A program made the translations under genes and the position numbers. This document shows positions 1 to 64,000 of a stretch of DNA of 64,000 nucleotides, one piece after another; positions within the stretch are counted from its first letter, which is position 1; the number at the start of each line of letters is the position of its first letter. Origin of the DNA: an uncultured Rickettsiales bacterium. GTDB lineage: Bacteria > Myxococcota_A > UBA796 > UBA9615 > CAYRNR01. Under the pieces are notes generated by a model. It was not told where the DNA came from. It did no database searches and saw nothing but the letters and a program-made list of their open reading frames with translations. The DNA lies in contig CAZDDH010000002.1 of assembly GCA_964504165.1 (NCBI GenBank), positions 24,327 to 88,326 of the forward strand, written 5' to 3'.

Positions 1-1116
1 GTACACCACGATGGTGTCGTTGAGTGAATACCCGACGATGGTCATCAACGCGCCGATGATGGGCAAGTTGAACTCGAAGCCGAACAGGAAACCGCACACG
101 GAAAACACGCCCGCGACGATGAGCACGTCGTGGAGCAGCGCCACCACCGCACCGGGAGCGAAGCTGAGCTCGAAGCGGAAGGCGATGTAGACCAGGATCA
201 GCCCCAGGCACACGAGGATGGCCAGCATCCCCTGCGTTCGGAGCTGGGCACCCACCTTTTCACCGATGGAGTCCACCTGGACGATCTCGAAGGATTTGCC
301 TTCGAGCACCGGAGCGGTGGCGAACAACTCCTGGATCTTGTTGGTGATGCCGGGCAGCGCGATGGTGAGCCCGTTGGTGTAGCGGGCATCCCGCACGACC
401 CACTCGGCCTCTTGCAGCTGCTCTGGCTCGGCGATGGGCGCTGGTGGTTCTTCCACCACCTCGGCAACCTCGGCGGCGGAGTCGTCGTCCGTTGCGGAGT
501 CGTCGTCCGTGGGCAGCACACCGTCGGCGGAGTCGTCGTCCGCGGCGGCAGGCTCCTCCGCTGCTGACTCCTCGGCGTCCGCCACGGCGTCCGCCACGGC
601 GTCCGCGGCCTCTTCCACGGCCTCAGCCGTGGGATCGACGAGGGGCTCGGGCAATGCGCCCTTTTCGATGAGGAAGGTCTCCACCTCAAGCGGGTTCATG
701 CGCTCGACGGGGACGACCGTCATCTTGAGGTCCTTCTCGGCGTCGAAGACCCAGTCGGAGAAGGTGCCGGCCCCGTACTTCTCTTCCAGCAGAGTCTTGA
801 TCTCCTGGTAGGACTCGTCCGCGCCAAAATTGATGTGCTGGACGCGCACCAGGAACTCGCCCGAAGCGCTACCACCGTAGGACTGCACGGAGTCGTCGCT
901 CATACCCAGCGATCCGACGGCACGCCGCACCTTGCCGATCTCGATGGGCTCCTCGAACTGGACGTGGATCTCGGTACCGCCGGTGAAGTCGACCCCGTTC
1001 TTGGCCAGGAACTTGTAGGCCAGCAGGGAGACGACGATGGCGATGACGGAGGCGATGGCCGCGACCTTGCGCCCGCCGACAAAATTGATGTTCGTACCCG
1101 GTCGAATGATCTCCAT
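1..1116 (-). CDS. secF: Protein translocase subunit SecF (3' end runs off the window); carries an acidic low-complexity insertion
   Basis: Not in the ORF track; translated by hand. ATG at 1116 after a GGAGG RBS gives MEIIRPGTNINFVGGRK...GVDFTGGTEI...YIAFRFE...LLHDVLI...IVGYSLNDTIVVY, which are SecF motifs. Lies directly downstream of secD. Confidence 0.95.
   Translation of the reverse strand, partial: MEIIRPGTNINFVGGRKVAAIASVIAIVVSLLAYKFLAKNGVDFTGGTEIHVQFEEPIEIGKVRRAVGSLGMSDDSVQSYGGSASGEFLVRVQHINFGADESYQEIKTLLEEKYGAGTFSDWVFDAEKDLKMTVVPVERMNPLEVETFLIEKGALPEPLVDPTAEAVEEAADAVADAVADAEESAAEEPAAADDDSADGVLPTDDDSATDDDSAAEVAEVVEEPPAPIAEPEQLQEAEWVVRDARYTNGLTIALPGITNKIQELFATAPVLEGKSFEIVQVDSIGEKVGAQLRTQGMLAILVCLGLILVYIAFRFELSFAPGAVVALLHDVLIVAGVFSVCGFLFGFEFNLPIIGALMTIVGYSLNDTIVVY
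476..542. repeat. Three copies of GCGGAGTCGTCGTCCG (476, 494, 527) encoding DDDSA repeats in SecF
   Basis: Exact 16-bp direct repeats read from the sequence. Confidence 0.85.
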
Positions 1117-1128
1117 GATGCCTCCTGA

Positions 1129-2910
1129 TCAGATGCTCAGCCGTTTGGGCTCGTATTTTTCGGTCCAGTAGCTGAACAACAGTCGGGCCACGACCAGGGC
1201 CGAGAACAGGGTCGTCAAGATACCGATCATCAGGGTGACGGCGAATCCCTTGAGGGGGCCGGTGCCGTAGGAGTACAGCACCACCGCCGCAATGAACGTT
1301 GTGATGTTGGCGTCCACGATGGTCCACCAGGCCTTGTCGAAGCCTGCGGATGCTGCGACCCGTGGCGATTTGCCCAGCCGTAGCTCCTCGCGGATACGCT
1401 CGAAGATGATGATGTTGGCGTCCACGGCCATACCGACCGTGAGGATGATGCCGGCGATGCCAGGTAGCGTCAGGGTCGCCCCGAAGGCCGACAGCGCTGC
1501 CAGCAGCAGCATCAAGTTGGTTCCCAGGGCGATGTTGGCGATGACGCCGCCGCCCCGGTAGTAGGTGATCATGAACAGGATCACCAGCAACGCACCGACG
1601 GACAGGGAGATGACACCGCGCCGCACCGAGTCGGCGCCCAGGGTGGCACCCACCGTGCGGTTCTGCTCGATCTGCACCGGCGCTGGTAGGGCACCGGCCT
1701 GGAGCACGATGACCAGGTCCCCCGCCTCCTGGGCCAGGTACTGGGCGTTACCCGCCCCCAGCGTGATGCGCACGCGGCCGCCGCAGATGGGCTCGTCGAT
1801 GCGCGGCGCCGAGCGGACCACGTCGTCCAGCACGATGGCCATCACTTCCTTGACGTTGGCCGTGGTCAGGTCGCAGAAGATGTCCGCCCCCTCGGGGTTG
1901 AGGTTCAGCCCAACGTAGGGGACGTTGAACTGGTCGTAGGCGACGAAGGAGTCGGAGAGCAGGTCACCGGTGAGGTCCGCGTTCCGCTTGATCAGGTAGG
2001 GGCGGATGCGCCGGCTCTCGCCGGTCAACTCGTCCCGCTCCTTCTCCCAGAGGATCTCCGTCCCCTCGGGGATGCGGTCCTTCATGAGATTCTGGACCTG
2101 CAAATCGCTGTAGTCCTCGCCCAGGCCGTGTTCGGCGATGGCCTGGTTGACCATCGTCTCCACGTTGGAGGGGCCGATGGTGGTGTCCACCATGCGGAAC
2201 TCCAGCTGAGCGGTCTGACCGATGAGCTTGACCGCCCGATCCTGGTCGGTGATACCGGGCAACTGCACCGTCACCTGGTCCACACCCTTGGGGGCGATGA
2301 CCGGCTCGTTGACGCCGAACTCGTCGATGCGATTGCGGATCGTCTCGATGACCTGATCGACGGAGTTCTTCTGGATGTAGGCCTTCTGGTCCGGCAGGTA
2401 GTCGACCACGACCACCGGGTTGCCCTCCTTGCGCCGTGTCTCCAGGTACTCGAAGGCCCGGTGGCCCGTGCGGAAGTAGTCCCGCACCAGCTTGTCCTGG
2501 CCATCCTCGGGCACCACCACGCCGATCTGGCTGCAGGGCGGATCCCCGCAATCCAGGTAGCGGAACACATCGGGATTCTCGATGCCTTCCCGCTTGAGCC
2601 CCTCGATGATCCCCTCGATGGCTCGGTCTGCGGCCACCTCGACGGCGTCGTTGACGCCGCCGCCGAGGACCAGATCGATGCCGCCCTGGAGGTCCAGGCC
2701 GAGGTTGATCTTCTTCTGGGGGATGACCTTGTCGACAAAGGCGGGAGCCACCCTGTCCGGTCCGGGTTCTTCACCCCGCGCCCTGGATTTCTCCTTCTGC
2801 GCGATCTCGTCCTCGGTGTCCCATCCGCCGATGGTCCACACCAGGAAATACGCGCCCAGGAAAACCACCAGGGCACTTACGATTGCTGATAACCGCCAGT
2901 TTCCGCTCAT
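1129..2910 (-). CDS. secD: Protein translocase subunit SecD
   Basis: LGLDLQGG, IRNRIDEFGVNEP, GALPAP, VGATLG, GMAVDANIIIFERIREE and DANITT motifs; yajC-secD-secF synteny. Confidence 0.97.
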   Translation of the reverse strand: MSGNWRLSAIVSALVVFLGAYFLVWTIGGWDTEDEIAQKEKSRARGEEPGPDRVAPAFVDKVIPQKKINLGLDLQGGIDLVLGGGVNDAVEVAADRAIEGIIEGLKREGIENPDVFRYLDCGDPPCSQIGVVVPEDGQDKLVRDYFRTGHRAFEYLETRRKEGNPVVVVDYLPDQKAYIQKNSVDQVIETIRNRIDEFGVNEPVIAPKGVDQVTVQLPGITDQDRAVKLIGQTAQLEFRMVDTTIGPSNVETMVNQAIAEHGLGEDYSDLQVQNLMKDRIPEGTEILWEKERDELTGESRRIRPYLIKRNADLTGDLLSDSFVAYDQFNVPYVGLNLNPEGADIFCDLTTANVKEVMAIVLDDVVRSAPRIDEPICGGRVRITLGAGNAQYLAQEAGDLVIVLQAGALPAPVQIEQNRTVGATLGADSVRRGVISLSVGALLVILFMITYYRGGGVIANIALGTNLMLLLAALSAFGATLTLPGIAGIILTVGMAVDANIIIFERIREELRLGKSPRVAASAGFDKAWWTIVDANITTFIAAVVLYSYGTGPLKGFAVTLMIGILTTLFSALVVARLLFSYWTEKYEPKRLSI

Positions 2911-2949
2911 ATTGTCACCGCCCGCTACAGTAAAGCCACGAGGCCTGCA

Positions 2950-5451
<2,502 letters not shown>

Positions 5452-5573
5452 TCAAGGTGCCAAAGATCAAACCGAAACCGAGGTGAAATGGCCCCTGGAT
5501 CTCGGCAGGGTCGCCCCTTTTACACACAGCCCTCGACACCCGTCAACGACGGGTCGGGTCGGAGGGCCGCGGT

Positions 5574-5602
5574 AGACTAAGGGGCGGGCCGCCCAGTGTC
5601 AA
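5574..5602 (-). promoter_or_regulatory. Sigma70-type promoter TTGACA-N17-TAGTCT for the queA-tgt-yajC-secDF operon
   Basis: Perfect -35 (5597-5602) and a TAnnnT -10 (5574-5579) with a 17-bp spacer, upstream of queA. Confidence 0.65.
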
Positions 5603-5671
5603 CCGGCAAATCGCTATTTCGGCTGTTAAAACAAGGGGTTGTCGGGGAGAAAAGGGAGAACCGTGGTTTGG

Positions 5672-5884
5672 CTACCTGGGTTTGTCGTCTCGGGGCCAAC
5701 CGCGGGTGGTTTCCGGCTTCTTCGTATTACCCGGATTCTTCTCCACGGGAATGCGCAGCAGGGGAACCTCCCGAGGCGCATCGATGCACAACCGGACCCA
5801 GTTCCCCTTCACCCGCTTGATATAGATCTTGATATCGTCGCCGATTTGGAGGACTTCGCCTTCTTTTTGAGTGAGCACGAGCAT
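5672..5884 (-). CDS. csrA: Carbon storage regulator CsrA-family protein (divergent)
   Basis: MLVLTQKEGEVLQIGDDIKIYIKRVKGNWVRLCIDAPREVPLLR matches the CsrA pattern MLVLTRK.GE.I.IGDDI...V.G..VRLGI.AP..V.I.R. Confidence 0.8.
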   Translation of the reverse strand: MLVLTQKEGEVLQIGDDIKIYIKRVKGNWVRLCIDAPREVPLLRIPVEKNPGNTKKPETTRGWPRDDKPR

Positions 5885-5997
5885 CCGCGGGTTCTTTCCT
5901 TGTCATGCGGCCGCTTCCTGCAGGCCGACATTGCCCAACACGTATCAAGCTATCACATGCCCGGTCGGGTTTTTAGGACTTTCCGCGGTAATGAGAG

Positions 5998-6714
5998 TTA
6001 TCTGCCCGATCGAACTTGGCTCTTCCTGAGGGGCGGAGGGAGCGGCTTGCCGGTCCGATCTTCGTAGGCCTGCCGGATGCGCTGAAGGTCATCCATCGCC
6101 TTGCGTTTTTCGGCCGGGTTCCGCAGCAGGTATGCGGGATGGTAGGTCACGATGACGGGTACGTCGCCCCGCTGGTGGAGCTGCCCACGCAGCCGGCCGA
6201 CCGGGGCGGTGCTGTCCAGCAGGAACTGGGCCGCCGGCCGTCCCAGGGCCACGATCAGCCGCGGCGCCAGGGCCGCCAGCTGCCGGTTCAAAAACGGCGT
6301 GCAGGCGGCGACCTCGTCCGGTTGCGGGTTGCGGTTGCCCGGGGGCCGGCACTTGAGGATGTTGCAGATATAGACCTGGCTGCGCTCCAGCCGGAGCACG
6401 TTGGTAATCATGGCTGTGAGCATGCTGCCGGCGGCCCCCACGAAGGGGATGCCCTGACGGTCCTCCTCCTCGCCCGGCGCTTCACCCACGAAGACGATCT
6501 CCGCCCCCTCGTCGCCGTCCCCGAAGACCAGATGGTTGCGGTCGGACGCCAGGGAACACCGCTGGCAATCCCCCAGCTCGGCGCGCACCTCGTCCAGGGA
6601 TTCGCTCAGGGAAATCGGCTCCCCCTCGGGCACGGCGGCCGCACCGGCCTGCTGGACCTCCAGGTAGGTGCGCAGATCTCGGGACAGCTCTAGTAGTTCG
6701 TCCTGTTCACTCAT
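5998..6714 (-). CDS. Uracil-DNA glycosylase, family 4 (Fe-S)
   Basis: CQRCSL, GEAPG.EED.QG.PFVG.AG, NILKCRPPGNRNP and TYHPAYLLRNP. Confidence 0.93.
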   Translation of the reverse strand: MSEQDELLELSRDLRTYLEVQQAGAAAVPEGEPISLSESLDEVRAELGDCQRCSLASDRNHLVFGDGDEGAEIVFVGEAPGEEEDRQGIPFVGAAGSMLTAMITNVLRLERSQVYICNILKCRPPGNRNPQPDEVAACTPFLNRQLAALAPRLIVALGRPAAQFLLDSTAPVGRLRGQLHQRGDVPVIVTYHPAYLLRNPAEKRKAMDDLQRIRQAYEDRTGKPLPPPLRKSQVRSGR

Positions 6715-6734
6715 CGGTTCCTCGGAGTCGCCGC

Positions 6735-9392
6735 TCAGGGGAGCGTGATGGCTACCGTGCCTGTGTTGCCGAACTCGTCCGCCACCTGCAGCAGATAGTT
6801 GCCAGCCTGCTGGCCCGCCAGATCGATCTGCAGGACGCTCGAATCGCTGGAAGTGGTGGCGGGTAGATCGGCCAACTCGACCACCGGATCACCGCCCCCT
6901 TCGGGGAGCAACGCCACCGCGGCCCGCGGGTCGCCCTGCCCACCCACCAGCGGGGTGGTGGTCCGGTAATCGCTGCTCATGTGCAGCAGCCGGAATCCGC
7001 GGGGTGCGGCCCGGTAGGCCGCCGACAGCTCCAGGCTGCTCCCCGACTGGGACACCACGGAAACGGCCAGGGCGTCCTCACCGGTGACCTCGAAGGGATC
7101 GCTGGTGACCTCGTAGGGGACGCCGTCGAAGGGGAACTCGGTGTCCGCCGGATCGGTACACAGCCCGTCGGCCTTGAACCGATACCGGCCGGCCGGCATG
7201 CCGGCCATGGAGTCCAGATCGGGCCGATCCGTGACCACCTGCCATTCCACGAGCCAGTTGTGGTGCCGGTCCTGTCCCTCGTACGGCTCCACCAGGGGGT
7301 CGGGGGTGTAGCTGAGCATCATGTCGTAGCCACGATCGGTGAGGGGGAGGCCGTTGGGTAGCAGGACGTCGGCCCAATCCTCGGCGCCGGGCGTCTGCTC
7401 TGCCTGCAGCGTGATCACCGGTAGATCAATGACCGGGTCGCCGCCGTGGAACAGGAAGTGGGCCATCCCCGAGACCCGGGGGATCGTCGCGTCCGGTTGG
7501 GCCTGGGCCGGTTGCCAGGCGTCGCGGGTCCACAGGTACTCGTAGATCTCGTCCGGGACGGTGCCGCAGCCGGGGGCTGCGTCGGGAACGATGGGGTCCT
7601 GCTCCCAGGGTGGATAGTCCTGATCCTCGTAGTCCGGCCAGGTCGGATCCTCGCCCACGGTGGTCGTCGCCAGGCCCGAGAGATCCACGATCCGTTCCAG
7701 GATGTACTCCCCTTCCAGCGGTCCCCAGACGTTGATCTGCGCTTCGTAGCCACCGCGCATCCAGTCTTCGACCGACAGGATGTACCCCTCGTGGTCCATG
7801 GCGAAGCCCATCACGATGGAGGTCTCGACCCCGTATTCGTCGAGCATCCGCTTCTGATACGAACGGCCGAGCATGGTGGCGGGCTCCCCGGGAATGAACC
7901 CGAACACCACGTTCTGGACGCTGGTCCCCTCCCCGGCCGTCGTGACCGGTACGCCATCCAGGGCCAGCGCCCCGATCATCGTGGAGGTGGTCTCCACGAG
8001 CGGCATCTCCAGATCGTAGTACTCGTCCATGTGGAAGCTGATCTCGATCAACGCCGAGACCATCTCCACGTCGGCGCACGAGTTGTATGGATAGACATCC
8101 ACGCCCATGCCCACGAAGCTCAGGTCGATGGAGGTATCCCCGCACAGGCCCGCGCCGTATGGGGCGGTGAATTCGTCGTAGGGGTTCACCGAGAGGCCAT
8201 CGTCCCCGTACACGACGTAGTCGGGCTCGTAGTCCTCGTCGTATTCCAGATAGTGCAGGTCCACGGTGCCGCCGCGGGTGACCCGCATGTCCCGTCCCAT
8301 GGGAACCGTACGCACCAGCCCTTCCAGCCGGATGGGATCGGTGCTGGTCTCCACGGCCTCCCAGAACGTTTTGATGCGATGCGCCGCGTGCTCGCCCACG
8401 GACTCCATGCGGGCAAAATCGTCCTGCACCCCCGCGGGAGACATGTCGCCGCCGTTCACCTGGAAGTGCATCAACGTCAGCGGCTCGTCGAACAGGTTCT
8501 CCAGCTTGAGTTCGATGGCGCCGCTGGATTCGGACGTGGCCATGGCGTTGTTCTCGCCCATGATCGTGCCGTGGATTCCAAAGCCGAACAGGATCGCCAT
8601 CGGATCGTCGTCTCCGGCGTCCGGCGTTCCCTGGCTAGCGTCGATGCGCACCATGTACAGATTCGGGTCCTTGTAGTCCTCACCGACGGTGACGCCCCAG
8701 TCGTCCACCAGGCCCAAGTTGTCGTCCCGCCGGTTGCGGAAGATCTCGTCGTCCGGATCGAACTGGGGATCGACGCCGATGCCGATGGCCGCCGGCACCG
8801 CCCCGGCCTGGGCCGCCACCGCCAGCTCCGTCGTCTGGTCCACGATACGTTCGAAGATCTCGGGCTGGAACCGGTCGTGGCCCAGGAACAGGAAGTGGGC
8901 CTGCGAGAAGTTCCCGTATGCATGATGGCTGTGCCCGGTGATCAGGAAGACATGATCCGTGACGTCCACGCCGGTGGCCGCCGTGATGGCGTCCTCCAGG
9001 CCGTTGACGAGGGCGTCGTAGGCGTAGATCAGATCCAGCTTGACGAGGACGACCACCTGGTCCCCGGACTCCAGCCAGATCACGTGCATCGGCAGCCGGG
9101 TATGGACCCCCATACTCGGGTCGAATGCCATCGTATAGGAGGAATCGCGGCCATCTTGGCTATCGGTCCCCCCGAACAGGCTGCAGCGGCCGGTGTAGCC
9201 GGACAGGGGGAGCCCGACCGGCAACTCCAGCGTGCCGTCGGCGGTCCCGGCGGAGAGCTCGGCTTCCTCGATCTCGTCCCAGTCGGGGGGAGCCGTGTCG
9301 TCGTCCCCCACCGGATCCTTCTTGCACCCGGCCGATCCCATCAGTAGCAAGCCGAGGATCCAGACCAGGAATCGGTAATCTCCGTGTGTCAT
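6735..9392 (-). CDS. Neutral/alkaline ceramidase-family lipoprotein
   Basis: Lipobox (SAGC) followed by ceramidase-like motifs LSGY, GHSH, GIHGT, GGDMSP, IPGEP, DHEGYIL and GGYEA; extended beta-rich C-terminus. Confidence 0.75.
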   Translation of the reverse strand: MTHGDYRFLVWILGLLLMGSAGCKKDPVGDDDTAPPDWDEIEEAELSAGTADGTLELPVGLPLSGYTGRCSLFGGTDSQDGRDSSYTMAFDPSMGVHTRLPMHVIWLESGDQVVVLVKLDLIYAYDALVNGLEDAITAATGVDVTDHVFLITGHSHHAYGNFSQAHFLFLGHDRFQPEIFERIVDQTTELAVAAQAGAVPAAIGIGVDPQFDPDDEIFRNRRDDNLGLVDDWGVTVGEDYKDPNLYMVRIDASQGTPDAGDDDPMAILFGFGIHGTIMGENNAMATSESSGAIELKLENLFDEPLTLMHFQVNGGDMSPAGVQDDFARMESVGEHAAHRIKTFWEAVETSTDPIRLEGLVRTVPMGRDMRVTRGGTVDLHYLEYDEDYEPDYVVYGDDGLSVNPYDEFTAPYGAGLCGDTSIDLSFVGMGVDVYPYNSCADVEMVSALIEISFHMDEYYDLEMPLVETTSTMIGALALDGVPVTTAGEGTSVQNVVFGFIPGEPATMLGRSYQKRMLDEYGVETSIVMGFAMDHEGYILSVEDWMRGGYEAQINVWGPLEGEYILERIVDLSGLATTTVGEDPTWPDYEDQDYPPWEQDPIVPDAAPGCGTVPDEIYEYLWTRDAWQPAQAQPDATIPRVSGMAHFLFHGGDPVIDLPVITLQAEQTPGAEDWADVLLPNGLPLTDRGYDMMLSYTPDPLVEPYEGQDRHHNWLVEWQVVTDRPDLDSMAGMPAGRYRFKADGLCTDPADTEFPFDGVPYEVTSDPFEVTGEDALAVSVVSQSGSSLELSAAYRAAPRGFRLLHMSSDYRTTTPLVGGQGDPRAAVALLPEGGGDPVVELADLPATTSSDSSVLQIDLAGQQAGNYLLQVADEFGNTGTVAITLP

Positions 9393-10603
9393 GTCCTTGC
9401 CTCCAGGAGGGCCGCCAAACGGGTGAGGATCTCCTCGGACACCTGCTCCTTGGACTGGAGCGGCAGCTCCAGCGGATCGGCGCCCGGGGCGAGTATCGTC
9501 ACCACGTTGGTCTCATGCCCAAATCCCGCCCCCTCGTGCGTCAGATCGTTGGCCACGATCAGATCCAGGTTCTTGCGGCGCAGCTTGCCCGCCGCCTTCT
9601 TGTGTAGGTCCCCCGTCTCCATGGCGAAACCCACGAGCACCTTTTTCCCCTTGCGGCTCCCCAGGCCGGCGAGGATGTCCTGCGTTCGCTCCAGCTCGAG
9701 CTGAAGGTCCGCGGTCTGCTTGGCCACCTTGCCCTGCTGGACCTCGGACGGCCGGAAATCGGCCACGGCCGCCGACATGATCACGGCGTCCACGTCATCG
9801 AACCGCTCGTCGACGGCCTGCGCCATCTGGGCGGCAGTCTCCACGTGGATCACCTGGACTCCGGGCGGATCGGTCAGGCCCGTGGGGCCGCTGACCAGGA
9901 TCACCCGGGCCCCGCGCCGCCGGGCCACCCGCGCGACGGCATAGCCCATCCGCCCCGAACTCGGGTTGGTGATGTAGCGCACCGCGTCGATGGGCTCCCG
10001 GGTGGGCCCGGCGGTGACCAGCACGGTCTTGCCGGCCAGGTCGTTGCCGGACAGGGCGGCCAGCACCTCTTCGAGGGCGGTCTCCGGTTCGGGGAGACGG
10101 CCGGGGCCCACCGCTCCGTTGGCCAGGCGGCCCGTCTCCGGCTCCACGACGATGTAGCCACGGGAACGCAGCAACTCCATGTTGGCGCGGGTCGCAGCGC
10201 TCTCCAGCATGCGGTGGTGCATGGCCGGCAACAGGACCACCGGGCCGCGGCAGGCCATCGCCGCGAGCTCCAACGCGTCCTGGGCGCGCCCGCCGGCGAC
10301 GCAGGCCATGAAATCGGCCGTGGCCGGATAGACGACCAGCGCATCGGCCCAGTCCGTCAGCTCGATGTGGATCTCGCCGGCGGAGGTGCGTTCCAGATCC
10401 CAAAGATCCGTGATCACCGGGTGCCCCGAGAGGGCGTGGAAGGTCGGCGGCCCGATCATCTTGACCGCCGACTCGGTCATCACGACCTTGACGTCGATCC
10501 CGGCCTCCCGCATCCGCCTGAGTAGCAGGCAGGCCTTGAAGGCGCCGATGCTCCCGGTCACTCCCAGCAGTACCTTGTGCCTTGTATCCAAGCGAACCTC
10601 CAC
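9389..10603 (-). CDS. coaBC: Bifunctional phosphopantothenoylcysteine decarboxylase/ligase
   Basis: LGVTGSIGAFK, PATAD, PAMH, TAGPTREPIDAVRYITNPSSGRMG, AAVADF, GFAMET and IVAND. Confidence 0.95.
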   Translation of the reverse strand: MEVRLDTRHKVLLGVTGSIGAFKACLLLRRMREAGIDVKVVMTESAVKMIGPPTFHALSGHPVITDLWDLERTSAGEIHIELTDWADALVVYPATADFMACVAGGRAQDALELAAMACRGPVVLLPAMHHRMLESAATRANMELLRSRGYIVVEPETGRLANGAVGPGRLPEPETALEEVLAALSGNDLAGKTVLVTAGPTREPIDAVRYITNPSSGRMGYAVARVARRRGARVILVSGPTGLTDPPGVQVIHVETAAQMAQAVDERFDDVDAVIMSAAVADFRPSEVQQGKVAKQTADLQLELERTQDILAGLGSRKGKKVLVGFAMETGDLHKKAAGKLRRKNLDLIVANDLTHEGAGFGHETNVVTILAPGADPLELPLQSKEQVSEEILTRLAALLEART

Positions 10604-10723
10604 TCCGACTCGAGTCTGACTCGATTCATATCATGAACGAGGATTCATACCACCTGCGATTGACCCAAGTCGCCGGAAAATCGGATGATCAGGCCGTACC
10701 CGCACCAGGGAATGGGTGGTGGA

Positions 10724-11893
10724 ATGGGATCGTTGCTCGGTTTCGTGATCGTGCTCCTGATTGCCGTGGCCGTTGGCTACGCCGCGGTAACCTGGGGTTT
10801 GCTGTGGATGTTCGGACGGACCCTCCCCGTGGACGAAGTGCACCACGTGGACGTCGGGGGGGGCTGGCAGGCGGCCCTGCACCGCCTGCGGCCGAGCCGC
10901 TCTGCGGGGGACGCGCCACGCCGGCCGGTCATCCTGGCCCACGGTATCGCCATGTGCAGCCGTTTCTGGCACATGACCCCGGAGACCTCCTTCGCGCGGT
11001 ACCTGGCCCACCGCGGGCACGATGTCTGGATCGTCGAGTACCGGGGCGTCGGCGCGAGCCAGCACCGGGGCAACCAGCCTGCCTGGGACTACTGCCTCGA
11101 CCAGTACATCTTCGAGGACGCACCGGCCCTCATCGGATACGTCCGTCGGCTGACCGGCGCCCGGCGGGTCAACTGGGTCGGCCATTCCATGGGCGGCATG
11201 ATCCTCTACGGCTACGCCCAGGCCCACGGTACAGACCACCTGGGCCGGGTGGTCACGGTGGGAACACCCTGCAAGCTCGGCAAGGGCGCCAACCACCTTC
11301 GCATCCCGGGCTGGATCGTGCCCTTCGCCCTACGCGGCGTGCGCTTCCCGCTGTACCGCTTCGTGCGCTGGACCATGCCCTTCTCCGTCTATCTCAAGAA
11401 CTGGTTCCTCCCCACCTTCTACAGCGTGCGCGAGACGTCCACCGCGGACATCGCCGCCCTGTTTTCCCGGGGCGTGATGGACCTGTCTTGCAAGCTGTTG
11501 CGCCAGTTCCACGGCTGGCAGCGCAGCGGTGACATGTTGCTCGAGGACGGGGAGAGCCGCATCGAGGAGGCGCCGGCCACCCTGGACCGGCCCCTGCTGG
11601 TCGTGGCGGGCGCGGCAGACCGCCTGGTGCCCCCACACACTGCCCTGCCGGCCTACGAACGCTGCCCGTCGCCGGAGAAGGCCCGCCGGGTATTCGGAGG
11701 CGAGGGCGATGCCGCACCCCGCCTGGGGCACAACGACCTCATCGCGAGCGCCAATGGGGCCCGCTGGGTCCAGCCGGTCATCGCCCGGTGGCTGGAACGG
11801 GTGGACGAAGACGACGACCTGTATGAGGACGAAGACGACGATCCGGAAGAGGCGGGGGACGAGGACGAGGGCTCCCTCGACGGCGAAGAGTAG
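10724..11893 (+). CDS. Alpha/beta hydrolase (lipase/PhaC-like) with N-terminal TM helix and acidic tail
   Basis: Nucleophile GHSMGG, acid GAADRLVP and His GHNDL; Asp/Glu-rich C-terminus. Start taken at MGSLLG. Confidence 0.8.
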   Translation: MGSLLGFVIVLLIAVAVGYAAVTWGLLWMFGRTLPVDEVHHVDVGGGWQAALHRLRPSRSAGDAPRRPVILAHGIAMCSRFWHMTPETSFARYLAHRGHDVWIVEYRGVGASQHRGNQPAWDYCLDQYIFEDAPALIGYVRRLTGARRVNWVGHSMGGMILYGYAQAHGTDHLGRVVTVGTPCKLGKGANHLRIPGWIVPFALRGVRFPLYRFVRWTMPFSVYLKNWFLPTFYSVRETSTADIAALFSRGVMDLSCKLLRQFHGWQRSGDMLLEDGESRIEEAPATLDRPLLVVAGAADRLVPPHTALPAYERCPSPEKARRVFGGEGDAAPRLGHNDLIASANGARWVQPVIARWLERVDEDDDLYEDEDDDPEEAGDEDEGSLDGEE

Positions 11894-11912
11894 TCCGAAC
11901 CACAAACCCGAG

Positions 11913-12650
11913 TCAGAGTGCCGTGTAGTCCCCCAGCCGCTCATGGATCAAGATGCGAGCGATCTCGGTGACCATCCGCCGCGTGTCGCGGACGGTCTGA
12001 ACGCGGCTGTCGGCGTCGTAGTACCAATCGATGGGGACCTCGTCGATACGCATCCCGGCACGCCGGGCCAGGAACAACAGCTCCACGTCGAAGGCGAACC
12101 CGTCGATGCGCGACACGGGGAAAAGCCGGCGGCACGCCCGGTCCGTGAAGGCCTTGAACCCGCACTGGGTGTCCTGGATGTGGGGAACCAGCGTGCTCCG
12201 CACCAGCCCGTTGAAGATGCGTCCCTGCAGGTGACGACGTTGGGGCTCGCCGATGCGCCTCGATCCCGGAAGCTCCCGGGAGGCGATGGATAGATCGGCG
12301 CCGTCCTCCAGCCGAGCGAGCAGGAGCGGGATCATCTCGGCCGGCATGGACATGTCCACGTCACACATGACCCGCCAGGGTGTGTCCACCGCCAGCATGC
12401 CGGCTCGCACCGCGCCCCCCTTGCCCCGGTGCGGCTCCGCCTGGATATCCAGGCGATCGTGGCGCGACGCCAACCCACGGGCGACGGCCAACGTATCGTC
12501 ATCGCTGCCGTCGTCCACGATCCGCACCCGCCACGGCATCTGCTCGTCTGCGATGAATTTCATCAACGGCGGGATCGTGGCCGGGAGACGGGCTCCTTCC
12601 CGGTAGGCCGGGAGGATCAGGGTCGTCTCCACGCGGGTTTCTCCGCTCAC
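11913..12650 (-). CDS. GT2 glycosyltransferase, dolichyl/polyprenyl-phosphate hexose synthase-like
   Basis: ILPAYRE, VDDGSDD, GKGGAVRAG, DVD, DTQCGFKAF and GFAFDVELL; GTG start with an upstream GGAGG. Confidence 0.85.
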   Translation of the reverse strand: MSGETRVETTLILPAYREGARLPATIPPLMKFIADEQMPWRVRIVDDGSDDDTLAVARGLASRHDRLDIQAEPHRGKGGAVRAGMLAVDTPWRVMCDVDMSMPAEMIPLLLARLEDGADLSIASRELPGSRRIGEPQRRHLQGRIFNGLVRSTLVPHIQDTQCGFKAFTDRACRRLFPVSRIDGFAFDVELLFLARRAGMRIDEVPIDWYYDADSRVQTVRDTRRMVTEIARILIHERLGDYTAL

Positions 12651-12796
12651 CTGCAGGCTCCTCCACGGTTCAGCCCCGTCGCGTCCGAGCCGGCCGGCGC
12701 GCGCCCGTTTCTTCATTCTCGCGGGCACGCAGACCTTGACGGTCTTCGAGATGGATCCTTATCCTGTGCCGATTCTGACGCTAACGAGGTTTCACC

Positions 12797-14164
12797 ATGG
12801 CACCGAAGAAAAAGCAAACTCCGCCGCCCCCGGCAATCCAGTTCAATCCCCCGACCCTTTCGCTGCTGGCCGCGACGCTGCTCGTGGGCATCATCGTCGG
12901 CATCTTCATCGGCAAGGGCGCCAAGCAGGACGCCGCCGATGAGCCGGCCGCCACCGCGGCCTCCAAGGGCACCGCCGCGAGTGCGGCGACCAAGCCCACC
13001 GCTGCGACCAAGGGCAAGACCAAGCCGGCGCGGGTCTCGCAGACCGACTCCCCATTCCTCGACGCCGCCGCCGTGGCCAAGTTCGAGGGCAAGGACAAGG
13101 AACTGACCGACTACAAGCGCGCCGCGGACTTCGTGGGCCGCCGTAATGCCCGCGCCGCCGGCCCGATCCTCGATCGGCTAGCCAGCGCAGCGCCGGAGGC
13201 CAGCTACCAGGAGGAGATCTCGCTGCTGCAGGCCTCCAACAAGGTCAACCAGAACCTGCCCCAGGAGGCCCTCGACGCGCTGAACACCTGGCGCGGCACC
13301 TATCCGGAAAGCCGCCTGATGGCGCAGGCCGACCTCATCGAAGGCAAGGCCTACGTCACCGTGGGCAAGGGGCTGATGGGCGGCGCGGACACGGCCACCG
13401 GCCCGGCCCGCACCGAATATGACAAGGCCAAGGGCATCTTCGAAGCTATCCCCAAGAAGTACGCTTCGGATGACGACGCCTGCGGCGAGGCGCTGTACAA
13501 CCTGGGGGCGGTCCACACCAGCCTGGGCGACAACACGGCCTCGCTGGCGGCCTACGACCAGCTCGTGGACCAGTACCCCAAGCATTCGCTCGCCGTCCGT
13601 GCCCTGTACTCGGTGGCCAATGGCTCCTGGCGCAAGGAGGACTACCCCACCGCCAAGAAGTACTTCCAGAAGATCGTCGACAAGTACCCCAGCGATGGGC
13701 TGGCCAAGCGCTCCAAGAAGAACATCAAAGCCATCTCGATCATCGGCCAGCCCGCCGCCGAGCTGGCCGTCGACCACTGGCTGGGAGGAGGCAAGGTCAC
13801 ATCGGCCGACATGAAGGGCAAGGTCGTGCTGTTGAACTTCTGGAACGAGTGGTGCCCCCATTGCCGGCGCGAGATGCCCAAGACGCAGAAGCTGGCCGAG
13901 AAGTACCGGGATCAGGGCCTGGTTGTCATCGCGGTGACCAAGCACACCAAGAGCCAGACCGACGAAAAGGTGACGGCGTTCCTGGACGAACACGGCATCA
14001 CCCTGCCCTGCGCCGTGGAGTCTGATGGGTACAAATCCTCCAAGGACTTCGGCGTAACCGGCGTCCCGGCCGGAGTGGTCATCGACCGTTCCGGCAACAT
14101 CGCCTGGCGCAACCACCCGGCCCGTCTCAGCGAAGAACGCATCAAGCAGTTCCTCGCCGACTGA
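12797..14164 (+). CDS. Membrane-anchored TPR (BamD/CpoB-like) protein fused to a TlpA-type thioredoxin domain
   Basis: N-terminal TM helix, Ala/Lys-rich linker, TPR repeats (ALYNLG..., FQKIVDKYP) and KGKVVLLNFWNEWCPHC. Confidence 0.85.
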   Translation: MAPKKKQTPPPPAIQFNPPTLSLLAATLLVGIIVGIFIGKGAKQDAADEPAATAASKGTAASAATKPTAATKGKTKPARVSQTDSPFLDAAAVAKFEGKDKELTDYKRAADFVGRRNARAAGPILDRLASAAPEASYQEEISLLQASNKVNQNLPQEALDALNTWRGTYPESRLMAQADLIEGKAYVTVGKGLMGGADTATGPARTEYDKAKGIFEAIPKKYASDDDACGEALYNLGAVHTSLGDNTASLAAYDQLVDQYPKHSLAVRALYSVANGSWRKEDYPTAKKYFQKIVDKYPSDGLAKRSKKNIKAISIIGQPAAELAVDHWLGGGKVTSADMKGKVVLLNFWNEWCPHCRREMPKTQKLAEKYRDQGLVVIAVTKHTKSQTDEKVTAFLDEHGITLPCAVESDGYKSSKDFGVTGVPAGVVIDRSGNIAWRNHPARLSEERIKQFLAD

Positions 14165-14248
14165 TCCAGGGCCGGCTTCCAGCCGGTCGCCGCCAACCCC
14201 CTCATTCCCCTTGGCGAACACCCGCACCGGGGTTAGTTTGATCCAATC

Positions 14249-15823
14249 ATGCGCATCGCACTGATCACCCCGACTCCGTACGACCTGTTCGCCTCGGGCC
14301 CACGCGCACTTTCGGCCTTCTTGCGCGAGCAGGGCCACGACACGCGGCTGATCCTGGTCCCCGGTGAGACCGGTCGTTACAAGTACCGCACCAACTACAT
14401 CTACCAGCTGCCGGGCACGATGATCGACGACCTGGTGCGGCTCGCCGACGGCTGCGACCTCATCGGCGTGAGCTTCATGTCCGGCAACTTCGATGTGGCC
14501 GTCCAGTGCACCCGCGCGCTGCAGACAGCCTACCCCGGCACGCCGGTGGTCTGGGGCGGGCACCACGCCACGGTGCAGCCGGAACAGGCGATGGAATACG
14601 TCGATCTGGCGGTCGTCGGTGAGGGCGAGGGGGCCATGCTCGACCTGGCCGACGCCATCGAGGCCGGCGAGGACGTGTCCGGAATCCCCAATGTCTGGGC
14701 GCGGCGCGGCGGGGAGACGGTTTCCAATCTGCCGCGGCCCCTGATCCAGGATCTGGATTCCCTACCCTTCATCGACTACTCGTGTGAGGACCACTGGGTC
14801 TACGATCGCAAGCAGCGGCACTTGATCCCGTTGGACGCCGAGGGGCTCCGGCTCAACGCCGCCCAGTACCCGGACCGGGACAAGATCCTGCGCTACACCT
14901 ACAAGACGATGATCACGCGGGGTTGCCCCCATCACTGTGCCTACTGTGGCGCCGCTCACGCCCATGGGATGTATGCCAAACAGCGGGTGCTGCGGCGCCG
15001 CTCGGTGGGCCACATGATGGCGGAGATGAAGGCGCTGCTGGAGCGTTATCCGTTCTACGAGATGATGCACATGCAGGACGATGTGTTCTTCGCCGCGCCC
15101 ACGAAGTCCATCGAGGAATTCGCCACCGCCTACAAGCGGGAGATCGACCTGCCCATCCGGGCACAGATGTCACCGACGGTCATCAACGAGACCAAGTTCA
15201 AGGCGATGATCGATGCCGGCCTGTGTTTCACGGAGCTGGGCTTGCAGACCGGCAACGAGCGGACGATGAAGCTCTACCGCCGGGGCATGAGCAATGAACA
15301 CCTGCTACGGGCGACGGACATCATCGCCCGCTACTCCGAGTACCTCAACACGCCGGATTACCACGTGATCCTGGACTGCCCGTGGGAAACCCCCGACGAC
15401 GTCGTCGATACGCTGCGACTGATCTGGGAGCTGCCCCACCCCTACAACCTGCTGCCGTCCTCGCTGGTGTTCTACCCGGGCACGGCGTTTTACGAGCGGG
15501 CCCGCGAAGAGGGCATCCTCGTCGATGATTTTTCCGAGATCTACCGCAAGCACTTCACCACGCCCAAGGGCAGCTACGTCAACTTCCTGTTCTGGCTGTC
15601 GATCTTCAACCGCTTCCCCAAGAAAGTCGTCGAGAAGATGGCCTCCAAGCCGGTCCTGGACACCCTCTCGCGGCAGGAATTCAACGAGCTGTTCGGGTTG
15701 ATGGTCCGCACGGGAGAGAACGGCCGCCGCTTCGGACGGGTGGCCAAGTACGCGGCTTCGGGCGCCCTGTTGAACCTCCACAATCTCAAGAATATTCGGA
15801 AGATCGCGGGGTACTGGAAGTAG
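14249..15823 (+). CDS. Cobalamin-binding radical SAM protein
   Basis: B12-binding N-domain (VVWGGHHAT, VVGEGE), LDSLPF, TRGCPHHCAYC (CxxxCxxC), DDVF and LGLQTG. Confidence 0.88.
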   Translation: MRIALITPTPYDLFASGPRALSAFLREQGHDTRLILVPGETGRYKYRTNYIYQLPGTMIDDLVRLADGCDLIGVSFMSGNFDVAVQCTRALQTAYPGTPVVWGGHHATVQPEQAMEYVDLAVVGEGEGAMLDLADAIEAGEDVSGIPNVWARRGGETVSNLPRPLIQDLDSLPFIDYSCEDHWVYDRKQRHLIPLDAEGLRLNAAQYPDRDKILRYTYKTMITRGCPHHCAYCGAAHAHGMYAKQRVLRRRSVGHMMAEMKALLERYPFYEMMHMQDDVFFAAPTKSIEEFATAYKREIDLPIRAQMSPTVINETKFKAMIDAGLCFTELGLQTGNERTMKLYRRGMSNEHLLRATDIIARYSEYLNTPDYHVILDCPWETPDDVVDTLRLIWELPHPYNLLPSSLVFYPGTAFYERAREEGILVDDFSEIYRKHFTTPKGSYVNFLFWLSIFNRFPKKVVEKMASKPVLDTLSRQEFNELFGLMVRTGENGRRFGRVAKYAASGALLNLHNLKNIRKIAGYWK

Positions 15824-15832
15824 GCACGCGCC

Positions 15833-17911
15833 CTACAGATTCAAGAACTCCACCTTGAACTCGATGCGCTGCTCCTCGGTGCCCCACAGGTCCCGGTTGT
15901 CGTGGAGCATCAGGCTCACGCCCTGATGGATGTGGTGATACAGGCCACCGAATCGATGGACCGTCTCCACCGGGGTCAGCCACAGGTCCATCGGATCGTC
16001 CATGTAGAAACAGATCACCAGATCCGCCTCCTCGTCGAGGAGTTCCAGATAGCCCACGTGCTTGAGTTCGATGGCGTGGTCGATGGCACCCGAGACATCT
16101 CCCGCGGAGCAGACGGCGTCATAGCGGGATGAGGATCCGCCGGGCAGCGCCAGGTTGAGCTCGGTGCCGAACCAGACCCGGGCCGGCTCGAAATACCGGT
16201 TGATCAAGCGATAGCTCGCGCGCAAGCGCGAATGCGCCGTCGAGAAGACGAAGCTCTTCTCGATGCGCACCAGGGAGCTCCGCCCGCCCTCCTCGATGGT
16301 CCCGTTGCGGCCCAGCAGGACACCATGTTCGTGGTCCCCCAGCTTCTTCTTGTGGGTCATCACCTCGTAGGGGAAGCCGGCGAAGTCCCCCGCGTCGCGG
16401 AAACACCCGCGGCGCCAGCTCTCCAGCGTGGTGTTGGCATCGAGGAGATGGTCCACGAACGAATGGCGGCCCCGCGCATCGAACCCCAGCAGAGCTGCTT
16501 CCTCGCTCGGAATGAGCGGCATCCCGGACAGATCCATGGCGCGGCCACCGTGGACCAGCTGTAGATCCGTCTCCGAGATGGCCAGGTGACACGGTTCCTC
16601 GTAGCGGCGCATCACGTCGCCGAGGGCCAGGTCACGGGAGGCCAGATCCAGGGCCGTGAGGCAGCCGCCACGGCTGGGTGAGATGACGGCGCCGATGGCC
16701 TCGGTCTTGACGATCAGCTCGTGGTTGCCATCGCAGTCCAGATCCGCCGAGCGCACGACGGGGCCGCTGTCCCCGTTGTCGAGGACCTGGTCGGCGAGCC
16801 GCGCAGCGGTGAGGAGGTTGCTGTTGGCTTGGTGGCGGATCCATGGGTCGAAACAGCCGAGCTGCTCGCCGTGCCAGTAGGCCACGTGAGTCTGGGCCTG
16901 CCAGAGCTGGGTACAGGCGCGCTCCAGCCACGCCCGGTGCGATTCCAGCTCCTTGCGGCCGTTCCCTCGCCGGGCGGCATCCCGCACGCCGCCACGCATA
17001 CGCTGCACCCGGTAGCTGGTCATCAACATCCGTTTGTGCAGGTTGTTGACCTCGGGGTACTGCACCAGGAACCGAGTCCAGCCCAGGCCCTGCAAGGTGT
17101 CGTCCAGGCCGATGGGATGAGTGATCGAGGGAAGATAGATCCGGCCGACCGGATCATCCCGATCCAACATCTCGGAGCAGGTGCGCGTCTTGATCCAGTG
17201 GCGCTCTTGCTGGCAGGCGTCTAACAGGTCGATGACGCGCTGGGCGTCTTCGCGCGAATTCAGATCGTCGAACTCCAGGACCGCCTTGCGCTCCTGGCGG
17301 CGGCCCATGAAGCGCCCGAGTTGCTGCACGATGCCGGCGCGGTCGCCGTCCGGCAGTTTGCGCTGGAGCTGGTCGCGGACGGGGAACACGCCCAGAGCGA
17401 AACCGTCGCGCTCCACCATGTAGTAACCGTCAAGCTCGTCCCGTTCCAGGTGGGCTGCCAGGAAATTCTTCTCGTCCACCAGCGTGTAGCGGATCCCCGC
17501 CCGGCTGAAAAGGCCCGGGAGCGCCGGGTCCCAGGCCCGCCCCACGAGCCAGGCCCCGGCCGGAACGTCGCCCAACTGCTCCCGAAAAAAATTGGCCGTC
17601 AGCTGGAGCTGGCCCGCTGCGTCGTGCTCGGGAATGGCAGACAGGATGGGGTCGTAGAAACCGCCGCCGAACAATTCCAGCCGCCGCGCTCGCGAAAGCT
17701 GCTGGATATCGGACCACTGTTTGGGATGACGGCGGGCCAGCCAGTGCATCAGACGGGCGCTCAGATGCATGCCACATTTGAGCTGGGAGGCCTGCCGCAG
17801 ACGCTTGATGACCGGTCGAAGAACCTGCTTGGTAAGGTCCTCAAGCCTCTCGTCGTCGTCGAATACGGTCGCCTGGATTGCCAGGCATATCATTAGATTC
17901 AGTGTCCGCAT
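15833..17911 (-). CDS. GH57 4-alpha-glucanotransferase-like protein, probably catalytically inactive
   Basis: LELFGGGFYDPIL, GRIYLPS, FLVQYPEVNNLHKRML, AYWHG and SFVDH motifs with a C-terminal beta-sandwich; the nucleophile motif reads WLVGRAW instead of WLxERxW. Confidence 0.8.
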   Translation of the reverse strand: MRTLNLMICLAIQATVFDDDERLEDLTKQVLRPVIKRLRQASQLKCGMHLSARLMHWLARRHPKQWSDIQQLSRARRLELFGGGFYDPILSAIPEHDAAGQLQLTANFFREQLGDVPAGAWLVGRAWDPALPGLFSRAGIRYTLVDEKNFLAAHLERDELDGYYMVERDGFALGVFPVRDQLQRKLPDGDRAGIVQQLGRFMGRRQERKAVLEFDDLNSREDAQRVIDLLDACQQERHWIKTRTCSEMLDRDDPVGRIYLPSITHPIGLDDTLQGLGWTRFLVQYPEVNNLHKRMLMTSYRVQRMRGGVRDAARRGNGRKELESHRAWLERACTQLWQAQTHVAYWHGEQLGCFDPWIRHQANSNLLTAARLADQVLDNGDSGPVVRSADLDCDGNHELIVKTEAIGAVISPSRGGCLTALDLASRDLALGDVMRRYEEPCHLAISETDLQLVHGGRAMDLSGMPLIPSEEAALLGFDARGRHSFVDHLLDANTTLESWRRGCFRDAGDFAGFPYEVMTHKKKLGDHEHGVLLGRNGTIEEGGRSSLVRIEKSFVFSTAHSRLRASYRLINRYFEPARVWFGTELNLALPGGSSSRYDAVCSAGDVSGAIDHAIELKHVGYLELLDEEADLVICFYMDDPMDLWLTPVETVHRFGGLYHHIHQGVSLMLHDNRDLWGTEEQRIEFKVEFLNL

Positions 17912-18079
17912 TGACGTCCAAGCAGCGAATCGACCAGCGTGAATCGACCTCGAGGGGTCACGTTAAAAATATACGCTCCCTGGACACGTACGGACAATCC
18001 GTGGTTGTGCTCAGCAGCCGACACAAATTGCATTACCTCCGTCCATACCGTAATTTTGTGTCCGTAGCTTGCCAGAGAT

Positions 18080-21000
18080 TTGACAAAAAACTGGTGGGCC
18101 ACTTGGGTGGAGGGCGCTTTGTTCTATCGGGCCATCTTGCTGGCAGCCGTTGTGTGTCTGCAGGTGTGTTGTTGTGTGCCCGCCGATGCTCAGGAAGAAA
18201 CGGATCCCGTCACCGCGCTGGGCGAAAAACGCCTGGCAGACGCCAAGCTTTTTGTGGCCGACGGTGAATGGGACGCGGCCCTCGTCGCCGTCCAGGAAGC
18301 GGGCTGGTACATCTCCGAAGGCCATCCCCTGTTCAGCGATATCAAGCAGGTGGAGAACTCGGCGAACTTCGGCAAGCACCGTGAGAGCGGTGACATTGCC
18401 GCCGATACGGGTGACCATAAATCGGCCGTCAGTTCCTATGAACGCGCGTTGCGGTACAAGAACGACGCCGCGACACGCACCAAGCTGGAACAGGCACGGG
18501 CCAGGGTCGCGAGCGCTGCACCGCCCCCCCCCGACCCGGTCGAGGAACCCGAACCGGTCGCGGAAGACCGCGTCGAAGAGGCCGTCGCCGACACCGAATC
18601 GGCCACGACCGAGGTACCCGAGGACGCCGCAGGCGAGGAACCCGCCGGCGAGGAACCTGCTGACGGCGAGCTCCCCCTGGAAGACGGAGCGGCGGAACCG
18701 GCCGAGGACGGCGGGGCGGAGGCCCCCACCCCCATCGAAGAACCCGTGACCCCCGAGCAGGTGGCCGAACCGCCCGCCGACGACGCCGCGGCAACAGCCG
18801 TGATCCCCGAGGCTCCACAAGCCCCGGTGGAAAACGCCGAGGGCAAGGGGCTACCGTGGCTGTGGATCGTGCTGGGCGTGGGGCTGGTCGCCATAGTGGC
18901 CGTCGGGACCCGCACACCGGTGCTGATTGCCGCCGCCGGCGCTCTCCAACGCATGGGTTCGGACGGGTTGGCGTTGAGCCTGTTCCAGGTGGTCGCCAGG
19001 CGCGGTGACAACGACCCCAGCGCGCTGCGGCCCTATGTCGAGTGCCTCATCTCCGCGGGGCGCGTCGATGACGAATCACGTACGACGTACCATTCGGCGC
19101 TCCAGGCCGAACTCCCCGCCGACGTGCAAGTCCGGCTGGCCACGCTCTACTGGTCCCACAAGCTCAATGACGAAGACGCTCGCACGCTCTACGAGCTGGC
19201 CACGCAGGCCGATCCGGCCAACGCGGACCTCTGGGAGGCGCTCGAGAGCTGCGTGGGGACACACGAGCTGGAGGAGAAGCTCGTGCATGCCCGCCGGCTG
19301 CTGTCGATGGGGCGCACGAGCCCCGAGCGGCTCCTGCTGGTCGCCGAGAATGTCGATATCGAAAGCGGCGGTCAGGAAGCCATCGAGATCCTCCAGCAGG
19401 CGGTCCAACTCGATCTGGAGGACGAAGACCTGCTGCGTCGCCAGGAGGAGCTGGCCGAGCGCCTGCTCCCCATCTACGAGAACGAGAGCCTGGACAACGA
19501 GGACGCGGTCACCGCGCGGCTCGCATTCCTGCGGTCGGTCCCCGTCGATGACTCTCAGCTGGGGATCCCGTGCATGGGCAATCCCCGTCGTTCCCGTGAG
19601 GTGGTTGCCGAGGTGGCCCTGGCCCTCAGGCACCAAGACAAGCTTGAGCAACTATACGAAATATACCTAGAATTACTGAAGAAATATCGAGGGGAGCAAC
19701 TGCTCCTCGACGGTATCTTACGGGTCTCCGCGGAGACCGACCAGTACGACCGCACGCTCACGGAGCTCGACGGAATCTACCCCCACGGCACCGAGACGGA
19801 CGCCCTGCTCTCGGTGCGCGTCGCCACCTCACTGATGATCGCCGGACAAAGGAACCTGCAGGCGAGGATCGGGGAGTCGGGCGTGATCTCGGCGGAGTTC
19901 CCAGGCCTCACGCTCTTCGAGCTGGCGCGAGCCCACATGGCTACCATCGAGATCAACGAATGCAGGCGTCCCGATGTGCGCGAGGCCCTGAAGCTGTTCG
20001 TCGAGTTCTACATGCAGAGCTCGAATCATCTGCTGCCCCTCGACGGTCACCTGGCGCAGCTGTTGTGGCAGGTTGGCGACTACCCGCGTGCGGTGTCGCT
20101 GTTCCTGTGGGCGTGTGGATTCGAGCCACACCCTGTGGACGGGGGCGTGATGGTGTTGCCATCCGACGACGCTCCACCGTGCCACGAGCTGTTCCCGGAC
20201 GATCGCAGCACCCTGGTTCAGGTCATCGCGGATCGACCGGCCGTGGAGCAGGACATCCTTCGCATCGCCGCGCGGCTCAGCAAGGGATCGATGAACACCA
20301 AGCTAGCCATGTTGGTCTCCGGTGAGCCGATCGGCAAGGAGATCCGGCAACGGGCCTACGATATGTCTCCACCGCTGCTGGTCGCCGAATGGCGCGACCT
20401 GAAAGCGGCGCTGGACGAGGGGCACCTGCGTAAGACCTTCCGCAAAATGGTCGAGGCAGTCGTTCAGTTCAACGTGACTCCTGAAGGACCAGGCCCGGAT
20501 CTGGATGAGCAGTTCATCATCGGCCGGGACGAGCTGGCCCAGGATCTCGAGCAACGCTTGGCGGATGACCAGTACTCCTCTCCGATCCTGCTCAAGGGTC
20601 TGCGCGGCGCGGGCAAGAGCACCCTGCTGCACAAGGTTCTGCGCGGGCTGGATGTAACGGCTTCCGCCCAGGCCCGGCCGGAAGGCTCGCCGGACATATA
20701 CGTGCCCGAGCTCTGGGGTAGTCTGCTCGTCGATCTGTTCGATAAGGCGCGGGCGAAGGGCATGGTGAGGGGGTCGAAGAGCTTCCCAGTCGCCCCGGCG
20801 TTCCCTCGGATCTCGGATCCGGCCGAGGCCTACGTAGAGGGTTTCTCCGCGGTGATGAATGCGATGAACGGCTCCATCGGCGAGGGGCCCATCGTCCTTG
20901 AGCTGGATGCGATCGAGTCCTTGTTCCCGATCCCGGATCCCCTCGCGTCGGAGGAAGAGACTCTGCCTGGCATCGAGCCGCTGATGGAAGCCATGGCCGA

Positions 21001-21586
21001 GATCGCCAAGCGCGACAAGGTCCGCGTCGTCATGATCGCCAACCGCCCGGGATTCGCCACCGACAAGCTGCCGGCAAGCACCGAGATAGTCCAGGTAGGG
21101 CTATTGCACGACCAAGCCTGCCGGGCCCTACTCACCCGCGCAACGGAGCGCCTCTCGATCACCTTGGACGATGGGCTGTTGACGCGATTCTCCGCTGAGG
21201 CCGGCGGTCATCCAGGGATCGTGTGGATGATCAGCGACGTCCTCTCGGCGGCGCGTGCCCAGAAGACGACACACTTCTCCGACGAGCACGCCGGCCCCAT
21301 CCTGGACCAGGTCTTCCAGTCCTCGACGTTCGACCACCTGGCGCGTAACCTCGTCATCGATCTGGATCTCGGGCAGCAACGGGTGCTGCAGGCGTTGGCC
21401 CGCTCGAGCGACGAGCCAACGGACGCGGCGTCGGTGGTCGCCGAGCTGGGCACCAGCGTGCACGGCAAGCCGGTCGAAGAGATTCTCAACGAGCTTGTGT
21501 ATCTGACCCTACTCGAGCACGGAGGCGGCATCGAATACCGCATCCGGCCGGGGCTGCTGAGCCGCTGGCTGGCTGCAAGCGGTTAG
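18080..21586 (+). CDS. Large membrane-spanning protein: signal peptide, TPR, acidic linker, TM helix, helical repeats, STAND-like P-loop ATPase and winged helix
   Basis: FIIGRDEL, Walker A GLRGAGKST, Walker B IVLELDA, GGHP and a C-terminal wHTH-like segment; TM helix LPWLWIVLGVGLVAIVAVG. TTG start is uncertain. Confidence 0.7.
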   Translation: MTKNWWATWVEGALFYRAILLAAVVCLQVCCCVPADAQEETDPVTALGEKRLADAKLFVADGEWDAALVAVQEAGWYISEGHPLFSDIKQVENSANFGKHRESGDIAADTGDHKSAVSSYERALRYKNDAATRTKLEQARARVASAAPPPPDPVEEPEPVAEDRVEEAVADTESATTEVPEDAAGEEPAGEEPADGELPLEDGAAEPAEDGGAEAPTPIEEPVTPEQVAEPPADDAAATAVIPEAPQAPVENAEGKGLPWLWIVLGVGLVAIVAVGTRTPVLIAAAGALQRMGSDGLALSLFQVVARRGDNDPSALRPYVECLISAGRVDDESRTTYHSALQAELPADVQVRLATLYWSHKLNDEDARTLYELATQADPANADLWEALESCVGTHELEEKLVHARRLLSMGRTSPERLLLVAENVDIESGGQEAIEILQQAVQLDLEDEDLLRRQEELAERLLPIYENESLDNEDAVTARLAFLRSVPVDDSQLGIPCMGNPRRSREVVAEVALALRHQDKLEQLYEIYLELLKKYRGEQLLLDGILRVSAETDQYDRTLTELDGIYPHGTETDALLSVRVATSLMIAGQRNLQARIGESGVISAEFPGLTLFELARAHMATIEINECRRPDVREALKLFVEFYMQSSNHLLPLDGHLAQLLWQVGDYPRAVSLFLWACGFEPHPVDGGVMVLPSDDAPPCHELFPDDRSTLVQVIADRPAVEQDILRIAARLSKGSMNTKLAMLVSGEPIGKEIRQRAYDMSPPLLVAEWRDLKAALDEGHLRKTFRKMVEAVVQFNVTPEGPGPDLDEQFIIGRDELAQDLEQRLADDQYSSPILLKGLRGAGKSTLLHKVLRGLDVTASAQARPEGSPDIYVPELWGSLLVDLFDKARAKGMVRGSKSFPVAPAFPRISDPAEAYVEGFSAVMNAMNGSIGEGPIVLELDAIESLFPIPDPLASEEETLPGIEPLMEAMAEIAKRDKVRVVMIANRPGFATDKLPASTEIVQVGLLHDQACRALLTRATERLSITLDDGLLTRFSAEAGGHPGIVWMISDVLSAARAQKTTHFSDEHAGPILDQVFQSSTFDHLARNLVIDLDLGQQRVLQALARSSDEPTDAASVVAELGTSVHGKPVEEILNELVYLTLLEHGGGIEYRIRPGLLSRWLAASG

Positions 21587-22497
21587 GATCCTGTCGCGCC
21601 CAGCGCGAGCCTCGCCGCACCCACCGCACCGGCCGTTTCTCCCAGCTCCCCCACTCTCACCGGACCGATTGTTCGGAGCACCTCCGGCGTCGCCCGCTGG
21701 CGAAGCCCGGCATCACAGCTGGGCTCGAACAGGTCCCATGAACGGGTCAATCCGCCGGTCACCACCAGCACCTGTGGGTTGAACAGATTGCCCAGATCCC
21801 CCAGCGCACGGCCCAGATCCTCGCCGACCCCCTGCACGGCCTCCAGCGCCGGCGGGTCCCCTCGCCGAGCCGCCTCGCAGACCTCCGACGCGCTGGTCAT
21901 GCCGGCGATGCGCGCCAGGGCCGTTCCGCTGGCGTGGGCTTCCAGGCACCCCCGCGCCCCACAGCCGCACGGTTCCCCCCCCCGCCGCACGGCCATGTGG
22001 CCCGCCTCTCCGCCCGCGCCGGTGGCACCGCGTAGCACGCGCCCCCCCACCAGGATTCCGGATCCGACGCCGGTACCCAGGGTCAACAGCACGACGTGCT
22101 CGCAGCCGGCCGCCACGCCGCACCAGCTTTCCCCCAACACGGCGACGTTTGCGTCGTTGTCGATGGCCACCGGCCGGCCCGTCAGCCCGGCCAACCGCTC
22201 CCTCAAACGCATCCCCTCCCAGTTGGGAAAATTGGGGGAACTGGCCAGCACACCGTCGGTCAGCCGGTGGAAGCCCGGGACACCAAAACCGATGCCCGAC
22301 GGTTCCAGCCCACGCCGGCTGGCCGCCCGCTCCAGATCCACGATGACGGCGGTCAGTTCTCGCTCCACGGAGGCTTGCTCACGGCTGGCCAGGGCGATGG
22401 AACGGTGATCCAGCTGTTCCCCATCCTCCGAGGCCAAAACGCCACGTATTCCGTGGCCACCCAGATCGATTCCCAGAACCACACGTTGAGTATTCAT
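21583..22497 (-). CDS. ROK-family sugar kinase (glucokinase-like)
   Basis: GIDLGG, DNDANVA, LTLGTGVGSG, GEAGH and CGCGARGCLE; start reassigned to MNTQRVV. Confidence 0.9.
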   Translation of the reverse strand: MNTQRVVLGIDLGGHGIRGVLASEDGEQLDHRSIALASREQASVERELTAVIVDLERAASRRGLEPSGIGFGVPGFHRLTDGVLASSPNFPNWEGMRLRERLAGLTGRPVAIDNDANVAVLGESWCGVAAGCEHVVLLTLGTGVGSGILVGGRVLRGATGAGGEAGHMAVRRGGEPCGCGARGCLEAHASGTALARIAGMTSASEVCEAARRGDPPALEAVQGVGEDLGRALGDLGNLFNPQVLVVTGGLTRSWDLFEPSCDAGLRQRATPEVLRTIGPVRVGELGETAGAVGAARLALGATGS

Positions 22498-22536
22498 GGC
22501 ACAAGCATGCAGGGACCGGAGTAAGATGCCAACCCT

Positions 22537-24270
22537 GTGAGACGCCCATTCCCGCTCAAGGATATTGCCCGCGCCCGTGAAATCCTGGGGGTCCTGTTCC
22601 GCCATGGATTCGGCAACCTGTTGGGGAAGCTTCCGGGCCAGCTCCTTGGGGACAATCTATCGACGGCCCTGGACGAGGCGGACCGGGGACTGACCGGGCC
22701 CGAACGGCTCCTGCGGGTGATCGAGGACCTGGGGCCAACGTTCGTCAAGCTGGGCCAGATCCTCTCCACCCGCCCCGATCTGCTCTCCCAGGACTACATC
22801 GATTCGCTGGCCAAGCTGCAAGACTCGGTCCCCCCGTTCTCCGCCGAGGAAGCGGAACGGGTGGTGACCGAGGAGTTGCGGCAACCCATCGATCAGCTGT
22901 TCGAAACCTTCGAGCCCGATCCGGTCGCGTCGGCCTCCATCGCCCAGGTCCATGCCGCCACGCTCCCCGATGGGACCCCCGTGGCCGTCAAGGTCCAGCG
23001 GCCCGATATCGAAGCGCTGATCCGTAGCGACATCCATATCCTCTACGGGCTGCTCGAAGCGGCTCAGGGCAGCCTTGAACCGATAGGGCTCTACTCACCG
23101 ATCGCCGTCTTGCAGCAGTTCGAGCGGGCCGTGACCTCCGAGCTGGATTTCCTCATGGAGGCTCGTAACGCCGAGACTCTCGGCCGCAATCTGGCGGGGA
23201 TCGAAGGGATCCGGGTGCCGGAGGTCAAGCGACGGTTGACCAGCCATCGAGTCCTCACGGCGACCTGGCTGGAGGGGGTCAACCTGTCCCGTATCGACGA
23301 GTCGGGGGTCGAACCCCAGCTCATCATGGACCGCGTCGTGAAGGCGACGTACCAGCAGATCTTCGTCGATGGCTTCTTCCATGCCGATCCCCACCCCGGC
23401 AATCTGCTGGTCGGGCGGGACGGGACGCTGGGATACGTGGATTTCGGCATCATGGGTTCGTTGACCCGCAGCCAGCAGGACCTGCTGATCGATCTGTTCA
23501 CCGCGATCATCCTGCGGGACGGCCAGGGAGTGGCGCGAGCATGTTATCGGGCGGGGGGCGCTGAAGACCGCCTGGATCTGCGTAATTTCTCCCGCGAGGC
23601 GGACGAGCTGTTCGCACGCTACGGCGGCCTGTCCATGGCCGAGCAGCCGATGGGCACGATCTTCACCGACCTCATCCAGCTCACCGCCCGTCATCGCCTG
23701 CGGCTGCCCGAGGAGTACGCCATGCTCGCCCGCGCCGGCGTGACCCTGGACGGGTTGGCCCGCATGCACGTGCCCGACTGGAATATGTTCGAGACCCTCA
23801 AGCCGCTGGCGACCGACCTGACCATGCAGCGTCATGATCTGGGGCGGGTTTCGGCCGACGCACTCTCCGCAGCCAGCAGCGCCGTGGGGGCCGCCCGGGA
23901 CCTGCCGCTCCAGCTAGAGCAGATCGTGATGGATCTGGAACATGGCCGGCTCACCGTACGCACCCAAAACGAGGATCTGGATGCCCTCAATCAAACCGTC
24001 CGTCGGGTGGGAACCAGCCTGCTGCTGGCGCTGGGCGCCGGGTCGTTGCTGATCTCCGCCGCCGTACTCACGGCCGGGACAGACGCCAACCTCTTCGGAT
24101 TCCCGTTCATGAAGTTCATCAGCGCCATTGCCATCGTGGTTTCCCTGGGCTCGGCGTCGGGACTTCTGGGTGCACTGGGATTCCACATGTTCATCACGAG
24201 GAGACTGCGGCCGAGAATCATCAGGAGGCTGATTTCTTGGGTTGTCAACAGGGGCAAGTCAGCGAAATGA
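22537..24270 (+). CDS. ABC1/UbiB-family atypical protein kinase
   Basis: LGPTFVKLGQILSTRPDL, ASASIAQVH, AVKVQRP, FFHADPHPGN and DFG; two C-terminal TM helices. Confidence 0.92.
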   Translation: MRRPFPLKDIARAREILGVLFRHGFGNLLGKLPGQLLGDNLSTALDEADRGLTGPERLLRVIEDLGPTFVKLGQILSTRPDLLSQDYIDSLAKLQDSVPPFSAEEAERVVTEELRQPIDQLFETFEPDPVASASIAQVHAATLPDGTPVAVKVQRPDIEALIRSDIHILYGLLEAAQGSLEPIGLYSPIAVLQQFERAVTSELDFLMEARNAETLGRNLAGIEGIRVPEVKRRLTSHRVLTATWLEGVNLSRIDESGVEPQLIMDRVVKATYQQIFVDGFFHADPHPGNLLVGRDGTLGYVDFGIMGSLTRSQQDLLIDLFTAIILRDGQGVARACYRAGGAEDRLDLRNFSREADELFARYGGLSMAEQPMGTIFTDLIQLTARHRLRLPEEYAMLARAGVTLDGLARMHVPDWNMFETLKPLATDLTMQRHDLGRVSADALSAASSAVGAARDLPLQLEQIVMDLEHGRLTVRTQNEDLDALNQTVRRVGTSLLLALGAGSLLISAAVLTAGTDANLFGFPFMKFISAIAIVVSLGSASGLLGALGFHMFITRRLRPRIIRRLISWVVNRGKSAK

Positions 24271-24411
24271 CAAGGCTCCCTTCCATGGGCCGCACGAGGG
24301 TGACAGGCTCGAAAACCTCTGGTACGCTGGCAGCTCACATACTGGCGTAGTGTATGCGGACATACCGCATCGAACGAATGAATCGCGGAAACCCTGGCTA
24401 GAGGTGTTGAG

Positions 24412-26085
24412 GTGAATTCACCGCAGGATGCAGGAACCCCGGCTGAGCCCCCGAACAAAAAGGGTTTTCAGCTACCAGAACTACCGCCGGGCGAGGTCAT
24501 CGCCCAGAAATTCGTCATCACCAAGAAGCTCGGAGAGGGCCTTCTGGGTGCGGTCTACCAGGCCACCTCCATGAAGGACAAGAGCCAGCTGGCTCTCAAA
24601 ATTCTTCGTCCAAATCTGGTGGCAGAAGAGATCGATCTGAATCGCTTCACTCGCGAACTCAATCTGGCGAAGCAGCTGAAGCACCCCGGGATCGTCGATT
24701 TCTACGATATCGGCGAACACGAAGGCCTCAAGTTCTTCACCATGGAGCTCATCGAAAGCGACTCCCTCCGGGATCGGATGGAGAAGTACAAGAAGTCCGG
24801 CAGGGACTTCACTCCGCAGGAGATGTACGGCTTTCTGATCCAGATGCTCGAGATCTTGAGGTACGCGCATCAGGCCACGTTGCACCGCAACCTGAAGCCC
24901 GAGAACATTCTCATGCTTCAGGAGAAGGGCAAGGACGGGAAGCAGCGCACGCGGATCAAGGTTAGCGATTTCGCCATCGCGCACGTCATCTCACCGACCA
25001 TCTTTGCCTCGTCGTTCGTGCGGCGTGAGGAAGCCTTCTACCTGGCACCCGAGATCAGCCAGTTCCAGGATAAGGCCGGCCCGGAATCCGATATCTACTC
25101 GGTGGGCGCCATCTTCTACGAGATGCTCACCGGGAAGCCCCCTATCGGGCGTTATCTGCTGCCCAGTGAGGTGAACTCCAGCCTCTCCAAGAAGCTCGAC
25201 ACCCTGGTGGAGATCGCCCTGGCGCCAAGCCCGGCCGACCGCTTCCAGACCGCCGAGGACATGATCAACACGGTCAAGCTCACCTTCGCCGACCTGTACG
25301 GCGGGACGGGTGGGACCGTGTTCCGGATCCTCGCCGTGCTGGCTTTCGCCGCCCTGATCGGCGCCGGCATCGGCGCGTATTTCTTCCTGGACGAGGGGCC
25401 CACGGAGAAAGAGATCGCCGCCGAGCGGGCCCTCCACATGGAGACCATCCTGGGGCAGGTCCAGGCCGACAATACCCCCATGACAGCGGAAGAGATAGCG
25501 ACCAAGGAAGCGCTACACGAGGGGATGTCGTACATCCCGCCGGGGTACTACCTCAAGGGCCGCTGGCATTTCGACGATGCGGCAGGTGCATCGGAAAACG
25601 TGGAGATCAAGCGTTACGTGCAGGGGTACTGGATCGACAAGTACGAATACCCGAACGTCGTCGGCAAGGAGCCGGTCAACCTGATCACATGGAACGAGGC
25701 CGGGACGTTGTGCCAGGAGCAGGAAAAATCCCTTTGCACGGAGGATCAGTGGGAGAAGGCCTGTAAGGGCCCGGCGATGCAGGTCTATCCGTACGGCCCC
25801 GAGTACGATGAGAGCAAGTGCCTCACCACGGGCAACAAGCTCAACGGCGGCTACGAGACCGGCAGCAGCCCCGGGTGCGTCTCCGGGTACGACGTGTTCG
25901 AGATGGCCGGTGGTTGCCTCGAATGGACCTACAGCAGCAAGGCCAAGGGCGATCGCAAGATCACCAAGGGCGGCTACGCTCCCGGCCAGGAAATGGGCGG
26001 CACCCGCTGCGCGGCACGCAAGGACGAAAAGCCCACCTACGCGCACCAGAACCTGACCTTCCGCTGCTGCATCAACGACGAGTAG
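24412..26085 (+). CDS. Ser/Thr kinase-like domain, TM helix and extracytoplasmic FGE-sulfatase (SUMF1-like) domain; probable pseudokinase
   Basis: LGEGLLGAVY, ALKIL, HRNLKPEN, SDFA, YLAPE and SDIYSVG; C-terminal IDKYEYPN, WEKACKG, YPYG and FRCC. Confidence 0.85.
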   Translation: MNSPQDAGTPAEPPNKKGFQLPELPPGEVIAQKFVITKKLGEGLLGAVYQATSMKDKSQLALKILRPNLVAEEIDLNRFTRELNLAKQLKHPGIVDFYDIGEHEGLKFFTMELIESDSLRDRMEKYKKSGRDFTPQEMYGFLIQMLEILRYAHQATLHRNLKPENILMLQEKGKDGKQRTRIKVSDFAIAHVISPTIFASSFVRREEAFYLAPEISQFQDKAGPESDIYSVGAIFYEMLTGKPPIGRYLLPSEVNSSLSKKLDTLVEIALAPSPADRFQTAEDMINTVKLTFADLYGGTGGTVFRILAVLAFAALIGAGIGAYFFLDEGPTEKEIAAERALHMETILGQVQADNTPMTAEEIATKEALHEGMSYIPPGYYLKGRWHFDDAAGASENVEIKRYVQGYWIDKYEYPNVVGKEPVNLITWNEAGTLCQEQEKSLCTEDQWEKACKGPAMQVYPYGPEYDESKCLTTGNKLNGGYETGSSPGCVSGYDVFEMAGGCLEWTYSSKAKGDRKITKGGYAPGQEMGGTRCAARKDEKPTYAHQNLTFRCCINDE

Positions 26086-26143
26086 CGATGGGCTCGCGCC
26101 AGGTGCGAGCCACCCCCCTCTCCTTCCCGAACCAATTCCAGTA

Positions 26144-26959
26144 CTAGGACTGCGGGGCGTCGTTGAGCTGCCGGACGATCAAGCCGTAGATCCACGGATC
26201 GTCCACCAACTCCATGTGCCCCAGGCCCGTGACGACCAGATTGACCGCGTCGTGGCCGTCGGCGGCGGAGATCTGCGAATACCGCGAGGGGCACACCAGG
26301 TCGGTCTTGCTGTAGATGGACACGAACCTGGTAGTGGCCGGGATCGGATGCTCCTTGAGGTCACGGATGAACGAGGAGTTGGGCAGCATTTGCCAGACAC
26401 TGCGGCTCACCAGCCCGGTGAATCCCACCAATCCCACGAGGGCCGTCGGTGTTCCGTGGTGGGGGGAGCCCAAGGTGATCAGCGTGCTGACCCGACGGTG
26501 CCACCCTTCGCAGGCCACCAGATACCGCCCGACGAGCCCCCCCTTGGAGTGGCCGATGATGTGCAGGGTCCCCAGGTCACCGCGTTCACTGAGGCGCTCC
26601 AGCTTGCCTGCAATACGCTGTGCGAGCCGAGGAATGCTGTGGGAGTTGAAGTTGCCCAGGAAGCCGCCCAGGTGGAAGCTCAGGACCCTGTAGCCATCCG
26701 CCCGTAGCCGCTCTTCGAGGGGTTCCAGCACGTGGCGCGTCTGCCAGAAACCGTGCAACAGGAGCACCGTCTCCCCCGCCAGATGGAAATCATCCTGGCG
26801 GGCCACATGACGACCTAGATAATGGCGTGGCCGGCCCAGGTTCGCGGACAACGTCCGATGGACTGCAAGCACGCCATCGAGGGGATTCACCAACACATCA
26901 CTCCTTCCGCCATGTGCATCGTACTCCCGACTCTCCGATTCCGCGACCTCGAGGTCCAT
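26144..26959 (-). CDS. Alpha/beta hydrolase, lipase/esterase family
   Basis: LLHGF, GHSKGG, LGSPHHGT, SKTDLV and GHMEL; start uncertain. Confidence 0.85.
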   Translation of the reverse strand: MDLEVAESESREYDAHGGRSDVLVNPLDGVLAVHRTLSANLGRPRHYLGRHVARQDDFHLAGETVLLLHGFWQTRHVLEPLEERLRADGYRVLSFHLGGFLGNFNSHSIPRLAQRIAGKLERLSERGDLGTLHIIGHSKGGLVGRYLVACEGWHRRVSTLITLGSPHHGTPTALVGLVGFTGLVSRSVWQMLPNSSFIRDLKEHPIPATTRFVSIYSKTDLVCPSRYSQISAADGHDAVNLVVTGLGHMELVDDPWIYGLIVRQLNDAPQS

Positions 26960-26987
26960 TGACAGCCCGCGGTCGCACCGCCAGAAT
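26959..26987 (+). promoter_or_regulatory. Promoter-like TTGACA-N17-CAGAAT, near-duplicate of the purM promoter
   Basis: Perfect -35 with a 17-bp spacer; 24/29 identical to 29045-29073. Confidence 0.55.
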
Positions 26988-27030
26988 TTCCAGCCATGGG
27001 GCAGCATCTTCGACGAGATTCCACGGGCTC

Positions 27031-28956
27031 GTGACCTCCGGCAAACATAGGCCCGGCCGCCGGAAAACCGCCACGAAGATCCTGGAGCGCCTGACGGTTC
27101 CGGCGATCTACGGCGGGATCACCCTGCTGATTTCACTCCCGCTGGTCTTTGCGCCCGGCACCCAGCTACTGGGTGGTTTGGCGTCGGATGCTTGCTCACA
27201 CGTCTGGGGGATGAACTGGGCCCGGGAGGCGCTGTTTTATCAGGGCCGCCTGATGTTCCTGGATGCCCCCTCCATCAATTACCCCCTGGGGGGCAGCCTG
27301 ATCAGCTGCCATCCCCTCAATGATCTACTGTCCATCCCCTTACAGGTCCTCTTCGGGCCGTTGACCGCGTTCAATCTGATCCTGCTGTTCCACGTGATCC
27401 TGGCCGCCTGGGGAGCCTACGCCCTGGCCCGGTACCTGACCGGGGACCGCCGGGCCGCCTTCGTGGCGGGGGTGGTGTTTGCATTTTGCCCATTCCTGGC
27501 GACCTTTGCGGTGGCCTCGGGTGGCACGGAGATGGTCTCGGTGGGCTGGCTCCCGCTGGGGGCACTGTTCGGCCTGCGCACCCTGCGCGAGGGGGGCTGG
27601 AAGAACCCCGTGCTCCTGGCGCTGACGATGGTCGCCATCGATCTGACCTGCGTCTACTACGTGGCGGTGATGGTCCTGTTCTGTGCCGGGCTGGTCCTCT
27701 ACCACGGGAGCCTCGGCACGGGAGCCATCGATGCGTTGGCCCCCGGGACACCCCCGCGCGCTCCACGTACGGGCGGCCGCCTGGCAGGGGTCGCCCGGCT
27801 GATCGGGGCTGCCGGCCTCACCCTGCTGCTGGCGGGTCCGCACCTGGTGTTGCTGATGAGGGCCGTCGACAGCCCGGATTCGCTGCTCCGCGATCAGGTC
27901 GCCGACCGGCCGACCCTCTTCGGTTCGAACGACCCGCCCCCACCCCCGCTCCCCGTGGAGCCCGGTGCCAGGGACGACCCGAAGGCCATGCCCACCGGAT
28001 ATCCACCGAACACCGTGCGGGCCGGTTCGTCCATCTCCCAGCAGGGATACTCGTCCGTCTACCTGCTCAACGTGATCCGCCCGGGGGGCGGTTCCCTGCA
28101 ACACCACGACAGCTTCTGCGAGTTCCGCCTCGATCCATACCTGGGCCTCGTGGCGCTGGCGCTGGCCGCCATCGCCCTCTGGGGCGGGCCCCGGCGGGCG
28201 ACGGTGTTCTGGGTCGTCGTGTGGGCCTGCTTCACGGCCTTCGCCATCGGTCCGGATTTCAACCTCACCGCCAGCCATCAGCTGGGCCGGCTGCTGGCGC
28301 CCGCTCGTCTGCTCGGCGCCGTGTTTTTCCTCAACCCGCCCGGGCACGAAGCCGTCTACTACGTGATGAGCATGCTGGCGCTGGCCGTCCTGAGCGCCAT
28401 GGGTACGAAGGTACTGCTGGAGCGTTTCCCGCTCCGCCGTCCAGGCGCCGTGACGGCGGCCATCGCCGCTGTGGTACTGGCAGACTACGCCCTGCTCTCC
28501 TCCCGGCCCTTCCCCCTGCAGCACGAGCGGGTCGATCTGCCGGAGGCGTACCTGGACAAGGTCCACAGCTATAGCAGCACGCCGATGCTGGAGCTACCCA
28601 TGTGGCGCGACGGTACGATGGTGGCCAACCGGGGCCAGTTTTGCTACCAGGCGCTCCACCACCAGCCCATCGCGGGCTCCATCGCTGCCGGGATCCCCTA
28701 CACCCTGGAAAAGAACCTGCTCACGTTGAGGCTCATCTCCGAGGAGTTTGGCCCCAGGGAATTGGATATCGAGCAGCGGCAATACCAAGATGCGATCGAC
28801 TGGCTGCGCGCGGATGGGTTCCGCTACGTCATCGTCGATTCCAGCGCCTATGCGGAGGCCAGCTGGCAACGGGTCGAGCCCCTACTCGCCCAGCACCTGG
28901 GCCAGCCCATCGAGTATCCGGATGGCTATCGCGTGTACTCGATCGAGCCCTACTGA
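27031..28956 (+). CDS. Polytopic membrane protein, GT-C/YfhO-like glycosyltransferase candidate
   Basis: Many TM helices; N-terminal D..HVW...YPLG loop, AWGAYALARYL...AAFVAGVVFAFCP, YLGLVAL and a C-terminal soluble domain (LELP...Y.ALHH.PI, FRYVIV). GTG start chosen over the track start at 26827. Confidence 0.6.
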   Translation: MTSGKHRPGRRKTATKILERLTVPAIYGGITLLISLPLVFAPGTQLLGGLASDACSHVWGMNWAREALFYQGRLMFLDAPSINYPLGGSLISCHPLNDLLSIPLQVLFGPLTAFNLILLFHVILAAWGAYALARYLTGDRRAAFVAGVVFAFCPFLATFAVASGGTEMVSVGWLPLGALFGLRTLREGGWKNPVLLALTMVAIDLTCVYYVAVMVLFCAGLVLYHGSLGTGAIDALAPGTPPRAPRTGGRLAGVARLIGAAGLTLLLAGPHLVLLMRAVDSPDSLLRDQVADRPTLFGSNDPPPPPLPVEPGARDDPKAMPTGYPPNTVRAGSSISQQGYSSVYLLNVIRPGGGSLQHHDSFCEFRLDPYLGLVALALAAIALWGGPRRATVFWVVVWACFTAFAIGPDFNLTASHQLGRLLAPARLLGAVFFLNPPGHEAVYYVMSMLALAVLSAMGTKVLLERFPLRRPGAVTAAIAAVVLADYALLSSRPFPLQHERVDLPEAYLDKVHSYSSTPMLELPMWRDGTMVANRGQFCYQALHHQPIAGSIAAGIPYTLEKNLLTLRLISEEFGPRELDIEQRQYQDAIDWLRADGFRYVIVDSSAYAEASWQRVEPLLAQHLGQPIEYPDGYRVYSIEPY

Positions 28957-29044
28957 GCGCCTGTTGGAGATAGGCTCCCGGCCCGAATCCCATGCCAGAA
29001 TCACCGCAGGTTTCTGCGGGCTGAACAATGGACCCGAAGCTTCA

Positions 29045-29073
29045 TTGACAGCCCACGGCTGCGACGCCAGAAT
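29045..29073 (+). promoter_or_regulatory. Promoter TTGACA-N17-CAGAAT for purMN (near-leaderless)
   Basis: The -10 ends 10 bp before the purM ATG and no SD is visible. Confidence 0.6.
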
Positions 29074-29083
29074 CCCCTCCCAT

Positions 29084-30130
29084 ATGGAACGCGATCAATA
29101 CAAGGAAGCTGGGGTCGACATCGAAGCCGGCAACGAGGTCGTGGAGCGCATCAAGCCGCTGGTTCGCTCCACTTTCCGCCCCGAAGTGCTGACCGATATC
29201 GGCGGATTCGGCGGGCTGTTTGGCCTGCCGGATCGCGACTACAAGAACCTGGTGCTGGTGAGCTCCACCGACGGCGTCGGGACCAAGCTCAAGGTGGCCC
29301 AGCTGGCGGGGATCCACGACACGGTGGGCATCGATCTGGTGGCCATGTGCGTCAACGACGTCGTGGTCCAGGGCGCGGAACCGTTGTTCTTCCTGGACTA
29401 CTTCGCCACCGGCAAGCTCGAGCCCGAGGTCACCGTGGCGGTCGTAGAAGGTATCGCCGAGGGTTGCCGCCAGGCGGGCTGCGCGCTCATCGGCGGCGAG
29501 ACGGCGGAGATGCCGGACATGTACCCCAGCGGGGAGTATGACCTGGCCGGCTTCACCGTGGGCGCCGTGGACCGCTCCCGCCTGCTGGATGGCAAGGCAG
29601 TGAAACCGGGGATGGCGCTACTGGGGCTGGAAGCGTCCGGTTTACACAGCAACGGCTATTCCCTGGTCCGCCACCTGCTGTTGGGCCAGGCGGGGCTCGA
29701 TCTGGAGGCCATCCCCGATGGCCTGGACCGGCCGTTGGCCCTCGAGCTCCTGGAGCCCACCCGCATCTACGTCAAGCCCCTGCTGGCACTCCTCGAGAAG
29801 ACCGCGGTAGCCGGGCTGGCCAACATCACCGGGGGTGGCTTGCTGGAGAACCTGCCCCGCGTCTTGCCCACCGGGTGTGTGGCGCGGGTACAGCGCAACT
29901 CCTGGCACGAACCGGCGATCTTCGATCTGCTGCGGCGAACGGGCGATCTGACGGAACGGGAAATGCTGCGGACCTTCAACTGCGGGCTCGGCATGGTCGT
30001 CGTGCTCCCCGCCGACGAGGTCGATGTAGCGGCCACCATCCTCGAGCAGCACGATGTGGGCAGCTCGGTCATCGGCGAGCTGTTCGAGGGCGACGATGCT
30101 TCCGCGCCGCCCACCGTGGACATGGTTTGA
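29084..30130 (+). CDS. purM: Phosphoribosylformylglycinamidine cyclo-ligase
   Basis: YKEAGVDI, TDGVGTK, DLVAMCVND, GGETAEMP, SGLHSNGYSL, ITGGGL and TFNCG. Confidence 0.97.
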   Translation: MERDQYKEAGVDIEAGNEVVERIKPLVRSTFRPEVLTDIGGFGGLFGLPDRDYKNLVLVSSTDGVGTKLKVAQLAGIHDTVGIDLVAMCVNDVVVQGAEPLFFLDYFATGKLEPEVTVAVVEGIAEGCRQAGCALIGGETAEMPDMYPSGEYDLAGFTVGAVDRSRLLDGKAVKPGMALLGLEASGLHSNGYSLVRHLLLGQAGLDLEAIPDGLDRPLALELLEPTRIYVKPLLALLEKTAVAGLANITGGGLLENLPRVLPTGCVARVQRNSWHEPAIFDLLRRTGDLTEREMLRTFNCGLGMVVVLPADEVDVAATILEQHDVGSSVIGELFEGDDASAPPTVDMV

Positions 30131-30146
30131 AACGGGGGGTGATCTC

Positions 30147-30791
30147 GTGACCATCCGACTGGGTATCCTGATCTCCGGACGGGGCTCCAACATGATGAGC
30201 ATCCTGGCAGCCATTCGCCGGGGTGAGATCGACGCCGAGGTGAGCCTGGTCTTCTCCAACCGCCCCAAGGCCCCCGGGCTCGCCTGGGCGCGCGCCGAGG
30301 GGTTGCCGACCGCCAGCTTCTCCCATCTCGAGTACGAGTCGCGGGAAGCCTTCGACGAGGCGATGGTCGAGCAGCTGAAGAACGCGGGGACCGAGTGGAT
30401 CGCGCTGGCCGGCTTCATGCGGATCCTCAGCCCCCGGTTCCTGGATGCCTTCCCCGGGCGGATCCTCAACATCCACCCGGCTCTGTTACCGAGCTTCAAG
30501 GGCACCGATACCCATCAGCGGGCGCTGGACACGGGCGTCCGCCTCCACGGCTGCACCGTGCATATCGTCAGCCCGGAACTGGATGGGGGCCCGATCATCT
30601 GCCAGGCGGCCGTACCGGTGCAGGACGACGACACCGCCGACTCGCTGGCGGAACGGGTTCTGGTCCAGGAACACCTCCTCTATCCCCGCGCCCTGGCGCT
30701 GGCCGCATCCGGGCAAGTACGGGTCGAGGGGGGCCGTGTTCGCATCGATGATCTGCCCGCAGCGGGCGGCCAGGCTCTGATCTGGCCATGA
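30147..30791 (+). CDS. purN: Phosphoribosylglycinamide formyltransferase
   Basis: LISGRGSN, LAGFMRIL, NIHPALLPSFKG, GCTVH and LDGGPII. Confidence 0.96.
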   Translation: MTIRLGILISGRGSNMMSILAAIRRGEIDAEVSLVFSNRPKAPGLAWARAEGLPTASFSHLEYESREAFDEAMVEQLKNAGTEWIALAGFMRILSPRFLDAFPGRILNIHPALLPSFKGTDTHQRALDTGVRLHGCTVHIVSPELDGGPIICQAAVPVQDDDTADSLAERVLVQEHLLYPRALALAASGQVRVEGGRVRIDDLPAAGGQALIWP

Positions 30792-30807
30792 GCACCGGAG
30801 GAACCCC

Positions 30808-32280
30808 TTGATCACACGCAGCTACGATGCCGTGGTCATCTTCCCTTCTCCCGGTGCGTTCACTGCGGCTGCGGTGCTGGCTGCCCAGGGCAAGCAGGTG
30901 CTCGTGGTCGAAGAGCCCAAACCGGGCCCCGAAAACCGCAGGTATTGTTTCCCCAGCCACCGGCGAGTACTGGCGGGCATCGGTGGCAACACCTGGTTGC
31001 CGCTGGCGCTTCGGGAAATCCAGATCCACCCCCAGGACATCAGCTCGCTCAAGCGCAGCGAGCCCCAGTTCCAGGTCGTGGACTCCAGTCACCGGCTGGA
31101 TATCCCTTCGGATCCCGCGGCCCTGGTCGAGGAGATACGCAGGGAGTTCGGTCCGCGGCGGGCGACGGCGGCCAACAACTTGCTCGCCCGGCTAGAGACC
31201 GCCGGGACCGCCTACGCCGAGACCATCCAGACCGCGCTTTCACAGGAGACCAACGTCGGTCTGCTGGGGCGCATCGGGGTCAAGAAGATCAGCTGGACCG
31301 AGCCCCGCGAAGAGGGTGACGCAGCGGTGAACCTGTCCGAGGCCGCGGCAGACGAGTCGGTGGACGATGCGTTGCTGCGTTTCATCGGCGCCCCGCTGTC
31401 TTTCCTATCCTGCCTGCCCGATCCCGTCTCCGAGCTGGGCCTGGGCCGCGCCGGTAATCTCCTGATGGGCGCCCTCGACGGTCTGTACCAAGATCCGAGC
31501 AATCCGGACGCCTTCCACGAGCTACTGAGACGGCGAGTGGAAGGGCTGAAGGTGGACATCACTTCGGAGGACCATCCCGAACAGCTGGTGCTGGGCTGGG
31601 GACGGCTGCGGGAGATCCGCTTTGCGGGCCGCAAGCAGCCCGTGCGCGCAGAATGCCTCATCACGGGCGACAATCCCCAGCGGTTGACCTCCTGGATGGC
31701 CGACAACCACGCCGAACAATACGAATCCGCAGGCGACGATCTGGTCCCGGAGGCATTCCTGCACAGCATCCGCCTCGGTATCTCCGACGAGGTCGTCCCC
31801 GAGGGCATGTGCGACCACGTGTTGCTCCTCCCCGAAGACGACACCCAAGACGCCGAAGGCTGTCTCCTGATCTCCCTGACGCCCGCGGATTCCAAAGGGG
31901 CGCCCAAGGGCCGGCGCGCCATGACCGTGAGCTGCCGCTTGCCCCTGGAGTTTGCCGAAGATTCCCGCAAGGTCGATCAGGCCTCGCACCGGATGCTGGA
32001 ACGGGTCAAGGATCTGGTTCCATACTTGGAGCGCTTCATCGAGGTGGTCCACATCCCCCAGGCAGGCCCGGCCAGCGATGCCAACCCCTACCCCCTCGAC
32101 ACCCGCCCGGCATGGTTTGCCGCGCCGCACTCCACCGGATCTGCAGGCCTCGCCCTCCCCCACCGCAACGTCTTCTACTGTGGACGGGGAGCCCTCCCCG
32201 CGATGGGATTGGACGGAGAGGTCATGGCGGGAATGGTCGTGGCCCGGTTGGCGGCCCAGGTGATCCGCAAGGGGCGATAG
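30808..32280 (+). CDS. Phytoene-dehydrogenase-like FAD/NAD(P)-binding fold protein with a degenerate Rossmann motif
   Basis: YDAVVI..SPGAFTAAAVLAAQGKQVLVVE N-terminus and the C-terminal NVFYCG...P.MG..G motif. Confidence 0.6.
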   Translation: MITRSYDAVVIFPSPGAFTAAAVLAAQGKQVLVVEEPKPGPENRRYCFPSHRRVLAGIGGNTWLPLALREIQIHPQDISSLKRSEPQFQVVDSSHRLDIPSDPAALVEEIRREFGPRRATAANNLLARLETAGTAYAETIQTALSQETNVGLLGRIGVKKISWTEPREEGDAAVNLSEAAADESVDDALLRFIGAPLSFLSCLPDPVSELGLGRAGNLLMGALDGLYQDPSNPDAFHELLRRRVEGLKVDITSEDHPEQLVLGWGRLREIRFAGRKQPVRAECLITGDNPQRLTSWMADNHAEQYESAGDDLVPEAFLHSIRLGISDEVVPEGMCDHVLLLPEDDTQDAEGCLLISLTPADSKGAPKGRRAMTVSCRLPLEFAEDSRKVDQASHRMLERVKDLVPYLERFIEVVHIPQAGPASDANPYPLDTRPAWFAAPHSTGSAGLALPHRNVFYCGRGALPAMGLDGEVMAGMVVARLAAQVIRKGR

Positions 32281-32283
32281 GGA

Positions 32284-34269
32284 TCAGGGCGGGGTGCACT
32301 GCCCGTAGACGTCATCGCCCCAGCACTCCACGGATCCATCCTCGCGGACCCCGCAGCTGTGCGCAGAGCCGGTCGTCACGGACACGAACTTGCCCTCAGG
32401 TGGCATGGACTGGCCCTGCTTGTTGTCGCCCCAGCAGACGATCTCCTGGTCGATGGTGATGGCGCAGGCATGGCCGGCGCCCACGCTGACCTCCACGTAC
32501 TCGCCCCATGGGGGGTGCGAGGACCCATGGGGATCCCCGCCCCAGCAGATGAGAACGCCATAGCTCTTCAGACCACAGGCGTTGAGACTGCCCGCGCTGA
32601 CGTCGACGTAGCCGTCGCCCCCAGGTACACCGTCGATCTTGCCCCAGCACTTGAGGGTGCCGTTATCCCGCACGCCACAGGTGTGGTAGAGGCCCGAACT
32701 GACCGTGCTGAACTTGCCTATCGGTGCCCGCCGCCGCCCGCTCTGCTCCTCGCCCCAGCACTGGACCGAGCCGTTTTGCAACAGCGTGCCACAGGTGTGG
32801 TACCCCCCCGCGCTGATCTGTGAGAACTGCCCGGCCGGTGAGTACTCGTACCCGCCGGAGCGGCCCCAGCACGTGGTGTTCCCATCCAGATCCATCGCGC
32901 AGGTGTGGTACCCCCCTGCGTCGATCTGGGTGAAGGTCCCCTCCTCCGGTGTGTCGCTCTGACCCCGACGGTTGTCCCCCCAGCAGATGGCCTCGCCGTC
33001 GAGGGTCACGCCACAGGTGTGGAAACCGCCGGCATCCACCTGCAAGAAGCGGTGGTTGGCGGGCGGCCGCTCCTTCTGGGGTTCGAGCTCCTCGAGCCAG
33101 GCGCGGCACGCGGCCACTTCCGGCACCAGGACCTCCCGGGTCACGTCGCCGGCGGTGATCGTCGCGCCCTCGTAGCGCTCGATGTAGCGGGTCAACGCTG
33201 CGATGGCCTCCGGCCCACCCACCAGGGCCTTTTCCTGGGTTCGACGCCAATCGCGTTTGGCTCGCCACCACATCTTGGCCGCAGAGGAGGACAGCTCGTG
33301 TTCGATCTGCTCGTGGTTCGTCCAGGCCTCCAGCCGCTGTTCCGGAGTCAGATCCATCGCGGTGGTGATGGTCCCCTCCTTGACCGCGTCGGCCAGCATG
33401 TCCAGCTCCGGCCCCTTCTCGAGCTTGCCCCCCGTCAGCGGCGCCTGAGGGTTTTTGCCGTGCAGGACGGGGCTCTGGCCCGGGACACCGATGGCGGGGA
33501 ACGCCCGGGCCACGAAGTCCTGGGCTTCCGCCGCGGTCACGCTGCCGTCCCGCGCGCCGTCGAGGGCGCCATCCGCCCACCCGCGCAGGGCCCCGAGGGC
33601 CAGATAGGTGAACGCGCCGTGCCGCGTGTCGAACTGCAGATTCACCGGGCCCGCCGGCTCGGTTCCCATCCAGACCAGAGATTGTTCGGACGCCTCGGGG
33701 AGCTGCACGGCCTCGAAGGGTTTGTCCGGCCGGATGGACTCACCCGTTCGGCCCGATCCGTTGAAGCTGGTATCCAGCAACAACATGGCCTGGGTGCCCT
33801 TGGATTCGATCCGCTGCACGACCTCACTGATGCGGATGCCGCTGGCGACGATGGACTCGTCTTCTGCCGTGGCGGCGATGTCCAGCATCACCGGCTCTCC
33901 GGTGCCCGGGTAGGTGGCGCCGTGGCCCGCAAAGTAGAACCACACGATGCCATCGGCCCCGGTGCCGGACGCCGCCGTGGTCAACGCAGCCATCACCCGT
34001 TCCTTGTCGGCGTAGTGGAGGACCTTGACCCGGTAGGGCGAGATCCCCCGCGTCTCGATGAGGAATTGGTAGACCGCATGGGCGTCCCGCTGGGCGTAGG
34101 GCACGCGCGGGAGCGAGTCGTAATGTTCGAGCCCCAGGATCACGGCCGAATCGTAGGGCGCCAGCACGCCGGACTCCACCGGATCGTGGATATCGGGCAA
34201 CGGATGGGAGGCGGCGAGCATCAGCAGTGCTGCCGCCGGGAGCAACATCATTTTTAGCTTGCGAGACAT
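32284..34269 (-). CDS. Secreted caspase-like (peptidase C14) domain fused to RCC1-like repeats
   Basis: Signal peptide; A.RDA, FYFAGHG, LLLDTSF.G and HGAFTY; about seven repeats of the type AGGYHTC...DG...CWG. Confidence 0.8.
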   Translation of the reverse strand: MSRKLKMMLLPAAALLMLAASHPLPDIHDPVESGVLAPYDSAVILGLEHYDSLPRVPYAQRDAHAVYQFLIETRGISPYRVKVLHYADKERVMAALTTAASGTGADGIVWFYFAGHGATYPGTGEPVMLDIAATAEDESIVASGIRISEVVQRIESKGTQAMLLLDTSFNGSGRTGESIRPDKPFEAVQLPEASEQSLVWMGTEPAGPVNLQFDTRHGAFTYLALGALRGWADGALDGARDGSVTAAEAQDFVARAFPAIGVPGQSPVLHGKNPQAPLTGGKLEKGPELDMLADAVKEGTITTAMDLTPEQRLEAWTNHEQIEHELSSSAAKMWWRAKRDWRRTQEKALVGGPEAIAALTRYIERYEGATITAGDVTREVLVPEVAACRAWLEELEPQKERPPANHRFLQVDAGGFHTCGVTLDGEAICWGDNRRGQSDTPEEGTFTQIDAGGYHTCAMDLDGNTTCWGRSGGYEYSPAGQFSQISAGGYHTCGTLLQNGSVQCWGEEQSGRRRAPIGKFSTVSSGLYHTCGVRDNGTLKCWGKIDGVPGGDGYVDVSAGSLNACGLKSYGVLICWGGDPHGSSHPPWGEYVEVSVGAGHACAITIDQEIVCWGDNKQGQSMPPEGKFVSVTTGSAHSCGVREDGSVECWGDDVYGQCTPP

Positions 34270-34337
34270 GGTTCAAGCCTACTACAGAAGCGCCCGCCGA
34301 TCTGCATGCAGGCGTGCCTTTGAGCCTACATTGATTA

Positions 34338-34500
34338 GCCCGCTTGTCTCACCAGGTGTCGGTATGATCGCGAAGTGAATTGGTTTCACAAGGGATTCCG
34401 CAACCGAGCGTAATACCGAGTGTATTTCCGATGGGAGCGGAATCCCTTGTGGGACCAAGGCGCAAGCGAGGGCCCGACGATCCTGGTGAGACAAGCGGGC
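34338..34500. mobile_element. 163-bp MITE-like element with 19-bp perfect terminal inverted repeats, an internal inverted repeat and TA flanks
   Basis: GCCCGCTTGTCTCACCAGG (34338-34356) pairs with CCTGGTGAGACAAGCGGGC (34482-34500). TA at 34336-37 and 34501-02. Inner inverted repeat at 34380-34401/34437-34458. No transposase. Confidence 0.65.
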
Positions 34501-36641
34501 TAAATCCGTCCGACCTCGACGACCCCCGGCACTTCCGACAGCTTCTGGATCACTTGGCGCAGCTGCGCGCGGTCCCTCACAGCCAGCCCGAAAACCACCG
34601 TTCCGAAACCGTCATCACCGATCTGCACATCACAAGAAGCGATGTTGATCTTCATCAGTCCGATACGTTTGGTCACGGTGGCCAGCATGCCCGATCGATC
34701 CTCCATCACTACGCGGATCCGCGCTTGCTGGGTGCCCCCCGTGGCCCCGGTCCACTCCGTGGGGATCGTCCGTCTGGGATCCAGCCTGGTGGCCTGCGGG
34801 CAGTCGACACGATGCACCGTGATCCCCCGGCCACGGGTGATGTACCCCACGATGGCGTCACCCTGGACGGGCCTGCAGCAACGAGCGATGGTGGTGAGCA
34901 TGCCCTCCAGGCCATGGACTCGCACCTTGGATCCGGAGGCCGCCGATTTCTTGCGCGACAGCTCGTCGCCCATCGCCGGCAGGCTGAACTCTTCCTCCTC
35001 TTCCGGCTCGGGGACCAGGATCTCCATGACCTTGAACAGCGCCAGCGAGCCGTACCCGATACGCACGCACAGCTCGTCCGCGTTCCGTGCCCGGATCTGC
35101 TCGAGGACCTTGTTGAACTCGGCGCTCTTGAGCACCTTGGCCAGCTTGAGATCGTGCTTCTTGAGTTCGTTCTCCAGGGCGTCATAGCCCTCTTGCCGGG
35201 CCTTCTCCCGGGCCTCCTTCTGCAGGTACGCACGGATCTTGGAACGGGCCCGGTGGCTAACCACCATCCGCATCCAGTCCCGGCTGGGGACCTGGTCCTT
35301 GCGGGTGAGCACCTCGACCCGATCGCCGGACTGCAGCTTGTAACGCAACGGCACCATCTGGCCGTGGACGCGCGCCCCCACCGCGTGCTTGCCGACCTCC
35401 GAGTGCACGGAATAGGCAAAATCCAGCGCCGTGCTGCCCAGGGGGAACCACTTCACCTCACCTTGGGGCGTGTAGACGTAGACCTCGTCCGCGAAGAGGT
35501 CCACCTTGACCATCTCCACGAACTCCTGCGGGTCCTGGATCTCGGCCACCATGCGGGACAGCTCGCCCACCCGCGAGATGCGTTCCAGCTCCTTGGGGCT
35601 CAGGGCCAGGTGGCCTTCCTTGTAGCGCCAGTGCGCGGCGATACCCAGCTCGGCCACCTGGTGCATCTCCTGGGATCGGATCTGCACCTCGAATCGCTCG
35701 CCCTGCTTGCCCAGCACGGTCGTGTGCAGGCTCTGGTAGCCGTTGCTCTTGGGCTGCCCGACGTAATCCTTGAAACGTTCGTGGATCGGCTCCCAGCGGG
35801 CATGCACGGCGCCGAGCATGGCGTAACAGGAGGCCACGTCGTCCACGATGACCCGGAAGGCGACCAGGTCCGACACCTCCTCGAAATCCAGCTGCTTGTT
35901 GCGCATCTTGGTATGGATGCTGCTCATGTGCTTCAAGCGGCCGTGCACCGCCCCGTCGATGTGTTGCTCTCGGGCCAGCTCTTCCAGGGCACCGGAGATC
36001 CGCTCGATGAACCGGTCGCTCACCTCGCGGCGGGAGCTGAGCTTCTCTTCGAGCGCCTCGTACCTCCTGGTGTGGAGGATGGCGAACGCCAGATCCTCCA
36101 GCTCACTCTTGAAGGTCTTGATTCCCAGCCGATTGGCGATGGGCGCATAGATATCCAGGGTTTCCTCGGCCAGTCGGCCCCGCCGCGCACCTCCCCCTGT
36201 CTTGAGGGAGCGCAAGGTGTAGAGACGATCGGCGAGCCGCACCAGCAGCACCCGCAGGTCACTGGCCATGGCAAAGATCATCTTGCGGAACGCTTCCGCC
36301 TGATGCTCAGCTGAGCTGCGGTAGTTGACCTGCGCGAGCTGGCACGTGCCACGCACCAGCTCGGCAATTTCGCCCCCGAATTCCTCCTCGATCTGGCCCT
36401 CGGTGAGCCGCTCCTCTTCTACCGAGGGGAACAACAGACCGGCGGACAGGGTGTCCACATCCAACCGCAGATCGGCCAGCAAATCCGCGACGGCGAGGGA
36501 CCGTTGCACACCCGTCTCGACGGTCCCCAGGGCGCCCCCGCCGATCTCCCGCACCCGCATATAGGCCCGCTGCAGGTGTTCCACATCCGCGTCCGCGGCG
36601 TAACACCTCACCTTGTCCAGGAGTTCTTGGCGGGTCAGCAT
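34500..36641 (-). CDS. Long RSH (p)ppGpp synthetase (Rel/RelA-SpoT family) with a degenerate hydrolase domain
   Basis: YAPIANRLG, RFKDY, NGYQSLHT, EVQIRS and AAHWRYK; TGS domain (DFAYSVHSEVG), CC..V.GD.I.GYITRGRG..VH and ACT domain. HD is replaced by FP. Confidence 0.93.
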   Translation of the reverse strand: MLTRQELLDKVRCYAADADVEHLQRAYMRVREIGGGALGTVETGVQRSLAVADLLADLRLDVDTLSAGLLFPSVEEERLTEGQIEEEFGGEIAELVRGTCQLAQVNYRSSAEHQAEAFRKMIFAMASDLRVLLVRLADRLYTLRSLKTGGGARRGRLAEETLDIYAPIANRLGIKTFKSELEDLAFAILHTRRYEALEEKLSSRREVSDRFIERISGALEELAREQHIDGAVHGRLKHMSSIHTKMRNKQLDFEEVSDLVAFRVIVDDVASCYAMLGAVHARWEPIHERFKDYVGQPKSNGYQSLHTTVLGKQGERFEVQIRSQEMHQVAELGIAAHWRYKEGHLALSPKELERISRVGELSRMVAEIQDPQEFVEMVKVDLFADEVYVYTPQGEVKWFPLGSTALDFAYSVHSEVGKHAVGARVHGQMVPLRYKLQSGDRVEVLTRKDQVPSRDWMRMVVSHRARSKIRAYLQKEAREKARQEGYDALENELKKHDLKLAKVLKSAEFNKVLEQIRARNADELCVRIGYGSLALFKVMEILVPEPEEEEEFSLPAMGDELSRKKSAASGSKVRVHGLEGMLTTIARCCRPVQGDAIVGYITRGRGITVHRVDCPQATRLDPRRTIPTEWTGATGGTQQARIRVVMEDRSGMLATVTKRIGLMKINIASCDVQIGDDGFGTVVFGLAVRDRAQLRQVIQKLSEVPGVVEVGRI

Positions 36642-36648
36642 CGGGCTC

Positions 36649-37248
36649 TCAATCGAGGACAGCGGTGACGATCTCGTCGTGGGCCGACCTCAGGACACAG
36701 GATCTCAGCACGGCGATCAGCTCCTCGGCGGCGGTCTCCAGATCTTCGTTGACGATGACGAACTCGTAGTCCCGCGCGCGCTCCATCTCCGCCCGTGCCC
36801 GGGAGAGCCGGAGGTTGACCGTCTGCTCATCGTCGGTTGCCCGGGCCGTCAGACGGCTCTTCAGCACCTCGTTGTCGGGCGGTAAGATGAACACGAAGCT
36901 GGCAGGTTCGCCGGAGGTGCGCACCTGATCGGCCCCCTGCGTGTCGATATCCAGCAGCACCGTCAGGCCGCTGCCCTGCAGCTCGTGGACCGCATCGCGA
37001 GGGGTTCCGTAGTGGTAGCCGTGCACCACCGCGTATTCGAGGAGCTCGCCGCGGGATACCAGATCTGCAAATTGGTCTTCGTCGACAAAACGGTAGTCCA
37101 CCCCGTCGCGCTCCCCCCGTCGCGGCGGACGGGTTGTCGCGCTGACCGAAAACGCCAGTCTGGGGATGACCTCGAGCGCGCGGGAAACCAGGGTGGATTT
37201 GCCAACGCCACTGGGCCCGCTGAGCACGATCAGGGTGCCGCGATGCAT
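36649..37248 (-). CDS. gmk: Guanylate kinase
   Basis: LSGPSGVGKST, SVSATTRPPR.GE.DG.DY, YGTP and LDID.QGA; ATG at 37248 with a GGAGG RBS. Confidence 0.96.
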   Translation of the reverse strand: MHRGTLIVLSGPSGVGKSTLVSRALEVIPRLAFSVSATTRPPRRGERDGVDYRFVDEDQFADLVSRGELLEYAVVHGYHYGTPRDAVHELQGSGLTVLLDIDTQGADQVRTSGEPASFVFILPPDNEVLKSRLTARATDDEQTVNLRLSRARAEMERARDYEFVIVNEDLETAAEELIAVLRSCVLRSAHDEIVTAVLD

Positions 37249-37273
37249 ACGTCCTCCGTCTGTTCGGTGTCCC

Positions 37274-38158
37274 CTACTCGACGTTCTGTACCTGCTCCCG
37301 GATCCGTTCCACTTCGCTGCGGATGTCGATGACACGGTGAGAGATGGCTGCCACGGCCGATTTACTACCCATCGTGTTCGACTCCCGCAACATCTCCTGA
37401 GCCAGGAAATCGAGCTTACGGCCCACGCGCCCGCCGTTCTGCAGCGTCTCGTGGAACACCCTGAGGTGCTCCCGCATGCGGACGATCTCCTCGTGGATGT
37501 CCGCCCTCTCGGCAAGCACCGCAGCCTCGGAGAGCACCCGCTCCGGATCCACCGGGACATCGCCGACCAGGCCCTGCAAACGGACCTCCAGTCGATCGCG
37601 GATCTTGGGCAGCAGCTCGTCGGTGCCGGTCTCCACGCCGTCCAGTTCCCGCGCGATGTGGGCCAGCCGGCGGGCCATATCCTCCGCCAGCGCCTGGCCT
37701 TCGGTCTGCCGCGCGGTCTCGTGGGCCTCCAGAGCCTCTTCTACGGCTTTCAGCAGCGGCTCCTGCACATCCTCCACCCGGGTGACCGACTCCAGGTGCA
37801 AGACGCCGTCCATCCGCGCCAGCTCGATGGCCGTCAGCTCGGGGGACGGCTCCTCGCTCGAGGAGTCCGCCAGCTCTTCGATGGCTTCCCGGTACTGATT
37901 GGCGAGCTCGGTGTTGACGGTCAGCCGGTGAGAGCCGGCCCCCAGCGCCGTGTACCGGATGGTGAGGTCCACGCGGCCCCGGCCCACGTACTGCCGCACG
38001 AGCTTGATCACGTGGGGTTCCATGGCCTGCAGGTTTGCCGGCAGCCGGGCGTGGATGTCGCAGTGTTTGTTGTTCACGGAACGAACGTCACAGCTGATCG
38101 CCCAGTCGGTGCCCGCCTCGCCGTGCCCGAAACCAGTCATGGAGTGAATATGTCCCAT
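37274..38158 (-). CDS. yicC: YicC/YloC-family endoribonuclease
   Basis: SMTGFG, RSVN, RGRVD, DI.EEI.R and GRKLDFL.QEM.RE.NT.GSK...EQVQNVE; upstream of gmk. Confidence 0.93.
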   Translation of the reverse strand: MGHIHSMTGFGHGEAGTDWAISCDVRSVNNKHCDIHARLPANLQAMEPHVIKLVRQYVGRGRVDLTIRYTALGAGSHRLTVNTELANQYREAIEELADSSSEEPSPELTAIELARMDGVLHLESVTRVEDVQEPLLKAVEEALEAHETARQTEGQALAEDMARRLAHIARELDGVETGTDELLPKIRDRLEVRLQGLVGDVPVDPERVLSEAAVLAERADIHEEIVRMREHLRVFHETLQNGGRVGRKLDFLAQEMLRESNTMGSKSAVAAISHRVIDIRSEVERIREQVQNVE

Positions 38159-38235
38159 GCTATCGCCACCTCACGTGCTTTGCCGTCCTCTGGGTGGACC
38201 ATAGGTGATCCCGCCGCTGACCTGCAAGCGCTGCC

Positions 38236-39429
38236 TCAAACGGATGACAATACCCGGGCCAGGGACGCAACCTGCCGGGTGACATCGTGTTGTTCTCCCA
38301 CCCGCTGACGGCCGCCGCGGGCGAGCCGCTCCCGCAACGGACCATCCCCTGCTGCCCTGGCCATGGAATCCGCCAGCTGCCGGCTTCGGTCCGGCTCCAC
38401 GAGAAGCCCGGACACTCCGTCATCGACCAGCTCGGGGATCCCGGAGACAGGTGTGGTCACCACCGGTACCCCCCGGGACATGGCCTCCAGCAGGGCTACG
38501 GGGATGCCATCCTGGTCCCCGTCCACCGCCACGCGGCAGGGAAGCACGAAGAGGTCCACCCCCCGGTGGTAGATTTCCTCGACCCGATCCCGCGGGAGGC
38601 TGCCGTGCCATCGGACCACGGACGCCAGACCGGCCGCGTCGGCCCGTCCCTGCCACCCCTCACGCTCCGGCCCGTCGCCAACCATGTCTACGCGGATGTC
38701 CACCCCGCCGGCTGTCAGCAGCCCTGCGGCCTCCAGCAGCAGGTCGCCCCCCTTCTTGCTCACCATCCGGCCCACGAACAGCACCCGCAGCGCTCCCCCC
38801 GGCTCCTCGGGCGGTGAAGGCCGCGGGACCGGCAGCGGGATCCCCTGATGAATGACCGAGAGCTTGCCCTTCAGACCACCGATACCAAGCGCCAGCAACC
38901 GGTCACGGTTGTACCGGGAGATGGTGACCACGGCTGAGGCGCCGTCGAGGACGTCCCGCAGGGACGGACGGGGGCAGAACAATTCCCGGGCGTGCACCGT
39001 CACCGTGTAGGGGATTCCGGTGGCGAGGTTCACGACCCGCGCCCATTCACTCGCCTCGGCAGCAAAATGCACGTGCAGCTGGCGGACGCCCTGCTGCCGG
39101 CAGTCATCGGCCAGGTACAGGGCCCTGCGCAGGTCCTTGGCGCGGCCACCGATGCCGTCCCACCAGCGGCGGACACCTGGCGCAGCGTTGCCGATCAGGC
39201 TGCGCTTCAGCACCGACGGGTGGTGGGCCCGCGGCACGACTCGGCAGCGGGCCAGCAGATCGTCGAGGCCCGGGTGGACCGGGCCGGCGGGCCCCTCGTC
39301 GATGGCCCACAGCCGGGCCTCGCCCCGGGCCCGCTGCAGGGCGACGATCTCGTCGTAGACGAAGGTCTCCGACACGGTGGGGAAATACCGCAGCAGATAG
39401 CCGAGGTCCCCAGGCCGGAGCGGGCTCAC
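38236..39429 (-). CDS. GT4 glycosyltransferase
   Basis: FPTVSETFV, HVHFA, TVHA, VGRMVSKKG and DGIPVALLEAM...PVVTT.VSGIPE; GTGA overlap start. Confidence 0.88.
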   Translation of the reverse strand: MSPLRPGDLGYLLRYFPTVSETFVYDEIVALQRARGEARLWAIDEGPAGPVHPGLDDLLARCRVVPRAHHPSVLKRSLIGNAAPGVRRWWDGIGGRAKDLRRALYLADDCRQQGVRQLHVHFAAEASEWARVVNLATGIPYTVTVHARELFCPRPSLRDVLDGASAVVTISRYNRDRLLALGIGGLKGKLSVIHQGIPLPVPRPSPPEEPGGALRVLFVGRMVSKKGGDLLLEAAGLLTAGGVDIRVDMVGDGPEREGWQGRADAAGLASVVRWHGSLPRDRVEEIYHRGVDLFVLPCRVAVDGDQDGIPVALLEAMSRGVPVVTTPVSGIPELVDDGVSGLLVEPDRSRQLADSMARAAGDGPLRERLARGGRQRVGEQHDVTRQVASLARVLSSV

Positions 39430-40550
39430 GACGCCTCCAGGAAGGCCAACAGGCGTTGCCCGCGCCTGGCCCAGGTCCACTCCGCCGCGCGTTCCACGGC
39501 GGCCGCCGCCAGGTCATGAGCCCAGGAGCGATCACCCGCAAGCCGGGCGATGGCCGCGCGCACCGCCGACGGGTCACCGGGGGGCACGAGCAGCCCGTTC
39601 TCTCCGTCCCGGACGAAGGCACGGGTGGTGGGCAAATCGGTGGCCACCAACGGCACGCCGCTGGCCAGCGCCTGGATGACCTTGAGGGGGCTGGCAAAGC
39701 GCCGGGTGTTGAGGTCCTCCTTGTACAGGGCCAGCTGGCACAGGCAGCCAGGCAATCGGCCCGCTGCCTCGGCGGGGCCCAGCCAGCCGGTCACCGTCAC
39801 GCCATCGTTCTCCCGGGTCAGGCGGCGGATCCTGGCGTCGGCCGGCCCGACGATCTCCAGCTCCAGCCCCCGGGGCAGACCACCGGCCAGTTCGCGCAGG
39901 CCCGCAGCATCCGCCGGCTGACGGAACAGCCCGGAAGCCATCACCCGCCTCGCGTCGCCCAGCCGCCCCAGCCCCTTCCGGGCGCGCTCATCGTCCAGAT
40001 GGCAGCCGTTTGGTAACACGAGGCAGGGCCGCTCGACGCCCATTGAACGGCGCACGAACTGCTCGAGCCCTGCGGAGACGAACAGGTGGGCATCGGCGGC
40101 CCTGGCGGCTTGCCGTTCCCCCTCGGGCCGCTGGCCGAGAGCCGACGGGACGGCGTGCCACTCCAGGGCGATGCGGGGACGGACCCGGGCCCAGCGGAGC
40201 AGGCTGCCCAGCTGCCTGGCGACGCGGAAATCCCGCGTGAGGACCCAGTCCCAGTGCCCCCGCAGCAGCCCGGCGAGCATCCAGCGGCGGCGCATGCCCC
40301 GCAGGCCCGGATGAGCCCCGTGCACGCGCTCGAGGTCGAGCCCCGTGAGGGGCGCGCCGAGCCACGCTTCTACCTCCTGGAGAGTCCGCCGAGGGCCGGT
40401 ATCGTCCATCACCAGGGTGACCCGGGCGCCGGCCTCCGCCGCCCCCGCGGCCGCCGCGAGCACCTGCAACGGCTGGGGCCGGGGCTGGGCCAGGTCGTGG
40501 CGTGAGACCACGAGCAGGCGCGGAGCACGGGTGCCCTGGAGCCCGCTCAC
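39426..40550 (-). CDS. GT4-like glycosyltransferase (divergent)
   Basis: LEWH, LPNG and SPLKVIQALASGVPLVATDLP...NGLLVPPGD; GTGA-coupled start. The 5' extension in the track is spurious. Confidence 0.75.
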   Translation of the reverse strand: MSGLQGTRAPRLLVVSRHDLAQPRPQPLQVLAAAAGAAEAGARVTLVMDDTGPRRTLQEVEAWLGAPLTGLDLERVHGAHPGLRGMRRRWMLAGLLRGHWDWVLTRDFRVARQLGSLLRWARVRPRIALEWHAVPSALGQRPEGERQAARAADAHLFVSAGLEQFVRRSMGVERPCLVLPNGCHLDDERARKGLGRLGDARRVMASGLFRQPADAAGLRELAGGLPRGLELEIVGPADARIRRLTRENDGVTVTGWLGPAEAAGRLPGCLCQLALYKEDLNTRRFASPLKVIQALASGVPLVATDLPTTRAFVRDGENGLLVPPGDPSAVRAAIARLAGDRSWAHDLAAAAVERAAEWTWARRGQRLLAFLEAS

Positions 40551-41650
40551 GGAAGCACCGCCCGCACCCGCTGCGCATAATGCCGGGGAAGGAACGACCC
40601 GTTCACCCGCTGTTGCCCCGAATGCCCGAGTTCCCGGCTCCATTCCCGCTGCTCGAGGAGCCGGATCAGGGCCGCGGCGATCTCCCCGACGTCGTCCGGA
40701 TCCACCAGGACGCCGGTCTTCCCGTCCTCCACGGCCTCCACCACGCCATTGGTCCGCCCGGCCACCACCGCCAATCCCCGCAGGCCCGCCTCCAGATAGA
40801 CGAGCCCGAAGCCCTCCGTGTCGCCGCCCGCCTCCTCCCGGCATGGCAGCGCGAACAGATCCGCCAGTTCGTAGGCGGCCTCGAGCCGAGCCTCGTCGAG
40901 GAATCCAGCCAGTCGCACCGCGTGAGCCACCCCCACGTCCTCGACGAGCCGCTCCAGCCGCTGCCGGTCCGTCCCCTCGCCCACCAGTAACAGGCGGGCG
41001 TCGCCAACCCGCTCCAGCACTGCAGGCCAGGCCTGGATCAGGCGATCTTGCCCCTTGCGCCGGATGAGACGCCCCACGGCCACGACCACCGGCCCCTGGC
41101 CCAGGCCCAGCTCCCCGCGGAGGGTGCCCGCCGGCGCGGCCGGGCCCACGGCACGCACCGCAGGCAAACAGGTGATCACCCGCGACGAATCCACACCCCG
41201 CTGCTCCAGCTCCCCGCCCAGCCAGTCCGTCAGCGCCACCACCCGATCGGCGGTGTGGAACGCCCGGGGCAGGGTCTCCACCGCGGTGACATCCCGCCCG
41301 TAGCACAGCAAGACGATCTTCATCCCCAACCGCTGGGCCAGCCGTGCTGGAGTGCCGGCGAGCTGCCAGCTCGCGGCCACCAGAGTGGCGGCACCATACT
41401 TCATGTAACACTTCATGATATATGGCGTAAAATTGCGTGATGCATGATGTACCCAGGAGTGCCCTGACATGCGTACGATCGGGTACGGGCGGCGTTCGTC
41501 CCACGCGCTGATGTCCTCGCCACGCCCCCTGCTGTAGACCACCACCGGTTCGCCGATCTCGGCCATTCCCGTGGCCAGCACATCGACCAACGTGGCGACA
41601 CCGCCGTCCTGGCGGGGCGGCAGATCGAGGGTAGCGAGGATGCGTGTCAT
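40547..41650 (-). CDS. GT4 glycosyltransferase (PimB-like)
   Basis: PP..GGV, VGRL..RKGQD and EGFGLVYLEA...GVVEAV.DG.TG. Confidence 0.88.
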   Translation of the reverse strand: MTRILATLDLPPRQDGGVATLVDVLATGMAEIGEPVVVYSRGRGEDISAWDERRPYPIVRMSGHSWVHHASRNFTPYIMKCYMKYGAATLVAASWQLAGTPARLAQRLGMKIVLLCYGRDVTAVETLPRAFHTADRVVALTDWLGGELEQRGVDSSRVITCLPAVRAVGPAAPAGTLRGELGLGQGPVVVAVGRLIRRKGQDRLIQAWPAVLERVGDARLLLVGEGTDRQRLERLVEDVGVAHAVRLAGFLDEARLEAAYELADLFALPCREEAGGDTEGFGLVYLEAGLRGLAVVAGRTNGVVEAVEDGKTGVLVDPDDVGEIAAALIRLLEQREWSRELGHSGQQRVNGSFLPRHYAQRVRAVLP

Positions 41651-42666
41651 CCGGTTTGGTCCGCCTCCAACAGCTCGGTCGCCCGGTGGAGGACCGTGCC
41701 GGCCCCCAGGTCATCGAGGCAGGCGTGGTGTTCCAGCGGGCAACGACTCGAACCATACAGCGTACAGGGATGGCACGGCAGATCGGGAATGATCGCCCGT
41801 CCCACCCCCTCCCACGGCCAGTACCCCATGCGCGCCCCCGTCGGACCGAACAGCCCCACCGGCCGTGCCCCGGCAGCCCCCGCCAGGTGCAGCAGGCCCG
41901 TATCCCCACCGACGGCCACCTCACAGCGACCCATCGCCCGCAGCATGCCGACCAGATCGAGTTCTTCGTGGGCGCTGGCCGCCCCGGCTGCCCGGCCCAC
42001 GACGCTGTGGACCAGGGCCTCCTCGCCGGGGCCGTAGAACACGATGGAACGCCCGCCCGTGGCGGCGCGCCAACCGGATGCGAGCTCGGCGTACGCCCGG
42101 GCCGGCCATCGTTTGATGGCGCTGCGAGCACCGGGCAGCAGGGCCAGTAACGGCCCACCGTCCCCCGGCACCGCGCCGCGCAACCCCTCGGGCGCTCGGG
42201 GCATCGCTGCAGCGTCTGCCGGCGCATCGACTACATCCAGAAACCGCCGGGTGAACTCCCTCACGCTGCCCCGTGGCACCCGTAGCCGGCCGTCGCCCAG
42301 GCGGATCCCCACCGCCAGCCGGCGCGAGAGGGACTCCTTGGCCACCGTGCGGTCCGCCCCCCCCAGCCGTCCCGCCAGGATCCGGCTGCGCAGGCTACCG
42401 TGCAGATCGAGGATGGGGCCGTACCCGGCATCTCGAATCTCCCGGGCCAGGGCCAGGTTTTCCTGCAGGCCGGCGTATCCCCCCAGCCCTTCCAGGGTGA
42501 AGGTCCGCCCCACCCAAGGTAGCGCGCCCATCAACCCCGCATATCGCCGGCTCGTCACCAGCGACAACGGCCCGCATCGTCCGTGGAGCGCGGCCAGGGC
42601 CGGCCAGGTGAGCACCAGATCGCCCAGCCGGCCGAACCGGATCACCAGCGGTGCCGCATCAGACAT
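41647..42666 (-). CDS. GT9 LPS heptosyltransferase family protein
   Basis: IRFGRLGDLVL, DLHGSLRS, PGA....KRWP, GDTGLLHLA.A and LFGPT, with a C-terminal Cys cluster. Confidence 0.88.
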   Translation of the reverse strand: MSDAAPLVIRFGRLGDLVLTWPALAALHGRCGPLSLVTSRRYAGLMGALPWVGRTFTLEGLGGYAGLQENLALAREIRDAGYGPILDLHGSLRSRILAGRLGGADRTVAKESLSRRLAVGIRLGDGRLRVPRGSVREFTRRFLDVVDAPADAAAMPRAPEGLRGAVPGDGGPLLALLPGARSAIKRWPARAYAELASGWRAATGGRSIVFYGPGEEALVHSVVGRAAGAASAHEELDLVGMLRAMGRCEVAVGGDTGLLHLAGAAGARPVGLFGPTGARMGYWPWEGVGRAIIPDLPCHPCTLYGSSRCPLEHHACLDDLGAGTVLHRATELLEADQTG

Positions 42667-43711
42667 CTGCAGGCACCTTCCGGAGCACGGCAGCGAGCAC
42701 CTCGCCCACCGAGATGGACAGCAGACACTCCAGGCCCAGCGGGCAACGGCGCCGGTAGCAGCCCGCACAGGGGAGTTCCGCGCGGTGCAGGACCTGATGG
42801 CCCGGCCCCAGGGGACCGTGCAACCCGGGGTGGCTCGAGCCGAACACCGCTACCACCCGGCCGCCCCCAGCCGCCCATACGTGCATGGGGCCCGTGTCGT
42901 TGGTCACCAGGCACGGCAGCTGCTCGGCCAGCGCCGCGAACGGCATCAGCGGGAGGGTCGTATCGCCGGCGGCCAGGGTGGCCGCGCCCGGCCCGGCCGC
43001 TTCCCGGATCCCCTGCACCAGCCGCGCCCCGGGCCGCCCCTCAGCCGGCCCGCCGATCACGCAGGTATGGATCCCTCGCCCAGCCAGCCGTACCGCAAGC
43101 TCTCCATACCGATCGATGGGCCAGCACTTGGTCTTGCCACCGGCCGCAAACGGCGCCATGGCCACGGTACGCCGTCCGCCGGCCGGCAGGTGCTCCAGCC
43201 ATTCCCGGGCGGCACTCCGGTGCGCTGACGACGGCTGCAGGGCAGGCAACGGCTCGCTGCACCGGCCACCCACCGCCTCGATGATGTCCAGATAGTCCCT
43301 GGCCTGGTGCGCCGCCGGCCGTCCCCGCCGCTTGCCCACCGGATGGGTCAACAGGGCTCGCCGCATATCGTCCGCGTAGCCGACGCGGATCGGGATCGAA
43401 GCCCGCCACAGCTGGTAGACGCTGCGGAACGACGGGCTGAACAGTAGCGCCGCACCAAAATGCCCAGCCTTCAGACGGGACCGCAGATCGCCGTCACCGC
43501 GGGACGAAGGGGGGACCTCGATATGGTCCTGGACGGCCGGATGGCCGTCGAAGACAGCAAGCGCCGGGCGACGGGTAGCCACGACGATGGGGGAGCCGGG
43601 CCGCAGCTCGTGCAGGCATGCCAGCGCGGGCAGGGACAGGGCTGCATCCCCGATCCAGTTGGGGGCGCGGAACAGCAGGGGTGATCGATCCTTGGGGAGC
43701 GGACTGGGCAC
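42659..43711 (-). CDS. waaF: LPS heptosyltransferase II (GT9)
   Basis: RAPNWIGDA, SFRS, KCWP, TNDTGPMH and C..C..R.CP...C. Confidence 0.85.
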   Translation of the reverse strand: MPSPLPKDRSPLLFRAPNWIGDAALSLPALACLHELRPGSPIVVATRRPALAVFDGHPAVQDHIEVPPSSRGDGDLRSRLKAGHFGAALLFSPSFRSVYQLWRASIPIRVGYADDMRRALLTHPVGKRRGRPAAHQARDYLDIIEAVGGRCSEPLPALQPSSAHRSAAREWLEHLPAGGRRTVAMAPFAAGGKTKCWPIDRYGELAVRLAGRGIHTCVIGGPAEGRPGARLVQGIREAAGPGAATLAAGDTTLPLMPFAALAEQLPCLVTNDTGPMHVWAAGGGRVVAVFGSSHPGLHGPLGPGHQVLHRAELPCAGCYRRRCPLGLECLLSISVGEVLAAVLRKVPADV

Positions 43712-43755
43712 TCCGGGCTCGCGCTCGACGCCGTCTGCCCTCGGGGTCCCTGTCG

Positions 43756-44994
43756 TCAGTGGCCGGATCCCCCGCCGTAGTCATTGCCACCGGATGTCGT
43801 ACGCTCGAATCCGGGGATGGCGTCCTGGGCCTGGTCCGGCTTGTTCGTCGTCCCCTTGCGGGCTGCCGCCGCCGCTTTGAGCTTGTCGTTCTCCACGTCG
43901 CTCTCCGCCCGCATGATGGCCACCAAGCGGTCGAAGTTGGAGACGCTGGTGGATGCGTCGCGGGCGGTGGCCAGATCGATGATGCCCTGGGAGTACATGC
44001 GGATCACGTGCTGGTCGAAGGTCTGCATCCCGTAGGACTCGCCCGTCTCCTGCAGCTGGACGATGTTGCCGGTCTTCCTGGTGTCCCGGATGCAGTCGCG
44101 GATGGCGTCGGTGGCCACCAGAATCTCGGAGGCGGCGACACGGCCGGGCTGGTCACTCCGCTGAACCAGACGCTGGCAGACGATGGCCGCCAGCCCGTCC
44201 CCCAGGCGCAGCCGCACCTCCTGCTGCTGCTCGGCGGGGAAGAACGCCAGCATGCGGTTGATGGATTTGGAGGTGTCGGTGGTGTGCAAGGTGGACAGCA
44301 CCAGGTGGCCGGTCTCCGCGGCCCGCAGGGCCATCTCCATGGATTCCATGTCCCGCATCTCACCCACCAGGATCACATCCGGGTCCTGGCGCAACGCACC
44401 ACGGAAGGCGGTCAGGAAGCTCTGGGTGTCCGTGCCCACCTCCCGCTGGGAGATACAGGCCTGCTTGTTCTGGTGCAGGTACTCGATGGGGTCCTCGATG
44501 GTCAGCACGTGGCAGCGCCGGGAGTCGTTGATGCGGTCGATCATGGCGGCCAGGGTCGTGGATTTGCCGCTACCGGTGTTGCCGGTGACCAGGATCATGC
44601 CGCGATTGACCAGCGCCAGGTCCTTCAGCACGGGGACCAGCCCCAGCTGGTCGAGGGTCGGCACCTTGTGGGGGATGATGCGCAGCACGATGGCGAAGCT
44701 GCCCCGGCTGCGGTACAGGTTGACGCGGAAACGCCCCAGCTGGGGGGCCGAGTGCGCGAAGTCGAACTCGCGCACCTGATCCACCTTGAAGTTGTACCCG
44801 GCGCGGGCCAGCAGGATGGCCCCGTATTGTTGGGTCTCCGCGGGGCCCAGCGGGACCGCGTCGGGCTGTACGGTCATGGTGCCGTCGATGCGATAGAGGG
44901 GGGGCTCGGTGACCTTGAGGTGGACGTCCGAGGCGCCAGCGGAAACGCCGTAACGGAGGATTTCGTGGAGCGTTTGCTCGCTGACTGCGGCCAT
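43756..44994 (-). CDS. pilT: Type IV pilus retraction ATPase, PilT/PilU family
   Basis: ASDVHL, RFRVN, GNTGSGKSTT, TIEDPIE, ALRQDPDVILVGEMRD, ETGHLVLSTLHT and GMQTFDQ. Confidence 0.9.
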   Translation of the reverse strand: MAAVSEQTLHEILRYGVSAGASDVHLKVTEPPLYRIDGTMTVQPDAVPLGPAETQQYGAILLARAGYNFKVDQVREFDFAHSAPQLGRFRVNLYRSRGSFAIVLRIIPHKVPTLDQLGLVPVLKDLALVNRGMILVTGNTGSGKSTTLAAMIDRINDSRRCHVLTIEDPIEYLHQNKQACISQREVGTDTQSFLTAFRGALRQDPDVILVGEMRDMESMEMALRAAETGHLVLSTLHTTDTSKSINRMLAFFPAEQQQEVRLRLGDGLAAIVCQRLVQRSDQPGRVAASEILVATDAIRDCIRDTRKTGNIVQLQETGESYGMQTFDQHVIRMYSQGIIDLATARDASTSVSNFDRLVAIMRAESDVENDKLKAAAAARKGTTNKPDQAQDAIPGFERTTSGGNDYGGGSGH

Positions 44995-44997
44995 GGA

Positions 44998-46533
<1,536 letters not shown>

Positions 46534-46600
46534 GTGTCCTGTTCAGCCGGGATATTCGTGGTGTATTCAGCGTTCCCGGACCGTCCTGCGGGCTGTTGAA

Positions 46601-46629
46601 AAGGTGCCACCGAGGGGGGGCGCTGTCAA
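46601..46629 (-). promoter_or_regulatory. Promoter-like TTGACA-N17-CACCTT upstream of ffh
   Basis: Perfect -35 at 46624-46629 with a weak -10. Confidence 0.4.
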
Positions 46630-46653
46630 TGAATCTAGGTGCCGAAGCACCGC

Positions 46654-47094
46654 CTAGTCGCCACACGTCCCCTGCAGTACCAGAGTCCCAACCTCACGGG
46701 TGGCCTCCCAGTACCCCAGGTCTTCCAGGGAACTGAGGATCGTCACTTCCCAGCGGAAGTATCCGCGATCGACGGCCTGACAGGCGTAATGAACATCCAT
46801 GACCAGATCCTCACCGCCCGGGATCTCCAGCGTCTGCTCGAAATCGAAGAACGGTGAATCCTGATCATCGCCCGGTGGGACCATGTCCGCACCGAACGTG
46901 TCGGGCACCAGAAAATACAGATAGACCGGGTCCTCTTCCAGGTTCCCGAAGGTCAGTTCGAGGACCGATTCGTCGTCGATGGCGATCGTCCCGAAATCCA
47001 GGACCTCCGGATCCATCGTGGCGTGGTGAATGGTGCTCCTGCAGCCGCCGAGCAGCAACGCGGACACGAACACGATCATCGGTAAACGGCTCAT
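46654..47094 (-). CDS. Hypothetical lipoprotein, possible Ig-like domain
   Basis: Lipobox LGGC; P..LDFG.......L...N pattern; ATGA-coupled to dut. Confidence 0.7.
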
Positions 47095-47549
47095 TGCACC
47101 CCCGTCGAACCAAAACCGCCGGCGCCGCGTTCGGTCTCGTCCAGAGAGTCGAGGAGCTGCCAGTCAGCCCTCCCGACCGGACACAGCACCAGCTGGGCGA
47201 TACGATCGCCGTGCTCGATGGTGAACGGTTCGCTGTCCAGGTTGATCAACAGGATCCGGATCTCACCGCGGTAGTCGGCGTCGATGGTCCCCGGGGCATT
47301 GACCACCGTCACCCCCTTGAGGGCCAGCCCGCTGCGGGGCCGTACCTGGATCTCCCAGCCCTGCGGGACCGCGACGGCCAGCCGGGTGGGGACGGCGGCC
47401 CGCTCCATCGGCTGGAGAATCATCGGCTCGGCCAGAGCCGCGCGCACGTCCATTCCAGAGGCCCCCTCGGTCATGTAACGGGGCAACTCGACATCGGGTG
47501 TCTTGGCGTTGTCCAGGACCGTGATCCAGACGACGATGGCTTCGCTCAT
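47091..47549 (-). CDS. dut: dUTP diphosphatase
   Basis: [28 protein letters not shown] and [10 protein letters not shown]. Confidence 0.97.
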
Positions 47550-49120
47550 GTTCCACTCTCCACGTCCGGCTCGGCGCTGTCATCGTCGCCGGCGGGCGGC
47601 TGGGCGGCCTGGTCGATACTCTCCTCGTCCATGCTCACGGTGAGGGCAACACGGCACATCTTGCGCACGGACGGGTCCACGTCGCGTAGCCCCAGCCGCA
47701 GCGCGTCCTGCGTGGTCGGTTCCAGGGCGGCGACCTCCCCCAGCCAGACGGCACAGTCCTCCCAGCCCGCTCCAACGTAGGCCAGGCAGAATCCCAGGTC
47801 CGTGCTGCCCAGATCCCCCAGCGGGAGCACGTCCCGCTCGCGGATCTCCAGGCGCTCCCGCCAGGCCGCCGTCGTGCTCTCACGCAGCGCCTCGGACAGG
47901 GTCTTGAGGTACGCCTCGCCCAGCACGATCTGGCCGTCGGCCGGCGCCTTCCAGCCGGACTGACCCCGGTTGGCACGCAAGGTCAGCCGCGCCGTCCCGA
48001 ACCGGGGCACCCAGATGGCGGTGCCCTGCCCGTGGATGGCCGCCAGGTCGCCGGCGAAACACTCGGCCAGGACGTCCTGCGGTGTCTGGGGTTGTTCCTC
48101 GGTCGGAGGCTCCTGCACCTCGGTACGGGCGTTGCCCTTGTCCTTGTCCCCGGACTTCGCTTCGAGGGCGGACACCGCCGGTGCCGTGGCCTTGCCCAGC
48201 AGCTTGATGTCCACGGTCACGGCCGTCGATGGGCCGGTGGTGGACGCACCCCAGGCCGCCGCACAGCCCAGGGGCAGATCGGTCATCAGCAGGTTGACGG
48301 CCTTGCCGAATTCGCTGCTGGGATCGGGCGGAATGATCTCCACACTCCCCCCGTCAAAACCGACGGTGGGCAGGTTGGTGCGCACCCCTTCCATCCGCGA
48401 GCCGCGACGGTTGAGCACGCTGGGTAGCTCCATGGCCTCACGGCTGGATGGGTCGTCCGGGATCACCTCGCCGCCGGCGACGCGCTCGATGACCTGGTTC
48501 AGGCGTTCGGACATGGGAGGTTCGACCTCCGCCAACGACAGACCGACCCGGAGGTTCTCGTAGGGCTGGGGATCGTCGCGGGGACCGGCGTGGGTGAACA
48601 GCCGCATCCACCGATCCTGGGTTTCGGCCGGTTCGGCGGCCCACAGGGCCTGGCAGGACTCGAGGATGCCATCCGGATCGGCCTTGAACGAAGGCCAGCA
48701 GATCTCGACGAACACCTCTTCCCGCACCGGCCCCTCCAGCCCGTCGTAGAGCAGATCCAGGTGGGTTGGCAGCAGCTGGTATTGCTTGGCGGTCGCGAAG
48801 GCCACCGTGGTCCGCTGGGGGTCCTTGCCCAATACGGCCAGCAGGACCTGTTGGCTGCGCTCGTCGTTCACCAGCACCAGGGCCCGCACGAGCCGGTCCC
48901 GCATCACCTCGTCGGCGACCTCGGGCTCGATCTCCTGCAGCTTGTCGGCTGCTCCCGGCTGGAGCACGGCGAGGCTGGATGGGGTGGGTTCGGAAGAAAG
49001 GAACGTGATAGTAGCCGCACGCCGCTCGTCCTCCTCGCTGGTGGGGCACCCCACCAGGAGGAGTACGGCAGCTAGGGCTCCGAGGAGCCAGCTGCTATTC
49101 GCTGTCAGCGTCCAGTGCAT
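47546..49120 (-). CDS. Hypothetical lipoprotein with helical (HEAT-like) segments
   Basis: Lipobox LVGC-P; overlaps the pnp stop and is ATGA-coupled to dut. Confidence 0.7.
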
Positions 49121-51197
49121 CCTTGCGAGACAACCGGATCTTGCCGGACCTGCGGTCCACGTCGATGCAACGGACGAGCACTTCGTCGCCTTCGCGTACG
49201 ATGTCCTCGACCCGCTCCACGCGGTGCTTGGCCAGCTGGCTGATGTGCACCAGGCCGTCGGTCCCCGGGAAGATTTCCACGAAGGCGCCGAAGTCGGTGA
49301 TCTTCTTGACGAGGCCCAGGTACAGCTTGCCGATTTCGGCTTCCTGCGTGATCTCCTGGACCATCTTGATGGCCTTGTTGCAGGCGTCCTCGTCCGGCGA
49401 GGAGAGCTGCACGCGGCCGGTGTCGTCCACGTCCACCTTGCAGCCGGTCTGCTCGACGATACCGCGGATGACCTTGCCTCCGGGGCCGATGATGTCGCGG
49501 ATCTTGTCCTTGTGAATCATGATCGTGTGGATGCGCGGCGCGTAGGGGCTGCCACCCTCACGCGGGCCGTCGATGGCCGTGGCCATCTTGCCCAGCAGGT
49601 GGGTCAGGGCGTCCTTGGCCTGGGCCAACGCCTTGGTCATGATCTCGCGGCTGATGCCGCCGATCTTGGTGTCCATCTGGAATGCGGTGATGCCGTCGGC
49701 GGATCCGGCGACCTTGAAGTCCATGTCGCCCATGTGGTCTTCGTCACCCATGATGTCGGTGAGCACCACGTAGTCGTCGCCCTCTTTGATCAGCCCCATG
49801 GCGATACCAGCGATGGGCCGCTTCATCGGAACGCCGGCGTCCATCATCGACAGGGAGCCGCCGCAGACGCTGGCCATCGACGACGAGCCGTTGGACTCGG
49901 TGATGTCACTGACCACACGCACCACGTACGGGTACTCGGTCTCGTTGGGCATGACCTGGTCCAGGGCACGGTGCGCCAGGGCGCCGTGGCCGATTTCACG
50001 CCGGCCGGGGCCGCGCATGAACCGCACCTCGTTGACGCTGAACGGCGGGAAGTTGTAGTGCAGGATGAAGGTCCGCTTCTGGTCGGCCTCCAGGTACTCG
50101 ATGCGCTGGGCGTCGTCGCCGGTGCCCAAGGTGGTGACCACCAGGGCCTGGGTCTCACCGCGGGTGAACAGCGCCGAACCGTGGGTCCGGGGCAGCACGC
50201 CCACGCGGACGTCGATCTCGCGGATTTCCGCGGGGCCACGGCCGTCGATGCGCTTCTGCTCGGTCAGCGCCATCTTGCGCACGACCTTCTTGCGGAGGAT
50301 GTCCCAGCCCTTCTTGGCCTGGCCAACGGCCGCCTTGTCGGACGGGTCCTCGATGAGGTCGGCGATGATGTCGCTGCGCAGGGCGCGGCACGCCTTGCGG
50401 CGCTCCAGCTTGCCCTCGGTGAGCAGGGCGGTCTTCATGGCGTCGTCGTACTTCTCGAAGATCGTGGCGTGCAGCGCCTCGTCCACCTCGGGGGGCTCGA
50501 CGGGGGCGGCCTGCTTGGCCACCTCGGCGGCCAGCGCCTCCTGGGCATCCAGGATGGGGAGGATCGACTGATGGGCGAAGTCCAGGGCGTCCAGCAGGTC
50601 GGACTCGCTGACCTCTTCGAAGCCACCCTCGACCATGCAGATGGCCTCGCGGGTCGCGGCGACGATGAGCTGGATGTCGCTCTTGTCCCGCTGCTCGAAG
50701 GTGGGGTTGGCGACGAGCTCGCCGTCGATGCGGCCGACGCGGACGGCTCCGTAGGGGCCCTCGAAGGGGGCGTCGCTGATCATGGCGGCGCAGGAGGCGC
50801 CGTTCATGGCCAGGACGTCCGTGTCGTTGACCTTGTCGTGGCTCAGCACGAAGGCGACGATCTGGGTTTCCTGCTGGTACCCCTTGGGGAACAGCGGGCG
50901 GGTGGGCCGGTCGATCATGCGGGAGGTGAGCGTCTCCATCTCGGTGAGCTTGCCCTCGCGCTTGAAGAATCCGCCGGGGATCTTGCCGGCGGCGTAGGTC
51001 TTGGCGATGTAGTCGCAGGTCAACGGCAAGAAGTCGATGCCTTCCCGCTTGGACTCCTCGATGGTGCAGGTGACCAGGGTGACGCTGTCGCCGTACTGGA
51101 CCGTCACCGCTCCACCGGCCTGACGGGCGATGAGTCCCGTCTCGAATTTCATCTCCTTGCCGGAGATTTCAACTGTCTTGGAATGGATGTCGAACAT
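49095..51197 (-). CDS. pnp: Polyribonucleotide nucleotidyltransferase
   Basis: [54 protein letters not shown] and DMDFKVAG; KH and S1 domains. Start could be 51218. Confidence 0.97.
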
Positions 51198-51351
51198 GAA
51201 TTCCTCGGGCGTGGCCACGCGACTGCGGGCCGCCTTTTCAAGCAGTCCCCCCGAACTCTGCCCCTATGGCGAGAGTTCCTCTGCGGTCAGTTACCCGGGG
51301 AACCGCAACTTCGCAAAGCCCCGCCCTAGACGAACGGAGCGCTCCTCACTG

Positions 51352-51621
51352 CTACTTCCGGATGCCGAGCTCACCGATGAGCGTCTTGTAGCGGCCGAGG
51401 TCCTTGCGCTTGAGATAATCGAGCAGACCACGACGGCGGGAGACGAGCTTCAGCAGACCGCGGCGGGAGTGATGGTCCCGGTGGTTGGTCTTGAAGTGCT
51501 CGGTCAGGTACTTGATGCGATAAGTCAGGATGGCGACCTGGACTTCCGGCGAACCGGTGTCCCCGTCGTGGGTCTTGAACTTGTCGATCAATTCGGAGGT
51601 GATTTCGGGAGTGAGAGCCAT
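51352..51621 (-). CDS. rpsO: 30S ribosomal protein S15
   Basis: 89 aa with [24 protein letters not shown] and LGIRK; GGAGG RBS. Confidence 0.97.
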
Positions 51622-51723
51622 GGAAACCTCCCGGAATACCGATGGTCCACCTTGGGCGACCTGTCGCGTATTCCAGCAACGTTGGGTGTCCGAAACGACC
51701 ACAATGCCGTTCCGGTGCGCGGG

Positions 51724-51752
51724 AACATAGCGACGGGGCGCGGGAATGTCAA
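51724..51752 (-). promoter_or_regulatory. Promoter TTGACA-N17-TATGTT for rpsO-pnp
   Basis: -35 at 51747-51752 and -10 at 51724-51729. Confidence 0.65.
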
Positions 51753-51812
51753 TGATCTTGGGGATATAGAAGCGGGGAGGCCGTGCCCGTCTGAACGCGG
51801 TTCGAGCAGCGG

Positions 51813-52865
51813 TCAGCGGGGCAGCAGGACCTTGTTGATCTCGAGCACCGGCTCCCGCGCGGGCATCCGGTGGGCCCTGTCCGCCGCACAGGTCGCCCGC
51901 ATGATGGCCAGCGTACGACCGTCGGCCTGGTTCAGCAGCACCGGCTCGCCGGCCTCGAACTCCGGGGTGCCGGACGGGGGGAAATCCGCGGCCCGCACCG
52001 GCTCTCCGTGGCGCACCCGGCTCTCCACCTCGCTGCTCACCTGCACGGTCGGGGCTTCGACACACCCGGAGACCGGCATCAACGAGTCGCCCAGCTTCTC
52101 CACCCACCAGCTCGCCCCCTCTTCGAAGGACCAGCGCCAGCGGCGGCCCTCGGCGCTGTCATCGTGGGAAGACTCCTCGTCCCGATAGAGGGCACCCAGC
52201 TCGTCGATCTCGTCGAGGGTGATGGAGTTGCCGATGTGGAACTGCCCGGACGTCTCCCGCTCCAGCGTGGTCAGGTGGGCTCCACACTCGAGCAACTGGC
52301 CGACCTCGTCCACCAGCACCCGAACATACGTACCCGTCGAGCAGCTGACCCGGAATTCCACATCGGGGAGGTCCATGGACAGCAGCTCGATGCCATGGAT
52401 CGTCACCTGCTTGGCCTTACGCTCGACCTCGATGTTCTTGCGGGCCAGCTCGTACAGCCGCTTGCCCTTGATCTTCACCGCCGAGTACATGGGCGGGACC
52501 TGCTCGATCTCGCCGAGGAAGCTCTCAAGGGCGCCCACCACACGTTCTTCGTCGATCCCCTCCACCGGCGCCTCGGCCACCACTTCGCCGGTGGGGTCGA
52601 GGGTATCGGTGCGTATACCCAGGCGCATCGTGCCCCGGTAGACCTTGAGGTCGGTGGACATCAACGAGGCGACGCGGGTCGCCGAATTGACCATCACCGG
52701 CAGCACGCCGGTGGCGAATGGGTCCAGTGTCCCACCGTGCCCAGCCTTGTGGATCCGCATGGAGGCGCGCAGCCGGCTCACCGCCTGCTGGCTCGTGATT
52801 CCCGCGGGCTTGTCCAGGACGACGATCCCCTGGATCTCGGGGTTGCGCAGACGATCCCGTGCCAC
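51813..52865 (-). CDS. truB: tRNA pseudouridine(55) synthase
   Basis: [42 protein letters not shown] and CSTGTYVR. Confidence 0.96.
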
Positions 52866-52866
52866 G

Positions 52867-53280
52867 TCAGTCCTCCATCTCCCCGTCCTCGCCATCCTCT
52901 TCGAGCAGCTCGCCCCGTTCCCGCTGCCGCTCCTCGTCTTCCCGTACGACCCGATCGATCATCAGGCGCACCTCGGTGGCCTGGTGCAAGATGGCGTCGT
53001 GCTCGAACCGCAATTCCGGTACCTGGCGCATACGGAGGATCCGCCCCAGCTTGCTGCGCAGGAACCCGCCGGCCTTCTTGAACCCCTTGCTGGCCTCCTT
53101 GGCGCCGGACTGATCGCCGAGCAACGTGAACAGTACGCGGGCGTTGCGGCAGTCCGCCGACACCTCTACGCGGGTGACGCTGACGCCCTCCAGGCGTGGG
53201 TCCTTGATGGAGCTCCGCAGCAATCCCGTGATCTCACGCTGCAGCAGGCTGGCCAGACGTTGACTACGCTCGACGTTCAC
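52867..53280 (-). CDS. rbfA: Ribosome-binding factor A
   Basis: IKDPRL..VSVT.V.VS.D, A.GFLR and R.VPELRF..D; GTG start after GGAGGAG. Confidence 0.93.
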   Translation of the reverse strand: MNVERSQRLASLLQREITGLLRSSIKDPRLEGVSVTRVEVSADCRNARVLFTLLGDQSGAKEASKGFKKAGGFLRSKLGRILRMRQVPELRFEHDAILHQATEVRLMIDRVVREDEERQRERGELLEEDGEDGEMED

Positions 53281-53302
53281 ATTCTCCTCCGAAACGGGGC
53301 GT

Positions 53303-53331
53303 ACCATGCGCGAGGGGTCCGGGACTGTCAA
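53303..53331 (-). promoter_or_regulatory. Promoter-like TTGACA-N17-CATGGT upstream of rbfA
   Basis: -35 at 53326-53331 and a CAnnnT -10 at 53303-53308. Confidence 0.45.
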
Positions 53332-53357
53332 GAAAGGAGGCGGACCTGGGACCGTGG

Positions 53358-53933
53358 TCAACCGGCGTCGGGGAGGGTCTCCATTTCCTGCGGGCGGACG
53401 ACCGTGACCCGGATCTCGCCGATCATGTCGGACTTCTTCTCCACGCGCCGCAGGGAGATCTGCCGCAGTCCCCAGTAGTGCACCAGCCGGATCTCCATAG
53501 TGGAATCGATGCGTTCGGGGAGACGCAGAGGGAATCCACAGACACCCATCGCCGTGGAGGGGTCCATCGGTGCATCGAAGGTGTAGGAGATGTACTGGAT
53601 CCGCCCCTGATAGACGTGGACCTGCCGGTTCCCGAAGTCGATCTGGGTGATGCCCCAGCGTTCATCGGCCTGGCGCCCAAGCTCCGTGCCCAGCTGGTCG
53701 GCGATTACCTCTGGGGCCAGGGAATCCCAGCTGCGGCCGGCCAGGTAAGGGATGTCGATGTGTAACCCTTCGGCTTTCACGTAGGCGGGGGCCGAGTTCG
53801 CCCGTTCCTCCCGCTCCTGGGCTTCCTGGATCAAGCTGGTCTGGGGTGCATCCGACGGGCACGCGGACAAGAATAGCAACAGCGACGCGATGACCAGGGC
53901 GTAACGTCGGCAACCGGCAGGTAGGGTTCGCAT
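53358..53933 (-). CDS. Hypothetical lipoprotein
   Basis: MRTLPAGCRRYALVIASLLLFLSAC-PSD lipobox. The longer track ORF is an antisense shadow of trmB. Confidence 0.65.
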   Translation of the reverse strand: MRTLPAGCRRYALVIASLLLFLSACPSDAPQTSLIQEAQEREERANSAPAYVKAEGLHIDIPYLAGRSWDSLAPEVIADQLGTELGRQADERWGITQIDFGNRQVHVYQGRIQYISYTFDAPMDPSTAMGVCGFPLRLPERIDSTMEIRLVHYWGLRQISLRRVEKKSDMIGEIRVTVVRPQEMETLPDAG

Positions 53934-53999
53934 CCTCTGAGAAGTAAGGTACAAGCTGTTCCCGGGCAGCGCAAAGGTTGCTGGCCCGACGAGGTCGCC

Positions 54000-54785
54000 G
54001 TGAACGACGAAACGAACCACGACGCCGGAGCACTCAAGGGGCGCGGCGGCATCTCCACCGACGAGGTCGTGGCCGGCCGGCGTACCCTGCCGCCGGGCTT
54101 CGGCGAACACTCCAGGGACAAGGCCTTCACCAATCAGTACATCGAGATGCTGGCCGAGTACCCGGATCTCATTCTCCAGGGCGAGGCGGCCGAGGCCTGC
54201 TGTGGCAGCTGGTTGCCCCGAGCCAGCGAGCGAGACGGTGTGGACTACCGTGCGCTGGAGCTGGAGATCGGCAGCGGCAACGGCTTCTACCTGCGGGGTA
54301 TGTGCCAGCGCCACCCGGACCGGCTCTTCGTGGGCGTGGAGATCCGTTACAAGCGCGTCTGGATGGCCGCCAAGAAGCTGCACGTCGCGGGCCTGACCAA
54401 CGGGCGCGTGGTCCTGCATCACGCCGGCTACCTGGCCCGGCTGTTCACCCCCGGAGAGCTGTCCGCCATCCACATCAACCACCCCGACCCCTGGCCCAAG
54501 GACCGCCACGCCGGCAACCGCCTGTTCAACGCCGGCTTTGCCGAGCAGTGCCACGGCTTGCTCTCCCCGGGAGGCCTGATCCAGATCAAGAGCGATTTTG
54601 CCCCCCACGCGCCGGAAGCCCGGCGCCACTTCGAGGCCGCCGGCTTCGAGGAGACCGCCTTCACCCCGGATCTGCACAGGCCGGGCGAGCCTCTGGCCGA
54701 AGGCAACATCGTCACCAACTACGAGCGCAAGTTCATGGAGAGTGGGGAGCCGGTGTTCCTGCAGCGGTTCGTGAAGCGAAGGTAA
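54000..54785 (+). CDS. trmB: tRNA (guanine-N7)-methyltransferase
   Basis: LEIGSGNG, GVEI, HPDPWPK.RH, KSD and TNYERKF. Confidence 0.92.
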   Translation: MNDETNHDAGALKGRGGISTDEVVAGRRTLPPGFGEHSRDKAFTNQYIEMLAEYPDLILQGEAAEACCGSWLPRASERDGVDYRALELEIGSGNGFYLRGMCQRHPDRLFVGVEIRYKRVWMAAKKLHVAGLTNGRVVLHHAGYLARLFTPGELSAIHINHPDPWPKDRHAGNRLFNAGFAEQCHGLLSPGGLIQIKSDFAPHAPEARRHFEAAGFEETAFTPDLHRPGEPLAEGNIVTNYERKFMESGEPVFLQRFVKRR

Positions 54786-54787
54786 CG

Positions 54788-55795
54788 TCACAGTTCTGGG
54801 ATCAGATGCTCGATCCCCTCTAACCGGACCCCCGACTGGGCCCCCAGTACCTGGATCACCCGCGATGCATAGTAGTTGCCGATGCGGGCGCAGGTCGGTA
54901 GGGCCAGCTCCTGGCACAGACCGTAGAGGAAGCCGGCCTGGAAGGCGTCGCCGGCGCCGTTGGTGTCCAGGGGGCGATCGACGGCCTCCGTACGCACCAG
55001 GATCGACTCGCCGCCGGTCCGGATCAGGCAGCCGTCGGCACCCAGCTTGACCACGACTACCTCGGCGAAGGGATCCAGGCGCTGGCCCAGGTCCATCCGA
55101 TCACAGCCGGGATCGCTGTACCGCGTGGCCTCGTCCTGGTTGGCGAAGACGACATGGACTCCGGCGGCCAGCTGAGCCTCGATGACCTCGCGGTGCAGGT
55201 CCAGCAGGCGGGCGTCAGCCAGGTCGAAGGAGATGCGGCCGCCCATCTCCGCGACCTTGCGGTGGGCGGTACGGGTCGCCTCGCTGAGGGGATGGTCCCC
55301 GCGCAGCTCGTAGGCGCTGTAGTGCAAGTAACGGGTATCGGCCATCACCTCGTAGAGCAGCTCGTACTCCATCAGCTGCTTGGTCACCCCGAAGTCGACG
55401 CCGAAGGTACGCTCGCCGTCGGGGGTGACGAGGGTGTAGGCGATGCCGCTGCGGCCCTCCTTGATGGACACGAAGGTCTCGATGCCGTTGTCCCGGAGCC
55501 GGGCGATGTAGGCGTAACCGTTGTCGTCGTTACCCACGCAGCCGATGAAGGCGCAGCTCAGGTTGAGGCGTGACGCTCCGTGGGCCGTGTTGGCAGGTGA
55601 TCCGCCAGCGGTGATGATGACGTCGTCGGGGGCCTTGGCAAAATGCGCCTCGAGCTTGCACCGCAGCGTTTCGTCGACGGCAAAGCTGCGCCCCTTGAAC
55701 AGGCCCAGCTCGGCCACCTGGGACTCGTCCACCAGCAAGATGTAGTCCGTCAACGCATCGGAGATGGCGCACACGTCGTATCGATAGTCGCTCAA
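54788..55795 (-). CDS. PfkB-family carbohydrate/nucleoside (adenosine) kinase
   Basis: GGSPANT, G.VGND..G, TPDGERTF, FAN..EA and DTNGAGDAF.AGFLYG. Confidence 0.9.
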   Translation of the reverse strand: MSDYRYDVCAISDALTDYILLVDESQVAELGLFKGRSFAVDETLRCKLEAHFAKAPDDVIITAGGSPANTAHGASRLNLSCAFIGCVGNDDNGYAYIARLRDNGIETFVSIKEGRSGIAYTLVTPDGERTFGVDFGVTKQLMEYELLYEVMADTRYLHYSAYELRGDHPLSEATRTAHRKVAEMGGRISFDLADARLLDLHREVIEAQLAAGVHVVFANQDEATRYSDPGCDRMDLGQRLDPFAEVVVVKLGADGCLIRTGGESILVRTEAVDRPLDTNGAGDAFQAGFLYGLCQELALPTCARIGNYYASRVIQVLGAQSGVRLEGIEHLIPEL

Positions 55796-55819
55796 AGGGT
55801 GCCTCTCGACGAAGCGGCG

Positions 55820-57445
55820 CTAGCGCCGGTACCAGCCGTTGTCGCCGTGTACTAGCAGCACGCCGACGTGTCCGCCAGCGGGAACCATGATATCCCCGGA
55901 CCAGAGCAGCCCGGCCGCCGAATTCTCCACCTGCAGGCGCCAGCTGCCCGCCGGGATCTCCGCCCGCACGAACGGGGCGTGCCGTTCACCCCAGTCCGGC
56001 GCGTTGCAACGCACGTTCCCCGTACTGTTCTCGACGATCACCGACAGGGCGCCCGCCGCGGCCAGGGCCGGCTCGGCGGGTTCTTCGGCCGGGGCTTCGG
56101 TGGGGAGCTCGGCCAGGATCTCGGTGGGGGTGTCGGCCGGGACCACGACCCGGGCCTCCCGTGGAATCCTGTCGGTCTCGCTCCCGGTAGCAGACACGCT
56201 CGCGGGAGCGGGCTGTTCGACGGGAGCGGGCGTCGGCGTGGCCTCGGGCTCGACGGTCGCTGCGGACGGAGGCGCCCCCTCCACCGGTGCAGCGTCGTCC
56301 GTGGCCCCGCCCGGTGCCTCCCCTCCCCTCGTGACCCCCAGGAACACCAGCCATCCGGCCAGCACCACCGCAACGGGCGCCGCGATCCAGGCCCACCGCC
56401 GCCGGCCGCCCCGGCTCAACTCCGCGGTCTGGCGAGCCGGAGAGGACGCCCGGGTCACCAGCGTCTGCATGTGCCCCCGGGGCCCCGTTGGGTCGGCCAC
56501 GGTTGCGCCAGGCGGGGCACAGGTCACCGCCTCGCCCCCGGCACCGGGCCTCACCAGCGACATCAACTCGGCCAGTCGTTCCTGCCCCGACTCCAGGTCA
56601 TGGGCCCCCGCCGCCAGCTCCTGGCGCATGCTCCGGGCATCGGGATATCGGTCGCGGACATCCGTGGCCAGGGCCCGGCGGAGCACGGGGAACAGGTCTT
56701 CGGGGAGTTGGCCTACCCGCTCCTCCACCGCGGTCAGCGCGCCCCGCCGCGCCGACTCCAGCACCGCCAGCTCGGCGTCCCCCGCCAGGGCCCGCTCCCC
56801 GGTCAGCAGCTCGAACAACAACAGGCCCACGGCGTACAGATCCGAGCGCCCGTCCAGCGCCCCGGCCTTCGCCTGCTCCGGGCTCATGTAGGCGATCTTG
56901 CCCTTGAGCCCTGCGCGGCTCACGTGGTCCGCCGCATCGGTGTGGGCGATGCCGAAATCGGTGAGCTTGACCCGCCCGTCCTCGCTCACCATCACGTTAG
57001 CCGGGCTCACGTCGCGGTGCACGATGCCCAGGGGCCGCCCCCCGTCGTCACGCGCGTCGTGGGCATAGGCCAGGGCCGCCAGCACCTCGCGGCAGATGTG
57101 GGCCGCCAGCCGGGGTGGGATCCGCACCCCTCCCCGCGCGGCAGCACCGATGAGCACGGATAGATCACACCCCTGGATCCGTTCCAGGGCCATGAAGTAG
57201 CCGTCGTCGTCCCGCCCCAGCTCCAGCACCTGCACGATGTTGGGGTGATCCAGCTGGACCGTGGTCTTCGCCTCCCGCACGAGCATCTCGACGAAACCCT
57301 GCTGGCGGGTCAGGTGGCTGTGGATTCGCTTGAGGACCACCGGCTTACGGAACCCCTCCGCCCCCTCGGCGTAGCCGGCCCAGACCACCGCCATACCGCC
57401 GGCGCCCAGCTTCTGAGTCAGGTGATAGCGGCCCGGAGGAGTCAT
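55820..57445 (-). CDS. Membrane Ser/Thr protein kinase (myxobacterial type)
   Basis: LGAGGMAVV, HRDVSPAN, DFGIA, KGK.AYMSPEQ and DGRSDLY; TM helix, Pro/Ala/Glu linker and PEGA-like C-terminus; ATGA-coupled start. Confidence 0.92.
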   Translation of the reverse strand: MTPPGRYHLTQKLGAGGMAVVWAGYAEGAEGFRKPVVLKRIHSHLTRQQGFVEMLVREAKTTVQLDHPNIVQVLELGRDDDGYFMALERIQGCDLSVLIGAAARGGVRIPPRLAAHICREVLAALAYAHDARDDGGRPLGIVHRDVSPANVMVSEDGRVKLTDFGIAHTDAADHVSRAGLKGKIAYMSPEQAKAGALDGRSDLYAVGLLLFELLTGERALAGDAELAVLESARRGALTAVEERVGQLPEDLFPVLRRALATDVRDRYPDARSMRQELAAGAHDLESGQERLAELMSLVRPGAGGEAVTCAPPGATVADPTGPRGHMQTLVTRASSPARQTAELSRGGRRRWAWIAAPVAVVLAGWLVFLGVTRGGEAPGGATDDAAPVEGAPPSAATVEPEATPTPAPVEQPAPASVSATGSETDRIPREARVVVPADTPTEILAELPTEAPAEEPAEPALAAAGALSVIVENSTGNVRCNAPDWGERHAPFVRAEIPAGSWRLQVENSAAGLLWSGDIMVPAGGHVGVLLVHGDNGWYRR

Positions 57446-58548
57446 TCGTCTGCGGGCGCCTCGGACGGCGGTCCCCCGGACGACGGTGGACCCCCACCCT
57501 CCCGCATCTCCTTGGCGAACTGGGCGATCTTGCGGAACGACATCTGGTCGATCCACAGGAAGATCACCCCCAGGGAGCAAAGGATGGCCAGCGTGGAGGT
57601 GTGCAGCACCACGGCGTACGCCGCGGCCGGATCCTTGTCCACGCCGTAGAGGGCCAGCCCGCCGATGATGAAGGCCTCGAAGATGCCGGCGAACAGGGGC
57701 GGCGCCGGCAGCAGGATGCCGATGATCAACACCACCAGCAGCACCAGGCCCGCCATCAAGCCCAGCCCCTCGAAGTTGAACGCCATGCACAAAAACCACA
57801 TGCCCATGGCGTTGACCAGCCATAGCACCACCGTCGTGACCGTCATGTTGATGCCGAAGCGCCAGTCCTTCATGGTCTGGACCCCCTCCAGGAAGGAGCG
57901 GATCAGGCCGGTCAGGCGGAAGGCCAGGCCCTTGTGGAACCGGCCGACGATGGCTTCCGTCCACGAGACAGCGCGCTCCCCCAGCACCAAGAAGGCCAGC
58001 AGGCAGCCGCCAAACGGCACCATCGCGATGGCCACCGCCTTGCGCCCCTCGTCCACGAAGCTGACGGTCCAGTCCCCGATCATGAAGGTGGCCAGCGGGA
58101 TGTCGGCGAACAGCACGGCGAGGGTGAAGCAGGCCCCGAGGCCCATGATGTCGAGCGTGCGCTCCATCACCACGGTGTACATGCCGCTGCCGAACGGGAT
58201 GTCCTTACGCTCCAGCAGCAGGTACGGCCGGGCGAACTCCCCCAGCCGGAACGGGAGCGCCTGGATGGCCAGGAACCCCACCGCGGTGATGCTGAACGCC
58301 TCGCGGAAGGTGATGGGCTTGACCCGGCGGATGATGAGATACCAGCGGAAGGCCCGCACGGTGTGGAGCAGCGTGAACATGCCGCAAGCGCCCAGCCACC
58401 ACCCCACCGACACCCCTCGGATGGCGCCCCAGAAGATATCGAAATCCACGTTCCAGAACAGCACCAGCAGGATCCCCACCCCCAGTGCGATGCTGAGGAT
58501 CAGGCGGATCAACCTCTTCCAGTTTGGGAGGGCGGGGCCGCTGCTCAT
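57442..58548 (-). CDS. Lysylphosphatidylglycerol synthase TM-domain / flippase-like protein (UPF0104)
   Basis: RA.RW, LPFRLGE..R, ER..D and P.P...G.FE; multiple TM helices. Confidence 0.85.
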   Translation of the reverse strand: MSSGPALPNWKRLIRLILSIALGVGILLVLFWNVDFDIFWGAIRGVSVGWWLGACGMFTLLHTVRAFRWYLIIRRVKPITFREAFSITAVGFLAIQALPFRLGEFARPYLLLERKDIPFGSGMYTVVMERTLDIMGLGACFTLAVLFADIPLATFMIGDWTVSFVDEGRKAVAIAMVPFGGCLLAFLVLGERAVSWTEAIVGRFHKGLAFRLTGLIRSFLEGVQTMKDWRFGINMTVTTVVLWLVNAMGMWFLCMAFNFEGLGLMAGLVLLVVLIIGILLPAPPLFAGIFEAFIIGGLALYGVDKDPAAAYAVVLHTSTLAILCSLGVIFLWIDQMSFRKIAQFAKEMREGGGPPSSGGPPSEAPADE

Positions 58549-60419
58549 CGACAGAGGATACCTCCGGTACGCTTTCGCCGCCGGGCGGCGGCCCACACGA
58601 GCCCCACGATTCCCAGCAGTACGGCGCCTCGGGAGGAGCCCGTGTGGGGTGCCAGCTGGCACCCGCCGTTGGATGGCGCGAAGCCCGCGGGATCCGTGCT
58701 CTCCAGGTACTCGTCCAGGTTGGCCACGCCGTCGCCGTCCAGGTCGTCGAGGGAGTCGTCCACGTAGGGATCGAGGAAATGAAACCGCTCCCACAGGTCG
58801 TCCATCCCGTCCCCGTCCTCGTCCCGGGGGAGCTCCAGGTCGGCGGTGGCCTCCTCCCCCACCGCGATGTCGAGGATCGTCGCGTCCTCGATGCGGCGGG
58901 CGTTCCCGCTGTAGGTCGTGACCCAGCCCGGATCCCCGATGCAATACCGGTAGGGCTCGGCCATCAGCTGGTATTCACCGGGGGCCATGCCGCCGAAGCG
59001 GTAGATCCCCTCCTCGTCGGTGGTCTTGAGCTTGGTCGTGCCGTCGGCGACGTTCAGCGCCGTGACGTAGATCCGGCCCAGCAGGCGGCCCGAGTTGGCC
59101 TCGGCGACCGTCCCGGTGAGGACCGCGGCCTCCGGAAGGGCGATGGAGCCCACGTCCGTCTCCTCGCCGGGAGCCATCTCGAACAGATCCCCGTCCAGCA
59201 TGCTGGTGCACAGCTGTTCGCCGCACAGGTAGCCGGTCATGAAGTGATCGTCCTGGGGCTGCAGGTAGAGCCTATGCTCCCCTTCCCCCAGCGCATCCGC
59301 CCGGAAGGCACCGTCCTCGTCGCTGGTGGTGCTCGTGTAGAGGCCGCCCTCCATCGCCATCGCCCGGATCGAGACGCCCTCCAGGGGGACGCCGCCCCCG
59401 GTCACCGTGCCGCTCAGCACCGCCTCCGGGGCCAGGTGGACCTCCACCCCCTCGGTGAGCCCGTCCTCCGGCACCTCCACCGGATCTGCCAGCACCTGGC
59501 TGGCCAGCCCGCTGCTGCTGGCCTGGACCGTGTAGTCCCCCGGAGCCAGCCCCGCCGCCGAGAACGTGCCGTCCCCCGCCACCGTGGTGTTGGCCTGGAT
59601 CCAGGTCTCGACGGCGTGGCGCACGTAGACCGTGCCGCCGGTGACCGGCAGGCCCTCGTCGTCGAACACCGTGCCGTCCAGCTGCCCCCCGACGGGGATG
59701 GCCAGGTCCACGCCAGCGGTGACCTCCTCCCGCAGGGCTTCGACGAATTCCTGGTCGTCGTCGAAGTAGACGCCGGGGTAGTAGATCACCGGGCGCCCGG
59801 TCACCGAGACCTGGATCTCGTAGTTGCCGGGCACGGGGATCATCGACTCGGCATCCTCGATGGCCGAATCCAGCCCCACCACCTGGAAATGGCCGTCGGC
59901 GTCCGTATAGGTAGTGGGGTCGATGTTGCTGTTGTAGTAGTCCTGACCGGACACGTCGATGCGGGCGTCGGCGATGGGATCGCCGGTGGCGGCGTCGGTG
60001 ACCGTGCCCTCGATGGTGCCCCCGTGGGGCAGCCGGAAATCGATGCCGGAGACGGTCGTGTCCCAGCGCATGTCCACGGTCTGCCCCAGGCAGTAGAAGT
60101 AGGTGTCGTTGTAGTACGCACCGATGAAGGGCTGCTCGTCCAGGGGCCAGGCCTTGAGGCGGTAGAAGTCCTCCGGGAGGTCCGGAGCGGTGTAGTAGCC
60201 GTCCGCGTCCGTGTAGAAGATCTCGTACTGGGCCCGTTCGTCGAAGACCACCACGGGGATGCCCTCGATGGGCTCCCCTTCCGGATAGGTCACCACCCGG
60301 CCCTCGACGGTCGTGGGCGGCTCGACCTGCTCGGGGCGCGCCGAGTCATCGTCGTCCCCCCCGCTGTTGCAGCCGGCGAAGAGCGCGAACACCACCAGCA
60401 AATGGAGCAAACGAGTCAT
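58545..60419 (-). CDS. Surface protein with carboxypeptidase-regulatory-like beta-sandwich repeats, Ca-binding DxDxDG motifs and a MYXO-CTERM-like tail
   Basis: Lipobox FAGC; repeats G.V.D...G.P...TD.DG.[YF]...GL..G.Y; DEDGDGMDD and DLDGDG; tail GGC...TM...RRRKR. Confidence 0.8.
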   Translation of the reverse strand: MTRLLHLLVVFALFAGCNSGGDDDDSARPEQVEPPTTVEGRVVTYPEGEPIEGIPVVVFDERAQYEIFYTDADGYYTAPDLPEDFYRLKAWPLDEQPFIGAYYNDTYFYCLGQTVDMRWDTTVSGIDFRLPHGGTIEGTVTDAATGDPIADARIDVSGQDYYNSNIDPTTYTDADGHFQVVGLDSAIEDAESMIPVPGNYEIQVSVTGRPVIYYPGVYFDDDQEFVEALREEVTAGVDLAIPVGGQLDGTVFDDEGLPVTGGTVYVRHAVETWIQANTTVAGDGTFSAAGLAPGDYTVQASSSGLASQVLADPVEVPEDGLTEGVEVHLAPEAVLSGTVTGGGVPLEGVSIRAMAMEGGLYTSTTSDEDGAFRADALGEGEHRLYLQPQDDHFMTGYLCGEQLCTSMLDGDLFEMAPGEETDVGSIALPEAAVLTGTVAEANSGRLLGRIYVTALNVADGTTKLKTTDEEGIYRFGGMAPGEYQLMAEPYRYCIGDPGWVTTYSGNARRIEDATILDIAVGEEATADLELPRDEDGDGMDDLWERFHFLDPYVDDSLDDLDGDGVANLDEYLESTDPAGFAPSNGGCQLAPHTGSSRGAVLLGIVGLVWAAARRRKRTGGILCR

Positions 60420-61654
60420 CCCATGGACCCCTCGACGATGTTGGGGATCGACCGCTCCTCGGGCTCGTCCAGCTCCTCGTCGAGCTGGCGGTCGATGCGC
60501 TCCGCCAGCGCCCGGGAAAAACGGAACGCCGTGGCTACCGCTGCGGGGTTGAGGGCGCGTATCCGATCGCGAGCCGTGTGCACCGGCGTGGCCGGCTGCC
60601 CCCGGCGCAAACCCTTGAGGGTGATGGCCGGGTATCCCCGCCCCGCCGCGACCCCGGCATCGCTGCGCCCGATCAGGGTGAAGGGCCGGATGCGGTGGAA
60701 CGGCTCCTTGCGGGCCAGCAGGGCCGCCAGCCCCGGCAGCAAGGGGTGGTAGCTCTGGGGGCTCGGGCAACGCTCGCCCACGGCAAAGCACAGGGTGCCC
60801 GCGCCCACGTCGTCCACGTTGACCACGAAGGTGTTGTGCTGGGGCAGCTGGCGGCCGAAGGTGGCCAGGAACGCCTCCATCCCCCCGCAGCCGGCCTCCC
60901 GGGATCCGGTCACCAGGAAGCAGACCTCTGCGTTGCGGGTGGGCCGCTTGGTGAAGTACTCGGCCAGGGCCGCGACGACCGCCAGGCCAGAACCGTTGTC
61001 GTTGGCACCCGCCGCCGGGCGGGGGAGCATCCAGTCCAATGAAAGCAAGGTCAACAGCAAGAAAAATGCTATAGGAACCAACAAGAACATATCTAATAGC
61101 TCAAGGTTTACTTCAGGTAATCGGAGCACGATCAGGATCACCTGCAAGCCGGCCATCGACAGCACCAACTTGAGGGGATGCATCTTCCAGCGGCCATCGG
61201 CGCCGCGGAAGGCCCGACTCAGCAGGCCGTTGTGGATCAGGCCACGACGGGCCACGTCGCCGTGGGCCACGAACAGGATTCGCGGCGTATCGCCGTCCTC
61301 GTCTTGCACCTTGCGGGCGATGAGGTTGCTGGAGATGGATTTGGGCAGGAACCAGCGGATCAGGCGCCGGCGGTAGCGCGCTTCACCGATCCAGGAGATC
61401 AGGCCCACCGCCGTGAGGATCAGCCCGGGGATCGGGTGCTTGGCGGCCCACATGCCCCCGGCCAGCAACATCACCGAGTGGGCGAACAGCAGCACGGCCG
61501 GATTGGTATGGCAGACACAGCCCTCGACGCGCGACCGGTACCCCGAACGACGGAACAGCCCGGCCATCGCCTCCTGGCTGGCCCGTTCACCCGGCCCGCC
61601 CGAAAAACGATCTTCGAACTGCTCCAGCTGCTCGATGAACGGCCGTACTTCCAC
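60416..61654 (-). CDS. Membrane-bound M28-family metallopeptidase homolog
   Basis: AHGD, GANDNGSG, TGSREAG, NVDDVG, SD and H...D motifs; four TM helices. Confidence 0.8.
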   Translation of the reverse strand: MEVRPFIEQLEQFEDRFSGGPGERASQEAMAGLFRRSGYRSRVEGCVCHTNPAVLLFAHSVMLLAGGMWAAKHPIPGLILTAVGLISWIGEARYRRRLIRWFLPKSISSNLIARKVQDEDGDTPRILFVAHGDVARRGLIHNGLLSRAFRGADGRWKMHPLKLVLSMAGLQVILIVLRLPEVNLELLDMFLLVPIAFFLLLTLLSLDWMLPRPAAGANDNGSGLAVVAALAEYFTKRPTRNAEVCFLVTGSREAGCGGMEAFLATFGRQLPQHNTFVVNVDDVGAGTLCFAVGERCPSPQSYHPLLPGLAALLARKEPFHRIRPFTLIGRSDAGVAAGRGYPAITLKGLRRGQPATPVHTARDRIRALNPAAVATAFRFSRALAERIDRQLDEELDEPEERSIPNIVEGSMG

Positions 61655-61752
61655 GCCTGACCCTCGATTCCAGAGCTCTCAGCACCCCGGACGCCACAAT
61701 GTAGCATGACAGGGCCCGGCAGCAGCGGCCGCAGCCGAGTAAACTCGCTCCA

Positions 61753-63093
61753 ATGTCCGATGCACCCCGCCTGGCCGAATACCGAACCGTCGAAGCCGCG
61801 GGCAAGGTGTTCCTGTTCATCGTCCCGTCCTCGGCCCTGTTCCAGGTGGACCGCGAGCTGGCCGATGCCCTTGGCGCTGGCGGAGATCCCGGATCCGAAA
61901 TCCTGCGCACCAGGGGGAGCGATCTGCGGGAGATGGGCCTTCTCGACCCGGCCCGCCTCGCCGACCCCATCCCACGGCCCGGGCAGCTCACCACGGTGGT
62001 GCTCAACCTCACCCATCGCTGCGAGCTCCGCTGCGCTTACTGCTACGGCCAGGCCAGGCCCCGCCCGGCGATGCAGGACATGCCGGTGGCGACGGCCGTC
62101 GCCGCGGTGGAGTTCCTCTTAGACCGTCTGCCCCCCGCCCGCCCCGCGGGGCTCACCGTATTTTGCGGCGCGCCCCGGGGCAACATGCCCGCCCTGTCCG
62201 CGGCCGCCGAGCGCGCCATCGAACTCGCCACCTCGTCCGGCAGGGAGCTGCGCTTCGCCATCACCACGTCCGCCCTCTCCCTCACCCCCGAAGCGGTCTC
62301 GCTGCTCACCGCGCTGCGGGCCCGGGTGACGGTCAGCATCGATGGCCCGCCGCAGCTCCACGATGGGTGCCGGCCGGCCCGCGACGGGCAGGGCAGCTAC
62401 CAGCGCTCCGCGGCCGGGCTGAGGTTGCTGGGGGCCCGCAACGACGTCACCGGCCGCGCGACGCTCACCCGGCTGGCCCCGGATCCGGTGGCCGTGGTGG
62501 ACCACCTGCTCGGCCTGGGCCTGCGCCGGGTCGGGGTGTCCACCGCCGACGTGGCCGGGGAGCTGGCCATGGACGAACGGGCGTTGCGGCTGCTGGACGA
62601 GGGCATGGAGGCTCTGGCGGACCGATACCTGGAGCAGGCGGCCGGCGGCGGGCACCTACCGCTGAGCAATCTGGACGGCCTGCTGCGCACGATCCACCGG
62701 GGCACCAACCGCACCTACCCGTGCGGTGCCGGGTTACGTCTGGCGGCCTGTGACACGGACGGTTCGCTCTACCTGTGCCACCGCATGCTCGGGCTGGAGG
62801 CGTACCGTACGGGCCACATCCATACCGGATTCGAAGGGCTGGAAGAGCGGGTCAGCGGGCTCTCCTTGGAGCAGCGCCCCGGCTGCACCGGATGCTGGGC
62901 CCGGTACCTGTGCGGCGGCGGCTGTCACCACGCCCATCACGTCGCTGGCTCCCCGACCGCAGAACTGACGGTCTGCCCGTCGATCCGCCGCTGGATGCAG
63001 CGGGCGCTGGAGGTGTACGCCGCCCTGATGGCCGACCACCCGGAATTCATCCAGCGCTTCATCGACCCCGCTCCCCCCTCCCCTGTGGAGTAG
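61753..63093 (+). CDS. qhpD: Radical SAM/SPASM thioether-forming maturase, QhpD/PeaB-like
   Basis: N-terminal LF.VPSSALF, LTTVVLN...CELRCAYC, TVSIDGP, PCGAG...LCHR and C..C..RYLC.GGC.H...C; immediately upstream of a qhpC-like gene. Confidence 0.85.
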   Translation: MSDAPRLAEYRTVEAAGKVFLFIVPSSALFQVDRELADALGAGGDPGSEILRTRGSDLREMGLLDPARLADPIPRPGQLTTVVLNLTHRCELRCAYCYGQARPRPAMQDMPVATAVAAVEFLLDRLPPARPAGLTVFCGAPRGNMPALSAAAERAIELATSSGRELRFAITTSALSLTPEAVSLLTALRARVTVSIDGPPQLHDGCRPARDGQGSYQRSAAGLRLLGARNDVTGRATLTRLAPDPVAVVDHLLGLGLRRVGVSTADVAGELAMDERALRLLDEGMEALADRYLEQAAGGGHLPLSNLDGLLRTIHRGTNRTYPCGAGLRLAACDTDGSLYLCHRMLGLEAYRTGHIHTGFEGLEERVSGLSLEQRPGCTGCWARYLCGGGCHHAHHVAGSPTAELTVCPSIRRWMQRALEVYAALMADHPEFIQRFIDPAPPSPVE

Positions 63094-63129
63094 CCAGGTG
63101 ATACCTTGTGGCTGAACGGAGATTGTCCG

Positions 63130-63423
63130 GTGAGCAACAAGATCAAGCCCATCAATCGCAAGGCCCGGATGCTGGCAACCCGGCGGGACCGGGAGACGGC
63201 CTACGCGTTCAGCGAGTGCTCGTCCGTGTTCGCTCCCGGCTGGGAGACAGGGCAATTCGGCGATCCCGATCCCTGCCCCTGGAAGCACGACCTGGAGCTG
63301 TGCTGGGCCACCTGCTACTGGACCGGCCAGGTCCCCGACATGTTCATGCACCCCGAGTGGCTGGGGGGCTGTGACGACATCAACTCCGACTGGCGCAACC
63401 TGTGCACGATCCCGGACATCTGA
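63130..63423 (+). CDS. qhpC: Quinohemoprotein amine dehydrogenase gamma-subunit-like precursor peptide (CTQ scaffold)
   Basis: Leader KPINRKAR; core C....PGWE...C....DL..C...C.W..QVPD.....P.W......DWR.L matches QhpC; GTG start after GGAGA. Confidence 0.88.
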   Translation: MSNKIKPINRKARMLATRRDRETAYAFSECSSVFAPGWETGQFGDPDPCPWKHDLELCWATCYWTGQVPDMFMHPEWLGGCDDINSDWRNLCTIPDI

Positions 63424-64000
63424 CGCGAGCCCCCGTTGTGGTGACGCTCCTGGCGGCCCTGCTGGCCTTCGCCGGCCGGCCCGCGGTCGCCGAGGCGGAC
63501 CACGCCTGGGTCGCCTCCACCACCATCCGGGTCGTCGATCTGGACAGGGGTGTGATCGTCGGTTCCGTGGACGTGGCAGAGGCGCAGGTGGTCCGCGAGA
63601 TCGTGTTCGATGGCGAGGGGAAGCGGGCGTACGTGGCCTCCATGGGGGGCCTGTTCGAGGTAGACACCGGCACCCTGGAGGTGCTGCGCTGCCTCAGCGA
63701 CCGCCCCACCGCCGCCCTGGCCATCGACGGGCAGGGCCAGCGCCTGGCGGCCCTTCACCTGCCCTACCCCGGCGACGGCCTGGCCCGGCGCGATCTGGGG
63801 CTGCCCGTCAGCACGACGCTCCAGATCTACGAACGGCGGGGAGGCGTGCCGCTATCCAGCGCCGAGATACACGGCCACCCGTTGCGCGTGCAGTATTCCG
63901 AGGACGGGCAGCGCCTGTACGTGATGGACGCCCAGGACGGGACCCTCTCCGTGTTCGATGGTGGAGCCACCGCCGTGGACGCCATCGATGTATTCACCGA
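63402..64000 (+). CDS. Exported YncE/QhpB-like beta-propeller protein (3' truncated)
   Basis: Not in the track; open to the window end. Signal peptide, then IRVVDL, IVFDGEGKRAYVAS and YSEDGQRLYVMD..DGTLSVFD blades. Start is 63402 or 63438. Confidence 0.7.
   Translation, partial: MHDPGHLTRAPVVVTLLAALLAFAGRPAVAEADHAWVASTTIRVVDLDRGVIVGSVDVAEAQVVREIVFDGEGKRAYVASMGGLFEVDTGTLEVLRCLSDRPTAALAIDGQGQRLAALHLPYPGDGLARRDLGLPVSTTLQIYERRGGVPLSSAEIHGHPLRVQYSEDGQRLYVMDAQDGTLSVFDGGATAVDAIDVFT

Follow-up and report, generated by a model that had tools for sequence, protein, structure and literature searches.

The closest described relatives of the peptide considered here are the QhpC gamma subunits of quinohemoprotein amine dehydrogenase (QHNDH), for which structures are available from Paracoccus denitrificans (PDB code 1JJU, chain C) and Pseudomonas putida (PDB code 1JMX, chain G). 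As described in the excerpted text of PMC7876137, biogenesis of cysteine tryptophylquinone (CTQ) in QHNDH involves QhpD, then QhpG, and then QhpE, where QhpG strictly requires O2, and the canonical QhpC leader of 28 residues is bound by QhpD and cleaved by QhpE. The same excerpts contrast the three thioethers of QhpC with the six disulfides in the beta subunit of methylamine dehydrogenase, which carries TTQ. The latter subunit is also small, quinone-bearing and braced by many covalent links, but has no sequence relation to the peptide described below. Its TTQ cofactor is a periplasmic product of MauG. In canonical QhpC, Asp33 of the Cys27–Asp33 ring is presumably the catalytic base.

A second system of relevance is UbiU-UbiV, an O2-independent ubiquinone hydroxylase of the U32 family, which also includes TrhP and RlhA. 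UbiU features the motif CX6CX16CX38C and UbiV the motif CXnCX12CX3C (PMC6747719, in excerpt), and U32 proteins have been proposed to act as prephenate-dependent, O2-independent aromatic-ring hydroxylases (PMC10990095).

A QhpC-family peptide with six cysteines

The window, i.e., the whole 64,000-nucleotide stretch of DNA that was analysed, encodes a 97-residue QhpC-family peptide on the forward strand, read directly from the letters from GTG 63130 to TGA 63421–63423, with residue numbers counted from GTG 63130. The reading frame comprises the following features:

63118–63121, forward strand: GGAG ribosome-binding site, 8 nt 5' of the GTG, read from the letters
63130–63198, forward strand: leader peptide, residues 1–23, boundary placed by alignment
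63199–63423, forward strand: QhpC-like gamma-subunit core, residues 24–97 and stop, with C30/E39, C49-x4-D54, C58/W64 (the CTQ pair), C62/D70, C81, D87, C92 and P95-D96

The GC3 of the qhpC frame is 0.91, compared with 0.53 and 0.52 for the other two frames, and dN/dS relative to five relatives is 0.17–0.43. The peptide scores 40.7 bits with PF08992 of Pfam (cut-off 25) and 59.1 bits with NF037958 QH_gamma of NCBIfam (cut-off 50), and is matched by 1jju_C at E 1.2e-10 and by 1jmx_G at E 7.6e-9; the homologue P0003 is named QHNDH gamma subunit by NCBI. In the HMMER alignment with 1jju_C, F27 pairs with residue 4 of the mature solved chain, and the four canonical cysteines, E39, D54, D70 and W64 all align with their counterparts; the same residues are invariant in all 18 sequences of alignment A1. 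In the leader, N9 and A12 are invariant in the clade. Judged from these matches, the ORF very probably encodes the precursor of a small, internally cross-linked, quinone-bearing gamma-type subunit of the QhpC family.

As for the solved QhpC, the peptide is composed of a leader and a core and is encoded directly 3' of a QhpD-type radical SAM gene, and the PGWE, QVPD and DW motifs are conserved. Based on the spacings in the HMMER alignment with 1jju_C, the Cys-to-Glu/Asp pairs 30/39 and 62/70 are spaced identically to Cys7–Glu16 and Cys41–Asp49, and the common CTQ pair C58/W64 is spaced as Cys37–Trp43. Three of the four cross-link or CTQ pairs thereby keep the canonical spacing and only ring 2 is shorter, with C49-x4-D54 in place of the canonical C-x5-D, and with a preceding linker that is one residue shorter than in 1jju_C. 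The C-x4-D form of the second ring is found in all 19 clade sequences. Unlike the solved QhpC, the peptide has six cysteines rather than four, a tryptophan (W59) directly after C58, YW (Y63-W64) instead of the canonical WW, and the C-terminal sequence C-T-I-P-D, which runs from C92 to D96; the columns occupied by C81 and C92 correspond to Ala61 and Gln72 in 1jju_C. According to the sequence comparison, C92 together with the terminal P-D, W59, and the contracted x4 second ring are the sole marks of the subfamily.

Every detail that the sequence-only reading had listed for 63130–63423 is present on direct reading of the letters. That reading had also described the gene as a QhpC homologue beside a radical SAM enzyme, in agreement with the curated cut-offs passed by the peptide and with TIGR03906 as the best family of the upstream gene, and its description of retained canonical pairs and a contracted ring 2 is borne out by the alignment with 1jju_C.

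Neighbouring genes and cluster composition

The adjacent genes in the window are the following:

60416–61654, reverse strand: M28-family peptidase (PF04389, 49.2 bits; cut-off 21.3), divergently transcribed
61753–63093, forward strand: QhpD-like radical SAM/SPASM peptide maturase, 446 aa, with TIGR03906 quino_hemo_SAM as best NCBIfam family
63438–64000, forward strand: N-terminal portion of a secreted 7-bladed beta-propeller that occupies the QhpB position, with the rest of the gene beyond the end of the window, as far as L003:3769

The radical SAM enzyme scores 254.7 bits with TIGR03906, which is under the cut-off of 453, and contains a SPASM domain (TIGR04085, 44.6 bits; cut-off 27), a CX3CX2C motif from residue 90, and a CX2CX5CX3C motif from residue 378. 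In tblastn searches, QhpD from Novosphingobium matches 28 of 29 loci, and a QhpD-type radical SAM/SPASM gene is kept in every locus with upstream sequence. From its sequence, the enzyme is presumed to be the one that forms the thioethers. The M28-family peptidase gene is a conserved syntenic neighbour: in 19 of the 28 related loci, tblastn places it next to the radical SAM gene, on its upstream side.

For the propeller gene, starts at 63402, 63438 and 63441 are all possible, and the N-terminus is signal-peptide-like on direct reading. The AF2 model (pLDDT 91.2) is 7-bladed, and its top PDB match in Foldseek is 1jju_B, the QHNDH beta subunit (E 4.8e-13, TM 0.71); VIA-align places 1jju_B 40th, with a Z of 28.1 compared with 30.9 for the top match. 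The QhpB family TIGR03907 gives no match to the propeller, and a sequence search against the PDB returns only 1l0q_A, at E 2.7e-5.

The 28 related loci have their genes in the same order, namely radical SAM, QhpC, propeller, X and U32, where X denotes a protein that precedes a member of the U32 family. X is present in 24 and U32 in 22 of these loci, a QhpF-like ABC exporter in 21, and a QhpE-like S8 protease in 20. A canonical cluster, that of Novosphingobium sp. RL4 (NZ_CP141945, locus L039), encodes QhpA (545 bits), QhpD (673 bits), a QhpG-like gene, an ABC exporter, and QhpE (177 bits). In contrast to the solved QhpC systems, no QhpA or QhpG was found among the partner genes of the peptide. 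A search of the window's own genome (95.8% complete) with the QH_alpha family (QhpA, TIGR03908) gave no match, and Novosphingobium QhpA gives weak tblastn matches of 38–43 bits in 4 of the 29 loci, all from Acidobacteriota, where a 374-aa protein matches only alpha domain IV, with no CXXCH seen. QhpG from Novosphingobium matches none of the 29 loci by tblastn, and the best score of the QhpG family NF049967 in the window's own genome is 54.2 bits (cut-off 240), for a model that gives matches in all 14 control genomes. The most unusual part of the system, a cluster without QhpA and QhpG that has a U32 pair instead, is located outside the coordinates covered by the sequence-only reading.

A possible O2-independent route to CTQ

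By homology, the first 23 or so residues would act as a leader that docks the peptide onto its QhpD-like radical SAM/SPASM neighbour, which would form the thioethers C30–E39, C49–D54 and C62–D70 in the cytoplasm, with a C49–D54 ring one residue smaller than the canonical ring. W64 would be dihydroxylated and linked to C58 to give CTQ. The peptide would then pair with the secreted 7-bladed propeller encoded next door, again in analogy to QHNDH. The thioethers, the CTQ and any disulfide are thus all predicted from sequence. Taken as a whole, an account comprising a gamma-subunit precursor of a distinct QhpC branch for a quinoprotein amine dehydrogenase-like enzyme, thioether and CTQ maturation, a disulfide, and hydroxylation by the U32 pair appears reasonably likely to be right. 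The more specific version, where a UbiU/UbiV-like pair makes CTQ free of O2 for a heme-less enzyme of gamma subunit and propeller, and the gamma subunit combines three thioethers with a C81–C92 disulfide, is doubtful at present. In that version, the disulfide would replace the Cys/Asp pair of most other QhpC, and the contracted ring would carry the presumed catalytic Asp. If true, a U32 hydroxylase would for the first time have a protein as its substrate. A cluster that retains QhpC and QhpD but exchanges QhpG for a U32 pair would offer an anaerobic way of making a protein-derived quinone that can be put to the test, and the poorly understood U32 family would gain a protein substrate accessible to mass spectrometry. 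Where the electrons go is a further question, given that the diheme subunit is absent.

The U32 protein matches PF01136 with 122.7 bits (cut-off 22.4), and its best NCBIfam families are UbiU, with 79.7 bits against an equivalog cut-off of 440, and TrhP with 78. Its invariant motif is C183-x6-C190-x13-C204-x42-C247, and that of X is CXnCX17-18CX3C. Pfam matches none of 20 X members at E<=0.1, and the PDB entries closest to an X sequence profile are de novo TIM barrels, none with an E below 0.16. An hhalign comparison of X with the U32 protein of the cluster gives a probability of 90.8% over 77 columns. The AF2 model of X (pLDDT 80.8) is a TIM barrel, for which the U32 protein 5d88 is the only Foldseek match at E<=0.001; in VIA-align, 5d88 has a Z of 12.1 compared with 12.2 for CutC, against a TIM-barrel background of about Z 10. 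The ties of X to the U32 family consist only of the hhalign result, the Foldseek match to 5d88, and an Atlas lead.

Prediction of an X–U32 complex gave an ipSAE of 0.92 in three runs, compared with 0.00 for the best of three controls, with pLDDT values of 87–88 for the partner and at least 90% of the contacts common to the runs. The mark applied to such predictions is reached by 58 of 80 solved complexes and by 2 of 110 mismatched pairs, and is a rough guide here, where our own alignments were used. The predicted interface takes in both Cys motifs, and the modelling supports binding of X and U32 to each other. Also in favour of a pair, X and U32 are encoded side by side in the genome of locus L021, where they lie away from qhpC.

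The pair resembles UbiU-UbiV in being encoded by two adjacent genes, in the combination of PF01136 and CX6CXnCXnC in the U32 protein with CXnCXnCX3C in X, and in the predicted heterodimer. It differs in that the U32 protein scores far under the UbiU cut-off and X lacks a Pfam match, and in that the proposed substrate is a protein Trp and not a prenylphenol or an RNA base. The four conserved cysteines in each partner could bind a [4Fe-4S] cluster. From the motifs and the model, we tentatively propose, at somewhat less than an even chance, that a UbiV-like X and a UbiU-like U32 form a heterodimer with two [4Fe-4S] clusters that hydroxylates W64 without O2. Our literature searches found nothing that links U32 to quinohemoprotein or tryptophylquinone, and a search on U32, RiPP and hydroxylation returned only irrelevant matches.

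A competing explanation, which we consider a real possibility if on balance improbable, is that X and U32 are unrelated to the cofactor, i.e., that they constitute a protease or a merely syntenic hydroxylase pair, and that the Trp is oxidised by an unlinked enzyme. The old name "peptidase U32" suggests a protease, but the S8 protease already accounts for leader removal, and what is known of U32 function is aromatic-ring hydroxylation (PMC10990095). In a 401-genome sample of the phylum, strong QhpC-like matches are present in 16 genomes, all of one order, and 15 of these have strong matches to X; X-like proteins are also present in 25 sampled genomes that lack a QhpC-like gene, as expected for an unrelated function. 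In favour of the unlinked alternative is also genome G089 (locus L016; 93% complete), where a QhpC-like gene is present and neither X nor a cluster-type U32 was seen. Four unlinked flavoproteins of the QhpG/LodB/halogenase superfamily in this genome score 112–155 bits, all under the QhpG cut-off, and the two that were scanned both score higher to the halogenase CmlS. Against this alternative, 22 of the 28 loci have the X and U32 genes flanked by the propeller gene on one side and by the exporter and protease genes on the other, and QhpG is absent from all 29 loci.

C81 and C92 across the family

Conservation of C81 and C92 had been set as a test beforehand by the sequence-only reading. All 19 clade sequences have C81 and 18 of them have C92, and both cysteines are present in all 28 related loci, which amounts to C92 in 46 of the 47 clade and locus sequences; the refuting outcome named by that reading, a lack of conservation, is thereby not observed. 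The two columns thus read C/C in 18 clade sequences and C/R in one, P0017, which keeps C81 and has an Arg at position 92. The same reading had taken C81 for an addition of this peptide, which does not hold: 38 of the 42 other family representatives have a Cys in this column and share its C-x5-D-W spacing, as does the canonical QhpC of Novosphingobium. The latter has the C81 equivalent in the same W-x3-C-x5-D-W spacing, but unlike the peptide a C-x5-D ring 2, an Asp in the C92 column, and the C-terminal sequence D-L-V-F-P. The five-Cys, C81-bearing form makes up the majority of the family representatives, and by sequence comparison C81 is the fifth Cys common to most of the QhpC family. To our knowledge, this family-wide fifth Cys has never been examined, since the two enzymes of known structure have only four cysteines. 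The chemical state of this residue matters family-wide, and the six-Cys branch provides a natural comparison of Cys with Asp at column 92.

C92 is present in 7 of the 42 other representatives and never without C81. In the same set, columns 81 and 92 read C/D in 24 sequences and K/D in two, a pattern that weakly hints that the two positions may be neighbours. One C92-type peptide, P0031, adjoins an upstream alpha-like gene with a heme motif on a single 2.6-kb metagenome contig, and C92 is therefore not tied to heme-less clusters.

Based on these patterns, we tentatively suggest that C92 would pair with C81 in a disulfide formed after export, although the chance of this is somewhat below one half. 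The peptide would in that case be a hybrid of thioether and disulfide bracing, merging the type of bracing found in the methylamine dehydrogenase beta subunit with that of QhpC.

Alternatively, C81, C92 or both may be substrates of the QhpD-like enzyme, giving additional thioethers C81–D87 and perhaps C92–D96 (i+4), and a total of four or five rings, which we regard as rather unlikely. The i+6 spacing of C81–D87 is the same as in the canonical Cys27–Asp33 ring, and the C81-x5-D87-W88 spacing is constant across the family. C81 lacks any partner Cys in 31 of the 42 other representatives, and a conserved free thiol is unusual in an exported protein. In the excerpted text of PMC13692751, the known QhpC thioethers all run from Cys to a downstream Asp or Glu, which is also the direction of the rings considered here. 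These points lose force in that the four-Cys forms, for which such a link is impossible, conserve D87-W88 just as strictly, and the conservation of D87 is therefore no evidence for a C81–D87 thioether; the sequence-only reading had offered this ring as a fourth thioether, and the argument toward it appears overstated from the sequences compared. As for C92, the C-x-[VI]-P-D motif forms the C-terminal end of every C92-bearing sequence, which would suit a ring to D96, but the association of C92 with the terminal P-D may reflect shared descent. The papers covered by our literature search report no ring of this kind.

Equally improbable is that C81 and C92 form no intrachain link, and instead stay as free thiols, coordinate a metal, or are linked to another subunit, e.g., the propeller. 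The canonical three-thioether topology around the quinone would then be retained with a tighter ring 2, an outcome to which we assign a similarly low likelihood. The number of cysteines in family members varies from 4 to 10, and odd totals are common. At position 31, most clade members carry a seventh Cys that would have no partner and is variably present or absent within the clade, and C92 is missing from P0017. Against this reading, C81 is near-universal and C92 is missing from a single clade or locus sequence, which argues for a constrained role, and the C81–C92 disulfide is preferred here.

Protease and exporter genes

The window's cluster lacks QhpE-like and QhpF-like genes: U32 is followed after only 147 bp by a FadL-like gene, and the organism may therefore mature the peptide differently or poorly. 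Over the whole of this genome, the QhpE family NF049966 reaches at most 62 bits (cut-off 165), the S8 protease of locus L005 gives no match as a query, and the best ABC exporter match is 32% identical. The L005 protease itself scores 121.4 bits with the QhpE family, likewise under the cut-off. It is very unlikely that the system in this genome is a decaying remnant, with a peptide that is no longer matured or exported after loss of the QhpE-like and QhpF-like genes: such decay would fit the two genes missing at the locus, the lack of a QhpE match over the cut-off in the genome, and a stepwise loss within the same family (both genes in L005 and L006, the S8 protease only in L007 and L008, and neither in the window's genome), but the genome is a draft of 544 contigs at the completeness given above, in which unlinked substitutes may have been missed, qhpC shows the low dN/dS reported above, and the frames of the radical SAM, qhpC, propeller, X and U32 genes are all open and uninterrupted.

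The qhpC-like gene and its neighbourhood

The qhpC-like open reading frame is read from the sequence with a GTG start, 8 nt downstream of a GGAG, and lies in the following context.

Features of the locus (to convert an L003 position, on the locus that runs past the window end, to a window position, add 60673)
57442–61654, reverse strand: LPG_synthase_TM membrane protein, 748-aa protein with CarboxypepD_reg repeats, and M28 peptidase
63130 (GTG) to 63421–63423 (stop), forward strand: qhpC-like open reading frame, 97 residues
L003:3847–4593, beyond the window end: X, an unnamed TIM-barrel protein
L003:4595–5575, beyond the window end: Peptidase_U32 protein (U32), 122.7 bits
L003:5722–10111, after the cluster: FadL/TodX-like outer-membrane channel (porin), trypsin-like protease, TPR/zincin protein, and MBL-fold hydrolase

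GC3 is 0.91 in the qhpC frame but only 0.53 and 0.52 in its alternatives; the overlapping open reading frames are therefore artefacts of the kind that high G+C content commonly produces. The peptide scores above the cut-offs of PF08992 (40.7 vs 25) and NF037958 (59.1 vs 50), and aligns with the solved gamma subunits of quinohemoprotein amine dehydrogenase (QHNDH), 1jju_C (E 1.2e-10) and 1jmx_G (E 7.6e-9). Since one homologue has already been named QhpC by NCBI's pipeline, membership in the family is not new. All residue assignments of the sequence-only reading are correct (C30, E39, C49, D54, C58, W59, C62, Y63, W64, D70, C81, D87, and C92). The spacings of C30/E39, C58/W64, and C62/D70 are identical to those of Cys7/Glu16, Cys37/Trp43, and Cys41/Asp49 in the solved chain; the linker is one residue shorter, as is the second ring (C-x4-D), and C81 and C92 align to Ala61 and Gln72.

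The window covers positions 24327–88326 of contig G000:C2, from a 9.55-Mb draft genome that is 95.8% complete. On the 5' side of qhpC is a radical SAM/SPASM gene, the product of which bears the CX3CX2C and SPASM cysteine motifs and has QhpD as best family (254.7 bits, under the cut-off of 453). On the 3' side follows a protein of 334–346 aa with a signal peptide, the AF2 model of which is a seven-bladed propeller (pLDDT 91.2). Its best PDB match by Foldseek is the QHNDH beta subunit 1jju_B (E 4.8e-13), but VIA-align does not single out this chain (rank 40, Z 28.1 vs 30.9 for the best), and TIGR03907 gives no match to the protein. By position and fold only, the propeller protein is predicted to be QhpB-like. 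X and U32 span L003:3847–5575 (G000:C2), i.e., window positions 64520–66248, just past the window end.

Many related loci share this order of the three reverse-strand genes on the upstream side of the radical SAM gene, and the genes at L003:5722–10111 are syntenic in several relatives. A hydrophobic amine substrate might enter through the FadL/TodX-like channel.

Conservation of C81, C92 and the second ring

A word-index search returned 17 homologues with 49–89% identity, in which C81 is invariant and C92 is replaced only in P0017 (Arg). Both cysteines are present in the peptides of all 28 loci from a scan with one genome per species, and most of these peptides have a seventh Cys adjoining C30. 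Both residues are thus kept among close homologues, and the lack of conservation that would speak against an additional crosslink is not seen. Of 1.84 billion representatives searched by profile, 49 proteins matched at E<=0.001; the repetitive P0047 and P0051 were left out, and from the pair count also the broken-tailed P0023, P0026, P0056, and P0066, so that 42 representatives outside the clade of close sequences remain. Cys occupies the C81 column in 38 of these. The sequence-only reading regarded both cysteines as additions, which holds for C92 as a new residue, but not for C81, which is ancestral and common. C81 is thus the norm of the QhpC family, with both solved four-Cys enzymes as the exception.

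C92 never occurs without C81 among the 42 representatives, and always as part of a terminal C-x-[VI]-P-D. The second ring has x4 spacing in 19/19 clade sequences, compared with x5 in 28, x4 in five, x6 in one, and x8 in two of the other representatives. Position 63 is Tyr, Phe, or Trp throughout the family representatives, and W59 is nearly clade-specific. This branch is set apart by C92 with the terminal Pro-Asp, the contracted second ring, and W59.

For C81, either a thioether to D87 or a disulfide with C92 had been considered. The D87-W88 pair is invariant even in sequences that lack C81, and the conservation of D87 is therefore silent on a C81-D87 link. At columns 81/92, the 42 representatives have C/D (24), C/C (7), C/T (2), C/N (2), K/D (2), and C/Q, C/K, C/P, Y/D, and A/D (one each). 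The C/D, K/D, and C/C pattern is a weak hint that the two columns are neighbours, and because of this pattern we prefer a putative C81-C92 disulfide.

In the family representatives P0053 (557 aa), P0066 (261 aa), and P0038 (320 aa), the QhpC core is fused to a longer sequence, which could reflect genuine fusion or else frameshifts or gene-calling errors.

Synteny and absence of canonical genes

Presence of cluster genes in the 28 related loci
X: 24/28
U32: 22/28
ABC exporter: 21/28
Small S8 protease: 20/28

In relatives that have QhpF/QhpE-like genes, X and U32 are placed between these and the propeller gene; the best family of the S8 protease is QhpE (121.4 bits, under cut-off). The loci without U32 are two contig ends (L019 and L023), two second qhpC copies 9 kb off the main cluster in Acidobacteriota (L030 and L031), and two loci where the X/U32 slot is taken by a Cys-rich secreted protein of ~240 aa (L016:1524–2273 and L021:9399–10106). 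X and U32 are adjacent on another contig in the genome of L021; the pair was not found in that of L016.

A fully canonical Novosphingobium cluster, located on a replicon, has a QhpC of the five-Cys form (142 bits). It holds QhpA (545 bits), QhpD (673), and QhpE (177), as well as a QhpB-like gene, a QhpG-like gene, and an ABC exporter. With its proteins as queries against 29 loci, QhpD matched 28, QhpF 21, QhpE 20, and QhpA four at only 38–43 bits; QhpG matched 0/29. Searches of the 95.8% complete draft of our genome gave no QH_alpha match and no QhpG above cut-off.

The interval from U32 to the FadL-like gene (L003:5575–5722) is only 147 bp long; relatives have the QhpF-like ABC exporter and the QhpE-like S8 protease in this place. 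The genome gave no QhpE match above cut-off, a search with the S8 protein of the related locus L005 found nothing, and the best ABC match is only 32% identical. By these searches, the genome apparently lacks exporter and protease. Relatives from the same family show stepwise loss, from both genes to the S8 protease only to neither.

On the metagenome contig L054 (3–1754), a propeller gene follows P0031, a seven-Cys, C92-type QhpC. Directly before P0031, a 5'-truncated open reading frame combines a weak QH_alpha match (65.9 bits) with the heme motif CGGCH; neither of the two intervals flanking P0031 holds a radical SAM gene. The Acidobacteriota MAG contigs L027–L031 carry two qhpC-like copies ~9 kb apart, each preceded by a ~374-aa protein whose match to the QHNDH alpha subunit is confined to domain IV, and in which no heme motif was seen. 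A second propeller gene is found there between the first propeller and X.

Predicted pairing of X and U32

U32 has the invariant motif C183-x6-C190-x13-C204-x42-C247, and its best NCBIfam matches are UbiU and TrhP. X has no Pfam or PDB match by sequence, and its database homologues are all named 'hypothetical', but four cysteines are invariant (CXnCX17-18CX3C). UbiU (CX6CX16CX38C) and UbiV (CXnCX12CX3C) form a heterodimer in which each binds a [4Fe-4S] cluster (PMC6747719); the motif in X is of the UbiV kind, and that in U32 of the UbiU kind. A profile of X matches that of the cluster U32 with 90.8% probability over 77 columns. For the model of X (pLDDT 80.8), the U32 protein 5d88 is the sole Foldseek match at E<=0.001; by VIA-align, 5d88 (Z 12.1, 202 aligned) ties with CutC (Z 12.2), with generic TIM barrels at Z ~10. 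An Atlas neighbour cluster was automatically named 'Peptidase U32' (score 0.95), which serves as a lead only.

A complex model of U32 and X from our genome scored 0.92 in three runs, and the best of three controls 0.00. The partner pLDDT was 87–88, at least 90% of the contacts were common to the runs, and both cysteine motifs are in the interface. The mark used is reached by 58/80 solved and 2/110 mismatched pairs, a rough calibration since own alignments were used. The modelling supports X and U32 binding each other as a predicted heterodimer. We know of no solved UbiU–UbiV complex; if one exists, the result could reflect likeness to it.

Proposed maturation

As outlined in PMC7876137, the leader of canonical QhpC binds QhpD, which forms three thioethers; QhpG then adds two oxygens to Trp using O2. 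QhpE next cleaves off the leader, and export of the subunit follows. The present cluster has kept the radical SAM step as well as the CTQ residues, and by homology thioether formation and a CTQ cofactor would be expected. Because QhpG is missing for the dihydroxylation and the U32 pair is present in the cluster, we propose, from gene content only, that X and U32 may carry out this step in its place. U32 proteins are proposed to hydroxylate aromatic rings in a prephenate-dependent, O2-independent manner (PMC10990095).

A heme-less enzyme raises the question of the electron acceptor. In QHNDH, the Asp of the second ring is regarded as the catalytic base; if this applies here, contraction of the ring could alter how the active site is tuned. 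No description of the subfamily features and cluster architecture was found in the searchable literature, outside of which fall supplements and two key older papers.

Distribution

In a phylum-wide sample of 401 genomes, 16 have strong QhpC-like matches (at least 169 bits), i.e., our genome and 15/15 other sampled genomes of its order, and 15 of these 16 have strong X matches (at least 230 bits); related genomes are not independent, and the pattern is thus an association within one order, nothing more. One other family accounts for three weak QhpC-like matches (~57 bits); the remaining sampled genomes gave none, and weaker X-like proteins are present in 25 other genomes. Many of the loci that share the cluster have ~70% G+C and are titled 'uncultured Rickettsiales bacterium', and others are titled Myxococcota or Deltaproteobacteria; the Rickettsiales label of these cluster-bearing records looks unreliable.
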